From a virus (taxonomy: Duplodnaviria; Caudoviricetes): 44,713 bases of DNA. Positions within the stretch are counted from its first letter, which is position 1. The number at the start of each line of letters is the position of its first letter. The notes beneath the pieces were generated by a model. That model ran no database searches, was not told the DNA's origin, and saw only the letters and a list, made by a program, of their open reading frames with translations. Positions 1 to 44,713 of the stretch are shown in pieces. The stretch covers positions 1-44,713 of IMG/VR virus record IMGVR_UViG_3300043414_001003; one strand, written 5' to 3'. The translations under genes and the position numbers were made by a program.

Positions 1-1
1 C

Positions 2-229
2 ATCTACTATGGTATCAATATCATATCTACTTTGAAATGCATCATCAAAGGTAGTAGTGGGCCATGAATTTAGATCATCTTTTGTCATTATTTCTGCAAA
101 GTCTAAACTAGGATTAAAACAGGTAACTGTATATCCTTGTGTCTGAGCATATGCTTTTAATAGAGCAGGACCAATATGAGGTCCGCCCAACAGTAGAGGA
201 GGAATACTTATTAAGGCACAATCAATCAT
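2..229 (-). CDS. B12-binding-domain radical SAM protein, N-terminal part (runs off window start)
   Basis: Not in ORF track. ATG at 229 overlaps the stop of the upstream gene and reads MIDCALISIPPLLLGGPHIGPALLKAYAQTQGYTV..., resembling the N-terminus of cobalamin-dependent radical SAM enzymes. Frame is open to the edge. Confidence 0.65.
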   Translation of the reverse strand, partial: MIDCALISIPPLLLGGPHIGPALLKAYAQTQGYTVTCFNPSLDFAEIMTKDDLNSWPTTTFDDAFQSRYDIDTIVD

Positions 230-1382
230 ACATGAAACTATTCTTTGGAAACAACGTCAGAAAATTCTTATTTATTTTAGAATCATAGTCATCTAACCAA
301 TTTTTACCTTGTTGAATTACTTTCAAATCAGGTTCTAAATGACTCATGCTATTTGCTAATTTTATAACATAATCTTTATATTTTGCAAATTCTCCGTAAT
401 CTTGTGTTTTTATTATTTCTATTGCTTTTTGTAACCTAGAACCATAAGATTTTATATAAAAATAATCTGGTTTACCAACATAATTATAATGTGGTATATA
501 ATTTCTATATTTCTTGTTTTCCAAGAAATTCAAAATAGTATCAAGATATACAATATTTGTAACATTTAACGCAATATTACACCTTAGTCTTTTCATATTA
601 GGATGATCTTGAAATTTTTGCATAAAGCTGTCAAGGTTCTTTTCAAAAACATTCCATTTAAGTCCTGTTCTTACATATTCACCTTGTTCATGCACACCAT
701 CAATACTAAATCGTAAAAAGAATTCGTGACCACGGTCTAATAATGCTTGAATCTTATCTTCAAATTTAATTCTAAAATATTCACTAAAGTACATATTCGT
801 ACTAAAACTTATAATCTTGATTCCATCACTTAACGGTTTACTTAAGATTAAGTCAAAAAGTTGATCAAATTCTTTTGTTATCACTGGTTCGCCACCAAAC
901 AAACCAAATTCTTTGATGTCTTTATAATGAGTGTCTGCAAATTCTAATATTTTTTTAGATACTTCATCACCTCGATATTTACCAAAATGTTCTTCCCCAA
1001 TAGGAACATCTTGTTCCCAAAGGCTACTACAATTACTACTGCACATTATACATTTTAAATTGCAGAGATTACTAAATTTAATCTCAAGCATTTCTGGAAC
1101 TTTTAAAAAGTCTTGGTCTATTGACTTGTGCATTTTGTCACGCCCCATAGCTTGACGGTAACTGATTGCATTTGAATTTTCTGCATCCCAGCACCGAATG
1201 CACGTAGGGTGTTGTATATTATTTCTCAATGATTTTCGCTGATCTATTAATTCTGCATGATTGAAAAAGTTTAAATCATTTAATTTTTTATAGTCAGCCC
1301 TAGGGCAACTGCGCCACCAACCAAATCCAACATCTATACTATAGGTATACCATGGAAATTCACAATATGTGTTTGAATTCAT
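222..1382 (-). CDS. Radical SAM protein with N-terminal SPASM/twitch-like Cys cluster
   Basis: CNLKCIMC (CxxxCxxC), GGEP and SIDG motifs; N-terminal C...C...CIRC. Confidence 0.9.
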   Translation of the reverse strand: MNSNTYCEFPWYTYSIDVGFGWWRSCPRADYKKLNDLNFFNHAELIDQRKSLRNNIQHPTCIRCWDAENSNAISYRQAMGRDKMHKSIDQDFLKVPEMLEIKFSNLCNLKCIMCSSNCSSLWEQDVPIGEEHFGKYRGDEVSKKILEFADTHYKDIKEFGLFGGEPVITKEFDQLFDLILSKPLSDGIKIISFSTNMYFSEYFRIKFEDKIQALLDRGHEFFLRFSIDGVHEQGEYVRTGLKWNVFEKNLDSFMQKFQDHPNMKRLRCNIALNVTNIVYLDTILNFLENKKYRNYIPHYNYVGKPDYFYIKSYGSRLQKAIEIIKTQDYGEFAKYKDYVIKLANSMSHLEPDLKVIQQGKNWLDDYDSKINKNFLTLFPKNSFMYD

Positions 1383-1390
1383 TAATATAT

Positions 1391-2530
1391 TTATCTATTA
1401 AATAGATGCGGTAATACGGCGCTTGCATCTTGTTTGCGTTTTTTATCCAATGCAACTGTTATTTTTTTGAAATATTCTAATGTTTCTGGTAACGGTTCGA
1501 TGAGAAGTAATTTATATATATGTTGCATTTGAGTTTCATAATTTTTAAACACTGCACTGTTTTTTAAGAAATTCTCATATATTTTATCTCTAGCTGTACT
1601 TGGCATTACGTTTACTGCCAAGTAACTTGGCATAGACAATGTAATATAATTAATAGTAGTATTTGGAAATGCAGTTAACAATTGATGAATTTCAATCATC
1701 TGATGGATGTTTAGATTTTGCACTACTACATTAAATTTCAAATCAATGTTTTTAAAAGCATGAAATTTTTCTATGTTTTTGAAACAGTCATTGAATGTAA
1801 ATTTGTTTGTTCCTCTTATGTAATTATATACTTCCCCTATACCATCTACACTTACAATCAATTGTAATTTAGAAATTTTATGCTGTACACTATCTACCCA
1901 TTCTGGAACTACAGTGCCATTGGTTACAATTAATAATGTAATTTTTTCAGCATTCGGCAATTCTATTAACCTATTTACTAAAGTCTTTGTCTGTGGCATT
2001 ATTAATGGTTCACCACCTTTTAACTCTAGGTAAATTTTACCCTTAACATTTTTAATATGTAGTATTAATTTGTCAATATCATCATCTGAAAGTTGATATC
2101 CATCGAATCCTGTATCAGCATAAAGACCGTTTGCTTGATTAACTAATCCTATTTTATTTAAAAACCTATAATCACTATTCCATAATGAAGAATTACTTGG
2201 ACCACACATTCTGCATTTTAAATTACAGAAGTTACCCATACTGATATCAATCATAAAATCATGTGGTTCCTGCAATCCGGCTCTATCATAAAATTGTCTT
2301 TTACTTCTTAAATTTTTCTTTTCATCATCTTCACACCGTACACATCCTAAGGGAAATTTATCATTTAATAATTCTTCTCTTATTTCAATATATTTTTTAC
2401 TATTGGTAATATCGCTAAAGGAAACAAACTCAGTCACATGTTCCATTTTTTTCTTATATCTAGCACAAGGTCTAATATGTCCTTGTGGATCTATCCAAAA
2501 AGAATTTTTTGATGCGAAGCAATTAATCAT
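1391..2530 (-). CDS. Radical SAM protein with N-terminal SPASM/twitch-like Cys cluster
   Basis: CNLKCRMC, GGEP, TNGT and SVDG motifs; N-terminal C...PC...CVRC; paralogue of 222..1382. Confidence 0.9.
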   Translation of the reverse strand: MINCFASKNSFWIDPQGHIRPCARYKKKMEHVTEFVSFSDITNSKKYIEIREELLNDKFPLGCVRCEDDEKKNLRSKRQFYDRAGLQEPHDFMIDISMGNFCNLKCRMCGPSNSSLWNSDYRFLNKIGLVNQANGLYADTGFDGYQLSDDDIDKLILHIKNVKGKIYLELKGGEPLIMPQTKTLVNRLIELPNAEKITLLIVTNGTVVPEWVDSVQHKISKLQLIVSVDGIGEVYNYIRGTNKFTFNDCFKNIEKFHAFKNIDLKFNVVVQNLNIHQMIEIHQLLTAFPNTTINYITLSMPSYLAVNVMPSTARDKIYENFLKNSAVFKNYETQMQHIYKLLLIEPLPETLEYFKKITVALDKKRKQDASAVLPHLFNR

Positions 2531-3083
2531 TTATATACCATTGATTATCTTGCATTGGATCGATGCTTATTTCATTAATAGCAATATGTTTAGGTTGTTC
2601 TATCAACCATTTGATATAACTTGCTGCTACATCAATATCCAAACATTTTCTGTCTGGATGCTTTGTTTGTTTATTACTCATTGTACCAACACTAATGTAA
2701 GTGATTTTAGGCTTAATATCCCATACTCCACCTAATGCTAGTGTATTGCAATAATCTCTTAGTGCTTTCTTTTCTGCATTGTACAACCATGCTTTACCAT
2801 TTTTAACACGATCGGTTGTGCTACCAATACAAATAATATAAGGGTTATGCTTATGCTCAATACAAGCCTTATAGACCTTATCTAATAATACTGTTTGATT
2901 AAAATTATGCAAGGCAGAACAAATGATTATTTTGTCGTGTGAAATACATAAATCTGCAAATCTACTTTGATCTTCATTTTTAACTAAATCAAATCCAGTT
3001 GTTCTACTAGCGTAATTTGCATCAGGGTATAATTTTGCTAGTGAGTGTGCTAGTCCGTAATTTTTATTTCCAGCTATTAACAT
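2523..3083 (-). CDS. Short-chain dehydrogenase/reductase-like protein
   Basis: N-terminal IAGNKNYGLA Rossmann-like motif, IGS and catalytic YxxxK (YNAEK); SD AAGGA upstream. Confidence 0.75.
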   Translation of the reverse strand: MLIAGNKNYGLAHSLAKLYPDANYASRTTGFDLVKNEDQSRFADLCISHDKIIICSALHNFNQTVLLDKVYKACIEHKHNPYIICIGSTTDRVKNGKAWLYNAEKKALRDYCNTLALGGVWDIKPKITYISVGTMSNKQTKHPDRKCLDIDVAASYIKWLIEQPKHIAINEISIDPMQDNQWYIND

Positions 3084-3104
3084 ATAATCTTCCTTGTAAA
3101 AGAC

Positions 3105-3110
3105 TATTTA
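3105..3110 (-). promoter_or_regulatory. T4-like late promoter core (TAAATA) for the SDR/radical SAM operon
   Basis: Minus strand reads AATAAATAGTCTTTTACAAGGAAGATTATATG; the same hexamer precedes many genes in the window. Confidence 0.55.
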
Positions 3111-3136
3111 TTGGTTAAATTAAGTGGCAAGATATT

Positions 3137-3213
3137 TGGTGCCATAGGTTGGATTTGAACCAACAACACACGAATTTTCAGTCCGCTGCTCTACCAATTG
3201 GAGCTACTATGGC
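3137..3213 (-). tRNA. tRNA-Phe(GAA)
   Basis: Cloverleaf GCCATAG...CTATGGC-A-CCA; anticodon arm GCGGA-CTGAAAA-TTCGT. Confidence 0.93.
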
Positions 3214-3222
3214 AATATAAGT

Positions 3223-3374
3223 TTTCAAGCTGCTAGCTATCTGTCGTTACACAGCCTCGCTAGATTGTCTCGCATAAGAGAGTTTATACTACCTTATAAT
3301 CGTGTGCGGTGTCACACAGCCAACCCGAACTGTGCTAGATTATTTGGGACTCAATCTTATCGTCTAGCTTGAAA
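3223..3374 (-). ncRNA. Unidentified ~150-nt structured RNA between tRNA-Ser and tRNA-Phe
   Basis: Closed by a 9-bp stem TTTCAAGCT/AGCTTGAAA; internal hairpins (GCACAGTT/GGCTGTGT, CTAGC/GCTAG, ATAAG/CTTAT); no ORF. Confidence 0.5.
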
Positions 3375-3376
3375 TC

Positions 3377-3468
3377 TGGCGGAAAGCAGAGGAGTCGAAC
3401 CCCATCCCCGTTAAGAGAACCTGGTTTTCAAGGCCAGTCGCAGGACCATCCCCGCTGCATTACTTTCC
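3377..3468 (-). tRNA. tRNA-Ser(TGA)
   Basis: GGAAAGT...GCTTTCC-G-CCA; loop CTTGAAA; long variable arm; G73. Confidence 0.9.
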
Positions 3469-3473
3469 ATAAT

Positions 3474-3552
3474 TGGTACCCCGCCTCGGAGTCGAACCGA
3501 GAGAACTCTTCCTTTTGAGAGAAGCGACTTTGCCAGATTTGTCCAGCGGGGC
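3474..3552 (-). tRNA. tRNA-Leu(CAA), short variable region
   Basis: GCCCCGC...GCGGGGT-A-CCA; arm CTTCT-CTCAAAA-GGAAG; TTCGACT T-loop. Confidence 0.9.
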
Positions 3553-3618
3553 AGGAATGGGCTTCTCACCCAATTGGCCCTAGACGGACTGTCGATAGTT
3601 CTCTTTCACACTATCCTG
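3553..3618 (-). ncRNA. Small structured, tRNA-like spacer RNA of unknown function
   Basis: CAGGA...TCCTG termini, hairpin GATAGT/ACTATC and T-arm-like TGGG-TGAGAAG-CCCA; no anticodon arm or CCA. Confidence 0.35.
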
Positions 3619-3621
3619 ATT

Positions 3622-3698
3622 TGGTGCCCTAGGCGAGATTCGAACTCGCACTTGATGGCTTCTTAGACCATTGCCTCTACCAATTGCGCTACCAGGGC
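3622..3698 (-). tRNA. tRNA-Leu(AAG), short variable region
   Basis: GCCCTGG...CTAGGGC-A-CCA; arm ATGGT-CTAAGAA-GCCAT gives anticodon AAG; Leu-like D-arm and A73. Confidence 0.88.
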
Positions 3699-3707
3699 AT
3701 ATATGTA

Positions 3708-4024
3708 TTCAACATCCCATAGCCGGGATTCTGTTCTATCCTAACATTAATCTTTGCCACAACCCGAATCAATAGCGCAAGTGTTGCCTGACTCTGTTTG
3801 TGTTGCTTGTTGTATCTGGGTAGTTTAACGATAAGTTATACAATGAATTTTGTCAGTTTATTGTTCCACTGCGTCACAACGCTATGATAGTTATACTATC
3901 GCCCTGCTTGGTACCCTACCCATTATGCGAACACTTTGGGGTCAAACGGGATAACTTATCTCCTACACGCACTTGCCACAAGTCCCGAACTTCCTCTGTT
4001 GCCAGCGTTAGGTCGGATGTTGAA
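3708..4024 (-). ncRNA. rnpB: RNase P RNA (phage-encoded, compact ~317 nt)
   Basis: P1 TTCAACATCC/GGATGTTGAA; P2 CCTAACG/TGTTAGG; minimal P3 CTG-GCAA-CAG; CR-I GAGGAAGTTCGGGAC pairs (P4) with CR-V AACAGAATCCCGGCTAT; CR-IV-like AGATTAATG. Confidence 0.88.
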
Positions 4025-4028
4025 ATCT

Positions 4029-4105
4029 TGGGGTAACCAATGGGGAACGATCCCATTCTATCGCTTTCACAGAGCGAGGTGCTAAACCTTTACACTATGG
4101 TCACC
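4029..4105 (-). tRNA. tRNA-His(GTG) with encoded G-1:C73
   Basis: GGTGACCA...TGGTTACC-CCA; arm TCGCT-CTGTGAA-AGCGA; T-loop ATCGTTC. Confidence 0.92.
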
Positions 4106-4121
4106 GTAACTAAATATCTTT

Positions 4122-4862
4122 ATGTTTAAACCTAATCACAATTCTCATTATAAAAAATATGCTAATCAATCATTAGATTGGTTGACAATAGATACTAAAG
4201 AATTATATGAAAAAAATCTAAAAGACAAATATCAACTACTTAAAGATAATAATTGGATTGATAAATCTTTTACATATAAATTTAATTCTTATGGATTTCG
4301 CTGCGATGAATTTACTGATAAACCAACCATAATGTTTCTTGGTTGCAGTAATACATGTGGAATAGGATTGCCAATTGAAAATATTTGGCCCGAACTAGTT
4401 TCTAAAAATTTAAATATGCATTGTGCTAATTTAGGACAGGGCGGTGGTTCCAATGACACAGCTTTTAGATTATGCCATGGCTGGATAGATATCATCAACC
4501 CACAAATAGTTGTTTTGTTAAATCCCCCTGGCATTAGACTAGAAATAATAGATGCTGTTGTTATGCGGCACTTAACTCCTACTTGGATTCATAATACAGT
4601 TACTCACTATCAATCTTTTTTGAAGGACTGGTCTAGGGATGATAATAACAATTATTTTAATACTTTAAAAAACAAGCTAGCAATTGAAAATTTATGCAAA
4701 GCAAGAAATGTTAAATTTGTATTTTTAGAAAGTGATGAACTCATCCAAATGCAAATGGATTTATCTAAATCGTTGGGATACTTAGATGCAGCAAGAGATT
4801 TAGGGCATCGAGGGGTATTGACTCATAAAAAATTTACTGAGTATGCTTTAACTAAAATATAA
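4122..4862 (+). CDS. SGNH/GDSL-hydrolase-like protein
   Basis: Block I FLGCSNTCG, block II NLGQGGGSND, C-terminal DLGH. Confidence 0.65.
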   Translation: MFKPNHNSHYKKYANQSLDWLTIDTKELYEKNLKDKYQLLKDNNWIDKSFTYKFNSYGFRCDEFTDKPTIMFLGCSNTCGIGLPIENIWPELVSKNLNMHCANLGQGGGSNDTAFRLCHGWIDIINPQIVVLLNPPGIRLEIIDAVVMRHLTPTWIHNTVTHYQSFLKDWSRDDNNNYFNTLKNKLAIENLCKARNVKFVFLESDELIQMQMDLSKSLGYLDAARDLGHRGVLTHKKFTEYALTKI

Positions 4863-4864
4863 AT

Positions 4865-4943
4865 TGGTCTGTGCGGTAGGATTTGAACCTACGATTTCTC
4901 ACTTCCAAGGCGAGTAGATTAAACCAGACTTTCTCACACACAG
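4865..4943 (-). tRNA. tRNA-Pro(TGG)
   Basis: CTGTGTG...CGCACAG-A-CCA; arm CTCGC-CTTGGAA-GTGAG. Confidence 0.9.
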
Positions 4944-4950
4944 ATAAACT

Positions 4951-5027
4951 TGGTGGACACATGTGGGATTCGAACCCACGACATCCTACTTGCAAGGCAG
5001 GCGTTCTTCCAACTGAACTAATGGCCC
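4951..5027 (-). tRNA. tRNA-Ala(TGC), one-base bulge in acceptor stem
   Basis: GGGCCAT/ATGTGTCC-A-CCA with G3:U70; arm CCTGC-CTTGCAA-GTAGG. Confidence 0.88.
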
Positions 5028-5035
5028 ATAAATAC

Positions 5036-5110
5036 TGGTACCCAGTGTTGGTTACGATCCAACTACAGCCGCCTTATCAAGACGGTACCTCACCATTCGG
5101 TCTACTGGGC
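5036..5110 (-). tRNA. tRNA-Ile(GAT)
   Basis: GCCCAGT...ACTGGGT-A-CCA; arm CCGTC-TTGATAA-GGCGG; T-loop ATCGTAA. Confidence 0.88.
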
Positions 5111-5137
5111 AATAAATACATAAATAAAGGTTAACAC

Positions 5138-5914
5138 ATGCATCCATATGCCAACATTGCTTATGCAACTTTAAAATTGTCATTTGACAAAGAATTATTT
5201 GTCAAAGAGTATGATGAATATATATTTCCTGCTGCTAAACCATTCATCCCGATAACAGAACAATGGCACAATATGCGAAGGCTAAATCCAAAATGGCATA
5301 TTTTATCAGACAAAAAATTCAAATATTATAACAATAAAATCATTGAAGGTAATTCATCCTTTGACGGAATTACACACCAATGGAATATGATTAATCTTAT
5401 GCAAGCTGACGGCGACTCCCCGAACGGAGGTGGAGCAAACTGGAGGTATCAAAATCTGAATAACACTAAACGCTTAAAACCACAATTTGAAAATCTTGAG
5501 ATTGTTAAGTGGATTTATTCTACCTTGCCACATACATCCATAACGGGTATACACTGCGTAAGCATAGAGCCCGGCGGGTTTGCAACTATACACCGCGATG
5601 CTCGTTGGTTAGGAGATGGCCCAAACCCTGCTAGCAAAAATGGATATTATAACAATGGATATGTAATAATAAACATTAATATCAGTGATGGGGGCGTTCC
5701 GTTATTATGGTGTTTGGATCACGAACAAACTAGCCCTAAACAAGCTAACAATGATTGTTATCTTATTAGCGATTATTTTTTACATGCCGTGCCAGAAACT
5801 TTTAGTAGACGCCGACAAATAAGAGTAAGTATGATACCTACTACTGAACTTTTTAATTTAATTGATGAATCCAGTAATGTTGTAATACCTAAAGACTATT
5901 CTTTTATAGCTTAA
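5138..5914 (+). CDS. 2OG/Fe(II) oxygenase-like (cupin/DSBH) protein
   Basis: IEPGGFATIHRD (HxD) and distal FLHAV...RRQIRV. Confidence 0.65.
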   Translation: MHPYANIAYATLKLSFDKELFVKEYDEYIFPAAKPFIPITEQWHNMRRLNPKWHILSDKKFKYYNNKIIEGNSSFDGITHQWNMINLMQADGDSPNGGGANWRYQNLNNTKRLKPQFENLEIVKWIYSTLPHTSITGIHCVSIEPGGFATIHRDARWLGDGPNPASKNGYYNNGYVIININISDGGVPLLWCLDHEQTSPKQANNDCYLISDYFLHAVPETFSRRRQIRVSMIPTTELFNLIDESSNVVIPKDYSFIA

Positions 5915-5922
5915 ATACTATT

Positions 5923-6084
5923 ATGAAAACCTACAAGAATATTACTCCTGGAGGCTTAAACTTTCACCTATCATTGATTGATGGTGTTTGTTGTATGATT
6001 GTATATGATAGATTCTTTTGTGAGTATCAAATACAATATTTTACTAATATCAACAAAGCATTACGCTTTATTAATAATCTTTGA
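5923..6084 (+). CDS. Small hypothetical protein (53 aa)
   Basis: Not in track. MKTYKNITPGGLNFHLSLIDGVCCMIVYDRFF...NNL*; TAAATA 5 nt upstream of the ATG; fills the gap to tRNA-Met exactly. Confidence 0.6.
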   Translation: MKTYKNITPGGLNFHLSLIDGVCCMIVYDRFFCEYQIQYFTNINKALRFINNL

Positions 6085-6085
6085 T

Positions 6086-6161
6086 TGGTGGTAATAGTTG
6101 GACTCGAACCAACGATAGACTGCGTATGAAGCAGTTGCATTAGCCACTATGCTATATTACC
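6086..6161 (-). tRNA. tRNA-CAT (elongator Met or Ile2)
   Basis: GGTAATA...TATTACC-A-CCA; arm ACTGC-TTCATAC-GCAGT; lacks initiator features (G1:C72 paired, no three consecutive G-C pairs). Confidence 0.88.
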
Positions 6162-6278
6162 ATATTGAAATACACTGGATGTAGCGATGATCGTTACCTC
6201 GGCTGAACCAGCCACCCTAGGAGTGCTGTAGTTCTCGTTCAGGCTCAACTACTAACGGCTTACAGTATACTTCAATAT
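6162..6278 (-). ncRNA. Stem-closed structured element A (~117 nt)
   Basis: 16-bp terminal helix ATATTGAAGTATACTG/CAGTGTATTTCAATAT; both deviations are G-U pairs only on the minus strand; GC-rich interior. Confidence 0.55.
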
Positions 6279-6283
6279 AGTCA

Positions 6284-6366
6284 CCATATAGAAACACACT
6301 AGCTTGCAAGACTACTATTAACTCCACGGGGATGCCGCTGTCAATAGGTAATGTGTTTTTATATGG
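6284..6366 (-). ncRNA. Stem-closed structured element B (~83 nt)
   Basis: Terminal helix CCATATAAAAACACATTA/TAGTGTGTTTCTATATGG with one mismatch; begins at the CCA of tRNA-Thr. Confidence 0.5.
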
Positions 6367-6437
6367 TGCTCCTTACTGGTAACGATCCAGTGTCTATACA
6401 TTACCAATGTATTATAATACCTTTATACTAAAAGAGC
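6364..6437 (-). tRNA. tRNA-Thr(GGT)
   Basis: GCTCTTT...AAGGAGC-A-CCA; arm ATACA-TTGGTAA-TGTAT; T-loop ATCGTTA. Confidence 0.88.
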
Positions 6438-6441
6438 AAAT

Positions 6442-6518
6442 TGGTGCGTCCGGAAGGATTCGAACCTCCGACTCCTAAGTTCGTAGCCTAGTACTCTATC
6501 CAACTGAGTTACGGACGC
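6442..6518 (-). tRNA. tRNA-Arg(ACG)
   Basis: GCGTCCG...CGGACGC-A-CCA; arm CTAGG-CTACGAA-CTTAG; canonical D and T arms. Confidence 0.95.
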
Positions 6519-6524
6519 ATTAAT

Positions 6525-6599
6525 TGGAGTCGCATACGGGTTTCGATCCCGTCTAGTCACCTTGAAAGGGTGATGACCTCACCAGAAGTCTAATGCGAC
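6525..6599 (-). tRNA. tRNA-Glu(TTC)
   Basis: GTCGCAT...ATGCGAC-T-CCA; arm TCACC-CTTTCAA-GGTGA. Confidence 0.9.
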
Positions 6600-6609
6600 A
6601 TAATAAAAC

Positions 6610-6668
6610 AGGATAGCATTTTTTTTTCATAAACATTGAAAGTTTTTTTGATTTGCTGTTGCTATCCT
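6610..6668 (-). other. Stem-closed spacer element with A-rich loop
   Basis: 9-bp inverted repeat AGGATAGCA/TGCTATCCT enclosing ACAGCAAAT and poly-A tracts (minus strand). Confidence 0.4.
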
Positions 6669-6673
6669 AAAAC

Positions 6674-6747
6674 TGGCAGGGGCACTAGGGATCGAACCTA
6701 GGCTCACAGATTCAAAGTCTGTTGTGCTACCATTACACAATGCCCCA
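6674..6747 (-). tRNA. tRNA-Gln(TTG)
   Basis: TGGGGCA...TGCCCCT-G-CCA (U1:U72 mismatch); arm ACAGA-CTTTGAA-TCTGT. Confidence 0.92.
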
Positions 6748-6776
6748 ATAAATTTGTAACACACTATTTCTAATGT

Positions 6777-6846
6777 GTGTATTAAAGCACTCTACATGGG
6801 TGCGTACCCACTTGTCACCTTTCGGCTAGAGAATGCTTTAATACGC
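6777..6846 (-). ncRNA. Stem-closed structured element C (~70 nt) in operon leader
   Basis: Helix GCGTATTAAAGCATTCTCTA/TAGAGTGCTTTAATACAC enclosing two mini-hairpins (GCC-GAAA-GGT, TGGGT-ACGC-ACCCA). Confidence 0.5.
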
Positions 6847-6901
6847 TTAGATTTTTCACACTACAAATAGTGATTCATCCCTAAGGCCGCCCATTCGCCC
6901 A

Positions 6902-6934
6902 TGTTTAAAGTGCAGGCTAGGATCTCGTTTCCTA
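6902..6934 (-). promoter_or_regulatory. boxB/boxA-like antitermination element
   Basis: Hairpin TAGGA-AACGAGA-TCCTA followed by TGCACTTTAAACA (rrn boxA consensus TGCTCTTTAACA). Confidence 0.4.
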
Positions 6935-6987
6935 TACACACTATCTCTCCACTACGCAACTTTATAGCTGCTTCTTAATTAACCCTT

Positions 6988-7016
6988 AGTATAACAGAGT
7001 AGCCATTTACTGTCAA
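6988..7016 (-). promoter_or_regulatory. sigma70-type promoter, proximal to the tRNA operon
   Basis: TTGACA-17 nt-TATACT. Confidence 0.85.
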
Positions 7017-7044
7017 ACTCTGTTTTGTTGTTTTTATACAACAC

Positions 7045-7084
7045 AAAAACAAAAACCCCTGAGTACTTTCGTATCCCAGGGGTT
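7045..7084 (-). terminator. Intrinsic terminator (attenuator terminator)
   Basis: AACCCCTGGG-A-TAC-GAAA-GTA-CTCAGGGGTT followed by TTTGTTTTTG. Confidence 0.85.
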
Positions 7085-7110
7085 GAATAAATTTGTTATG
7101 ATGTAACTTG

Positions 7111-7245
7111 TTATTCCGTTCCCCGGGCACCTCTTTGGTTATCATTGCCGCGAATACTTGTAGGATATGATACCGCAAAGGCCGCTAAGGTCTCTATAGA
7201 CCATAGTCCCGTATGTTTCGGCATGTAACAAGTTTTATTCATCAT
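7111..7245 (-). CDS. Putative leader peptide (44 aa) of a translation-coupled attenuator
   Basis: Not in track. MMNKTCYMPKHTGLWSIETLAAFAVSYPTSIRGNDNQRGARGTE*; lies between promoters and a terminator; its last codons pair with the terminator 5' arm. Confidence 0.7.
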   Translation of the reverse strand: MMNKTCYMPKHTGLWSIETLAAFAVSYPTSIRGNDNQRGARGTE

Positions 7246-7252
7246 AGTACTT

Positions 7253-7258
7253 TATTTA
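7253..7258 (-). promoter_or_regulatory. Late promoter core TAAATA upstream of the leader ORF
   Basis: ACTAAATA-AAGTACT-ATG. Confidence 0.55.
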
Positions 7259-7312
7259 GTCCTGGTTAAAAATTACTGCAAATAACATAGTGTTTTTTGC
7301 GTTTATGTGTGT

Positions 7313-7341
7313 ATTATATAGCAGTTTTCAATAGAAGTCAA
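7313..7341 (-). promoter_or_regulatory. sigma70-type promoter upstream of the leader ORF
   Basis: TTGACT-17 nt-TATAAT. Confidence 0.85.
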
Positions 7342-7401
7342 CCGTCAGTTTACCCAAAAGTTTACATTTCACGTATGTATGCTCAAGCTAAATAACTGTC
7401 T

Positions 7402-8937
7402 ATGTATCATTGTTTATTGTTTAATGTCCATCGCCCCACAACTGGAAGTTGGGAAAGAAGTGCCGGAGTACATCGTATAGCAAATCATTTAAGAGAACAA
7501 GGATGGGATGCAGAGGTGATAGATTTTGCGTCTGCATGGAGTTATGCTCAACTAGAAGCATTAGCTAAATCTAGAATAACTTCAAACACAAAATTCTTTG
7601 GATTTTCTCACATGTTTCAAACAGGGGCGCCGGCCAGAAACTGGCCTATTACTATAGAAAAATTATGTGCTTATATTAAGCAAACATACCCTGACATAAT
7701 TATTATAACAGGTTCACAACATAAACCCAATTTTATGTCCGACCATATTGATTATTCAATCACAGGGTACGGAGAGTACGGGCTAGATGCATTACTAAAA
7801 TACAAATTTAGCAACGGACCAAGACCTAAATTTGATTTAATAAAAGGTGCATCTGGTCAAAAAATGATTCATTCATTAGAAAGTTATCCAGCACACCCAA
7901 TGCGTGAACCAACTGTAATATATGAGAATAGAGATTTCATTTATCCAGGCGAGTGGGGCTCTATTGAATTTAGTCGAGGTTGTAAGTTTTCTTGTTCTTT
8001 TTGTAATTTTCCTGTATTAGGTGTTAAAGGAGATTATACTAGAAGTGCCGAGGGTTTTAGAAATAATATCATGACCAACTATGATAAATTTGGCATAAAA
8101 AATTATATGGTTTCTGATGAAACGTTTAATGATAGCACTGAAAAAATTACCAAATTTGCCAATGTTGTAGAAAAATTGCCCTGGAGACCATATTTTACTG
8201 GCTTTCTTAGGGCTGACTTGTTAGTAAGCCGCGCAAAGGAAAAAGAAGAATTATTGCGTATGGGGTTTTTAGGACATTTTTACGGAATAGAAACTTTTAA
8301 TCATGCCACCGGGAAAATAATAGGAAAAGGAATGCATCCCGAAAAACTACAACAAGGGTTGCTTGATGTTAAAAAATATCTATCAGAAAACAGTAATGAT
8401 ACCTATAGAGGACAAATTAGCATAATATATGGATTACCATTAGAAACAAAACAATCACTCAAGCAAACTGAGCATTGGCTTTTAAATAATTGGCACACTG
8501 AGAGTCTAATCACATGGGGATTGGACTTAACAGACAATGATATTGGTACAAGTCATTCAAAACTTTCATTAAACTATGGAAAATATGGTTATAAAAAAGT
8601 TTCAGGTCCATATAGCTTTAAACAATTCAAGCAATCATTTTATAGTACACCCGGAGAAAATGTTAAAAAAGACAATGATGATAAAGAAGATGACGTAGTT
8701 AATTGGGAAAATGAGCACATGAATCTTGTGTATGCCATGGAGAATGCTAGAAATTTTAAATATAATTTTAAGCTAATTGGTGGCTTTCAATTAGGACAAA
8801 TCTTTATAAACAAAAATACCGGAGAATCCGCGACCATAGAAGAACGGCTTAAGATGGGCGGGCCAGACATAGACGGGGCATATACAGATTTTCCAAAATT
8901 TATAACCAATTATGTTAATAAAAAATTAAGTATTTGA
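7402..8937 (+). CDS. B12-binding-domain radical SAM protein (class B methyltransferase-like)
   Basis: N-terminal cobalamin-binding-like region, EFSRGCKFSCSFC, DETFN, GIET and YGLPLET. Confidence 0.88.
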   Translation: MYHCLLFNVHRPTTGSWERSAGVHRIANHLREQGWDAEVIDFASAWSYAQLEALAKSRITSNTKFFGFSHMFQTGAPARNWPITIEKLCAYIKQTYPDIIIITGSQHKPNFMSDHIDYSITGYGEYGLDALLKYKFSNGPRPKFDLIKGASGQKMIHSLESYPAHPMREPTVIYENRDFIYPGEWGSIEFSRGCKFSCSFCNFPVLGVKGDYTRSAEGFRNNIMTNYDKFGIKNYMVSDETFNDSTEKITKFANVVEKLPWRPYFTGFLRADLLVSRAKEKEELLRMGFLGHFYGIETFNHATGKIIGKGMHPEKLQQGLLDVKKYLSENSNDTYRGQISIIYGLPLETKQSLKQTEHWLLNNWHTESLITWGLDLTDNDIGTSHSKLSLNYGKYGYKKVSGPYSFKQFKQSFYSTPGENVKKDNDDKEDDVVNWENEHMNLVYAMENARNFKYNFKLIGGFQLGQIFINKNTGESATIEERLKMGGPDIDGAYTDFPKFITNYVNKKLSI

Positions 8938-9888
8938 TTCAGTCTCAATCTTAGTTCTAATTTTTTTAAGTTCATCATATATTTTTGCGCCTAGCTTCTC
9001 GCTAGTTATTCTATGATGATGAAATGGGCCAGCGCCGTGAGCATGGAACGGATCCATCCAAATGTCCTCTTGGTCTAATGTAACAAATGGAATCTTTGTT
9101 CTGTAGTGAGTTTTGAATCCTTTTGTACCCAAGTTTGCTAAACGTCTGATGTGTTTAATGTCAGTAGGATCGACCATGATTTTGGTTGGTTTATAAAAGG
9201 GAATCCAGTCTGTGCGTGGTTGTAGTGTAGGAAGTTTTACTATGTTTTTAGTATCAGTGTAGGAAAATTCTGTTAGTAGTGTGTCTACTAATATGCATCT
9301 ATCACCAAATATAGCAATTAATTCTTTAGTAAATTGCTTGAAAAAGTCAATATTTTGTCCAATAACTTCAGCTTGGTCAAAACATCTATGATGTTGAGTT
9401 TTAATTAATTCGTCTGCTAACCAACTAAACGGAGAGTTTGGGTTCTTTAGTAGCTTTATCATGGGAGGAACAATAGTAAATGCTTCATTACTAGTCACAT
9501 ATTTTGTGTATAATTCTGCGCTAAAGTTACATACTAATATATCATTGGGGCCGGCGTTTTCTTGGTAGAATTTAATATAAGGAAATTTTACAATTTCATG
9601 ATATATCCAATAATGATCTATTAATGGCGGACGGTGTCTGATAGAATACATTGTATCAAACACTCGGTTTGCAATTGAGTTTGGTGGGGTATAGTATGAC
9701 AATAAACTAGGTGACCTAATTGGCAATTTACCTACATTAAAGTCCAGATCATATGGTCTATCATTGTAATAATATTTGTCTATGTCAAATTCGCGGCGAA
9801 TTGGTGATATATCGACGGCATCCCAAACATCACACGATCCAAAAACAAAAATTTTAGATTTGGGTACAGTATTACTAGCTAATTCCAT
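8926..9888 (-). CDS. Hypothetical protein, SGNH-like
   Basis: N-terminal IFVFGSCDVWD and C-terminal HxxGxGPFHH, as in SGNH-like DUF6270-type proteins. Confidence 0.5.
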   Translation of the reverse strand: MELASNTVPKSKIFVFGSCDVWDAVDISPIRREFDIDKYYYNDRPYDLDFNVGKLPIRSPSLLSYYTPPNSIANRVFDTMYSIRHRPPLIDHYWIYHEIVKFPYIKFYQENAGPNDILVCNFSAELYTKYVTSNEAFTIVPPMIKLLKNPNSPFSWLADELIKTQHHRCFDQAEVIGQNIDFFKQFTKELIAIFGDRCILVDTLLTEFSYTDTKNIVKLPTLQPRTDWIPFYKPTKIMVDPTDIKHIRRLANLGTKGFKTHYRTKIPFVTLDQEDIWMDPFHAHGAGPFHHHRITSEKLGAKIYDELKKIRTKIETESNT

Positions 9889-9954
9889 GTCGTATTTATG
9901 TTATTTTAGCATTACTATTAAAAAATGATAAATACTAGTTTAAGGAGATCCATC

Positions 9955-10392
9955 ATGATGGATGAACAGGTTTTTAACCAAATGATAGCTTTTGCCCGAG
10001 AATTTAAAGATAATATAAATAACGTAGAAGTAGGAGTGACCCCAGCTGAACTTTCAGAAAAATTTATATATTCAAATATCAATAATACCGGCGATTTATG
10101 GCAATCACTTTTTTTAATCGCAGATGAATTAAAATCAATATTAGAGTTATATGACAATTCGGAATCAGGATTTTTCTTAGCATTATCTGATGAAAAAAAA
10201 GAAGAAATATTTACATCATTGGTATACTTATCAAATAGCAAGCTGAACATATTAAACCGAATAAAAAATGTAATGTTGGATGGCATTAATAACACAAATT
10301 TTCCGGGCATGGAGAAAGATATAGAGATTACCGGCAGACTGACTCAATATTTAATTGATAATAATTTGTACACTGCCAGCGTCACCGCATAA
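9955..10392 (+). CDS. Hypothetical protein
   Basis: Track ORF 9925..10392; start moved to the ATG at 9955 (or 9958) after SD AAGGAG and TAAATA at 9929. Confidence 0.7.
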   Translation: MMDEQVFNQMIAFAREFKDNINNVEVGVTPAELSEKFIYSNINNTGDLWQSLFLIADELKSILELYDNSESGFFLALSDEKKEEIFTSLVYLSNSKLNILNRIKNVMLDGINNTNFPGMEKDIEITGRLTQYLIDNNLYTASVTA

Positions 10393-10422
10393 ATTAAAGA
10401 GAACATTAAAAGGAAATAAATT

Positions 10423-10737
10423 ATGTATTCAGTAACAATTACTCACAATAGACCAAACACCGACACCCCATGGTTTTGGGAAACAGACTTAGCTGATCAT
10501 GTAACTTATCAAGCTAAATTAGATAGTTATTATAACGGGTATATTACTACATCCAAACGAGATATTTCAGATGATGGATTAACTGTAACTAATATTAATT
10601 CGTCGGAAAATAGCGATATTTATTATGATTGCAAAAAAAGGGGAGATGCTGATCCGGAATTAATAAAATATTGGTTAGAGCGTGATAATTATAATTTCGA
10701 TAATAATATTTTTAGATACATACAGTCTCTTGATTAA
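10423..10737 (+). CDS. Hypothetical protein
   Basis: 104 aa ORF with SD AAGGA; phage-typical composition. Confidence 0.75.
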   Translation: MYSVTITHNRPNTDTPWFWETDLADHVTYQAKLDSYYNGYITTSKRDISDDGLTVTNINSSENSDIYYDCKKRGDADPELIKYWLERDNYNFDNNIFRYIQSLD

Positions 10738-11338
10738 TTAAATTTGAAAAACTTTGGTTAGTCAATTCACTCACTAATGTTTCAAAATCAGGGAACCCTT
10801 CAAATTTAGTCTGTAATATGATTCTATTTGAAGGGCCAGTACATTTGGAAGCATGATATACATCTGTGTTTACTATGTACACATCTCCTTCACTTACTCT
10901 TGATTCTTCAATATGATCTATTGATTCATAATCATCAATATCAACATGTCTGGTCAATGAGCCAGAATAGCCATAGTTTGCCAATGTCTCTTTACCTAAC
11001 TTAGTGACAGTTTCTTCATCATACCATCTTAACCAATCACCCGGATTACATTGTATTGCAATATTAAGTGCTGCTTTACATCTAGTGCCATCTTTATGAA
11101 TTCGTAGTCCTCCTCCGGGAGCCATGACAAAACCTTTTTGTATATAACGCTGTTGTTCTTTCCAATACTGTACTTTTAATTCAGGATTGCTAAATATTTC
11201 TAGGTACTTCTTATTTAAGAATTCATCAAACTGCACGTGTCCATTATCTAAAGTATCCATTCTTTTTAGTATTTCTTCTCTAAAAAAAGAAATAGTCTCG
11301 GGTGGCAATTTGCCTAAATGATGATAATGGTTGCTCAT
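10712..11338 (-). CDS. 2OG/Fe(II) oxygenase-like protein
   Basis: PGGGLRIHKD...AALNIAI and distal YHASKC...NRIILQ. Confidence 0.65.
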   Translation of the reverse strand: MSNHYHHLGKLPPETISFFREEILKRMDTLDNGHVQFDEFLNKKYLEIFSNPELKVQYWKEQQRYIQKGFVMAPGGGLRIHKDGTRCKAALNIAIQCNPGDWLRWYDEETVTKLGKETLANYGYSGSLTRHVDIDDYESIDHIEESRVSEGDVYIVNTDVYHASKCTGPSNRIILQTKFEGFPDFETLVSELTNQSFSNLINQETVCI

Positions 11339-11358
11339 AATGTATTAATCTTTAATCA

Positions 11359-11375
11359 TATTTAGCGAATAAATA
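11359..11375. promoter_or_regulatory. Back-to-back late promoters
   Basis: TATTTA-GCGAA-TAAATA between divergent genes. Confidence 0.6.
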
Positions 11376-11380
11376 TCATT

Positions 11381-12319
11381 ATGATGAAAACCCCAGCTAA
11401 AATAGATTTGACAGATATCAATATTGTTACATTAAAAAAAGCAAACGATCCTAGTCTATTTGTATTTTGGGTATTAGGGAATCAATGTACATATTCTTGT
11501 AGCTATTGTCCTGAACGGTTTCATTCTGGTACCTTTAAATATCAACCCACTGAAAAAATACAAAAGTTATTAAAAACTCTCCCTCCTGCTGATGTAATGT
11601 TTAGCGGGGGCGAGGCAACATACCATCCAGACTTTGAAAAAATTGTTTTAGAGAAACCTGATCACATCAAACTAAGTGTAATCAGTAACGCATCTAGACC
11701 AATTGGTTTTTGGGAAAGAATAACAGAAAAACTACATTGCGTAATATTAACATTCCATTCAGAGTTTGCTAACCTAGATAGATTCTTGGCCACTGCTAAT
11801 CTAGTATACAAGGAACACAAACGTTACGGTAGAGTTAATTTAACAATGATACCAGAAAAATGGGACTATTGTATAAATGTTTACAATACGTTAATTGAAA
11901 ACAAAATCCCAGTCATAGCTAAACCATTAGTTGAAAACTTTGGGTCCGGCTCAACTGGATTATTATCCGGCTATACAAGTGAACAACTGAAATGGATTTC
12001 AGAAGTTAGTAGCGAAGGTGAAATAAATGATATCATGTTGCTAGATAAGGATAACAATGTCATTCATAATACTAGCGCACCGGAATTATTAAGTTCACAC
12101 AATACTGACTTCAGAGAATGGGAATGTCATACCAATACTAGTAGAATGTATGTTGATATGGATGGCTCAATCTTTGATACCGTTTGTAAACAACGAACAC
12201 AGACTGGAAGCATATACACCGGGTACACGTTGCCAACTGAACCAATGATATGTAAACAAAACTTCTGCTGGTGTCATTCTGATATCAATGCTAAAAAGAT
12301 AAAGATAACTCCTATATGA
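11381..12319 (+). CDS. Radical SAM protein with C-terminal Cys-rich (SPASM-like) region
   Basis: CTYSCSYC and SGGE motifs; C-terminal WEC...VC...ICKQNFCWC. Confidence 0.9.
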   Translation: MMKTPAKIDLTDINIVTLKKANDPSLFVFWVLGNQCTYSCSYCPERFHSGTFKYQPTEKIQKLLKTLPPADVMFSGGEATYHPDFEKIVLEKPDHIKLSVISNASRPIGFWERITEKLHCVILTFHSEFANLDRFLATANLVYKEHKRYGRVNLTMIPEKWDYCINVYNTLIENKIPVIAKPLVENFGSGSTGLLSGYTSEQLKWISEVSSEGEINDIMLLDKDNNVIHNTSAPELLSSHNTDFREWECHTNTSRMYVDMDGSIFDTVCKQRTQTGSIYTGYTLPTEPMICKQNFCWCHSDINAKKIKITPI

Positions 12320-12822
12320 CAAATTACAAATTAACTGAAGCAGATTTGTTATTAAAAAGAATGATGTTATTAGAAGAACATGCCAAACCACACTATCCTT
12401 CAACTAGCAAAATGTCAGTTACTGGCGGTCTAAAAGAATTAACCAGTGTTTGGTTAGCTAGAGATTGTAACCCTGTTACAGGCACCCCTCTTCCTAAATT
12501 TCGCAGAGATGAAATATCATACTTAGCTGAAGCTGCTAAATTATTAAACAAAACGGTTGATGATATACATTATGCTTACTACGCAATATTGCCACCAGAC
12601 AGTCAGATTTACCCGCACACTGATGTTGCTCCCTACTATCATTCTGTTAATAGATATCAAGTGTTTTTCAACCTAACTGAAGATAACATTGTCATTCAAG
12701 AAGGCAATCTTACAGAAAGCAATAGTGTAGTTTGGTTTGATGCGTCAAAATTACACGCTTTTAAGAACCTATCCAAGACAGATAGCTGGCGCTTTATTGT
12801 GTTTGATATTTACAAAGATTAA
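12316..12822 (+). CDS. Asp/Asn beta-hydroxylase-like 2OG/Fe(II) oxygenase
   Basis: LPPDSQIYPHTD and WFDASKLHAFKN...R. Confidence 0.7.
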   Translation: MTNYKLTEADLLLKRMMLLEEHAKPHYPSTSKMSVTGGLKELTSVWLARDCNPVTGTPLPKFRRDEISYLAEAAKLLNKTVDDIHYAYYAILPPDSQIYPHTDVAPYYHSVNRYQVFFNLTEDNIVIQEGNLTESNSVVWFDASKLHAFKNLSKTDSWRFIVFDIYKD

Positions 12823-13604
12823 TGTAGCAACGGCAAGAAGATTCTACACGGATCATATTCCCACCATTTTCCGCTTACGCTAGTTCCAAAGTCAAACGAT
12901 TTAGGGTCGTGGTGGTGATTGTTGTGCCAGCCTTGTCCCCAAGCAAAGTATCCTAGAAACATATTATTTTGCGAGTTATCATCTAATTCAAAATTTCTGT
13001 ATCCTATCAAACCTTTACTGTGACCGTATACGTTAACTAGATTATCCTGAATTACCCCAATCATTGCTACCAAACAAAATGCGCTTAGTGCTAATTGCCA
13101 ATTTAACAATGCTATTACTAAGGGAACGCCCCACAACACTTTTAAATGATGATGATGGAACCAAACATGGTTGGGCTTTCTTAATAAGTCCACTGCATAC
13201 TTAATGTTAACTGGGTTGTTTGCTTCCGTGACTTTATACTGCCACCCAATGAACGCATTAACCTTACCATATATAGGACTATGTATATCTTTTTCTTTAT
13301 CGGAGTGCGGGTGATGATACCCTCTATGTAGTGCTACCCAGAATATGCTAGCACCTTGTCCAGACAATGTACCGAGGAATAATAAAATGTTTTCTTTCCA
13401 TTTGGGCAATGTATGTGTCTTATGACTGAATACTCTATGATATCCTACTGCCACACCCAACCCACATGCCAATATCCACATTATAAAAGTAAACCAAAGA
13501 TAGTATAGTGGTATTAGTCCCAAAACAAAACACGCAATAGTTATTGATCCTAATATTATTGCGGGTATAAATTGAAACCAAAAAGATTTAGATATGTTTT
13601 TCAT
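12819..13604 (-). CDS. Membrane fatty-acid desaturase (delta-9 type)
   Basis: Three His boxes (HRVFSH, HRGYHH, GWHNNHH) and hydrophobic segments. Confidence 0.92.
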   Translation of the reverse strand: MKNISKSFWFQFIPAIILGSITIACFVLGLIPLYYLWFTFIMWILACGLGVAVGYHRVFSHKTHTLPKWKENILLFLGTLSGQGASIFWVALHRGYHHPHSDKEKDIHSPIYGKVNAFIGWQYKVTEANNPVNIKYAVDLLRKPNHVWFHHHHLKVLWGVPLVIALLNWQLALSAFCLVAMIGVIQDNLVNVYGHSKGLIGYRNFELDDNSQNNMFLGYFAWGQGWHNNHHHDPKSFDFGTSVSGKWWEYDPCRIFLPLLH

Positions 13605-14113
13605 ATGCGGTGTTCTTGTTTAAGATAATAACATCTAATAATTGCGTCGGTGCTTAAAAAGCTACGATTGAATAATACTTCCCAATGATTAGTATAACTA
13701 CATCTAGTTAAGCTAGGAACGAATAACTCATTCACATAAGAATATCGTTCATTTTGATATTTATCCCACAATGATCCTAAGGAATTAAGAGTATAAAACT
13801 TTAATCTTTTATTGTTTTCGTTGTGAAAAATAACCCGATCTAGTAATAGCATGATATCATCATAATCAATTCCCAAATATGAAGTACAGTACCAAGCAGG
13901 ATCCTCATCACTTTCATAGAATGATATTACTGCTTTCAATTCATCATTGATGAAGTACCCATATGCGTGAAAATTATTTAAATTAGTTAAATATATACCA
14001 TTAAACATTTCAAAACTCAATGGATTTGTACTTTTTAATGTGCCTATGTCCATCAATTCTTTTACAACAGTTTGATGTTCCGGTAATAATTTAATTATCA
14101 TATTGATCTCCAA
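13601..14113 (-). CDS. Hypothetical protein, possibly GNAT-fold
   Basis: Translationally coupled ORF; HAYGYFINDELKAVI resembles GNAT strands. Confidence 0.5.
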   Translation of the reverse strand: MEINMIIKLLPEHQTVVKELMDIGTLKSTNPLSFEMFNGIYLTNLNNFHAYGYFINDELKAVISFYESDEDPAWYCTSYLGIDYDDIMLLLDRVIFHNENNKRLKFYTLNSLGSLWDKYQNERYSYVNELFVPSLTRCSYTNHWEVLFNRSFLSTDAIIRCYYLKQEHRI

Positions 14114-15005
14114 ATAGTTGTTTATTCAAATCTTCTATATAAATTCCATCTAAACTGTATTCTAGTCTTTTAGTGTGGCTACGATAAAGACTATTGTAAG
14201 ATTCTATGTTTAACCCCATTAGTCGTTCATACCCATGTGTTTTAGTTTTTTCTATTAGTGTTGGCATCAATGATTTTAGTACTTGATTCTTTGTGCTTAC
14301 ACTAGATAACTTATGCGGTATCTTGTTACTAATAAGGTCTTGTATAACTGGTTCGTTTAAATAATAGCCCATCATTTCGGGAGTATAACTAAACCATTCG
14401 TTGACTAATGGAATATCATATTTCATACTAAATCTAATTGCGCTGGCATCTTCGTTTTCTCTAAAGCAATAGTACCAATTATTATTTGTTTGTCGCAGTA
14501 GCATTTCACCACCCATTATAGCAGGCGCTTGTAATTTTAGTATATGATGATAGACAGTTAAGTACGCTATTTGTCTACAATGAATGGCTGAAGCAAACTC
14601 AAATGCTTGTCCACTTTTATAGAAGTCAACTACATCAAATTCAATTACCTCTAAACTAAGTCCTAAATCTGTAGTTATTTTCTGTGCGATAATCAAGTCA
14701 TTGATATTATAGTCGTTAGCAAACTTAATAAAAACTAGTCTAGGTTTAATTCCTATATCGTTGAATGCTCTTACTACAATTTCGCTATCAGTTCCACCAC
14801 TGAACAATATAATCAAATCTTTGCCAAAATCTTTGTATATTAAGTCAGCGGTACGATATTGTTCTTGTAGCCAATTGCTAGTTTTATAATAATCTAAGTC
14901 AATGGAACCCACATTTACTTTAAATTTGTCATGTGTGGTTCGTCTATAACCAAATGTTCTGTTATCTATACTATATGTAAGATGATTGTTATGTGTGAAA
15001 TTCAT
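14091..15005 (-). CDS. PP-loop (adenine nucleotide alpha hydrolase) protein
   Basis: ILFSGGTDSE PP-loop motif. Confidence 0.7.
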   Translation of the reverse strand: MNFTHNNHLTYSIDNRTFGYRRTTHDKFKVNVGSIDLDYYKTSNWLQEQYRTADLIYKDFGKDLIILFSGGTDSEIVVRAFNDIGIKPRLVFIKFANDYNINDLIIAQKITTDLGLSLEVIEFDVVDFYKSGQAFEFASAIHCRQIAYLTVYHHILKLQAPAIMGGEMLLRQTNNNWYYCFRENEDASAIRFSMKYDIPLVNEWFSYTPEMMGYYLNEPVIQDLISNKIPHKLSSVSTKNQVLKSLMPTLIEKTKTHGYERLMGLNIESYNSLYRSHTKRLEYSLDGIYIEDLNKQLFGDQYDN

Positions 15006-15550
15006 ACATCATCCTTGTATTCGGCTACATATTGCTCAGTGTAGTATACTTCTTTCTTGCCGATTGGTTTAAATTTTTTGTAGATTGCTGGCCAGTTATT
15101 AAACAACCCAGATGTTTTACCAGAGGCGCTTCTTACAAACCATTGATAAATGCTATCATTATAGTCATTACAAGTTATCCATCGTTTGTCGTACTTACTA
15201 GTTTCTTCTATAGCAGCAGGCAATATATAATGACCCATATAATATTTTGTTCTATGTTTTGGATTAACATATGCTCTGGTTATCATTAATGCTACATTAG
15301 TATCTAATTCATATTCATTCCATCCGGCAGAGCATATGAATTCTCCATCTTCTTCTATAACAGAATACTTACCGAAGCCCTCACGGTATCTTCCCTCTTC
15401 TAATATATAGAATAAGTTACCCGGAACATTACTATAGTCCGGGTGATAGTTTTTAATAATAGTATTATCCGTTATTTGTTCTAAAGCTGATGTAAGTAAA
15501 TTTACAGCTTGTTTGTTATTGGTCAAAGAATGGACAGAATGTATTATCAT
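15002..15550 (-). CDS. GNAT-family acyltransferase-like protein
   Basis: FICSAGW...TRAYVNPKHRTKYYMG resembles GNAT motif A. Confidence 0.6.
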   Translation of the reverse strand: MIIHSVHSLTNNKQAVNLLTSALEQITDNTIIKNYHPDYSNVPGNLFYILEEGRYREGFGKYSVIEEDGEFICSAGWNEYELDTNVALMITRAYVNPKHRTKYYMGHYILPAAIEETSKYDKRWITCNDYNDSIYQWFVRSASGKTSGLFNNWPAIYKKFKPIGKKEVYYTEQYVAEYKDDV

Positions 15551-15558
15551 GTGAGTTA

Positions 15559-15575
15559 TATTTAGCAGCTAAATA
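15559..15575. promoter_or_regulatory. Palindromic back-to-back late promoters
   Basis: Perfect inverted repeat TATTTAGC-A-GCTAAATA in the 29-bp gap between divergent genes. Confidence 0.65.
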
Positions 15576-15579
15576 GCAG

Positions 15580-16173
15580 ATGACTACAATTCCAACTTGG
15601 TACTACAAGAGAGCAAATTTGCCAATGGGCAATCAAATTATAAAAGAATTTCAAGATGCATTACCCGCTCTCTTACAGTCGTTAGGCCACAAAGAAAGAA
15701 CTTACAATCAACTCCCGGATATAAATTTAGTTAAAGAGTTAGTCCCTTCATTATCAATTGCACTTAAAGAAATGAACCTGTATAATGTATGGCATAGAGT
15801 ATCATTAGTAGCTGCTTGGCCATATAGACCGTTGCCAGTTCACAGAGACGGATCTGCAACAAAAATACGTGAGTATGCGTTAAATTTTCCTATATATGGG
15901 TGTGAGTATTCTGAAACTTCATTTTATGAGCAAAAAAAAGAATATTCTAATCTACCAGATATAATCCATCAGCGAGTTAATTTATCCGGGGCAGTTTTTT
16001 TAGAACCCAATTCAAAAATAGAAAAGCAACTAGAAAAAGTAGATAGCGTAATAGTCTCAGAACCTACTTGGCTTAAAACCGGAGCATATCATAGTGTTAG
16101 TTCAACTAAGCCTAGGATGGCTGCGTCAGTTAGATTTGAGCCGGAACCGTTTGATTATTTAAATTCATTATAA
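15580..16173 (+). CDS. 2OG/Fe(II) oxygenase-like protein
   Basis: PVHRD...YALNFPI and distal YHSV...PRMAASVRF. Confidence 0.65.
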   Translation: MTTIPTWYYKRANLPMGNQIIKEFQDALPALLQSLGHKERTYNQLPDINLVKELVPSLSIALKEMNLYNVWHRVSLVAAWPYRPLPVHRDGSATKIREYALNFPIYGCEYSETSFYEQKKEYSNLPDIIHQRVNLSGAVFLEPNSKIEKQLEKVDSVIVSEPTWLKTGAYHSVSSTKPRMAASVRFEPEPFDYLNSL

Positions 16174-16994
16174 TCTAAGTCAGCTTGTATGTCTTGTCTG
16201 ATAAAATCAGTTATACATACCTTGTGTTTGTTTTTATTAAAACCCCACATCCATATATCAGCAGGAATTAAATCATTCTCCAAACAATATTTATGTTGAT
16301 GTTTTTTAGCATGTTCAGTAATATATGTTGCTTTGAAGTTTGGTAATATGACTTTAGCACCTTCAACTGCCTGGCAGTTAAAATAATTATAGCTGTATGA
16401 AGCACTTATTGGCATAGTTAATGTTTGTGCTAGGTTGTCCCCAAACACTATGCCTGCCCTCAAGCCCGCTAGCATAAATGATTTACTCAAGCTAAAGGCT
16501 ACTGAATCAAACACACTATCACTTGTATCTAATGTATCCAGTGTAGTTCCATAAAAAGCACAGTCTAAGAATATCTTAGTATTAACACTTTTGCAATGTT
16601 CTTTTAATGGTTCAAACCAAGGGGTAATACACCCCTCATGATTTGGCTGACTAACTATTACATAGCTGTTGGGCTTTATTTTATCTATATCAGAGGGCGA
16701 TATTGCTTTGTAATTATATGGTCTAAGTATAGTATGGTAGAAAGCATAATCTGTATCAAACGCATAAAAGGTATCTATTTTTTTATTCAGATATGCTACT
16801 TGGTTTATGATAGCGTCATGTATTCCATTAGATAGTGCCCAGTCTCTTTTAGTCTCGCACCCCTTAAAATCACTTATCCAATCAACCCACAATTTTCTGT
16901 ACGCAATCAAATCACTTTGATCGCCTTTGTTTTTTATCTCCATCTGAGATAATTTTTCTTGTACTTGACGAGGACAAAAACTATAGACAGCCAT
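16155..16994 (-). CDS. PLP-dependent (fold I) aminotransferase-like protein
   Basis: SQPN, FLDCAF and FSLSKSF-x-LAGLRAG motifs. Confidence 0.75.
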   Translation of the reverse strand: MAVYSFCPRQVQEKLSQMEIKNKGDQSDLIAYRKLWVDWISDFKGCETKRDWALSNGIHDAIINQVAYLNKKIDTFYAFDTDYAFYHTILRPYNYKAISPSDIDKIKPNSYVIVSQPNHEGCITPWFEPLKEHCKSVNTKIFLDCAFYGTTLDTLDTSDSVFDSVAFSLSKSFMLAGLRAGIVFGDNLAQTLTMPISASYSYNYFNCQAVEGAKVILPNFKATYITEHAKKHQHKYCLENDLIPADIWMWGFNKNKHKVCITDFIRQDIQADLDYNEFK

Positions 16995-16995
16995 G

Positions 16996-17487
16996 TTAAT
17001 TATCTACTGCACCAACCAAATGCAATCGGGGTTCTGATGAACAATTCATAAAAGTATGAAAATGTCTAGTATCTGTCCAATATGCGGCACCGGCGGGCAT
17101 ATGTTGTATTATTCCCTTTTTAAAAACAAAGTAGCATTCTCTATTAGTTATTATAGGTATATGTATTCTGGGTGATGAGTCCTGATGCATACTATAGCAA
17201 GTATTTGGGCCCACCCACAAAAATCTAGTACGAATTAATTTGTATTTGTTGATTATTTCTTCAAAAACAGTTCCTTTGTACAAAGGATTTAATTCAGAAT
17301 AAGATTTTTCATTACAATAGTTTTTGCCGGTCGATTCAAGCCATATATCTATACCTTCAGAGCCGATGCGATACTGCAATCCTGATTGCTTCTTATTTGG
17401 TATATCCAACCAAACAATATCATTATTAAGTTTATTAAATTCAGTTAATACCAATTCGCTGTCGATTGTGTCAATTGTTTTTATCAT
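16996..17487 (-). CDS. Asp/Asn beta-hydroxylase-like 2OG/Fe(II) oxygenase
   Basis: YSMHQD...RIHIPIITN and HTFMNCSSEPRLHLV. Confidence 0.75.
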   Translation of the reverse strand: MIKTIDTIDSELVLTEFNKLNNDIVWLDIPNKKQSGLQYRIGSEGIDIWLESTGKNYCNEKSYSELNPLYKGTVFEEIINKYKLIRTRFLWVGPNTCYSMHQDSSPRIHIPIITNRECYFVFKKGIIQHMPAGAAYWTDTRHFHTFMNCSSEPRLHLVGAVDN

Positions 17488-18071
17488 ATATCAAAATACC
17501 AAATAGTAGAATTATATTCTGCGGTGCGAGTGAGTTGTACACGTTGATTTAAAATAGTTTGTAGAAATTTAATATTCATATAAACATCGGGAAATCTATT
17601 TAAATCTCCCATATTAAAATCATGTCCGGCTATTTTACCTCCGGACTTAATTTTAGGCAACCAATAATCTATCCATTCTTTATCAGATGGATTTGTATGT
17701 GCTGCGTCTAAAAATAAAAAATCAATTTGTTGATTCCAATTTAACATATCCGTTGGATCGGATGCTTGTATTGTTGTGATATTTATGCAATCTTTTGTAT
17801 TTTCTAAGAAAGCATCCAACGAACATATTGTTCCAATAGCCGGTTTGTTGGGATATATACTGTCATGTGATGTTTCACCAACTTTCCAATTGCTCCACTT
17901 ATCTATACAATACAATTTTCCTAAAGGTATACTGTGGCTTATTTCCCAACTGCTGCGCCCCAAAAATGACCCAACTTCTACCCCAATACAAGTCTCTGAA
18001 TTATATTCCGTAAATAATTTTCGTAATACGTGACATTCATTTTCTGACATGTAACCGGGTATAGTGTTCAT
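17484..18071 (-). CDS. Class I SAM-dependent methyltransferase (Methyltransf_24-like)
   Basis: VEVGSFLGRS, FLFLDAAH and GGKIAGHDF. Confidence 0.85.
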   Translation of the reverse strand: MNTIPGYMSENECHVLRKLFTEYNSETCIGVEVGSFLGRSSWEISHSIPLGKLYCIDKWSNWKVGETSHDSIYPNKPAIGTICSLDAFLENTKDCINITTIQASDPTDMLNWNQQIDFLFLDAAHTNPSDKEWIDYWLPKIKSGGKIAGHDFNMGDLNRFPDVYMNIKFLQTILNQRVQLTRTAEYNSTIWYFDI

Positions 18072-18625
18072 TTAGTCCCAATCATCATATATCTAGTAAA
18101 ACTAAAATTTGGATATACAAATTCTTTACTACCAGCGTAATTACAATTACTTAATGGATAATAATTGATAAAACTTTCAAGTGATTCAGTATGTACAGTA
18201 TGTTCATCATCATGTATCATGTTATTTCCTTGTATAATTACACGCATTCCTTTAGGAAGATTATTAAACCAATCCATAGTATGAAAATGTTCTGAGGCTG
18301 TATTAATGATTAAATCACAATCGCCCTTTAAAGGAAAAATAGGCTTAGAGCAATCTTCAGTAAATGCCCCAAATCTTTTTTGAAATTTCCAATTTTCATT
18401 AATCATATTTGCAATATCTTTGCAGCTAGGATCTAAGTCAAAACTTTCAATTTGATTTACTTTAAATATACCTCTAGTGAACAATAAGAATGCTGTTATG
18501 GCATACCACCCTCCATATATGTGAGTGGTGTCACTACCCCAATTTAATTTTTCTAGTTCTTCGCACAGCCAAATTTTACTTTCAATTTGACTATTTGTGA
18601 ATGCATCATTATTGAATTCTATCAT
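18068..18625 (-). CDS. Class I SAM-dependent methyltransferase-like protein
   Basis: HIYGGWY, SFDLDP and DLIINTASEH. Confidence 0.65.
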   Translation of the reverse strand: MIEFNNDAFTNSQIESKIWLCEELEKLNWGSDTTHIYGGWYAITAFLLFTRGIFKVNQIESFDLDPSCKDIANMINENWKFQKRFGAFTEDCSKPIFPLKGDCDLIINTASEHFHTMDWFNNLPKGMRVIIQGNNMIHDDEHTVHTESLESFINYYPLSNCNYAGSKEFVYPNFSFTRYMMIGTK

Positions 18626-19155
18626 ACGCTATACATGGAATATACTTCATCTACTAATTTTTGTTGTGGGAAATACAGGTCAGTGTCCCGATATGTAAAT
18701 TGGTACAAGTTTTCACATTTAATTACATTATCAGTTTCGTTAGTTAATAAGTAGTTACAGATGTTTTCTATATTTTTTAATGCAATATCGAACCATTCTA
18801 AACTCTTATCTCTACTATACCCTGACTTACCAAACAAGTATATCCAGCTTTCAGCTATTTGTGACAGGTCTTGTCGTATAATAAACTTGTGAGTGTTTTG
18901 TAACAAGAAAGGTTCAAACGTTCTATGATTCAATACAACAAACTTATCTAAATTATCCTTAACATAATCGCTATCAAATTTAGTTTGTTTAGTATAATTA
19001 GTGTAGGCTTCGTGTGTTAATGGTTTTTGAAAAACACCAGCAGAATCTACAATAGAACGTTGAAACGGTTCGTCAGCAAAATCTTTTCCTAAATGTTCTG
19101 CCAGGTCGATGCAATATCTAGTGGCGCCTGATCTAGGAAAAGCGGTTATAATCAT
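18622..19155 (-). CDS. Sulfotransferase/P-loop-like protein
   Basis: N-terminal AFPRSGAT (PAPS-binding-loop-like) followed by EP and IIR motifs. Confidence 0.55.
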   Translation of the reverse strand: MIITAFPRSGATRYCIDLAEHLGKDFADEPFQRSIVDSAGVFQKPLTHEAYTNYTKQTKFDSDYVKDNLDKFVVLNHRTFEPFLLQNTHKFIIRQDLSQIAESWIYLFGKSGYSRDKSLEWFDIALKNIENICNYLLTNETDNVIKCENLYQFTYRDTDLYFPQQKLVDEVYSMYSV

Positions 19156-19682
19156 CAGATAGCTATCTTACCAATACTGTTAACTATGGAAGCAATTTTT
19201 GCGATGCTGCTTACTTCATTGAAGGTCATGCCTTCTTTCATAACCAACTCATCAGTATAAAATTTAATACTACGATTACATTTACCTACAATACTTGCTG
19301 ATAAGGCATACATGTAGAATTTCTTTTTTGACACCCCAAATGTACTGTTGATACTAGTAAAAGCATCATCTTCAATGTCCTGTGTGTCAGCAAAATTATA
19401 CCAAGTATTATTTCTACCCATCAACGCTGCTGCTGCTTTAGTTGCTTCACGTTCAGCATCGTGCATGAACAACGGACTATTCATTTCAATTTCAAATGCT
19501 AATCCACCGTTGCTTGCTGCTAGTGCTGCTGAATAAGCACAACCGTGTGCGTCAACTTTATCTAAACCATGATTCTCCATGATATACAAAAGATTAGTTT
19601 TGATATCTTCTGCGTGTTCAGGGATACTTTCTTTAACAGATTCTAGCCAGTTGCCGTTAACGGTTATTGGGTTTGGCATCAT
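19155..19682 (-). CDS. AhpD/carboxymuconolactone decarboxylase family protein, degenerate active site
   Basis: IPEHAEDIKTNL, KAAAALMGRNNTWY and ASIVGKC match AhpD; CxxC reads CNRS. Confidence 0.8.
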   Translation of the reverse strand: MMPNPITVNGNWLESVKESIPEHAEDIKTNLLYIMENHGLDKVDAHGCAYSAALAASNGGLAFEIEMNSPLFMHDAEREATKAAAALMGRNNTWYNFADTQDIEDDAFTSINSTFGVSKKKFYMYALSASIVGKCNRSIKFYTDELVMKEGMTFNEVSSIAKIASIVNSIGKIAI

Positions 19683-19813
19683 GGTGTCATTTCCTCATAA
19701 TCTTCCTTACCACACCCGCATTCAGGGCAAACATGATCGTCAGGAAGTTGTTCCCATTTACCTTCGATTGTTTCGTCGTGGACATGGCCACATATTACAC
19801 AAACGTGTTCCAT
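19679..19813 (-). CDS. Rubredoxin (44 aa)
   Basis: Not in track. MEHVCVICGHVHD...LPDDHVCPECGCGKEDY with two CxxCG knuckles; overlaps both neighbours (TAATG, ATGA). Confidence 0.9.
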   Translation of the reverse strand: MEHVCVICGHVHDETIEGKWEQLPDDHVCPECGCGKEDYEEMTP

Positions 19814-20262
19814 TATAGTTCTCCTAATTTTTGTTGATATGCTGCTGCGTGACGTTGTTCAACCTTTTGTAACGCCGCAAAACGTTTTTGTGCTTTAGCT
19901 AACACTGCCTTAAATTGTTCAGCATGTTCTTTGCTTTCTTCAATTTGATGTTGTGCTTCTTTGTAGGCAAAATCATTACCTTCATTGACCGCAGCAGTTG
20001 CCATTCTTGGATACATTGTAGTGAATTCATATGTTTCACCTTCAATGGCTTTTTCTAAACATTCTTTAGTTGATGGCTTACCGATCAACAATTCCAAATG
20101 ACCCCATGCGTGAAGCAATTCTTGATCCGCAGTATGCTCAAAATGTTTAGCAATATCTTCATTACCTTCTTCACGGGCAATCTTTGCGAAATAACGATAT
20201 TTGATATGTGCTTGACTTTCTCCTGACAAAGCACTTTCTAAGTTTTTAATTGTAATAGACAT
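19813..20262 (-). CDS. Rubrerythrin (ferritin-like domain only)
   Basis: ALSGESQA, QELLH, GETYEFTTMYP and ESKEH diiron motifs; SD AAGGAG. Confidence 0.92.
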   Translation of the reverse strand: MSITIKNLESALSGESQAHIKYRYFAKIAREEGNEDIAKHFEHTADQELLHAWGHLELLIGKPSTKECLEKAIEGETYEFTTMYPRMATAAVNEGNDFAYKEAQHQIEESKEHAEQFKAVLAKAQKRFAALQKVEQRHAAAYQQKLGEL

Positions 20263-20318
20263 GATCTCTCCTTGTGTGTAAAAGTCTCTATGAGTATACT
20301 CTACTCATAGATATTTAG

Positions 20319-20480
20319 CTACATATTTGGGTCAATCTTCTTTTTACGCAATTTTAGTTGCTCTCTGTACCAAGCTACTGCTGCGTCACGATCTTGTTTG
20401 GCGAGTTCTTCTGTTTTTTTATTGCGAATATGTTTAATGGTAAAAAATATACCAATCACAATCAATAGTAGAAGTAACAC
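20319..20480 (-). CDS. Small membrane-anchored hypothetical protein (53 aa)
   Basis: Not in track. GTG start, (M)LLLLLIVIGIFFTIKHIRNKK...; fills the intergenic gap. Confidence 0.5.
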   Translation of the reverse strand: MLLLLLIVIGIFFTIKHIRNKKTEELAKQDRDAAVAWYREQLKLRKKKIDPNM

Positions 20481-20484
20481 TACA

Positions 20485-20781
20485 TTAATCTTCTTTTATA
20501 TACAACCCGTTACTACGTTTATCTCTAGGATGATCTATATCCTGATCAAACTTTCGTTCTTTAAGTGTTTTTTCACCAAACACTTTTTCACTATGACATA
20601 TTAAACATTTTGGATTACCACAATCTAAAGCGTGATGTTTTGCCAATCTGTGCGGTTCTTTAATGAATTTTGTATGTCCCATATGCCCCATTTCTTTAAC
20701 AATTTTCAATTGTTTATGAATGGCATTGTCATCCTTAAGCAATCTTCTACTATGCTTAAGTTTATCAGTTTCAGTACTCAT
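20485..20781 (-). CDS. Hypothetical basic protein with CGNPKCLIC metal-binding motif
   Basis: 98 aa ORF immediately after iscU. Confidence 0.75.
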   Translation of the reverse strand: MSTETDKLKHSRRLLKDDNAIHKQLKIVKEMGHMGHTKFIKEPHRLAKHHALDCGNPKCLICHSEKVFGEKTLKERKFDQDIDHPRDKRSNGLYIKED

Positions 20782-20782
20782 A

Positions 20783-21163
20783 TTAATGTTTCTTTCTATA
20801 ATCTTCTACTGCGGCTTTGATGGCGTCTTCGGCGAGGATAGAGCAGTGGATTTTAACTGGGGGGAGGGCGAGGTGTTCGGCGATGGTAGAGTTTTTGAGG
20901 GTTGCAGCTTCATCCAATGTTTTACCCTTGACCCACTCAGTGACAAGACTTGAACTAGCAATTGCCGACCCGCACCCATATGTCTTAAATTTTGCATCTG
21001 ATATTATTCCTGTTAACGGGTCTACTTTAATTTGCAGTTTCATTACATCACCGCATGCGGGGGCACCGACCATTCCCGTACCCACATCTTCATCTTCTTT
21101 ACCAAAACTACCTACGTTACGTGGATTTTCGTAGTGGTCAACAACTTGCTGTGAATATGCCAT
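20783..21163 (-). CDS. iscU: Fe-S cluster scaffold IscU
   Basis: DHYENPRNVG, GAPACGD, YGCGSAIAS and LPPVKIHCS. Confidence 0.97.
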   Translation of the reverse strand: MAYSQQVVDHYENPRNVGSFGKEDEDVGTGMVGAPACGDVMKLQIKVDPLTGIISDAKFKTYGCGSAIASSSLVTEWVKGKTLDEAATLKNSTIAEHLALPPVKIHCSILAEDAIKAAVEDYRKKH

Positions 21164-21285
21164 TATTTAGCCTCTTTAGTAAACATTGCTAAAACTTTTG
21201 CTTGAATGTTTTTAGCAAATTGTGGTTGAGGGAAGTTCCATCCGACGAATGCACCTAAAAATAAATATAACAAAGTTTCTAACAT
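21163..21285 (-). CDS. Small membrane protein (40 aa)
   Basis: Not in track. MLETLLYLFLGAFVGWNFPQPQFAKNIQAKVLAMFTKEAK*; SD AGGAG and TAAATA upstream; stop overlaps the iscU ATG. Confidence 0.75.
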   Translation of the reverse strand: MLETLLYLFLGAFVGWNFPQPQFAKNIQAKVLAMFTKEAK

Positions 21286-21306
21286 AATATATCTCCTGTA
21301 CAGTAT

Positions 21307-21870
21307 TTAGTCAGTTGAATTATCTTCTATGACAATCCAGCCCAATTTAAACAAATCTTCACGTATCTCGTCTGTCACTACACTTTCACCTACGTATGCT
21401 TTAGCTTCAAAAATTTCTTGCCGTTGATGATTATCCATATTCTGAAATACTTCATTATCTATTGGTTCATCACTCTGTATACCAGTACAGTACCAATCCA
21501 TGTAGTCGCCTTGTTCACGCATATCAGCAACTATTGCTCCCGCGTGTCTCCAACTACAACCCCATTTTTTACCAGTTAGTATAGGCCATACATCATTTCT
21601 TTGAAACTCATTATTACAAATTGATGCGTATAGGTGTTGAGCATATACATTATCACTTTTAGCTTTCTCTATAATCCACTCAGTAGAACGCAAATCATAC
21701 TCTAAGTTATCTTTACGCCATTCTGGGTCTTGTGACCTTAATTTATCCTGAATATCATAATCCTCATAATGCTGTATGCTACTAATAGCATCTTCATTCA
21801 ATGGATCTTCTGCTAATTTTTCTCTATACATTTTAGTACGAAACTCATTTCTTGTCGGACTTCTGTTCAT
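21307..21870 (-). CDS. Hypothetical phage protein
   Basis: 187 aa ORF coupled to the hydrolase gene. Confidence 0.75.
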   Translation of the reverse strand: MNRSPTRNEFRTKMYREKLAEDPLNEDAISSIQHYEDYDIQDKLRSQDPEWRKDNLEYDLRSTEWIIEKAKSDNVYAQHLYASICNNEFQRNDVWPILTGKKWGCSWRHAGAIVADMREQGDYMDWYCTGIQSDEPIDNEVFQNMDNHQRQEIFEAKAYVGESVVTDEIREDLFKLGWIVIEDNSTD

Positions 21871-22387
21871 TCTTCACCTTCTGCTTGCTATAGAAAATAT
21901 GATTACCAATACGTGCTACTTGTTTATAAGGCCATAATGGATCAATTGTATTTGCATGAAAGAATAGTGCTGATTTGGGAACAATGTTCTTGTACATATC
22001 AAAGACCATAACTTCATACGCAACTCTCATTGCTTGTTTGAATTTTGGATTTGATTTGTTTGGATCACTTTTATCTTCGCAAACCCAACTAAACTGACAT
22101 ACAACATTCTCATTGATAGTTGTTTTTTGATAGATAACTTTGCAAGGTGTTTCGGCAAACCCATGATTAACACGATTCAATACAACTCTGGCGACAGCGG
22201 CCTGACCGGGCATTGCTTCTGCCCCTGCTTCATAATAAATATTTCTTGCCATACATGCGATTTGCTTCATATCAATTTTCTTTAGAGTAGGTAACTCAAT
22301 AGCAAATTGTGTTGGCGAAGGAATAGCCATGATTGTTAAAAACATCATGGTCATTATTATTATTTTATTTTTTAATGATAATAACAT
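21845..22387 (-). CDS. Cell-wall hydrolase, SleB/Hydrolase_2 family
   Basis: CMARNIYYEA, VARVVLNRV, CQFSW and IGNHIFY; N-terminal hydrophobic segment. Confidence 0.9.
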   Translation of the reverse strand: MLLSLKNKIIIMTMMFLTIMAIPSPTQFAIELPTLKKIDMKQIACMARNIYYEAGAEAMPGQAAVARVVLNRVNHGFAETPCKVIYQKTTINENVVCQFSWVCEDKSDPNKSNPKFKQAMRVAYEVMVFDMYKNIVPKSALFFHANTIDPLWPYKQVARIGNHIFYSKQKVKNEQKSDKK

Positions 22388-22398
22388 AATTTCCTTTC

Positions 22399-22416
22399 AC
22401 TGTAGTATACTACAGT
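22399..22416. promoter_or_regulatory. Perfect 18-bp palindrome containing a TATACT -10
   Basis: ACTGTAGTATACTACAGT, directly upstream of the hydrolase SD. Confidence 0.55.
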
Positions 22417-22441
22417 TTTGTTGAATAACCAAATGTTTTGG

Positions 22442-25393
22442 TTATTGAATCCAGCAATCACAGTTACACGTAATTACTTCTTCAATTGCTTGAGCAACTG
22501 TAAGTGATGCTGGCATTAATGATACAGATGTATATATTGGATTTAATGTCACTGGAATTAATGCAACATAAGGCGAACCACCTAAACTACCGGGTACGAT
22601 AGGGCCGCCACCTAAACTATTTGGTCCGCCACCTGCGCCGGGACCAGAAAAGAAACCACTAGGCGTGGGGTCGCCGCCGGGTAATCCACCTAATCCACCT
22701 AATCCACCTAATCCACCTAATCCACCTAATACACTACTTATACCTGCAGTACCTATACCAATATCACCACTCGGTACAGGTAAGTTGCCCGGTGTTCCTA
22801 TACCTAGTACAGCAGCAACTGTTGGGCTGGGTGCACCAAGTATAGTTGGTTCAGTAGCGGTAGTTTCCGGAGTGTTGGTTATTAAATAATTCTGTGTTTC
22901 CGGATCAAAATATCCGTTAGGCTTGGCAGCATCTGGATATGCCGGCGCAGATGCTGTGGGAACAGTCTCGCCGGGCGGAACCCAAGTAAGTTTTCCGTTT
23001 GCTACCACTTTAGTTAGTGATTCTATGGGGAATGTATCGGAGATAGTAACGTCTTGCATTATGCCTGCAGTGAGTAATCTCTCTTTGTTTCTCTCTGCTC
23101 TCATTCCACCTATTGTACTTTGGCCCGAAACTTTGCCCATGTCTGAGATAGCTTCTAACGTTTGTACGGCCATATTTGGTTCTGTTAATTTTGAATACAC
23201 AGGGATGGTATCTGTAAAACTATATAATATTATTGGCCAAGGATATATATCACCATAAGAAGGTCGTGTTGCCGGTTCGTTGGGTAGAGGTGGACCTTTT
23301 AAACCCAAGTTTCTAGCTTTTTGCTCAATAGTTAATTGTGTTCCTATATAGTCCCACATATCATTTAATTCAGTACTTAGGGTGGGATTACTCCCATTGA
23401 TTGAAACAATCTCAGCATTTGCATCATCTATATATTGTTGTACTATGGAATTCATAGGGCTACCCCAGCCTACTGTCAAATACGGAGAATTTACACCCGT
23501 CACATTATGGTCTGTTATTGGAGGATATTCAACTGAAGTGACTGTTGGTACAGATGTAGTATCAGTTCCCGGATTAAGTGTTCCTGGCTTAGCGCCTGTT
23601 ATTCTCCCATATGTGCCACCACCCTGAGATTGTGCTTCTAAAGGCTCTTGACCAATAGTACATGTAACTGAACCGCCGTTAGAAAAAGTAACTATTGGGC
23701 CGGGGGCGCCTTCCCTGAAATAACCGCCGCCTGGTGCACTAACCCTAATCCCTGTAACATGATAATAAGTCGTATACACCGGCGGTGGTCCAGGATCTGT
23801 TTGAACTTGATAGGTAGTGTAGGTAACCACGATTACTGGTGCATCCCAAGTAACTGCTAAAAATAATTGTTGATATATTCGCTTTAGTTTATCGGTCTGT
23901 AAATTAGTGATAGTGGGTTGAATTCTTTTTGCCCAAGGATATTTTAATCCAGACATACACCCAAAGAAATCAGAATAAGTATATGTTCCAAATGGTCCAC
24001 TTCCTAATGCTATCAATTTAAGTCCTGCTATTGCTTCAGGCTTATTAGTTGGTATATTAGTGCCGTTAGTTAAATTTAATCCAGCATTGGTAATTTCTAA
24101 AGTAGATGTTACTTGTGCAAATTTCTCAATAGGAACATTTTTTATATTTCTTATTTGTTGCATTGATGCAGAAAATGCCCCTGCTGCAATAGCTAAATCA
24201 TTTGGCAAAATACCATCAAGATATGATCCAAACCCTTCAGGTAGTACTTGAGCAGCGGCAGATGGCATGCTATTGGCTGTGTTTGGTAACGGAGTCCCCG
24301 GAGGAATAGTTGTTCCTACTAGTGATTTTATTGCAGGAGATGACAATGATGAATTCAATCCAGAACCAGAAAATATAGGGTAATATGTTTTGCTATTGGT
24401 TGGTCCTGGTGTAGCATTGTAAATAGGCACGGTTAATGTTTGATAACTATTTGGGAATAATTTTTTTACATCAAGCAAATCTGCTATTGTTACAAGACCC
24501 TGTGTATTACAGTTGAGAGAAACAAGTATCGCAGCTAAATCTACCCCGGTTAGTATTAAGAAAGCTGCATATATTTTCTGTTGTTGTTCTTTAGTTACAT
24601 TACTATTAGCTGTTATTTGGTCAATTTCGTTAGGGGACAGTCCAACTGATAGCAATGCAACTGACACTGCCGGAGTCATTGCATTGTATTTTTTAAGGGT
24701 TGACAACAAGTTAGACGGGTACCCAAATGTAATGATAGTAGATAAATCTAATGACTTTCCTAAATTTATCAAATCTCTACCAAATACTTGTGTAGCTAAA
24801 CTTACATTGGTTATGTCAGCCGTAGTAAGGTCATTCATATTGCTATAAGTGCCCTCTAAATAATCCAATGAGTTTTGTGATGACATTATAGCACGATTTG
24901 AATAATCAATGAATGACCCTGAGGTTATGAATGATCCACAGAAGTCATTGTATTTTCCGCTTAATGCTAACGTATTATTATAATTAAACTCATTATAACC
25001 TTGCCACGGATACAATTTTACGTAACCCCATTGAGTCGCTATTCTAGTAGGCGGGGAGGTAGTCCATTGTACAGCCCAATTTGGACTTTCTGTGTGAGTA
25101 TATGTTTTGGGAGGTCGAGTATTCCCTAATCCAGGTATAGTGTTAGTACCTATATTAATAATATTATAATACACCCCTGAGTTTACTACGCCTCTAGCAT
25201 AAGCATCATTAATTGAATAGGTGACCCAAAACAAACAAGTACTGCTTATGACTGATCCAAAAGTGTAATTAGTAGCGGTGGTGCTATAACCAGCCGCAGC
25301 AACAGTAGGTGGATTAAGACAATAGCCGTTACCTTGGAGTATTCCACTCGTTATGTTAACACCTAACGGGGTTTGTTTTCCAGTATCACTCAT
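22442..25393 (-). CDS. Large putative virion (baseplate/tail) protein
   Basis: 983 aa, Thr/Pro/Gly-rich, coupled to PAAR; C-terminal CNCDCW. Function inferred from context only. Confidence 0.55.
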   Translation of the reverse strand: MSDTGKQTPLGVNITSGILQGNGYCLNPPTVAAAGYSTTATNYTFGSVISSTCLFWVTYSINDAYARGVVNSGVYYNIINIGTNTIPGLGNTRPPKTYTHTESPNWAVQWTTSPPTRIATQWGYVKLYPWQGYNEFNYNNTLALSGKYNDFCGSFITSGSFIDYSNRAIMSSQNSLDYLEGTYSNMNDLTTADITNVSLATQVFGRDLINLGKSLDLSTIITFGYPSNLLSTLKKYNAMTPAVSVALLSVGLSPNEIDQITANSNVTKEQQQKIYAAFLILTGVDLAAILVSLNCNTQGLVTIADLLDVKKLFPNSYQTLTVPIYNATPGPTNSKTYYPIFSGSGLNSSLSSPAIKSLVGTTIPPGTPLPNTANSMPSAAAQVLPEGFGSYLDGILPNDLAIAAGAFSASMQQIRNIKNVPIEKFAQVTSTLEITNAGLNLTNGTNIPTNKPEAIAGLKLIALGSGPFGTYTYSDFFGCMSGLKYPWAKRIQPTITNLQTDKLKRIYQQLFLAVTWDAPVIVVTYTTYQVQTDPGPPPVYTTYYHVTGIRVSAPGGGYFREGAPGPIVTFSNGGSVTCTIGQEPLEAQSQGGGTYGRITGAKPGTLNPGTDTTSVPTVTSVEYPPITDHNVTGVNSPYLTVGWGSPMNSIVQQYIDDANAEIVSINGSNPTLSTELNDMWDYIGTQLTIEQKARNLGLKGPPLPNEPATRPSYGDIYPWPIILYSFTDTIPVYSKLTEPNMAVQTLEAISDMGKVSGQSTIGGMRAERNKERLLTAGIMQDVTISDTFPIESLTKVVANGKLTWVPPGETVPTASAPAYPDAAKPNGYFDPETQNYLITNTPETTATEPTILGAPSPTVAAVLGIGTPGNLPVPSGDIGIGTAGISSVLGGLGGLGGLGGLGGLPGGDPTPSGFFSGPGAGGGPNSLGGGPIVPGSLGGSPYVALIPVTLNPIYTSVSLMPASLTVAQAIEEVITCNCDCWIQ
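22682..22730. repeat. 9-bp tandem repeat (TAATCCACC)x5 plus partial copy, encoding (GGL)n
   Basis: Five identical units read directly. Confidence 0.95.
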
Positions 25394-25671
25394 GGTACAA
25401 ATATATCAGGACTGCCTTGGACGATACTATGACCGCAAGAGTTGCCTGACCCTATTCTCAACACGGAACTTCCCTCTGCAAACACACTAGGGCTACCCTG
25501 AATTGTAGTCGGGGCATCGTGCGGAGGATGCGGAGGTCCCCAGGGCGCATGAGAAGTCATTTGACTTACATGTAAACCTACAGGAATGCCATTAGCAAAT
25601 ACCGTGCCGGCGCCGCGTATAATTTGCCCGCCGGTTTGATTTGCATCACCTTTCCTACTCAATGCTGTCAT
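25390..25671 (-). CDS. PAAR-domain spike tip protein
   Basis: RKGD, TVFANG, H...H, GSPSVFAEG and CGHSIVQGSPDIFV (T4 gp5.4-like). Confidence 0.88.
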   Translation of the reverse strand: MTALSRKGDANQTGGQIIRGAGTVFANGIPVGLHVSQMTSHAPWGPPHPPHDAPTTIQGSPSVFAEGSSVLRIGSGNSCGHSIVQGSPDIFVP

Positions 25672-25674
25672 TCA

Positions 25675-25968
25675 TTATCCCATAACAATTTTCTTATCTG
25701 GCAATTTAATACCAGTAGTTGCTTCAATATACTTATCTTTGATGTTATCATCAGTATTTGCATAAAACGCAATCGCACTAGTATTTAGTGTTACGTTTCC
25801 ACGCTGTTCAGCGGTGAACATGCTGGGAATCATCTGCATACCCTGTTGACTGGGGGCGATACTTACTGGTTCTGTAATAATAACGTTAGTTTGACCTATT
25901 TCTAAAACTTTGGCAATCATTTCTTCACCGCTGTTTAATTTGAATGTATATACTTTTCCTGTTTCCAT
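25675..25968 (-). CDS. Hypothetical phage protein (Sm-like fold suspected)
   Basis: FKLNSGEEMIAKV N-terminus, typical of small T4-like proteins. Confidence 0.7.
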   Translation of the reverse strand: METGKVYTFKLNSGEEMIAKVLEIGQTNVIITEPVSIAPSQQGMQMIPSMFTAEQRGNVTLNTSAIAFYANTDDNIKDKYIEATTGIKLPDKKIVMG

Positions 25969-26198
25969 TAGACACTTTCTGTTAATTTTTGTTTGAGTTC
26001 TGTAAACCCACCCACAAGTTCTCCGTCTAGGAAAATTTGTGGAACTGATCGGGCATTTGGAACTGCCTCTAATAATTCTTCTTTACTGTAACCATCGCCA
26101 ATTTTCTTTTCTTCAAATTGTATCCCTTTGCTTGTTAACAATGCTTTCGCTTGGTCACAATAAGGGCAGTGGTACTTACTCCAGATAACTGCTTTCAT
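25968..26198 (-). CDS. Glutaredoxin
   Basis: CPYC, SVPQIF and VGGF; adjacent to nrdB. Confidence 0.95.
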   Translation of the reverse strand: MKAVIWSKYHCPYCDQAKALLTSKGIQFEEKKIGDGYSKEELLEAVPNARSVPQIFLDGELVGGFTELKQKLTESV

Positions 26199-26209
26199 AT
26201 TATTTCCTT

Positions 26210-27313
26210 TTATAAACTTGGTAGTTGGTCGTAATCAAGTGATTCACTCATTACACCCAACACATAATTAGTTGATTCATTCTCTTGTAGTGCTGTTTGC
26301 TTCTTGCTTGTATCACTATGCTTATTGAACCAAGGTATAGGAGTACTCTTTGGACTGTTGCCCTGATACTTAATACCTATCTCTTTCAATGCTCCTACTG
26401 CTGTGTAATCAACAAAGTCTTTTAACACATTAGCATTTAATCCAATGACTGGACCTTTGTTAAACAAGTAATCTGCCCAGGTTTTTTCTTCACGTATTAC
26501 GTCAGCATATAATTGATAGACTTCACTTTCGCATTCTTGCTTAATAGCTGCGAAACGACTATCCTCTTTAATCACTTGATTAATAAGATAAGCAGTCCAG
26601 CCTTTATGTAAAAGTTCATCTTGGAGAATTAAACTGATAATGTTACCATTACCAATAAAGATTTTGTTCTCAACCATTGCTAGTGATGTAGCAAATGATA
26701 CCATAAAGCGGAATGCTTCCAAAGCGTAACTGGCATGTAATGCCATCCAAATTGCTTTAACATGAGATGTTTCTGTAACAGTGTTTGGACTGATCTCTTT
26801 AAAGCAATTTAATTGATGTAGTTTTTCATAGTAGTTACCAACACTACTAGCCATATTAATTATTTCTTGTGTGTCATGTATAGTATTGAATACTTCTTTA
26901 GGCACATTATAGATGTTACGAATGATATGACTATAACTCTTACTATGAATGTTAGTCTCAAAGAAACTCCAGTTATATATCAATGCTTCAAGTTCTGGTA
27001 ATGATACAACAGGGGTGAATACTTGACTTGGTGCTCGTCCTTGTAAACTATCTAATGCTGTTTGTCGTAGTAAGTTACTAGTAAAGATATGTTTAACGGC
27101 ATCACTGGCTTCTTTGAAATCATTCGCATCTTTGGTTAAACTAATCTCTTCCGGTTGCCAAAAGAATCCTCTTGCTGTTTCTTCAAACTTAGCAATCTTT
27201 GGATACTTAACTTCTTCAAAACGTTGAATAGTAACTGGGCCCGCAGGGTCTAGAAACATCTTACGACTTAAGTAATCTGTCTTTGTGTTTAGGTTATACT
27301 GTGCTTGGCTCAT
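26210..27313 (-). CDS. nrdB: Ribonucleotide reductase class Ia beta subunit
   Basis: FFWQPEEI, QTALDS, ETNIHSKSY, LEAFRF, DELLH and C-terminal QENE..Y. Confidence 0.96.
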   Translation of the reverse strand: MSQAQYNLNTKTDYLSRKMFLDPAGPVTIQRFEEVKYPKIAKFEETARGFFWQPEEISLTKDANDFKEASDAVKHIFTSNLLRQTALDSLQGRAPSQVFTPVVSLPELEALIYNWSFFETNIHSKSYSHIIRNIYNVPKEVFNTIHDTQEIINMASSVGNYYEKLHQLNCFKEISPNTVTETSHVKAIWMALHASYALEAFRFMVSFATSLAMVENKIFIGNGNIISLILQDELLHKGWTAYLINQVIKEDSRFAAIKQECESEVYQLYADVIREEKTWADYLFNKGPVIGLNANVLKDFVDYTAVGALKEIGIKYQGNSPKSTPIPWFNKHSDTSKKQTALQENESTNYVLGVMSESLDYDQLPSL

Positions 27314-29628
27314 AATTTACAACTTTCGCAATCTTCTTCATTATCAAAATCTATTGGCTCTAACATTGTAGGAAGTTCTTCTGCATCCGCTTTACTGCCT
27401 GCCTTATTTATAAGGCTATAATAAAAGGTCTTGATACCAAAGTAATGTGCCTGCATCAAGTTCTTTGCTATCAATGTAGTTGGAACTTTTCTGTCAGTAA
27501 AATGTTTGGGGTTATAAAAAGTATTTACAGATATAGCCTGATCTACATAAGCCGCTAATACTGCTGCTGTCTTTAAGTAACCATCACAGTCTTTCTGTTC
27601 CCACATCAATTGATACTTGTTCTTTAGTTTGTGATACTCTGGGACAACTTGTGTGAAACTACCTGCTTTAGATTCTTTAACACTAATCAAACTCATTGGC
27701 ATCTCAATACCGTTTGTTGAATTGATAACTACACTACTTGATTCTACAGGAGCGATAGCCATTTGTGTAGCATTACGGACACCGTGTTCTTTCATGCTAG
27801 CACGTAATGTTTCCCAGTCTAATTCTGGTTGAAAGTCTGTTAATTGATTAACACCTTTGGCTCTTAGTTCCCAGGGGAATACACCTTGACCATAACGTGT
27901 CTTATCGCTACCTTCACACTTGCCGCGTTCTTTAGCAAGTTCTACTGACGCTTCTGTTAGATAGTATGCTAAATGTTCTGCCCAAATTTTAACTTCGGCT
28001 AATGAATCTTTTTCACCATACTTCAAGCTACGCTTTGCATGCCAGTATGCTAGGTTAGTGACACCAATGCCCAATGGACGAATCTCATCGTTGCTTAGTT
28101 TAGACTGGATGGAAAGAAAGTCCTGATAATCCAGTATATTGTTAAGACTCCTATGTAGAATGCGACAAGCGCGGCGCATATCTTCGGGATTACGGAAGGC
28201 TCCCCAATTGATACTTCCGAGAGTACAGAGAGCGATACGTCCTTCCTTATCGTCAAGTCTCTTAAATGATTTTGTTGGTAAAAGTATTTCACAGCATAAA
28301 TTACTCTGGTAAATTGTATGATACTCTGGATCAAATGGACCCTGCTTCATTACATTATCAATGAATACTAGATAGATTCTACCTGTATCTGTACGTTCTT
28401 TTAGTATTCCACTTTTGAATACCTCTTCGGCATTCATTGTCTTTTTGCGTAAGTCTTTACGCTTTTCGTATTTAGTATAAAGTTCTTCAAAACGTTCGGT
28501 GTTGCTATAGAATGCTTCATATAGATCGGGCACTTCGTTAGGGTCAAAGAATGTTATATTCTCTTTGTTCTTAAATCTACGCCAGAAGAAAGCACTAAGT
28601 ACTACGCCATAATCCATATGACGTACACGAGTTTCTTCTGTGCCTTGATTGTTTTTAAGAACAATAAGATCATCAAACTGATGATGCCATATAGGGTAAA
28701 AGACAGTGGCGGATGCATTTCTTATTCCACCTTGACTACAACTACGCAAGTCACCAAACCATTTCTTTAAGAAAGGTATCATACCGGTGTGCATGATTTC
28801 ACCACCGCGAATGGGTGAGCCTAACGGGCGTAATCTTCCAATCTCTAGTCCAATGCCAGCACGTTTGCTAGCATACTTTGCCATCATCTCTCCTGAAGCA
28901 AAGATACTGTCCAAATCATCGTCACTGCGAATAAGCACACAACTACTAAATTGCTTAGTTGGAGTTCCCAGGCCAGCAAGCACAGGGGTAGCCAATGTAA
29001 AAAGACCATCACTAGCAGCATTGTAGTATTCTTTGATGTACCTGAGTCTTGCGTTGTTTGGTTCTTCTTTATGAAAGACAGTGGCTGCTGCAACCATGTA
29101 GCGAACTTGGGGAGTTTCATAGATTTCCTTTGTGCTTCTATTCTTAACTAAGTATTTTTCAATGAGTTGTTCAATGGCGGCATAACTATATTGTTCATCT
29201 TTAGAATGATCAATCAAATCATTCATCTTTTGCCAATCATCTTCAGTATACCATTCTAGTAATTCTTTTGTGTATAATCCAGTCTCTACATTCTTTTTAA
29301 CGATATCGTAGAGGTGGGGAGGTTCATATGAGCCATAAACGTCTTTACGCAACATACTCATACGTTGCTTCCCGGCTACATATTGATAGTTTGTGTGACC
29401 AACATCAGTGTTTGATTCTACGTCAATCAAATCAACGATTGCCCTAAGTGTTATATTATCTATTTGATTTGTGGTAATGCCGTCATAGAAGTGTAATTGA
29501 GATTTAATCTCAATCATACTTGGGCTTACATCTGCTATTCCGTTACATACTTTTGCTACTTGTGCTTGCCACTTCTCCAACATTAACGGCTCTTTTTTAC
29601 CATTACGTTTTAAGACATTTATAATCAT
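27310..29628 (-). CDS. nrdA: Ribonucleotide reductase class Ia alpha subunit
   Basis: N-terminal ATP cone, SSCVL, SNLCCEI, ALCTL, TFYY and C-terminal CESC. Confidence 0.97.
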   Translation of the reverse strand: MIINVLKRNGKKEPLMLEKWQAQVAKVCNGIADVSPSMIEIKSQLHFYDGITTNQIDNITLRAIVDLIDVESNTDVGHTNYQYVAGKQRMSMLRKDVYGSYEPPHLYDIVKKNVETGLYTKELLEWYTEDDWQKMNDLIDHSKDEQYSYAAIEQLIEKYLVKNRSTKEIYETPQVRYMVAAATVFHKEEPNNARLRYIKEYYNAASDGLFTLATPVLAGLGTPTKQFSSCVLIRSDDDLDSIFASGEMMAKYASKRAGIGLEIGRLRPLGSPIRGGEIMHTGMIPFLKKWFGDLRSCSQGGIRNASATVFYPIWHHQFDDLIVLKNNQGTEETRVRHMDYGVVLSAFFWRRFKNKENITFFDPNEVPDLYEAFYSNTERFEELYTKYEKRKDLRKKTMNAEEVFKSGILKERTDTGRIYLVFIDNVMKQGPFDPEYHTIYQSNLCCEILLPTKSFKRLDDKEGRIALCTLGSINWGAFRNPEDMRRACRILHRSLNNILDYQDFLSIQSKLSNDEIRPLGIGVTNLAYWHAKRSLKYGEKDSLAEVKIWAEHLAYYLTEASVELAKERGKCEGSDKTRYGQGVFPWELRAKGVNQLTDFQPELDWETLRASMKEHGVRNATQMAIAPVESSSVVINSTNGIEMPMSLISVKESKAGSFTQVVPEYHKLKNKYQLMWEQKDCDGYLKTAAVLAAYVDQAISVNTFYNPKHFTDRKVPTTLIAKNLMQAHYFGIKTFYYSLINKAGSKADAEELPTMLEPIDFDNEEDCESCKL

Positions 29629-29638
29629 TTTACACCTA

Positions 29639-30076
29639 TTATATTTTTATATTTATTTTAGTCATATCTATGTGACTAGCCAATTTGAAATCGTTTAGAC
29701 TATTACTTATGACCGTATTAGGGTAGTAATTACATATATATTTTGCGCTATCGACCATGACTAAGGCACATTCTTCACTATTATCGTCTATTGCGAGGCA
29801 AAAGTCAATGTCTTTGATGCCCACTAATTGTAGTGTATAGACCATTCCTAGGCCCCTAGCGATTTGACAGTAGTTATTTTCTACTAATAAATCCCATGGA
29901 CCGGGCCAGTTATCTATATCATTTGGGTGCAGATGATGATTAACTAGTGGTGCTTTTTGCCACCAGTTATCTATTGCTAGACAAGATGTTTTTATATCTT
30001 TGTCGTCTAAGGATTTTCTTAAGTCGTACCAACTCTTAAGTCTTGCTTCATAGTTTAATTGAAATACATTAGTCAC
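29639..30076 (-). CDS. Hypothetical phage protein
   Basis: 145 aa ORF with GTG start, 4 nt after a TAAGTA promoter variant. Confidence 0.7.
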   Translation of the reverse strand: MTNVFQLNYEARLKSWYDLRKSLDDKDIKTSCLAIDNWWQKAPLVNHHLHPNDIDNWPGPWDLLVENNYCQIARGLGMVYTLQLVGIKDIDFCLAIDDNSEECALVMVDSAKYICNYYPNTVISNSLNDFKLASHIDMTKINIKI

Positions 30077-30110
30077 TCTCTACTTATCATTTATTGATAA
30101 TGATAGAAAA

Positions 30111-30464
30111 TTAGACTGTTGGGTGTTCCACCCAGGATAATGTTTCTTCATTCCAACTATATTGTTTACCATTATCGGGCATTTCTGTGGGTGCTTTCCA
30201 CAAGCAAGTATCCTCATCTAATACCCAACTATTGTATATCTTAGGTGGAATAAAAGCATCACGCTCGTTATCATACGTATATCCAACCCCAGCATAATTT
30301 TTACGCAATGGGGTGCCACCTAATACATGGCGACCACCTAGTGTGTTGTAACTTGTTTGTACCCAGAGACTAGTATCACCAAATAATCCAGTGTCTAGTA
30401 CATCTTGTTCTACTACAATAACTTGAGTTACTGTACCGTTTTCTACTTTTGCAAAATGACTCAT
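30111..30464 (-). CDS. Small tail-associated protein (MSHFAK family), copy 1
   Basis: TSYNT, PLRKNYAG, AFIPPK and Trp-rich C-terminus; paralogue of 32026..32388. Confidence 0.75.
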   Translation of the reverse strand: MSHFAKVENGTVTQVIVVEQDVLDTGLFGDTSLWVQTSYNTLGGRHVLGGTPLRKNYAGVGYTYDNERDAFIPPKIYNSWVLDEDTCLWKAPTEMPDNGKQYSWNEETLSWVEHPTV

Positions 30465-30495
30465 ATTCTTTCCTCTTAGTATATTTATTAAAAAA

Positions 30496-32022
30496 TTAAG
30501 TTCCCAATATTATTCCATACTTCCCGGACAAATATTGTTCAATTAACTCACATTCGGGTGTGGTTAATGTTCTATTATAAACAATACATTCTACAGTTTG
30601 GAAATCACTGTATTCTGGAAATAGTCCAGGATTATTGTTAATGCTTAAACGTCCAAACGACGGTGATCCAGCACCAGTTGTTGATCTAACAATACCATTC
30701 GTTCTTACAGTAGTGTTTTGATCTGTGGTTATAAACCAATTGTTTCCATAGTAATCAGTTGAATGATCGGTCATCCATCCATTGTGATAGTATTGTCCAG
30801 AATCACCACCTTGATGTCCTGATAACCAATTTGTATCATATGCTTGATATATTCTATTTGACGCTACACCAGCATATCTTGTTACATGTAACAATGTATA
30901 TGTGCTTGGTAATACAGATGCTGGCCATAATATACTATCACTTGGTGTACCTGTTATTGCTGAAGTTATATTAGTAGAAGCATGTCCGGCTGGGGCTGCT
31001 GAGATAGTTACACCACTAATTGTTGCATCATTAAAGTTAGTTGATATATCTATCCATAATGAATCTTCTAGTGATATTGAATTCATATCATACCAGCCAA
31101 CTAATCCACTAATATGTGTTGGCAATGTGGGGAATGTTATTGTTCCAGAACTAGTCCATTTGTATATCCAAGATAGACCATTGTAGATTACTGTTGGGTT
31201 ACCGGTAGTAATTGCTTCAGAGTGAGATGCGCTATATTTCATAATTACGACGCCACTTCCGCCGTTATAACCACCATCTACGCCAGCAGTGCCTCCACCG
31301 CCCCCGCCACCACCACCAGTGGCTGCTATACCATCATGTCCGGGGCTAGTTCCTGCGCCTTTTCCTCCGCCACCTAATCCACCTTGTCCACCATCGCCTC
31401 CGGCTCCTGACCCTATCAATACGCCGCCACCACCACCGCCACCATAGTATTTTACATCACCTTCGGCAATAGTTGAAGATATACCTGCGCCGCCGGCGCC
31501 GCCCCCAATGGATGTGTCGCTACTACCGGGTGCGGTTGCACCGCCTCCCCCAGCACTTCTAAACATTGTGTAACTTGAATATATGTTACCACCATCATTG
31601 CCCTGACCAGCAACACCATTGCCCGGGAAGTTAAGAGGTATACCACCTCCACCAGACCCGCCGTCATTGCCGTCATTGTTACCATTGGGAGGTCCACCTG
31701 CGCCACCACCTCCGCCATATGCTAAGCCAAGAGTTGATGTATCTGGGTTTATTATTTCTGAATCTTCTCCGTTATCACCTGCACCAAGTGCTATTTTAGA
31801 TGTATTGCCTGCACCACCTGCACCCACACTGATAAGAAATGTTCCGGGAGTATATGTATAACTGTTTAGTATTACGCCACCTGCGCCTCCACCGCCACCA
31901 TAGCGTGAGCCGCCGCCGCCACCGCCTGCGACTATAAGATATTCAACGGTGTTTAATTCTATACTTGAATTAAAATCTATGCCGCCATCGATTGTTACAC
32001 CTTCAATATTAATTCTAGGCAT
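30496..32022 (-). CDS. Glycine-rich virion protein with C-terminal lectin/LamG-like domain
   Basis: EYLIVAGGGGGG...GGSGVVI...WTSSGTITF module followed by an LVGWYD...YNRTLT...YLSGKYGI domain. Confidence 0.7.
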   Translation of the reverse strand: MPRINIEGVTIDGGIDFNSSIELNTVEYLIVAGGGGGGSRYGGGGGAGGVILNSYTYTPGTFLISVGAGGAGNTSKIALGAGDNGEDSEIINPDTSTLGLAYGGGGGAGGPPNGNNDGNDGGSGGGGIPLNFPGNGVAGQGNDGGNIYSSYTMFRSAGGGGATAPGSSDTSIGGGAGGAGISSTIAEGDVKYYGGGGGGGVLIGSGAGGDGGQGGLGGGGKGAGTSPGHDGIAATGGGGGGGGGTAGVDGGYNGGSGVVIMKYSASHSEAITTGNPTVIYNGLSWIYKWTSSGTITFPTLPTHISGLVGWYDMNSISLEDSLWIDISTNFNDATISGVTISAAPAGHASTNITSAITGTPSDSILWPASVLPSTYTLLHVTRYAGVASNRIYQAYDTNWLSGHQGGDSGQYYHNGWMTDHSTDYYGNNWFITTDQNTTVRTNGIVRSTTGAGSPSFGRLSINNNPGLFPEYSDFQTVECIVYNRTLTTPECELIEQYLSGKYGIILGT

Positions 32023-32025
32023 AAC

Positions 32026-32388
32026 TTATCCTTTGGGTCTAGATTCAATCCAGAAGCCAGCATCTTCATTCCATTGAAAGAATGATCCTTTTTTAGTTGG
32101 CATTGGTAATGGCGGTTCCCATTGACAAGTATCTTCATTTAATACCCAACTATCATATGGCTTTGGTGGGATGAATGCTTTTCTTTTTTTATCGTAAGTA
32201 TAACTTAGTCCGGCATAGTTTTTTCTTAGTGGTTTTCCACCTAAACTATGTTCTCCCCCATGTGTATTGTAACTTGTTTTAATCCAAGATTTAGGATCAC
32301 CAAATAAGCCACTATCAATCACATCTTTTTCTATAACAAGAATTTTGACTACTTTATTGTTTTTGTCAATTTTTGCGTAGTGACTCAT
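32026..32388 (-). CDS. Small tail-associated protein (MSHYAK family), copy 2
   Basis: Same motifs as 30111..30464. Confidence 0.75.
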   Translation of the reverse strand: MSHYAKIDKNNKVVKILVIEKDVIDSGLFGDPKSWIKTSYNTHGGEHSLGGKPLRKNYAGLSYTYDKKRKAFIPPKPYDSWVLNEDTCQWEPPLPMPTKKGSFFQWNEDAGFWIESRPKG

Positions 32389-32395
32389 GTTTTTA

Positions 32396-33316
32396 TTAGA
32401 AAGTTATTGAACCTGAACTAGTCCATGTATATATTCTATAACCACCTGTTACATTAATTGTTGGGCTACCGGTAGTTGCGGATGCTGCTCCGTATGTATC
32501 TGCATAGCGAATTATAGCGACACCGGATCCACCGTTCATACCGGCGCCGCTATTATTGCCGGCGCCTCCGCCGCCTAATCCATTAGTACCTGCTGCTGCC
32601 GGTGTACCACCAAACGGGCCATTTCCACCGCCTCCCAATCCTCCCTGAGACGCAGTTGCGCCGCCTGGACCAAAATCTGCGGTTCCAGAGCCGCCACCGC
32701 CTGCATAATAAGTTGATGTACCTGATATAGATGATTGTAGACCCGTACCACCGCTTGGACTCTCACCGTCAAAAGGAGGTCTAGATCCAGCGCCTCCGCC
32801 GCCAGCAGCATAGTTGCTATTGACTACTCCACCGTCATATCCTTGTCTTGCAGCACTTATATAAGTTGATCCAGGATATATTCCTTTTCCTGCTGCGGTG
32901 CTGCCAGTTTCAACATAGCCGCCACCTCCACCAGAGCCGCCGTTTGAACCCGGGCCGCCGTTGCCAGCAAATGGACTGTTCTCACCATACCCGCCACCAC
33001 CTCCACCAACTGATGTTACTGTAGTAAATCCTGATCCAGTGATAGATGAGTTTGCTCCATTTCCGCCGTTAGCACTAGATACACCTGCGCCGCCTGCTCC
33101 AATTGTTATGGTTAGAGAACTGACGCCGGATACTGATACTGCACTAGCAGTTAATAGTCCCCCGGCGCCGCCACCTCCGCCGGGGTTAAAAATCATTGCG
33201 CCACCAGCGCCACCACCAGCAACTAGTAAGTAGTCAATTGTAGTGGGTGTCGACGGTGCTGGTGCAGGGGGCACTAAACTAAATCCACTGCTTAATACCA
33301 TGCCAGATAATATCAT
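32396..33316 (-). CDS. Glycine-rich virion/adhesin-like protein
   Basis: DYLLVAGGGAGG...GGSGVAIIRY...WTSSGSITF. Confidence 0.7.
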   Translation of the reverse strand: MILSGMVLSSGFSLVPPAPAPSTPTTIDYLLVAGGGAGGAMIFNPGGGGGAGGLLTASAVSVSGVSSLTITIGAGGAGVSSANGGNGANSSITGSGFTTVTSVGGGGGGYGENSPFAGNGGPGSNGGSGGGGGYVETGSTAAGKGIYPGSTYISAARQGYDGGVVNSNYAAGGGGAGSRPPFDGESPSGGTGLQSSISGTSTYYAGGGGSGTADFGPGGATASQGGLGGGGNGPFGGTPAAAGTNGLGGGGAGNNSGAGMNGGSGVAIIRYADTYGAASATTGSPTINVTGGYRIYTWTSSGSITF

Positions 33317-33329
33317 TTTAATAATCCTC

Positions 33330-36300
33330 TTATGCCGTCTTGAATACTACAAAGTTAATGATCGGTGATTCAGCAACAGCAACTGCCGTTGTGTTGAAAA
33401 TCTGAATATTAAATGCACCTGCTGCTACGTTTGCGACACTTAATATATAACTGTTGGCACTACCACTACGTTGATTCAGTATAATCACATCAGTTGCTGC
33501 CACAGTAGTATTGGTAACAGTAAACAAGTTATATGTATTAGCAGTAGTTGTGGCACTAACTAATGTAATAGCGCCAGAAACGTTACTCACAGTAACACCG
33601 GTATTACGATTAGTTAATTGAGTAGCAGCACCAACTGTAGAACTATAACCAAATCCAGTGGCACTATTAACACGCAAACCACCGTCAAATCTACTATTGC
33701 CGTTAGCAACCCAAATTGAGTATGGGTTAGTAATTGTTGCATTAGTGTTAGCAACTGGTGCGCCACCTACTAGGAATGTTGCAGCGTTAGTAAATGTAAC
33801 TGTTGTGTTAGTTGCTGCTATGTTTGGCTGTGCAAAACCATGTATTGCTGCATTCGCTACAGTACTTGCTGCCGCCGCAGTATTATCAGTATATGTAGTG
33901 AAAATACCACGCATACCAATATTACCAACAAGACCGGTCGTACTTAATAATATAGCATTACCAATATTCAAGTTAGCAGCAACTGTACCTTGAGCCGTAT
34001 GAGAGTTTCCTAAAACGTTAGTAGCATTAGAATATCCAGCAACGTTGACACCAGTTGTTGCTACTACAAACTGAGCAGTAGCATTACCCACTGTGAACAT
34101 AGAGATGTTAGCATTAGAAGTAATAGTTATGTTACTATTACCACTTGGCATGATTGGTATGTTGCCTGCTGATAAGTTACCAGTAAAGTTACCTGTACCA
34201 GCAACGTTAGTACCAGTTGCTGTTATAACTAATCTGTTAGCACCAGTTACTGCGATAGCAATGTTAGCGTTTGCTACCATGTTAACGTTACTATTACCAC
34301 TTGCTAATACACCAACAAAGTTAGCTGCATTGACGTTACCACTGAAGTTTCCTGTACCAGTAATGTTTGCGCCAGTGCCAGAAATAGTCATTGTTGTATT
34401 ACCAACTGCTGCTATAGTAACGTTACCGTTTGCCGTAGCAATATAAACGTTACTATTACCATTTGCTAATGTACCAATGATATTACCAAAGAAACGAGCA
34501 TTACCACCAACCATCAATGCATATGAGTTAGTAATTGTTGCATTAGTGTTGGCTACTGGTCCGCCTGCAATATACATTGTTGCAGCATTAGTAAATGTTA
34601 CAGTAGTATTGGCTGCTGCTAAGTTAGGTGCAGCAAACGCATGTATTGCAGCATTAGCAATTGTTGCTGCGGCTGCTGCGTTGCCTTCAGTATATGTTGT
34701 AAATAATGAACGAACACCTAAGTTACCGGTAATTGTTGATACGTTACTGTTACCGGTTGCCACGCCTGATGCAGTAAGCGCATTGGAAGTTATTGCTGCA
34801 TTAGCCGCAGTTGTTATGATACCTGCTGCTGTGATAGATGCTACGTTTGCAGTACCGGTAACACTGAAGTTAACGTTAGCATTAGATACAATAGTGACGT
34901 TACTATTACCTTGAGCAAAAGTATTTGCTGTTAATACATTAACGTTAGAGATGTTACCGCCGGCGCCTGATCCAAGTGTGAAGTTACCTGTAACTGCTAA
35001 GTTACCGGCAACGTTAGCAGTACCAGAGATGTTTGCACCAGTACCAGTAACAATTAATATGTTAGCATTACCAACTGCTGAAATATTAACGTTACCGTTT
35101 GCAACTGGTATATTTACGTTACTATTACCGTTTGCTATACTAGTTGTAGCAGCAATACCAGTTAATAATGCACCATTACCAATATAGTAGTTTGCTGTAA
35201 TGTTGGCAGTACCGGTACTTAGTGTACCTGTTACGTTTACACCAGTATTAGTTATAGTTACTACGTTACTAGTACCAGTGACGCTTACTGTTACGTTACC
35301 GTTTGCTGTAGATATATTTACATTACTATTACCATTTGCTACTGACACTGCACTAACAGTATTTAAATAGTATCCATTACCAACAAAGTAGTTAGCGGTA
35401 ATTGAGTTTGCACCAGTAATAGCACCGCCAGAGCCAGTGCCAACTGTCAGATTTGATGCAGCAGCATTTCCAGTAACAGTTAAAGCATTCGCAGCAGTTA
35501 AGTAATTAGCACTAATGTTGTTAGCGCCTGATATATTGCCACCAGTACCAGCACCAATTGTCATGCTACCTGATAGATTTGCACCAACACCAGTGAGAAC
35601 CATTATGTTAGCATTACCAGCAGATGAGAATGTGATATTACCGTTCGCTACGGGGATATTTACATTACTATTACCATTTGCTACAGCAGCTACAGCACCA
35701 GCGGTGATGCCAGTTAACTGACTACCGTTACCGATAAAATATGCACCACTTACATTACCAGTAGTGTTTATATTTCCACTACCTGTATTCAATGTTCCTG
35801 CTATATTAACACCAGTTCCAGTAACAACTACTATGTTAGCGTTACCGACTGCTGATATATTAACATTACCATTTGCTGATGGGATATTTACATTTGAGTT
35901 GCCATTACTGATACTTGAAGAACTGATGGATACAAATGATAGGTTACCTGAACCATCAGTTTGTATAACTTGACCACTACTACCGCCTGTTACTTTTACA
36001 TTACCAACTGCACCCAATGATACATTAGCAGTGGTTACAAAATCAACTACACCGGTTGCATTACTTACCGTCAATCCAGTTAGTGTACCAACACTTGTGA
36101 TATTGCCTTGAGCAGCGGTTGTAACCGTACCTGCATATGTTGCATAGTTTGCATTGGCTACCGTACCGGTTATATTTGCTCCTGTTATATTGCTAAGATT
36201 GCCACCCTCGCCAATAAAGTAATTAGCAGTAATAGTATTGGCTCCGGTCAAACTTCCACCTGTTCCTGCTCCCAAAGTAACAGTACCAGCAATATTAGCA

Positions 36301-38339
36301 TTGCCTGATGAGATATTACCAGTAACAGTTAAATTACCCAATGTACCTACAGTAGTTAAACTTGATGTAGTAATGCCAGATGCTAATGTACTACCAGTTA
36401 AATTAGCAGCATTAGCAGCAATAGCTACATTTGATGCGGCAGTCAATTGACCCTGCCCATTTACAGTAAATGATGCTACATAATCACCGTTGCCATAACT
36501 TTGAGCAGTTACTGTTGTATTAGCAATGTAAAATTCTGTTCCATTTAATGCTAATCCAGTTCCGGCAGTATATGTGCCTGCACCAGAGAACTGAACCCAA
36601 ACAACCGAAGTTGTACCAATTACAACATTTTCAGTTGTTTGCACCCATCCAGTATCTGCGTATGTAGCACCTTGTTGAACGAATATAAAGTCGCCACCGT
36701 TTAATTCATTACCCGTATCTTCCCCCGCAGCACGAACAAGAGTTGTAGTATCAACCCAGGAATATACGCCGTTATTTTGTTGTGCAGTCTCATTTTTAAC
36801 AAGAATACGAGTACCAACTGTTTGTACATTAACAGTGTCAATGAGGTCAAATACACCACCTGAAACAGTTAATGTTGCACCAACACCTGGTTGTGATATA
36901 TTACCGCCGGCAGTATAAGTAATTGTGCCGCCTGTTATTGTTGCTAAATTAGCAGTAGTTGCTGCTAATGCCGGGGCATGAATATGTAACCCTTGTGCAA
37001 CAGTATCAACATATAATTTTGTAGCAGCATCAGTTGCTGCATTTGGTTCAGCAACATTGCCTATTATAAAATTACCAACATCAACTTTACCAGTGCCTGT
37101 TGGTACTAAGTTAATATTTTGATTAGTACCCGTTGCAGTAATAGTGACGCTTGATGATTTACCAATAATTAAATCAGTAATTACATTTGCATTTGATTGT
37201 ATGTTACCACTAACTACTAAACTATCTAGTGTTCCAACACTTGTAATATTACTTTGTGCGCTAGCAGTTACTGTGCCGGCAATTAAAGCATTAGCTACTT
37301 GCCCAGTGATGTTTCCTGCGGTTATGTTACTAAGATTGCCACCTTCACCGATAAAGTAATTAGCAGTAATAGTATTAGCGCCAGATAAATCTCCACCTGT
37401 TCCTGATCCTAAAGTAACAGTACCGGAAATGCTAGCATTACCTGCTGAAAGATTACTAGTTATATTAGCACTACCTGTGATATTAACATAAGCAGAATTG
37501 ATTGTTAGATTGGCGTTACCAATTGAACCATCGCCGCCGTCAACTATAATTCGTGCGTCATAATCACCACTACCTATTGAACTATGAAAGTCAATGAATG
37601 GTGTCGCAGCAGTTGTTCTGCCGGATAATCCCATTTCAATGCTAGGATTTCCTGCATCACTATTGATCCATATTTGATTATCTTGTTGCCATTTAGAATA
37701 TATGTCAGCGTTACCGGTAATAGAACTCAGAACTGCTAAACCATCTAATATCCCGACGCTTGTAATATTACTTTGTGCGCTAGCAGTTACTGTTCCAGAA
37801 TATGTAGCGTAATTTGCATTTGCCACTGTTCCGGTTATATTTGCTGCTGTGATATTACTTATATTGCCGCCTTCACCAAAGAAGGAAGTAGCAATAACGT
37901 TTCCGGATATATTAGCATAACCTGTTATGTTAGCACCGGTCTCTGTTATAGTTAAGGTAGCGTTGCCATTTGCAGTAGTAACAACATTTCCATCTATTGT
38001 AGCAATACTTACATTACTATTACCGTTGCTGATAATTGATGGACTACCTGTTGCATTCCAAGTTAAATTGCCTGCACCATCGGTTGTTAATACATAATTT
38101 GCTGTTCCGCCACTAATGTGTAAATTGCCTACGTTACCCAAATCAACATTAGATATGTTAGAGAAGTCTGCTACGCCACCGGTACCTACAAAATTGCTTG
38201 CAGTAATATTGCCAAGTGATGTAATGTTTTGAGCATTAGCAATATTGCTTAAGGCTAAATTTAAGTCATCGCCCGCAGGCAATTCATCAATTGTACCATT
38301 AGATGCATCAACGATTAGGGGAAAATAACTTGTTGCCAT
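33330..38339 (-). CDS. Long Asn/Gly/Thr/Ala-rich tail fibre-like protein
   Basis: Recurrent NGNSNVNI and ANYFIGEGGNLSNI repeats; central AATKLYVD...RILVKNE...NGVY...WVQFSGAG fibre domain. Confidence 0.75.
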   Translation of the reverse strand: MATSYFPLIVDASNGTIDELPAGDDLNLALSNIANAQNITSLGNITASNFVGTGGVADFSNISNVDLGNVGNLHISGGTANYVLTTDGAGNLTWNATGSPSIISNGNSNVSIATIDGNVVTTANGNATLTITETGANITGYANISGNVIATSFFGEGGNISNITAANITGTVANANYATYSGTVTASAQSNITSVGILDGLAVLSSITGNADIYSKWQQDNQIWINSDAGNPSIEMGLSGRTTAATPFIDFHSSIGSGDYDARIIVDGGDGSIGNANLTINSAYVNITGSANITSNLSAGNASISGTVTLGSGTGGDLSGANTITANYFIGEGGNLSNITAGNITGQVANALIAGTVTASAQSNITSVGTLDSLVVSGNIQSNANVITDLIIGKSSSVTITATGTNQNINLVPTGTGKVDVGNFIIGNVAEPNAATDAATKLYVDTVAQGLHIHAPALAATTANLATITGGTITYTAGGNISQPGVGATLTVSGGVFDLIDTVNVQTVGTRILVKNETAQQNNGVYSWVDTTTLVRAAGEDTGNELNGGDFIFVQQGATYADTGWVQTTENVVIGTTSVVWVQFSGAGTYTAGTGLALNGTEFYIANTTVTAQSYGNGDYVASFTVNGQGQLTAASNVAIAANAANLTGSTLASGITTSSLTTVGTLGNLTVTGNISSGNANIAGTVTLGAGTGGSLTGANTITANYFIGEGGNLSNITGANITGTVANANYATYAGTVTTAAQGNITSVGTLTGLTVSNATGVVDFVTTANVSLGAVGNVKVTGGSSGQVIQTDGSGNLSFVSISSSSISNGNSNVNIPSANGNVNISAVGNANIVVVTGTGVNIAGTLNTGSGNINTTGNVSGAYFIGNGSQLTGITAGAVAAVANGNSNVNIPVANGNITFSSAGNANIMVLTGVGANLSGSMTIGAGTGGNISGANNISANYLTAANALTVTGNAAASNLTVGTGSGGAITGANSITANYFVGNGYYLNTVSAVSVANGNSNVNISTANGNVTVSVTGTSNVVTITNTGVNVTGTLSTGTANITANYYIGNGALLTGIAATTSIANGNSNVNIPVANGNVNISAVGNANILIVTGTGANISGTANVAGNLAVTGNFTLGSGAGGNISNVNVLTANTFAQGNSNVTIVSNANVNFSVTGTANVASITAAGIITTAANAAITSNALTASGVATGNSNVSTITGNLGVRSLFTTYTEGNAAAAATIANAAIHAFAAPNLAAANTTVTFTNAATMYIAGGPVANTNATITNSYALMVGGNARFFGNIIGTLANGNSNVYIATANGNVTIAAVGNTTMTISGTGANITGTGNFSGNVNAANFVGVLASGNSNVNMVANANIAIAVTGANRLVITATGTNVAGTGNFTGNLSAGNIPIMPSGNSNITITSNANISMFTVGNATAQFVVATTGVNVAGYSNATNVLGNSHTAQGTVAANLNIGNAILLSTTGLVGNIGMRGIFTTYTDNTAAAASTVANAAIHGFAQPNIAATNTTVTFTNAATFLVGGAPVANTNATITNPYSIWVANGNSRFDGGLRVNSATGFGYSSTVGAATQLTNRNTGVTVSNVSGAITLVSATTTANTYNLFTVTNTTVAATDVIILNQRSGSANSYILSVANVAAGAFNIQIFNTTAVAVAESPIINFVVFKTA

Positions 38340-38369
38340 TTGTATATCTCAATTATTATTATGTATTTA

Positions 38370-41300
38370 TCAACTTATAGGCACTGGAATATTTCCAGAC
38401 CTTCCTACAATATTTAATACACTATTTGTTAGTTGTACTTCTATTGCCCCGCTACTACGTGTATAAACATAGATAAATCCAGTACCACCACTGGGTTTAT
38501 TGTACCAATTTAGATTACCGGTGCCGTCAGTTTGTAATATTTGCCCATTTGCACCGCCAGTAATCTTAACGTTACCTACGTTGCCCAAATTACTTATATT
38601 TGCTACAGTTAGATCACCGTTTATATTTGCACCAATCCCAGTGACAACAAATATATTAGCATTACCTGCAACGCTAGTTAATACATTTCCATCTAATTCA
38701 ACTGTTACATTACTTGTACCATTGGTAATAGCAGTACCACTGCCGCCACCGCCCCCGGGCGCAAATACACCGTTGCCATATAATATATTGCTACTATTAC
38801 CATCAAAATTTGCTAAAGCAACATTACCTATACCAACTACATTTGCTACGTCTACTGCAAAAGCAGTACCGGCATAATTAGCATAATTGGCGTTGGCTAT
38901 TTCACCAATTATATTTGCTGCTGCAATATTTGATATGTTACTACCATCGCCAATAAAGAAATTAGCAGTAATATTTTGAGCCGTGTACCAACTTATACCA
39001 TTATATGTAAAAGAGCCTTCACTCCATATCTTATCAATGCTAGCAGTAGTAACTCCACTATTCGTAACTGTTAATGCATATGTAGAATTATCATTTATTG
39101 CGCTATCTTGTAATGTCAATAAACTAGTTTGACCGGCACTAATAGCAGCACTTGGGTAACCATTAATGTTTGCTAATTGATTTTCAGGTAATGGACCACC
39201 GGGTACAACAAAGTTTTCAGTATATACAGCAACATCTTTTACAAAACGGAAATTTGATATTTTACCATTTACAGCATAATCATAGGGCCCGTTACCGGCT
39301 AATGCTATTATTAACGTTTGTGGGTTTGGAATTGTGCCACCAGTGCCAGCATAAGTTCCCTGTAATACCCCATTAATAAACAATCTAGTAGTAGTACCAT
39401 CAGAACTCAATGCTATGTGATACCATTGATTAAGAACAGTAAATGTGTCAGATGAGGTGATACGTATACCATACTGTTGAGTACCAACATCAAAATGCCC
39501 AGTGCCGCTTTCATTCCATCTACAGAACCATCCGTCAGTAAAAGCAAAATTCCAAATATATTCTGGTAAATTTAATCCAGCCCAATCTCTTGGATAGAAG
39601 AAGCATTCAATAGTAAATGCGCCGTTTTGATCAAACAATGAAGCATTGTTATCAACTGTTAAGTAAGCACCTCCGTATGGAGGCGCAGCAGTAAAGTCAC
39701 CGTAATATGTTGGTTGGCCAAACACATTTGCTAAACCTACTAACCCGGTATCTACATAATTAAAGTTTACATTACCGTTGACATTAGCGCCATTACTAGT
39801 AACAACAAATACATTAGCATTACCTGCTACACTTGTACTTACATTGCCGTTAGCAGAAACAATTACATTACTATTACCGTTAGAAATAGAACTTACAGAT
39901 ATCCCAGTTAGTAGTGAACCATTGCCAATAAAATAATTAGCAGTTATTGAGTTAGCGCCAGTTAAACTACCACCAACGCCAGTTCCTATATTTAAATTAC
40001 CTACATTAGCATTACCTGATGTGTTTATTGTTCCTGCTACATTAATACCCGTTCCAGTGACAATTACTACATTTGCATTACCAGAAACGCTAGTGGTTAC
40101 ATTGCCGTCTATTGTGTCAATATTTACATTACTTGTGCCGTTAGCAATAGATGAGCCGCTGCCGCCACCTCCACCAGGAGCAAATACACCGTTGCCATAC
40201 AATACATTTGATGAACTACCATCTATATTAATTGAAGCAATATTACCTATACCAACTACATTTGCTAAATCTACAGAGAACGCAATATTTGCTATATTAG
40301 AAAAACTTGCGTAGTTTGCGTTTGATACTTCACCAATTATGTTTGCACCTGCAATATTTGATATATTGCTGCCGTCGCCAATAAAGAAATTAGCAGTAGC
40401 ATTGCCTAATACATTTATTGATGTTGATTTCCATGCTGATACGCCATCAAATATAAATTGACCACTATTGCCTAACAAATAAGTAGTAACCCCATAGTTA
40501 GTTAAAGTAAAATTATAAGATGAATTATCAATTAAAGTAGAATTTTGTAATATTAATAAACTAGTTTCTGTACCAGTAATTGCTGCGCTTGGATTACCAT
40601 TTGTATCTGCTGCTTGGGTAGCCGTTAATGATGTTGTACTTGGGGTAAAGTTAGATGTGTATACTGCTATACCTTTAACTACACGAATATTGGTTGCGTA
40701 TCCATTAAGGTAATGATTTCCAGGACTATTTCCAGTATTTGCTTTACCAATTTGTAATGGATCACCATTTACAATAGTATAATCTGTAGTACATGTCTGA
40801 GTAGCACCTACTTGTGTGCCATTAACAAAAAATCTTAAATCAGTTCCACTGCGAGTACATGCTATATGATACCATTGTCCAGCATTAAGTGTTATTGGAA
40901 ATATATAATTAATTTCTGGTGGTGTACCGTTGGTTCTATACCAGCTAAGATACGGGCCACCACCATATGGACCGGAATAATATCTCATCCACCAACTAGA
41001 ATTAATTCCTCCTCCATTTGCTCCTTGACCTAATAGTATTAAAGCACTATCTACATTGTTATCAAACGTGTTCCAATAATACCATCCCTCTACCGTAAAG
41101 TCTCCTGTACCAAATTCATATACTGTATTGCTTGGTGCAGTTAAGTAATCGCTAGTACCATTAAAAATGCCCGCATACGGCGCAGGGGTAATAGTAATAG
41201 GAGCAGCATTGCTAATTAACCCGGTGAGTGAGTTATCAAAATATATATTACTTGTTAAATCTATGCCGCCCGTTATGCTCGCATTGCCTACAACACCAAG

Positions 41301-44300
41301 ACTACCGGTTAAATTAGCACCAACCCCAGTAACAACAAATATATTAGCATTACCTGCTACACTAGTTGATACATTCCCGTTTAAATCAATAACAACATTA
41401 CTTGTACCATTACTGATACTTGACAAATTAGCAGCAGGAGCAAACACGCCATTACCATATAATACGTTACTACTACTGCCGTCAAAGTTTGCTAAAGCAA
41501 CATTACCCAATCCAGTAACATTTGCTGCTATAATAGAGTTAGCAATATCTGCTACCCTGGATGAATCTACTCTTACACCATAACTATCAGTACCATTCCA
41601 ACCCATTAATGTTGGATATGCATTAGTCCATATAACAGTAGCATTGGCGTCGTTTATAACAGTACCATTTGGTGCTGTGCCATTTGATGCGTCAAATATT
41701 GTATGATTATTACCATACTTTGTCCACATTAACTGACCGGATACTGCATCATTTGTGGTACCAAAATAATTTGTATTATTAGAAGCAAAGGTACCAGAGT
41801 AATTGGCACTATTACTATAATCAGAATAGTTACCATATGTTGCATAGTTAGCATTGGCTACTTCACCTGAAACATTAGCACCATCTACACTATATGCTGT
41901 ACCAGCAAAGTTTGCGTAATTTGCATTTGCTGTAAAATCTGATATTCTTGCTGAATCAACACGTACACCATATGTATCAGTACCACTCCAACCCATTAGT
42001 GTTGGAGCATAATATGATGTGTTGGACCATGGCATTGTCGCATCGCCGGTATTTATAACTGTACCAGTTGGTGTTGTTCCATTGGATGCATCAAATACAG
42101 TATGATTGTTGCCATACTTTGTCCACATTAATTGTCCGGCTACTGCATCATTTGTTACACCAAAATAATTAGTTATATTAGATGCAAACGTATTTGAGAA
42201 ACTTGCTAGGTTACTATACAAGGCATAATTTGCATTGGCTATATTGCCGGATATATTACCAACAACATTAGCGCCATTGATGTTTGATAATCCAGCACCA
42301 TCCCCTGTAAAGAATCCTGTATTAGCAGTAAAGTTTGCTGCTATTATATTACCACTAACATTTAAATCAATTAATGTACCTACACTTGTGATATTAGGTT
42401 GAGCATTATCTACAATTATGTTAGCATAGTTACTATTTGTAGAGTATGTAGAAAGATTTGCTGAATCAGCATACCCTGCATTTGTTGCATAGTTAGCAAG
42501 ATTGGCTGTATTTGCATACCCTGCATTTGCAGAATAGTTAGCGGTATTTGCTGAATCAGCATATCCAGCATATAGTTTAGTCCAGATACCCCAAACACCT
42601 GCTTCTTTTTGTCTTACTGTTAAGTATGGATCGCCACCAGCAGTAAATCTATTGATTGCCATCTGCTGTGCATAATCACTATATGGATAATCTCCACCTA
42701 TGCCAGATGCTACTGTATAAAATTGTGTTCCGCCCGTGTCTGGTCCATTTGTATTACCAAATATATATTGATATCCAAAATTGTTTGGCGTATTAAAGTT
42801 ATTATAGGTAGTAAGATTAAGACCCATATTATTGAATAGGCCATTAGCAGTAATACCATTTAAATAATTTGAGTTGTTTGCGTTTCCAGATAAATTACCA
42901 ATGAATACATTAGCACGAACATTGCCATATGTGTTTACCGTTATAACATCAGAACTGTTTGTGACATTACTACCTAATATGAATTCACTATTACTATTGT
43001 CCCATCCCATAAATGCTTCAATGGGAGCACCGTTATAGTAATATAATAAAGTACCTCTATCTTTACCGTCGTTTGTTGTTAATGGTGACCCGTTTGCGCT
43101 GCCTCCCATCTCAATGATGGGGTCAGTAACATATAATTGTTCTACGTTTACATAAGAGATATTACCACTAACTGTTAAGTTACCCGCAATAAGAGTATTG
43201 CCAGTAACAGTTAATTGTGTTAAATTACCAAGACTAGTAATATTAGGTTGTGCTGCATCAGTTACTATATTAGCAAAACTTGCCAAATTACTATATAGAG
43301 CAAAGTTAGCATTAGCAACTGTGTTTGAAACATTAGCACCATCTATTGCAAACGCAGTGCCGGCGTAGTTTGCATAATTAGCAGTTGCTACATTACCACT
43401 TACATTTGCACCGTCTACTGCATATGCAGTGCCGGCAATATTTGCATAGTTAGCATTTGCTACATTACCTGAAACATTAGCGCCGGCAACTGCAAACGCA
43501 GTACCAGCATAGTTTGCATAATTAGCAGTTGCTACATTACCACTTACATTTGCGCCTGCTACTGAATATGCAGTGCCGGCAATATTTGCATAGTTAGCAT
43601 TTGCTACATTGCCAACAATATTTGCAGCAGCAATATTTGATAGGCCGCCGCCATTACCACTATAATAATTAGCAGTAACTCCGGTAGCAGATACTACAAA
43701 TACATTAGCAACATTATTGACACTAACAGTTACATTACCGTTAGCAGTTGCAATATTTACATTACTATTGCCATTAAAAATGCTATTAGGACTCGTAGAA
43801 ATGCCTGTTAGTAATGCACCATTACCAACAAAAAAGTTTGCAACAATTGCATTAGCACCAGTAATAGTTCCGCCTACCGCTGTTCCTATCTGAAGATTGC
43901 CAACGTTGACATTACCAGTTGTGTTAAATGTTCCGGCTACGTTCATGCCAGTGCCAGTAACTACAACTACATTTGCATTACCTGCTACACTAGTTGATAC
44001 ATTGCTATTTGCTGCTACGACTACATTACTGTTTCCGTTAAAGATACTACTGCCGCCTGATATTGATAGATTAGAAAGTAAATAGCCATCTCCTGAAACA
44101 TAATTTCCTGCTACTAAGTTAGCATTAATTGTATTAGCATTGGCAATATTGGCATTGACAGTATTAGCACTAATAATATTAACACTAGAAATATTTCCTT
44201 CAACTACTAAGTTTGTTAAATTACCAAGGCTTGTAATATTTGGTTGAGCATGATCAGTTACTATATTAGCATAGGTTGATAGATTTGCTAAGTCAGCAAT

Positions 44301-44711
44301 TCTTGCTGAATCTACTCTTACCCCGTATGTATTTGCTCCATTCCAACCCATCAGTGTTGGGTAATTGTTATTCCATGCTATTTGAGCATTACCATTGTTT
44401 ATTGATGTACCTGAAGGACTGGTACTATTAGATGCATCAAATATAGTATTTCCATTACCATACTTTGTCCACATCAATTCTCCGGCAACTACATTATTAG
44501 TGACCCCAAAGTAATTTGCTCTATTCGACGCAAGTGTATTAGCATAACTTGCTAAATTACTGTAAGCGGTATAGTTTCCGTATGTTGAGTAATTTGCATT
44601 TGCTACTTCACCTGATACGTTAGCACCATTTACTGAATAAGCAGTGCCTGCAAAGTTTGCATAGTTAGCATTACCTATATTGCTTAATAATCCGCCGTCG
44701 CCGCTGAAGTA
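38370..44711 (-). CDS. Giant repeat-rich tail fibre/adhesin with two LamG-like domains (5' end outside window)
   Basis: Frame stays open from 44477 to the window end (YFSGDGGLLSNIGNANYANFAG...); ANYAN repeats; two FT(V/I)ExW/F...WYHIA LamG-like domains. Confidence 0.8.
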   Translation of the reverse strand, partial: YFSGDGGLLSNIGNANYANFAGTAYSVNGANVSGEVANANYSTYGNYTAYSNLASYANTLASNRANYFGVTNNVVAGELMWTKYGNGNTIFDASNSTSPSGTSINNGNAQIAWNNNYPTLMGWNGANTYGVRVDSARIADLANLSTYANIVTDHAQPNITSLGNLTNLVVEGNISSVNIISANTVNANIANANTINANLVAGNYVSGDGYLLSNLSISGGSSIFNGNSNVVVAANSNVSTSVAGNANVVVVTGTGMNVAGTFNTTGNVNVGNLQIGTAVGGTITGANAIVANFFVGNGALLTGISTSPNSIFNGNSNVNIATANGNVTVSVNNVANVFVVSATGVTANYYSGNGGGLSNIAAANIVGNVANANYANIAGTAYSVAGANVSGNVATANYANYAGTAFAVAGANVSGNVANANYANIAGTAYAVDGANVSGNVATANYANYAGTAFAIDGANVSNTVANANFALYSNLASFANIVTDAAQPNITSLGNLTQLTVTGNTLIAGNLTVSGNISYVNVEQLYVTDPIIEMGGSANGSPLTTNDGKDRGTLLYYYNGAPIEAFMGWDNSNSEFILGSNVTNSSDVITVNTYGNVRANVFIGNLSGNANNSNYLNGITANGLFNNMGLNLTTYNNFNTPNNFGYQYIFGNTNGPDTGGTQFYTVASGIGGDYPYSDYAQQMAINRFTAGGDPYLTVRQKEAGVWGIWTKLYAGYADSANTANYSANAGYANTANLANYATNAGYADSANLSTYSTNSNYANIIVDNAQPNITSVGTLIDLNVSGNIIAANFTANTGFFTGDGAGLSNINGANVVGNISGNIANANYALYSNLASFSNTFASNITNYFGVTNDAVAGQLMWTKYGNNHTVFDASNGTTPTGTVINTGDATMPWSNTSYYAPTLMGWSGTDTYGVRVDSARISDFTANANYANFAGTAYSVDGANVSGEVANANYATYGNYSDYSNSANYSGTFASNNTNYFGTTNDAVSGQLMWTKYGNNHTIFDASNGTAPNGTVINDANATVIWTNAYPTLMGWNGTDSYGVRVDSSRVADIANSIIAANVTGLGNVALANFDGSSSNVLYGNGVFAPAANLSSISNGTSNVVIDLNGNVSTSVAGNANIFVVTGVGANLTGSLGVVGNASITGGIDLTSNIYFDNSLTGLISNAAPITITPAPYAGIFNGTSDYLTAPSNTVYEFGTGDFTVEGWYYWNTFDNNVDSALILLGQGANGGGINSSWWMRYYSGPYGGGPYLSWYRTNGTPPEINYIFPITLNAGQWYHIACTRSGTDLRFFVNGTQVGATQTCTTDYTIVNGDPLQIGKANTGNSPGNHYLNGYATNIRVVKGIAVYTSNFTPSTTSLTATQAADTNGNPSAAITGTETSLLILQNSTLIDNSSYNFTLTNYGVTTYLLGNSGQFIFDGVSAWKSTSINVLGNATANFFIGDGSNISNIAGANIIGEVSNANYASFSNIANIAFSVDLANVVGIGNIASINIDGSSSNVLYGNGVFAPGGGGGSGSSIANGTSNVNIDTIDGNVTTSVSGNANVVIVTGTGINVAGTINTSGNANVGNLNIGTGVGGSLTGANSITANYFIGNGSLLTGISVSSISNGNSNVIVSANGNVSTSVAGNANVFVVTSNGANVNGNVNFNYVDTGLVGLANVFGQPTYYGDFTAAPPYGGAYLTVDNNASLFDQNGAFTIECFFYPRDWAGLNLPEYIWNFAFTDGWFCRWNESGTGHFDVGTQQYGIRITSSDTFTVLNQWYHIALSSDGTTTRLFINGVLQGTYAGTGGTIPNPQTLIIALAGNGPYDYAVNGKISNFRFVKDVAVYTENFVVPGGPLPENQLANINGYPSAAISAGQTSLLTLQDSAINDNSTYALTVTNSGVTTASIDKIWSEGSFTYNGISWYTAQNITANFFIGDGSNISNIAAANIIGEIANANYANYAGTAFAVDVANVVGIGNVALANFDGNSSNILYGNGVFAPGGGGGSGTAITNGTSNVTVELDGNVLTSVAGNANIFVVTGIGANINGDLTVANISNLGNVGNVKITGGANGQILQTDGTGNLNWYNKPSGGTGFIYVYTRSSGAIEVQLTNSVLNIVGRSGNIPVPIS
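43330..43625 (-). repeat. 72-bp (24-aa) tandem repeat with 144-bp higher-order period
   Basis: Units NVSGNVA(T/N)ANYAN(Y/I)AGTA(F/Y)xxxGA alternate; identical blocks at 43371/43515 and 43422/43566. Confidence 0.9.
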
Positions 44712-44713
44712 AT

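Follow-up and report, generated by a model that had tools for sequence, protein, structure and literature searches.

RNase P RNA is regarded as a cellular housekeeping gene, and even as a marker of genome completeness (PMC8172020). Bacterial RNAs of type A (RF00010; rnpB, or M1 RNA) contain helices P1 to P6 and P15 to P17, the conserved regions CR-I, CR-IV and CR-V, a bulged U within P4, AA in J5/15 and GGU in L15. Those of type B (RF00011) lack P6 and have P5.1 and P15.1 instead. The archaeal type T RNA of Pyrobaculum (RF02357) comprises a catalytic domain (C-domain) and a degenerate specificity domain (S-domain), with P6 present and P18 absent (PMC5839562). The C-domain by itself can cleave pre-tRNA with or without the protein RnpA, and bacterial RnpA proteins are interchangeable (PMC4919922). 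In the C-domain engineered from E. coli RNA (Eco CP RPR, made with or without P18) P6 is required while P18 is not (PMC5839562). Two further groups are relevant here: the diverged RNase P RNAs of CPR organisms, which have lost helices and are missed at standard thresholds (PMC8172020), and the orthopoxvirus RNA, which is virus-encoded and has a proposed RNase P-like fold (PMC3001073).

The window, i.e. the whole stretch of DNA that was analysed, is the complete 44,713-base virus record IMGVR_UViG_3300043414_001003. Its completeness by CheckV is ~13%, so the full phage should be roughly 340 kb. The protein genes (annotation covered 34 proteins in one scan and 25 in another) include ribonucleotide reductase, an endolysin-like hydrolase, a PAAR protein and several radical SAM genes; the closest cultured relatives of the NrdA protein are <60% identical. 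ARAGORN finds 12 tRNAs spanning 3137-6747, every one on the minus strand. The initial annotation had placed a phage-encoded RNase P RNA inside this array, and we confirm that 4024-3708 is a genuine RNase P RNA homolog, located between tRNA-His and tRNA-Leu. Its parts, in the 5′ to 3′ direction of the RNA, are as follows.

4029-4104, minus strand: tRNA-His(gtg), the upstream neighbour, with a spacer of 4 nt after its CCA
3708-4024, minus strand: the 317-nt RNase P RNA homolog, which would measure ~194 nt with the minimal hairpin of relatives as its variable stem
4014-4024, minus strand: P1 5′ strand, pairing with 3708-3719; two-sided change in 10/11 pairs
4006-4012, minus strand: P2 5′ strand, pairing with 3740-3746; 100% paired, two-sided change in 4/7 pairs
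3996-4005, minus strand: P3, 3 pairs and a GNRA loop (GCAA)
3983-3995, minus strand: CR-I and P4 5′ strand, with the bulged U at 3988; gap-free against the RF00010 consensus
3978-3982, minus strand: P5 5′ strand, pairing with 3806-3810; 100% paired, two-sided change in 4/5 pairs
3970-3976, minus strand: 5′ strand of the P6 pseudoknot, pairing with 3777-3783; two-sided change in 7/7 pairs
3961-3968, minus strand: specificity-domain stub, a 4-5 pair helix with 3819-3823, then a conserved GA
3830-3960, minus strand: variable stem (putatively P12-like) with a 10-pair closing helix, 3960-3951 / 3839-3830
3840-3950, minus strand: interior of the stem, 111 nt, a predicted multi-hairpin, replaced by other sequences in relatives
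3824-3829, minus strand: GUUAAA loop strand, candidate CR-III remnant by putative homology
3803-3805, minus strand: J5/15 CAA (A248/A249 equivalents), invariant in 30/30; both A's invariant in 36/36
3758-3802, minus strand: P15 (3802-3800 / 3760-3758), P16 (3794-3789 / 3771-3766), P17 and its loop with the P6 3′ strand
3762-3764, minus strand: GGU of the L15 internal loop, a predicted pairing partner of the tRNA 3′ RCCA
3745-3757, minus strand: J15/2 with CR-IV; P18 absent
3719-3739, minus strand: J2/4 without P19, CR-V and the P4 3′ strand (3728-3721)
3622-3698, minus strand: tRNA-Leu(aag), the downstream neighbour, after a spacer of 9 nt

Given spacers of 4 and 9 nt, co-transcription of the RNA with its flanking tRNAs is predicted to be likely. 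A scan for promoters and terminators was near chance (22 against 15.4 expected, and 3 against 3.3 expected). RNA-library contigs from runs X5, X7 and X10 cover the RNase P RNA or close relatives; that of X6 covers tRNAs and not the RNase P RNA, and those of X1, X15, X16 and X11 leave the interior of the window's stem uncovered, such absence of cover being no evidence. The library evidence as a whole is weak, because assembled contigs show neither strand nor level. The wider tRNA array is interrupted by an opposite-strand ORF at 4122-4862, one of two ORFs without known family that lie antisense within the array (the other is at 5138-5914, plus strand). Relatives exist that have no ORF at 4122-4862, and the array therefore gains and loses genes. 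We also note a long-arm tRNA at 3381-3468 (minus strand), Ser-like by eye, that was missed by ARAGORN and gives only a weak tRNA-Sec match. Further non-coding stretches in the tRNA region at 3214-3375, 6170-6350 and 6750-7240 are partly conserved in relatives; no credible Rfam match to them was found, and it is possible that they are additional small RNAs.

On the window, all Rfam RNase P models stay below their gathering scores. The top match on a 346-base stretch is to RNaseP_arch (18.4 bits, E 0.0019) and covers the 3′ part alone, and searching the window contig with RF00010, RF00011 and RF02357 gave no match. The gathering score of RF00010 is 100 bits, against which short relatives score ≤42.7 bits; the best Rfam match of family RNAs is often RNaseP_arch. 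Since Rfam gives no match at gathering scores, relatives were collected by motif scans, giving 7, 51, 31 and 42 loci (overlapping sets) from IMG/VR, 59 from metagenomes and 9 from GTDB. After duplicates, full-size type A RNAs (L003, L004 and L006), L007 and loci in which either P4 strand was missing had been left out, 90 distinct RNAs fit the family pattern, membership being based on an nhmmer profile and pair counts.

A profile made from 20 relatives, with the window left out, matches the window at E 2.9e-61. A structure of 62 pairs was written from the window sequence and then applied to an alignment of 30 of the 90 RNAs, hand-picked for subfamily and length. Of the resulting 1860 cells (30 RNAs x 62 pairs) 98.5% are paired, with two-sided change in 41 of the 62 pairs, and the tables for individual pairs contain several pair types in P1, P2, P5, P6 and P16. 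None of 500 shuffles reaches any of five measures and slid controls pair only 32-44%, although these controls overstate the significance because the aligned RNAs are related and the structure was taken from one of them. The covariance-model check that had been suggested for the locus therefore has a divided outcome: the gathering score is not reached, while the profile of the relatives and the covariation support the identity. Minimum free energy folding of the whole RNA (z -1.0, not significant) is uninformative, as expected for a doubly pseudoknotted RNA. The fold itself was discarded as wrong on the pseudoknots.

The catalytic domain is whole, comprising P1 to P6 and P15 to P17. It contains the P1-P2-P3-P4 core with the P4 pseudoknot that is a feature of all RNase P RNA types. 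P1 (11 pairs), P2 (7 pairs), a minimal P3 (3 pairs and the GCAA loop) and both P4 strands are present as originally described; the helix inventory given there was incomplete, overlooking P5, the 7-pair P6, P15 to P17 with the GGU, and the absence of P18. The covariant changes claimed for P4 are borne out. Both strands align without gaps to the RF00010 consensus, from which they differ by four compensated pairs, and P4 is completely paired in 88 of the 90 distinct RNAs. The pair preceding the bulged U is U.G in 63 RNAs and C-G in 27. The bulge must then be the second U of GUUC (3988), since in those 27 of 90 RNAs the first U becomes C opposite the same G. The count of the bulged U in relatives is not independent, because the search pattern itself required that U. 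U3988 corresponds to the universal uridine that binds metal; in T. maritima this uridine binds an active-site metal (PMC3488217).

Comparison of 36 diverse short RNAs (mean identity 47%), most of which came from a pattern containing neither GGT nor GCAA, reveals which positions are invariant. These are CR-I, the G-AG of the stub, GCAA in J5/15, GGT in L15, CR-IV and CR-V. The L15 GGT is found in 36/36 of these RNAs and in 86/90 of the family set. CR-IV lies at 3745-3753 in J15/2 (J18/2), where AG..AT is invariant among the 36. RNase P makes six contacts with its substrate, four of them in the C-domain (PMC13254310, section 7). Those with clear counterparts here are the L15 GGU, the bulged U and the J5/15 A, and the invariant positions of the short RNAs match the contacts described there save for the two in the S-domain. 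The CCA-binding motif that is near-invariant in the phage family is lacking in about two-thirds of CPR RNAs (PMC8172020).

Most of the S-domain is gone. P8, P9, P13, P14, P18 and P19 are absent, together with the double T-loop that reads the tRNA elbow, so the view that the interior does not resemble a type A specificity domain and that P19 is missing was right. Between P6 and the 3′ strand of P5 there remain only a helix of 4-5 pairs, an internal loop formed by GA and GUUAAA, and one stem. The interdigitated T-loops of CR-II and CR-III were not found; a CR-II-like motif occurs in none of the 90 RNAs, and GAG and GUUAAA are the only remnants. In minimal relatives one helix and a tetraloop hairpin are all that lies in this interval, with none of P8, P9, P12 to P14 or P18. 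Comparison with L004 and L006 makes the names P12-like and CR-III remnant possible ones. A reading of the GA/GUUAAA loop as a k-turn was rejected by eye, since the variable strand does not contain the required GA.

The RNA described here thus differs from type A in the helices and the CR-II/CR-III double T-loop that it has lost, in its four compensated P4 changes and 7-pair P6, in being encoded by a phage, and in giving no match to RF00010. It is not of type B, as P6 is present and that model has no match. It shares with type T the catalytic domain, the degenerate S-domain, the presence of P6 and the absence of P18, but it is viral, does not match RF02357 and comes from a group in which Pop5 was found in none of five genomes; the resemblance is likely to be convergent. 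In its helix inventory it is the same as Eco CP RPR, from which it differs in being natural, under selection, and furnished with an S-domain stub and an exchangeable stem. The CPR RNAs are cellular and retain more of the S-domain (PMC8172020). In contrast to the orthopoxvirus RNA, which is inactive and loosely similar (PMC3001073), it has all the signature motifs of the catalytic domain with covariation. The catalytic half of the phage RNA is like that of type A and its reduction as a whole like that of archaeal type T, and it fails both models.

We think it probable, from the sequence comparisons, that this RNA shares a transcript with its neighbours, associates with host RnpA and removes the 5′ leaders of phage pre-tRNAs, holding these by contacts to the CCA, the cleavage site and the leader. 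It would be a phage RNase P RNA pared down to the catalytic domain and acting on CCA-ended pre-tRNAs, which would be held by GGU-RCCA pairing, J5/15 and the RnpA-bound leader, and not by the elbow. The long P6 may compensate for the lost tertiary contacts. A cut at +1 of tRNA-Leu would free the 3′ end of the RNA itself from the presumed common transcript, and the result would be extra processing capacity during infection. The inventory fits an active C-domain because P6 is kept and P18 lost, as the E. coli C-domain tolerates (PMC5839562). CCA is encoded in 229 of the 234 tRNAs beside subfamily RNAs, matching the conserved GGU, and this counts in favour of a role in tRNA processing. Against it, removal of the S-domain costs the E. 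coli RNA 120- to 500-fold and the B. subtilis RNA ~25,000-fold (PMC5839562), and the orthopoxvirus RNA, conserved and expressed, showed no activity (PMC3001073).

That viral precedent would also suit a non-catalytic decoy, binding host RnpA or tRNA 3′ ends and diverting the processing of host tRNA, for which the surviving surfaces for RnpA and CCA and the missing S-domain would be appropriate. Yet the active-site geometry of P4 has been kept through compensated changes, and such a decoy would starve the phage's own tRNAs of processing too. We consider it rather unlikely.

The statement that no rnpA is visible in the window is upheld by a negative PF00825 search of the contig. RnpA was likewise found in none of 38 other virus records carrying such RNAs, 12 of which are at least 90% complete; the same search detected 10 of 14 controls. 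As no RnpA was found in the window or in these records, host RnpA is predicted to be the likely partner. An active RNA might instead use an unrecognised phage protein, or no protein at all. The P4 variant and the lack of P18 do resemble archaeal RNAs, as does the frequent best match to RNaseP_arch, and the window is only ~13% of its genome. However, the L15 GGU and the layout of P15 to P17 and P6 are those of type A, and no Pop5 or PIN_5 (HARP-type PIN) protein was found in five near-complete genomes (0/5), nor RnpA in the 12 records that are at least 90% complete. On balance this is unlikely, and we prefer a reading in which the host supplies the protein.

The initial annotation suggested that the ribozyme might be tuned to the phage's non-canonical T-loops. 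In its strong form this would mean that the phage tRNAs have T-loops that the host enzyme cannot read. Non-canonical T-loops, of A54 type, do occur in 4 of the 11 CCA-ended tRNAs of the window, and the S-domain that reads the T-loop has been lost. All four nevertheless retain C56-G57, and T-loops departing from TTCRA are equally frequent beside subfamily RNAs (25/229, 11%) and beside full-size type A phage RNAs (3/26, 12%). The suggestion failed on these counts, and tuning of this kind is very improbable.

The variable stem is the part in which family members differ most freely. In the smallest relatives it is a 2-pair tetraloop hairpin and the RNA is ~195 nt long, while 57 subfamily RNAs hold 45 different stem contents. 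The 28 inserts of at least 55 nt form 24 groups with no relation to one another; 27 of the 28 keep a closing helix of 5 pairs or more, compared with 18% of shuffles. This retention, with the covariation and the invariant single-stranded residues across 90 RNAs, bears on the idea of a host rnpB that was captured and survives as a decaying relic, which the low Rfam scores and large insertions might suggest. The pair counts largely refute such decay, and we find it scarcely credible. We infer that the specificity stem is vestigial, has no constraint on its sequence and accommodates unrelated passengers, of which the 111 nt in the window are one.

No homolog of this 111-nt interior was found among the fetched loci (best E 0.10) or in two exact-motif scans of IMG/VR. 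Its fold is merely suggestive (z -1.76), and a search of it for a T arm or an acceptor stem found neither. A 26-nt likeness to a tRNA 3′ end (E 1.3) was rejected as not significant. Contig G024 is 99.8-100% identical to the window over 3959-31289, changes to a short hairpin exactly at the start of the stem, and is ~90% identical beyond. Judged from this sequence comparison, the interior appears to have been recently exchanged or to be strain-specific; the break could reflect recombination, or the chimeric assembly of one contig or the other. Contigs from runs X15 and X16 have an identical 10-pair closing helix enclosing 136 other bases, that of X1 has 101 other bases in the stem, and that of X11 a minimal hairpin. 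An independent contig in run X10 joins the interior to the 3′ half (3794-3929, with 4 differences). This, together with the perfect closing helix, argues that the window's form of the stem is real.

Some passengers are tRNA- or tmRNA-like. A T arm is present in 7 of the 28 long inserts and an acceptor stem ending in ACCA in 5, and RNase P has many non-tRNA substrates (PMC4919922), so the main targets of an active, elbow-blind enzyme might be CCA-ended or hairpin RNAs other than tRNA, such as nested tmRNA-like passengers or host RNAs. The neighbours of most family members are ordinary tRNA genes, however, and the insert of the window itself has neither feature; we regard such targets as quite unlikely to be the main ones, and retain cleavage of the phage pre-tRNAs as the probable function.

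One passenger is a 131-nt tmRNA-like RNA, found in L011, L023, L052, L141 and L208, with a G3.U70 acceptor and a T arm. Its Rfam tmRNA matches have E 0.009 and 0.0024. In three of four IMG/VR matches it is nested in the variable stem, and in the fourth it is free-standing; in L141 it lies at a second position of the RNase P RNA. In three copies a short reading frame whose stop is conserved was seen by eye. SmpB was found in none of five genomes tested, one of them a carrier of this RNA. A search of IMG/VR for a second insert family found none. In another locus the variable stem encloses a tRNA gene (L067, 908-987; Rfam 42.8 bits).

The P18 position is a second insertion site in 16 of the 90 RNAs (L062, L081, L113, L122, L129, L140 and L001 among them). 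Several of these inserts share a hairpin with a UGAAA-like loop, which might be ancestral. An entire mini RNase P gene is found within a longer, split RNase P gene in L046 (290-1415) and in L042/L047. In L046 the inner gene is flanked by a 9-base direct repeat. A 199-aa ORF, GIY-YIG-like by eye, occupies the P18 position of the outer gene; the L046 ORF has no PHROGs match.

More tentatively, a separate structural class of RNase P may have arisen in large phages, an elbow-blind natural ribozyme of ~195 nt that borrows host RnpA. Its vestigial stem would be an exchangeable cassette for passengers, some of them substrates of the RNA itself that would be self-excised to leave a working two-piece RNA; the 111 nt of the window would be a further undescribed small RNA. 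We offer this as a speculation that is less likely than not to be correct in full.

The mini RNase P RNA family is essentially one of viruses. In GTDB, a scan for P4 strands lying close together, with a pattern that sees only the P4 variant of this family, gave 9 matches in 185,579 genomes. By eye, four are Micrarchaeota with a different interior, two are of phage type in tRNA-bearing MAG contigs, and three are chance. The four Micrarchaeota MAGs (L149, L151, L153 and L156) contain very short RNase P-like RNAs with P4 strands 156-174 bases apart. Among five carriers tested, four have a T4-type major capsid. BLAST of the window RNA, L006 and L033 against 50,697 phage records gave no match. Many tRNA-rich phages lack a mini RNase P gene, so that it is not generally needed, which weighs against the proposed role.

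We found no published report of a phage RNase P RNA in the literature covered, which comprised main texts, mainly from non-subscription journals. Phage RNase P is not mentioned in the main text of PMC7162821, PMC8346664 or PMC13282480, and the supplements of huge-phage papers could list such RNAs; nor does it appear in the available parts of PMC11143913, PMC10879173, PMC8172020 and bioRxiv 10.64898/2026.09.22.753630. The RNA is genuine and, as far as this coverage goes, represents a novel structural form of an already known ribozyme, found where none was expected, and its function is strongly implied. The family escapes standard Rfam thresholds. A widespread phage form that has dropped the S-domain and kept all of the catalytic and CCA-binding residues would rank among the smallest natural ribozymes of bacterial RNase P type. 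With it, the ability of an RNase P made of the catalytic domain alone to function in vivo can be tested directly. An origin of RNase P in which the C-domain came first has been proposed, and such a test bears on it. The phage form would also mean that the maturation of tRNA, besides its supply, is under the control of large phages.

Other phage RNase P RNAs were seen beside this family. L003, L004 and L006 are full-size type A RNAs in phage tRNA arrays, scoring 165-191 bits (above the Rfam threshold) and having the same P4 variant. L020-L022, L027, L030, L034, L041, L043, L045, L058 and L007 make up a second phage family, whose S-domain is different and partly reduced; the three scored members reach 75-94 bits with RF00010. 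Two unannotated GenBank phage genomes of 595-642 kb (LR756502.1 and LR756511.1; L201 and L202) contain mini RNAs of the family type. Microbacterium phage Zooman (OK040793.1, ~89,342-89,553; L200, 1400-1611) has, between two tRNA-Arg genes, an RNase P-like RNA of ~210 nt that is not annotated, differs in its S-domain stub and matches RF00010 at 53 bits (E 7e-16); Big4 (ON637770.1) also matched as a carrier, by a BLAST row only. Zooman is in culture, so that infection experiments are possible now.

Follow-up and report, generated by a model that had tools for sequence, protein, structure and literature searches.

A 44-codon open reading frame (ORF) encoding all 20 amino acids was found between a promoter and a set of tRNA genes on the minus strand (7245-7111) of a 44,713-nucleotide stretch of viral DNA, referred to here as the window. 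This leader is probably a ribosome-speed attenuator of transcription which, as judged from its sequence and predicted folding, would admit RNA polymerase to the tRNA array upon slow decoding of any amino acid or by most classes of tRNA. In the proposed mechanism, a ribosome that keeps pace would reach codon 39 or later and cover positions 7127-7111, and an intrinsic terminator would form downstream of the ORF. A ribosome delayed at codons 2 to 38 would leave this arm free, and an antiterminator could then form ahead of the 3′ arm of the terminator, resulting in read-through. In transcripts from the upstream promoter, P1, a vacant start region would pair with the terminator arm, such that failed initiation would also favor read-through; a second promoter, P2, would supply a basal level of expression to which the leader adds an inducible increment. 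The likely trigger would be depletion of host tRNAs in charged or intact form through starvation or anticodon nucleases. That the ORF is translated, that transcripts end at the terminator, that read-through is regulated and what sets it off are inferences from computational analyses of the sequence. The original prediction had described this region as a pan-codon attenuator of a tRNA operon. Its architecture and the idea of selection on composition in relatives were upheld, and all of its coordinates for P1, a TAAATA promoter, the ORF, the terminator and P2 hold, but the term pan-codon was inaccurate, the switch must be kinetic, a second helix is predicted and the array is likely to be longer.

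Amino acid and codon content of the leaders

A recount of the window ORF confirmed 44 sense codons, of which 36 are distinct, specifying all 20 amino acids without runs of one or a few residues, many amino acids, Trp15, His11 and Cys6 among them, being present only once. The ORF is not pan-codon, as 25 of the 61 codons are missing, but it contains 30 of the 32 tRNA decoding classes, lacking only Leu CUY and Val GUY. Its codon diversity had been proposed to exceed that of random coding windows, and only 2 of 11,533 44-codon windows from 36 coding sequences (CDSs) of the window reached 36 distinct codons, with all 20 amino acids being present in 1.2% of these windows. Neutral nulls gave weaker results, with nucleotide shuffling yielding P values of 0.016 for codons and 0.029 for the 20 amino acids and a uniform synonymous null a P value of 0.09. 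The window ORF alone is thus modestly unusual relative to neutral nulls, and the strength of the case comes from the family.

Related leaders were gathered with three different anchors. A peptide-derived pattern detected 25 viral loci, and a motif of the 5′ untranslated region (UTR), which is independent of the peptide, detected at least 120. Among the matches listed, there were 84 distinct candidates of 35 to 70 codons, and the 79 with a terminator (a hairpin with a free energy of at most −10 kcal/mol followed by a T-rich tail) were defined as the family; the other five comprised two ORFs truncated by the end of a contig, each encoding 20 amino acids, and three without a terminator, with 14 to 18. 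The 79 members encode 68 peptides of 44 to 59 residues with a mean identity of 44%, of which 61 contain 20 amino acids and 7 contain 19. Among 35 representatives with <80% identity, 32 were complete, as compared to 6.3 expected by column resampling (maximum of 14 in 2,000 draws) and 2.1 expected from length-matched CDS windows, these nulls not being fully corrected for the tree. The other five frames of the same leaders were complete in only 1 to 5 cases and contained averages of 1.8 to 4.3 stops. The third anchor, the terminator, produced 57 peptides, of which 52 were complete, after omission of 6 of the 83 matches that had neither a leader nor a tRNA. A held-out set of 66 new peptides contained 58 with 20 amino acids, 8 with 19 and none with fewer, and 16 of the 21 with <80% identity to any earlier peptide were complete; four ORFs without terminators (14, 19, 20 and 20 amino acids) that did not resemble the family on visual inspection were excluded from this set. 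In total, 134 distinct peptides were obtained among the matches listed, 119 with 20 amino acids and 15 with 19. A neutral ORF beside a constitutive terminator, selected by chance or ascertainment, could account for the modest values of the single window ORF (P of 0.02 to 0.09) but is contradicted by completeness in the 35 representatives, the terminator-anchored set and the held-out set, by the agreement of three different anchors and by the numbers of stops in the other frames; we regard this explanation as extremely improbable.

The positions of the residues were more variable than their presence. Of the 66 directional cases, from 22 disjoint pairs, in which an amino acid was lost from its column, it was present elsewhere in the peptide in 62 (31 expected), a count that includes both directions and some one-column shifts. 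Residues present as a sole copy were kept in 234 of 277 cases, as compared to 836 of 1,181 for repeated residues (odds ratio, 2.6). As judged from these comparisons, selection acts on the completeness of the amino acid content. The peptide itself could instead be functional, or its nascent chain could stall the ribosome at a Ser-Ile-Arg block (7158-7150), with the terminator ending the gene or responding to that motif. Relatives had been expected to keep codon diversity and a covarying hairpin but not the peptide, and while the first two were kept, the peptide is partly conserved (the 44% identity noted above), with a pN/pS ratio of 0.38 (14 pairs above 70% identity) and a near-constant Ser-Ile-Arg block that is conserved at the DNA level in alignments. 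However, rare residues shift position yet persist, completeness follows the RNA arm described below and not the end of the ORF, and the block is absent or broken in L067, L209, L365, L401 and L446. Furthermore, the leader ORF had no Pfam or PHROG match, and Phosso and G006 share the design with leader peptides that have no detectable homology to this family. A function of the peptide is, hence, unlikely. The ORF is a short sequence under coding selection that sits between a promoter and tRNA or other RNA genes.

Codon choice was examined separately from amino acid content. The leaders contained an average of 37.1 distinct codons, as compared to 33.7 to 35.8 under three synonymous nulls, and covered 28.4 of 32 decoding classes, as compared to 26.7 to 27.4 (0 of 1,000 draws for each null); these nulls ignore the tree. 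The same codon was reused for a repeated amino acid in 513 of 2,048 pairs, with 701 expected. Codons for Ser AGY and UCR, Leu UUR and CUR, both Gly classes and both Ile classes (33/35 and 35/35 leaders) were nearly always present, whereas Leu CUY (present in 12 of 35), Val GUY (in 10) and Arg CGG (in 5) were often missing. The Ser-Ile-Arg block alone supplies three tRNA classes, and class coverage may be due in part to a few inherited codons. The anticodons of the arrays were weakly correlated with the codon classes of the leaders (rho = 0.43; P = 0.052), and a tRNA for Arg CGR was present in 7/7 arrays, with CGR codons in 8/35 leaders. The small excess of about one class, the contribution of a single block and the weak fit to the anticodons are compatible with a leader that senses only amino acid starvation or a general slowing due to antibiotics or dormancy, with class coverage being incidental. 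Codon reuse below expectation and the near-constant presence of both Ile classes argue against such a leader, as does the consideration that tRNA output would presumably not remedy a missing amino acid, and we consider it very unlikely. The leader thus seems to poll all of the amino acids and most tRNA classes, but not all codons.

Searches for the leader outside these viral records produced few matches. The UTR motif was present at 66 loci in 185,579 prokaryote genomes, 12 of which had an ORF of 30 to 75 codons, and only one of these was a leader. This leader was located on a contig of a Neisseriaceae metagenome-assembled genome, which is probably phage DNA and provides only a weak hint of the host. 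For a cultured homologue of the family leader, blastn detected only weak matches to the promoter region and tblastn nothing credible. Pieces of related leaders were present in the contigs of all four RNA runs; some crossed the terminator and one spanned P1, so that an origin from DNA is possible.

Competing structures at the terminator

The terminator (7084-7045) consists of a predicted hairpin at 7084-7054 followed by a U tract. The stretch containing it (7036-7100) had a folding z score of −4.5, and a mechanical terminator scan did not list it. The antiterminator (7127-7075) pairs 7127-7121 with 7081-7075, 7116-7111 with 7090-7085 and 7107-7104 with 7098-7095. This hairpin, proposed to join the end of the ORF to the 5′ arm of the terminator, folded exactly as drawn and is mutually exclusive with the terminator. 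When the 3′ arm of the terminator was left off (7066-7135), the antiterminator had a free energy of −20.3 kcal/mol (z = −3.5); when the 3′ arm was included, the terminator outcompeted it.

With the 3′ arm omitted, the 5′ arm of the terminator paired into the ORF in all of 48 leaders with <90% identity, and the z score of this antiterminator was below −2 in 42 of the 48. Covariation was detected in 6 pairs (10 cells) of the long leaders and 5 pairs (14 cells) of the short leaders, and neither cell count was matched in any of 500 shuffles, the structure tested having been derived from these same sequences. The last amino acid needed for a full set was encoded two or more codons ahead of the antiterminator arm in 44 of 48 leaders (11.5 expected from shuffles of codon order) and in all 66 of the held-out leaders (18.4 expected), a pooled count of 110 of 114 (30 expected). 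For a ribosome with this completing amino acid in its A site, the distance from the P site to the first paired base was at least 11 nt in 44 of 48 leaders and 11 to 16 nt in 36 of 48 (median, 13.5 to 14 nt), which places this base close to the leading edge of the ribosome. The arm of long-type leaders begins some 11 codons ahead of the stop codon.

Effects of ribosome position were examined by folding. For the window leader folded from the ATG, the antiterminator had a probability of 0.58 to 0.83 with the A site at codons 2 to 38 and of ≤0.02 from codon 39, codons 2 to 38 being the predicted sensing zone; the same test with Escherichia coli thrL gave 1.0 versus 0.18. With a ribosome masked at the stop codon, the antiterminator persisted in 33 of 48 leaders. 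With the full transcript, the terminator won in most ribosome states, and the same was observed with thrL, trpL, hisL and leuL. The ribosome had been proposed to set the choice between the folds; as the terminator is favored at equilibrium, in the E. coli controls as well, any read-through must be kinetic. Equilibrium dominance of the terminator was considered as an objection to attenuation and was dropped, since the four E. coli leaders behave alike. In the absence of a ribosome, the antiterminator had a predicted probability of >0.5 in 48/48 leaders, such that untranslated transcripts would not terminate by default. No T-box or other riboswitch was detected in the leader with Rfam.

A second helix, overlooked in the original prediction, involves a conserved motif of the 5′ UTR (7265-7251) with CCAGG and an A-rich arm. 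This segment is predicted to pair with the 5′ arm of the terminator and the strand following the stop codon and would be a second antiterminator in P1 transcripts. For all ribosome positions tested on the P1 transcript of the window, the terminator arm was predicted to be sequestered in the UTR helix (0.67). The helix formed in 47 of 48 relatives after masking of the first antiterminator arm, and the real UTR outpaired a shuffled UTR in 35 of 35. The variable part of the UTR preferred its own partner in long leaders (0 of 5,000 permutations), with a P value of 0.08 in short leaders; the CCAGG part was also a search anchor. One pair of the helix covaried in 5 of 23 long leaders, with little covariation in short leaders. 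A possible Shine-Dalgarno sequence, AGGA, is present within the motif, 14 nt 5′ of the ATG, and none was found at the usual spacing before the ATG. On this folding evidence, the odds that the UTR helix is functional are about even. It may be a trigger responding to failed initiation or a source of leakiness, and it would make the switch less responsive except where a ribosome covers the start region or the long-range pairing is slow. A separate protector helix between the start region and the post-stop strand was supported only in short leaders (20/25 versus 10/23) and was merged into the UTR helix.

Promoters and the downstream tRNA array

P1 (7341-7313; TTGACT-17-TATAAT) and P2 (7016-6988; with TG) are sigma70-type promoters, each with an 11/12 match, and were the best two among 67 sigma70-like sites in the 12 kb scored. 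A P1-like site with a match of at least 10/12 was present upstream of the leader in 43 of 48 relatives, as compared to 15% of random stretches. P2, already noted in the original prediction as a second strong promoter, lies 3′ of the terminator and, hence, bypasses it; a promoter of this type follows the terminator in 29 of the 42 relatives with enough DNA. The TAAATA element (7258-7253) is likely to be a phage promoter producing a nearly leaderless transcript, as judged from its position relative to start codons. In related loci, 28 of 251 TAAATA sites ended 4 to 5 nt 5′ of true ORF starts, as compared to 0/195, 0/227 and 1/296 for three control hexamers, and in the window TAAATA was located 4 to 8 nt 5′ of the start in 8 of 41 ORFs. 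By analogy to T4, it would be a promoter of the late class. No match to Sigma70_r2 was found in the 5 genomes profiled. The placement of TAAATA 4 to 8 nt before many start codons of the window (e.g., 1382, 4122, 8926-9888, 11381 and 15580) suggests that nearly leaderless mRNAs are widespread across it, and several of the genes concerned are oriented against the tRNA array.

The first tRNA block (6747-3137, minus strand) contains 13 tRNAs for 12 amino acids, comprising twelve tRNAs called in the window and an additional Ser(UGA)-like gene at 3381-3468. In G007, which matches the window in leader type and gene order, the array runs to 35 tRNAs for 20 amino acids, indicating that the window is likely to be cut inside the array. 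A mismatch between 20 amino acids sensed and 12 supplied was, hence, rejected as an objection, close relatives continuing the array. Seven long arrays located behind leaders had 25 to 41 tRNAs for 19 or 20 amino acids in 10 to 22 kb.

Several internal sigma70-like promoters were present along every long array examined. The leader could, therefore, be a real attenuator of minor importance, with P2 and the internal promoters making nearly all of the tRNA and the leader adding little or gating only the nearest RNA. P2 in 29/42 relatives is consistent with such a role, and the UTR helix could make read-through from P1 the default. On the other hand, no P2 of at least 10/12 was present in 13 of the 42 leaders, TAAATA was found 3′ of the terminator (up to 300 nt of DNA) in only 2 of 48, the 13-tRNA block of the window has no further strong promoter inside it, and selection on single codons is strong. 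A minor role is improbable in our view, somewhat less so than a functional peptide. Given P2 and the internal promoters, the attenuator probably accounts for an inducible fraction of the output, chiefly that of the first block.

Other RNAs are encoded by the same region. The first element after P2 is a structured RNA (6942-6844), identified from a 17-sequence alignment and at least 17 related loci, with an AACGAG loop and an apparent pseudoknot; 3 of its 7 predicted pairs covary, and no Rfam family was found for it. Inside the array, an RNase P RNA-like gene with approximate ends (4025-3700, minus strand) had been included in the predicted operon together with the tRNAs; the tRNAs were called, while the RNase P RNA was detected only below the Rfam gathering score (RNaseP_arch, 3710-3852, 3′ part only; E = 0.002; 18.4 bits versus a gathering score of 84). 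Conserved motifs of RNase P RNA are apparent by eye in this stretch, which may be a divergent gene of this kind; no match to it was found among cultured phages.

Several minor features of the arrays were observed. A tRNA-Leu with an AAG anticodon, which is rare in bacteria, is present at 3698-3622 (minus strand) and shared with G007 and G010, Thr-AGT is present in G004, and Ile-TAT is present in G004 and G010. A hairpin-bounded element not called as a tRNA occupies the gap between tRNA-Gln and tRNA-Glu (6667-6609, minus strand), with comparable elements near 3553-3612 and 6290-6355. In L295, L296, L297 and L298, a 73-codon ORF that resembles the omega subunit of RNA polymerase, by a motif noted by eye, lies directly 5′ of tRNA-Trp. 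The 524-kb record G001, which holds L295 and L296, has two tRNA arrays, both preceded by a complete leader of their own, and is possibly a chimera of two genomes. The flanks of the array in the window (222-2530, 7402-8937 and 11381-21163) encode four radical SAM proteins, a desaturase, a hydroxylase, a methyltransferase, rubrerythrin and NifU-like proteins. A T4-type major capsid gene was present in five related genomes and was 63 to 66% identical to those of cultured jumbo phages.

Known regulatory systems and cultured phages

The leader shares with E. coli thrL, trpL, hisL and leuL a leader ORF, competing antiterminator and terminator structures and a kinetic pattern of folding, which is clearest for thrL. 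The E. coli leaders differ in using runs of one or two amino acids and in governing biosynthetic genes, whereas the phage leaders precede tRNAs and other RNAs. When untranslated, the E. coli leaders favor termination (arm paired upstream, 0.06 to 0.42) and the phage leaders favor the antiterminator (48/48). The pheM leader of E. coli pheST and the T-box riboswitches tie the supply of translation components to tRNA charging, but each senses one amino acid, the T-boxes by binding tRNA directly, while the phage leaders would poll all of them.

By analogy of design, the closest precedent is the upstream ORF (uORF) of whiB7/wblC in mycobacteria, for which the available text describes stalling that leads to an antiterminator and read-through, sensing by a single Trp codon and increased read-through upon loss of the start codon (PMC10274678). 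Both are broad-composition uORFs with a terminator and an antiterminator; by the same text, the uORF of Mycobacterium smegmatis has all amino acids except Cys, and whiB7 uORFs are Ala rich (25 to 40%) with several amino acids missing in other species (PMC10274678). The phage leaders, in contrast, have 7.5% Ala, keep completeness, are viral and have tRNA as output, the whiB7 output being a transcription factor. The leader would work in the manner of a leader-peptide attenuator and yet lies outside the amino acid operon and whiB7 families.

Induction of a long tRNA array by translational stress has been described for the trn operon of Anabaena (PMC8421152, PMC10272220), where control is by a repressor, TrcR, according to the available texts; the words attenuation and leader were not found in the main text of PMC8421152. 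Counter-defense by phage tRNAs, as described in the available text for tRNA-Tyr of T5 versus retron-Eco7, offers a likely selective reason for the leader, since host nucleases deplete tRNAs and the level of phage tRNA counts, although in T5 this level is set by a strong promoter (PMC11555353; the string attenuat was not found in its main text). A survey of jumbo phages also treats tRNA arrays as counter-defense, and neither leader nor attenuat was found in its available text (PMC7824862). In the literature covered, mostly openly available texts without supplements, no leader attenuator on tRNA genes was found; a prior description is possible.

The presence of tRNA genes in phages has long called for an explanation, with codon bias, host tRNA degradation and anticodon nuclease defense as proposed answers. 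A switch that senses slowing at any amino acid would, if true, mean that the arrays are made on demand and would favor the rescue explanations. The arrays would, in that case, be induced by a trigger that is legible in the leader and can be tested codon by codon. The leaders also show selection for a complete peptide composition rather than for a particular sequence. The leader is also a potential 200-nt general reporter of translation stress.

The layout of leader, antiterminator and terminator was detected in 3 of 9 cultured jumbo phages for which parts of the arrays were scanned: Phosso, Atu_ph07 and SCTP-2. The stretches scanned in Paride, Vibrio 2.275.O, PBECO4, GAP32, XacN1 and BF contained no such leader, two weak candidates in 2.275.O and GAP32 being left uncounted. 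Sinorhizobium phage Phosso, which grows on Sinorhizobium meliloti and is a cultured system for testing the switch, has a leader region with bypass promoters before its tRNA array (L318, 1755-1980; PV764938.1, 419754-419980). Its gene 599 has 54 codons, a Shine-Dalgarno sequence and 19 amino acids, with an antiterminator z score of −5.2 and the first paired base at +11. The missing residue is Cys, which is also absent from the leader of its one relative, and the Phosso block of 41 tRNAs lacks tRNA-Cys. The start region of Phosso is complementary to the 5′ arm of the antiterminator, with a compensatory change in L331 noted by eye, and such pairing would give the opposite default, i.e., termination when untranslated.

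The leader of Agrobacterium phage Atu_ph07 (L336) has 42 codons, 18 amino acids and a z score of −3.1; it lacks Leu, yet a tRNA-Leu is encoded downstream. Salicola phage SCTP-2 (L339) has three leaders (genes 335, 351 and 364, annotated as hypothetical) with z scores of −5.5 to −7.3. Each of the three is enriched in amino acids served by its own tRNA block and fits this block best (0.38, 0.60 and 0.50), the third only narrowly. We somewhat favor a general scheme in which jumbo phages would gauge the whole decoding capacity of the host through a leader selected for all amino acids and most tRNA classes and an initiation-sensing helix and induce their own tRNA set when any tRNA is removed by defense or starvation, with other jumbo phages splitting the device into block-matched leaders. 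In a more distant T4-like phage (L211 in G006), a 38-codon leader with 19 amino acids and a similar terminator is followed by 28 tRNAs, and neither this leader nor the set of tRNAs called in the retrieved stretch includes Glu.
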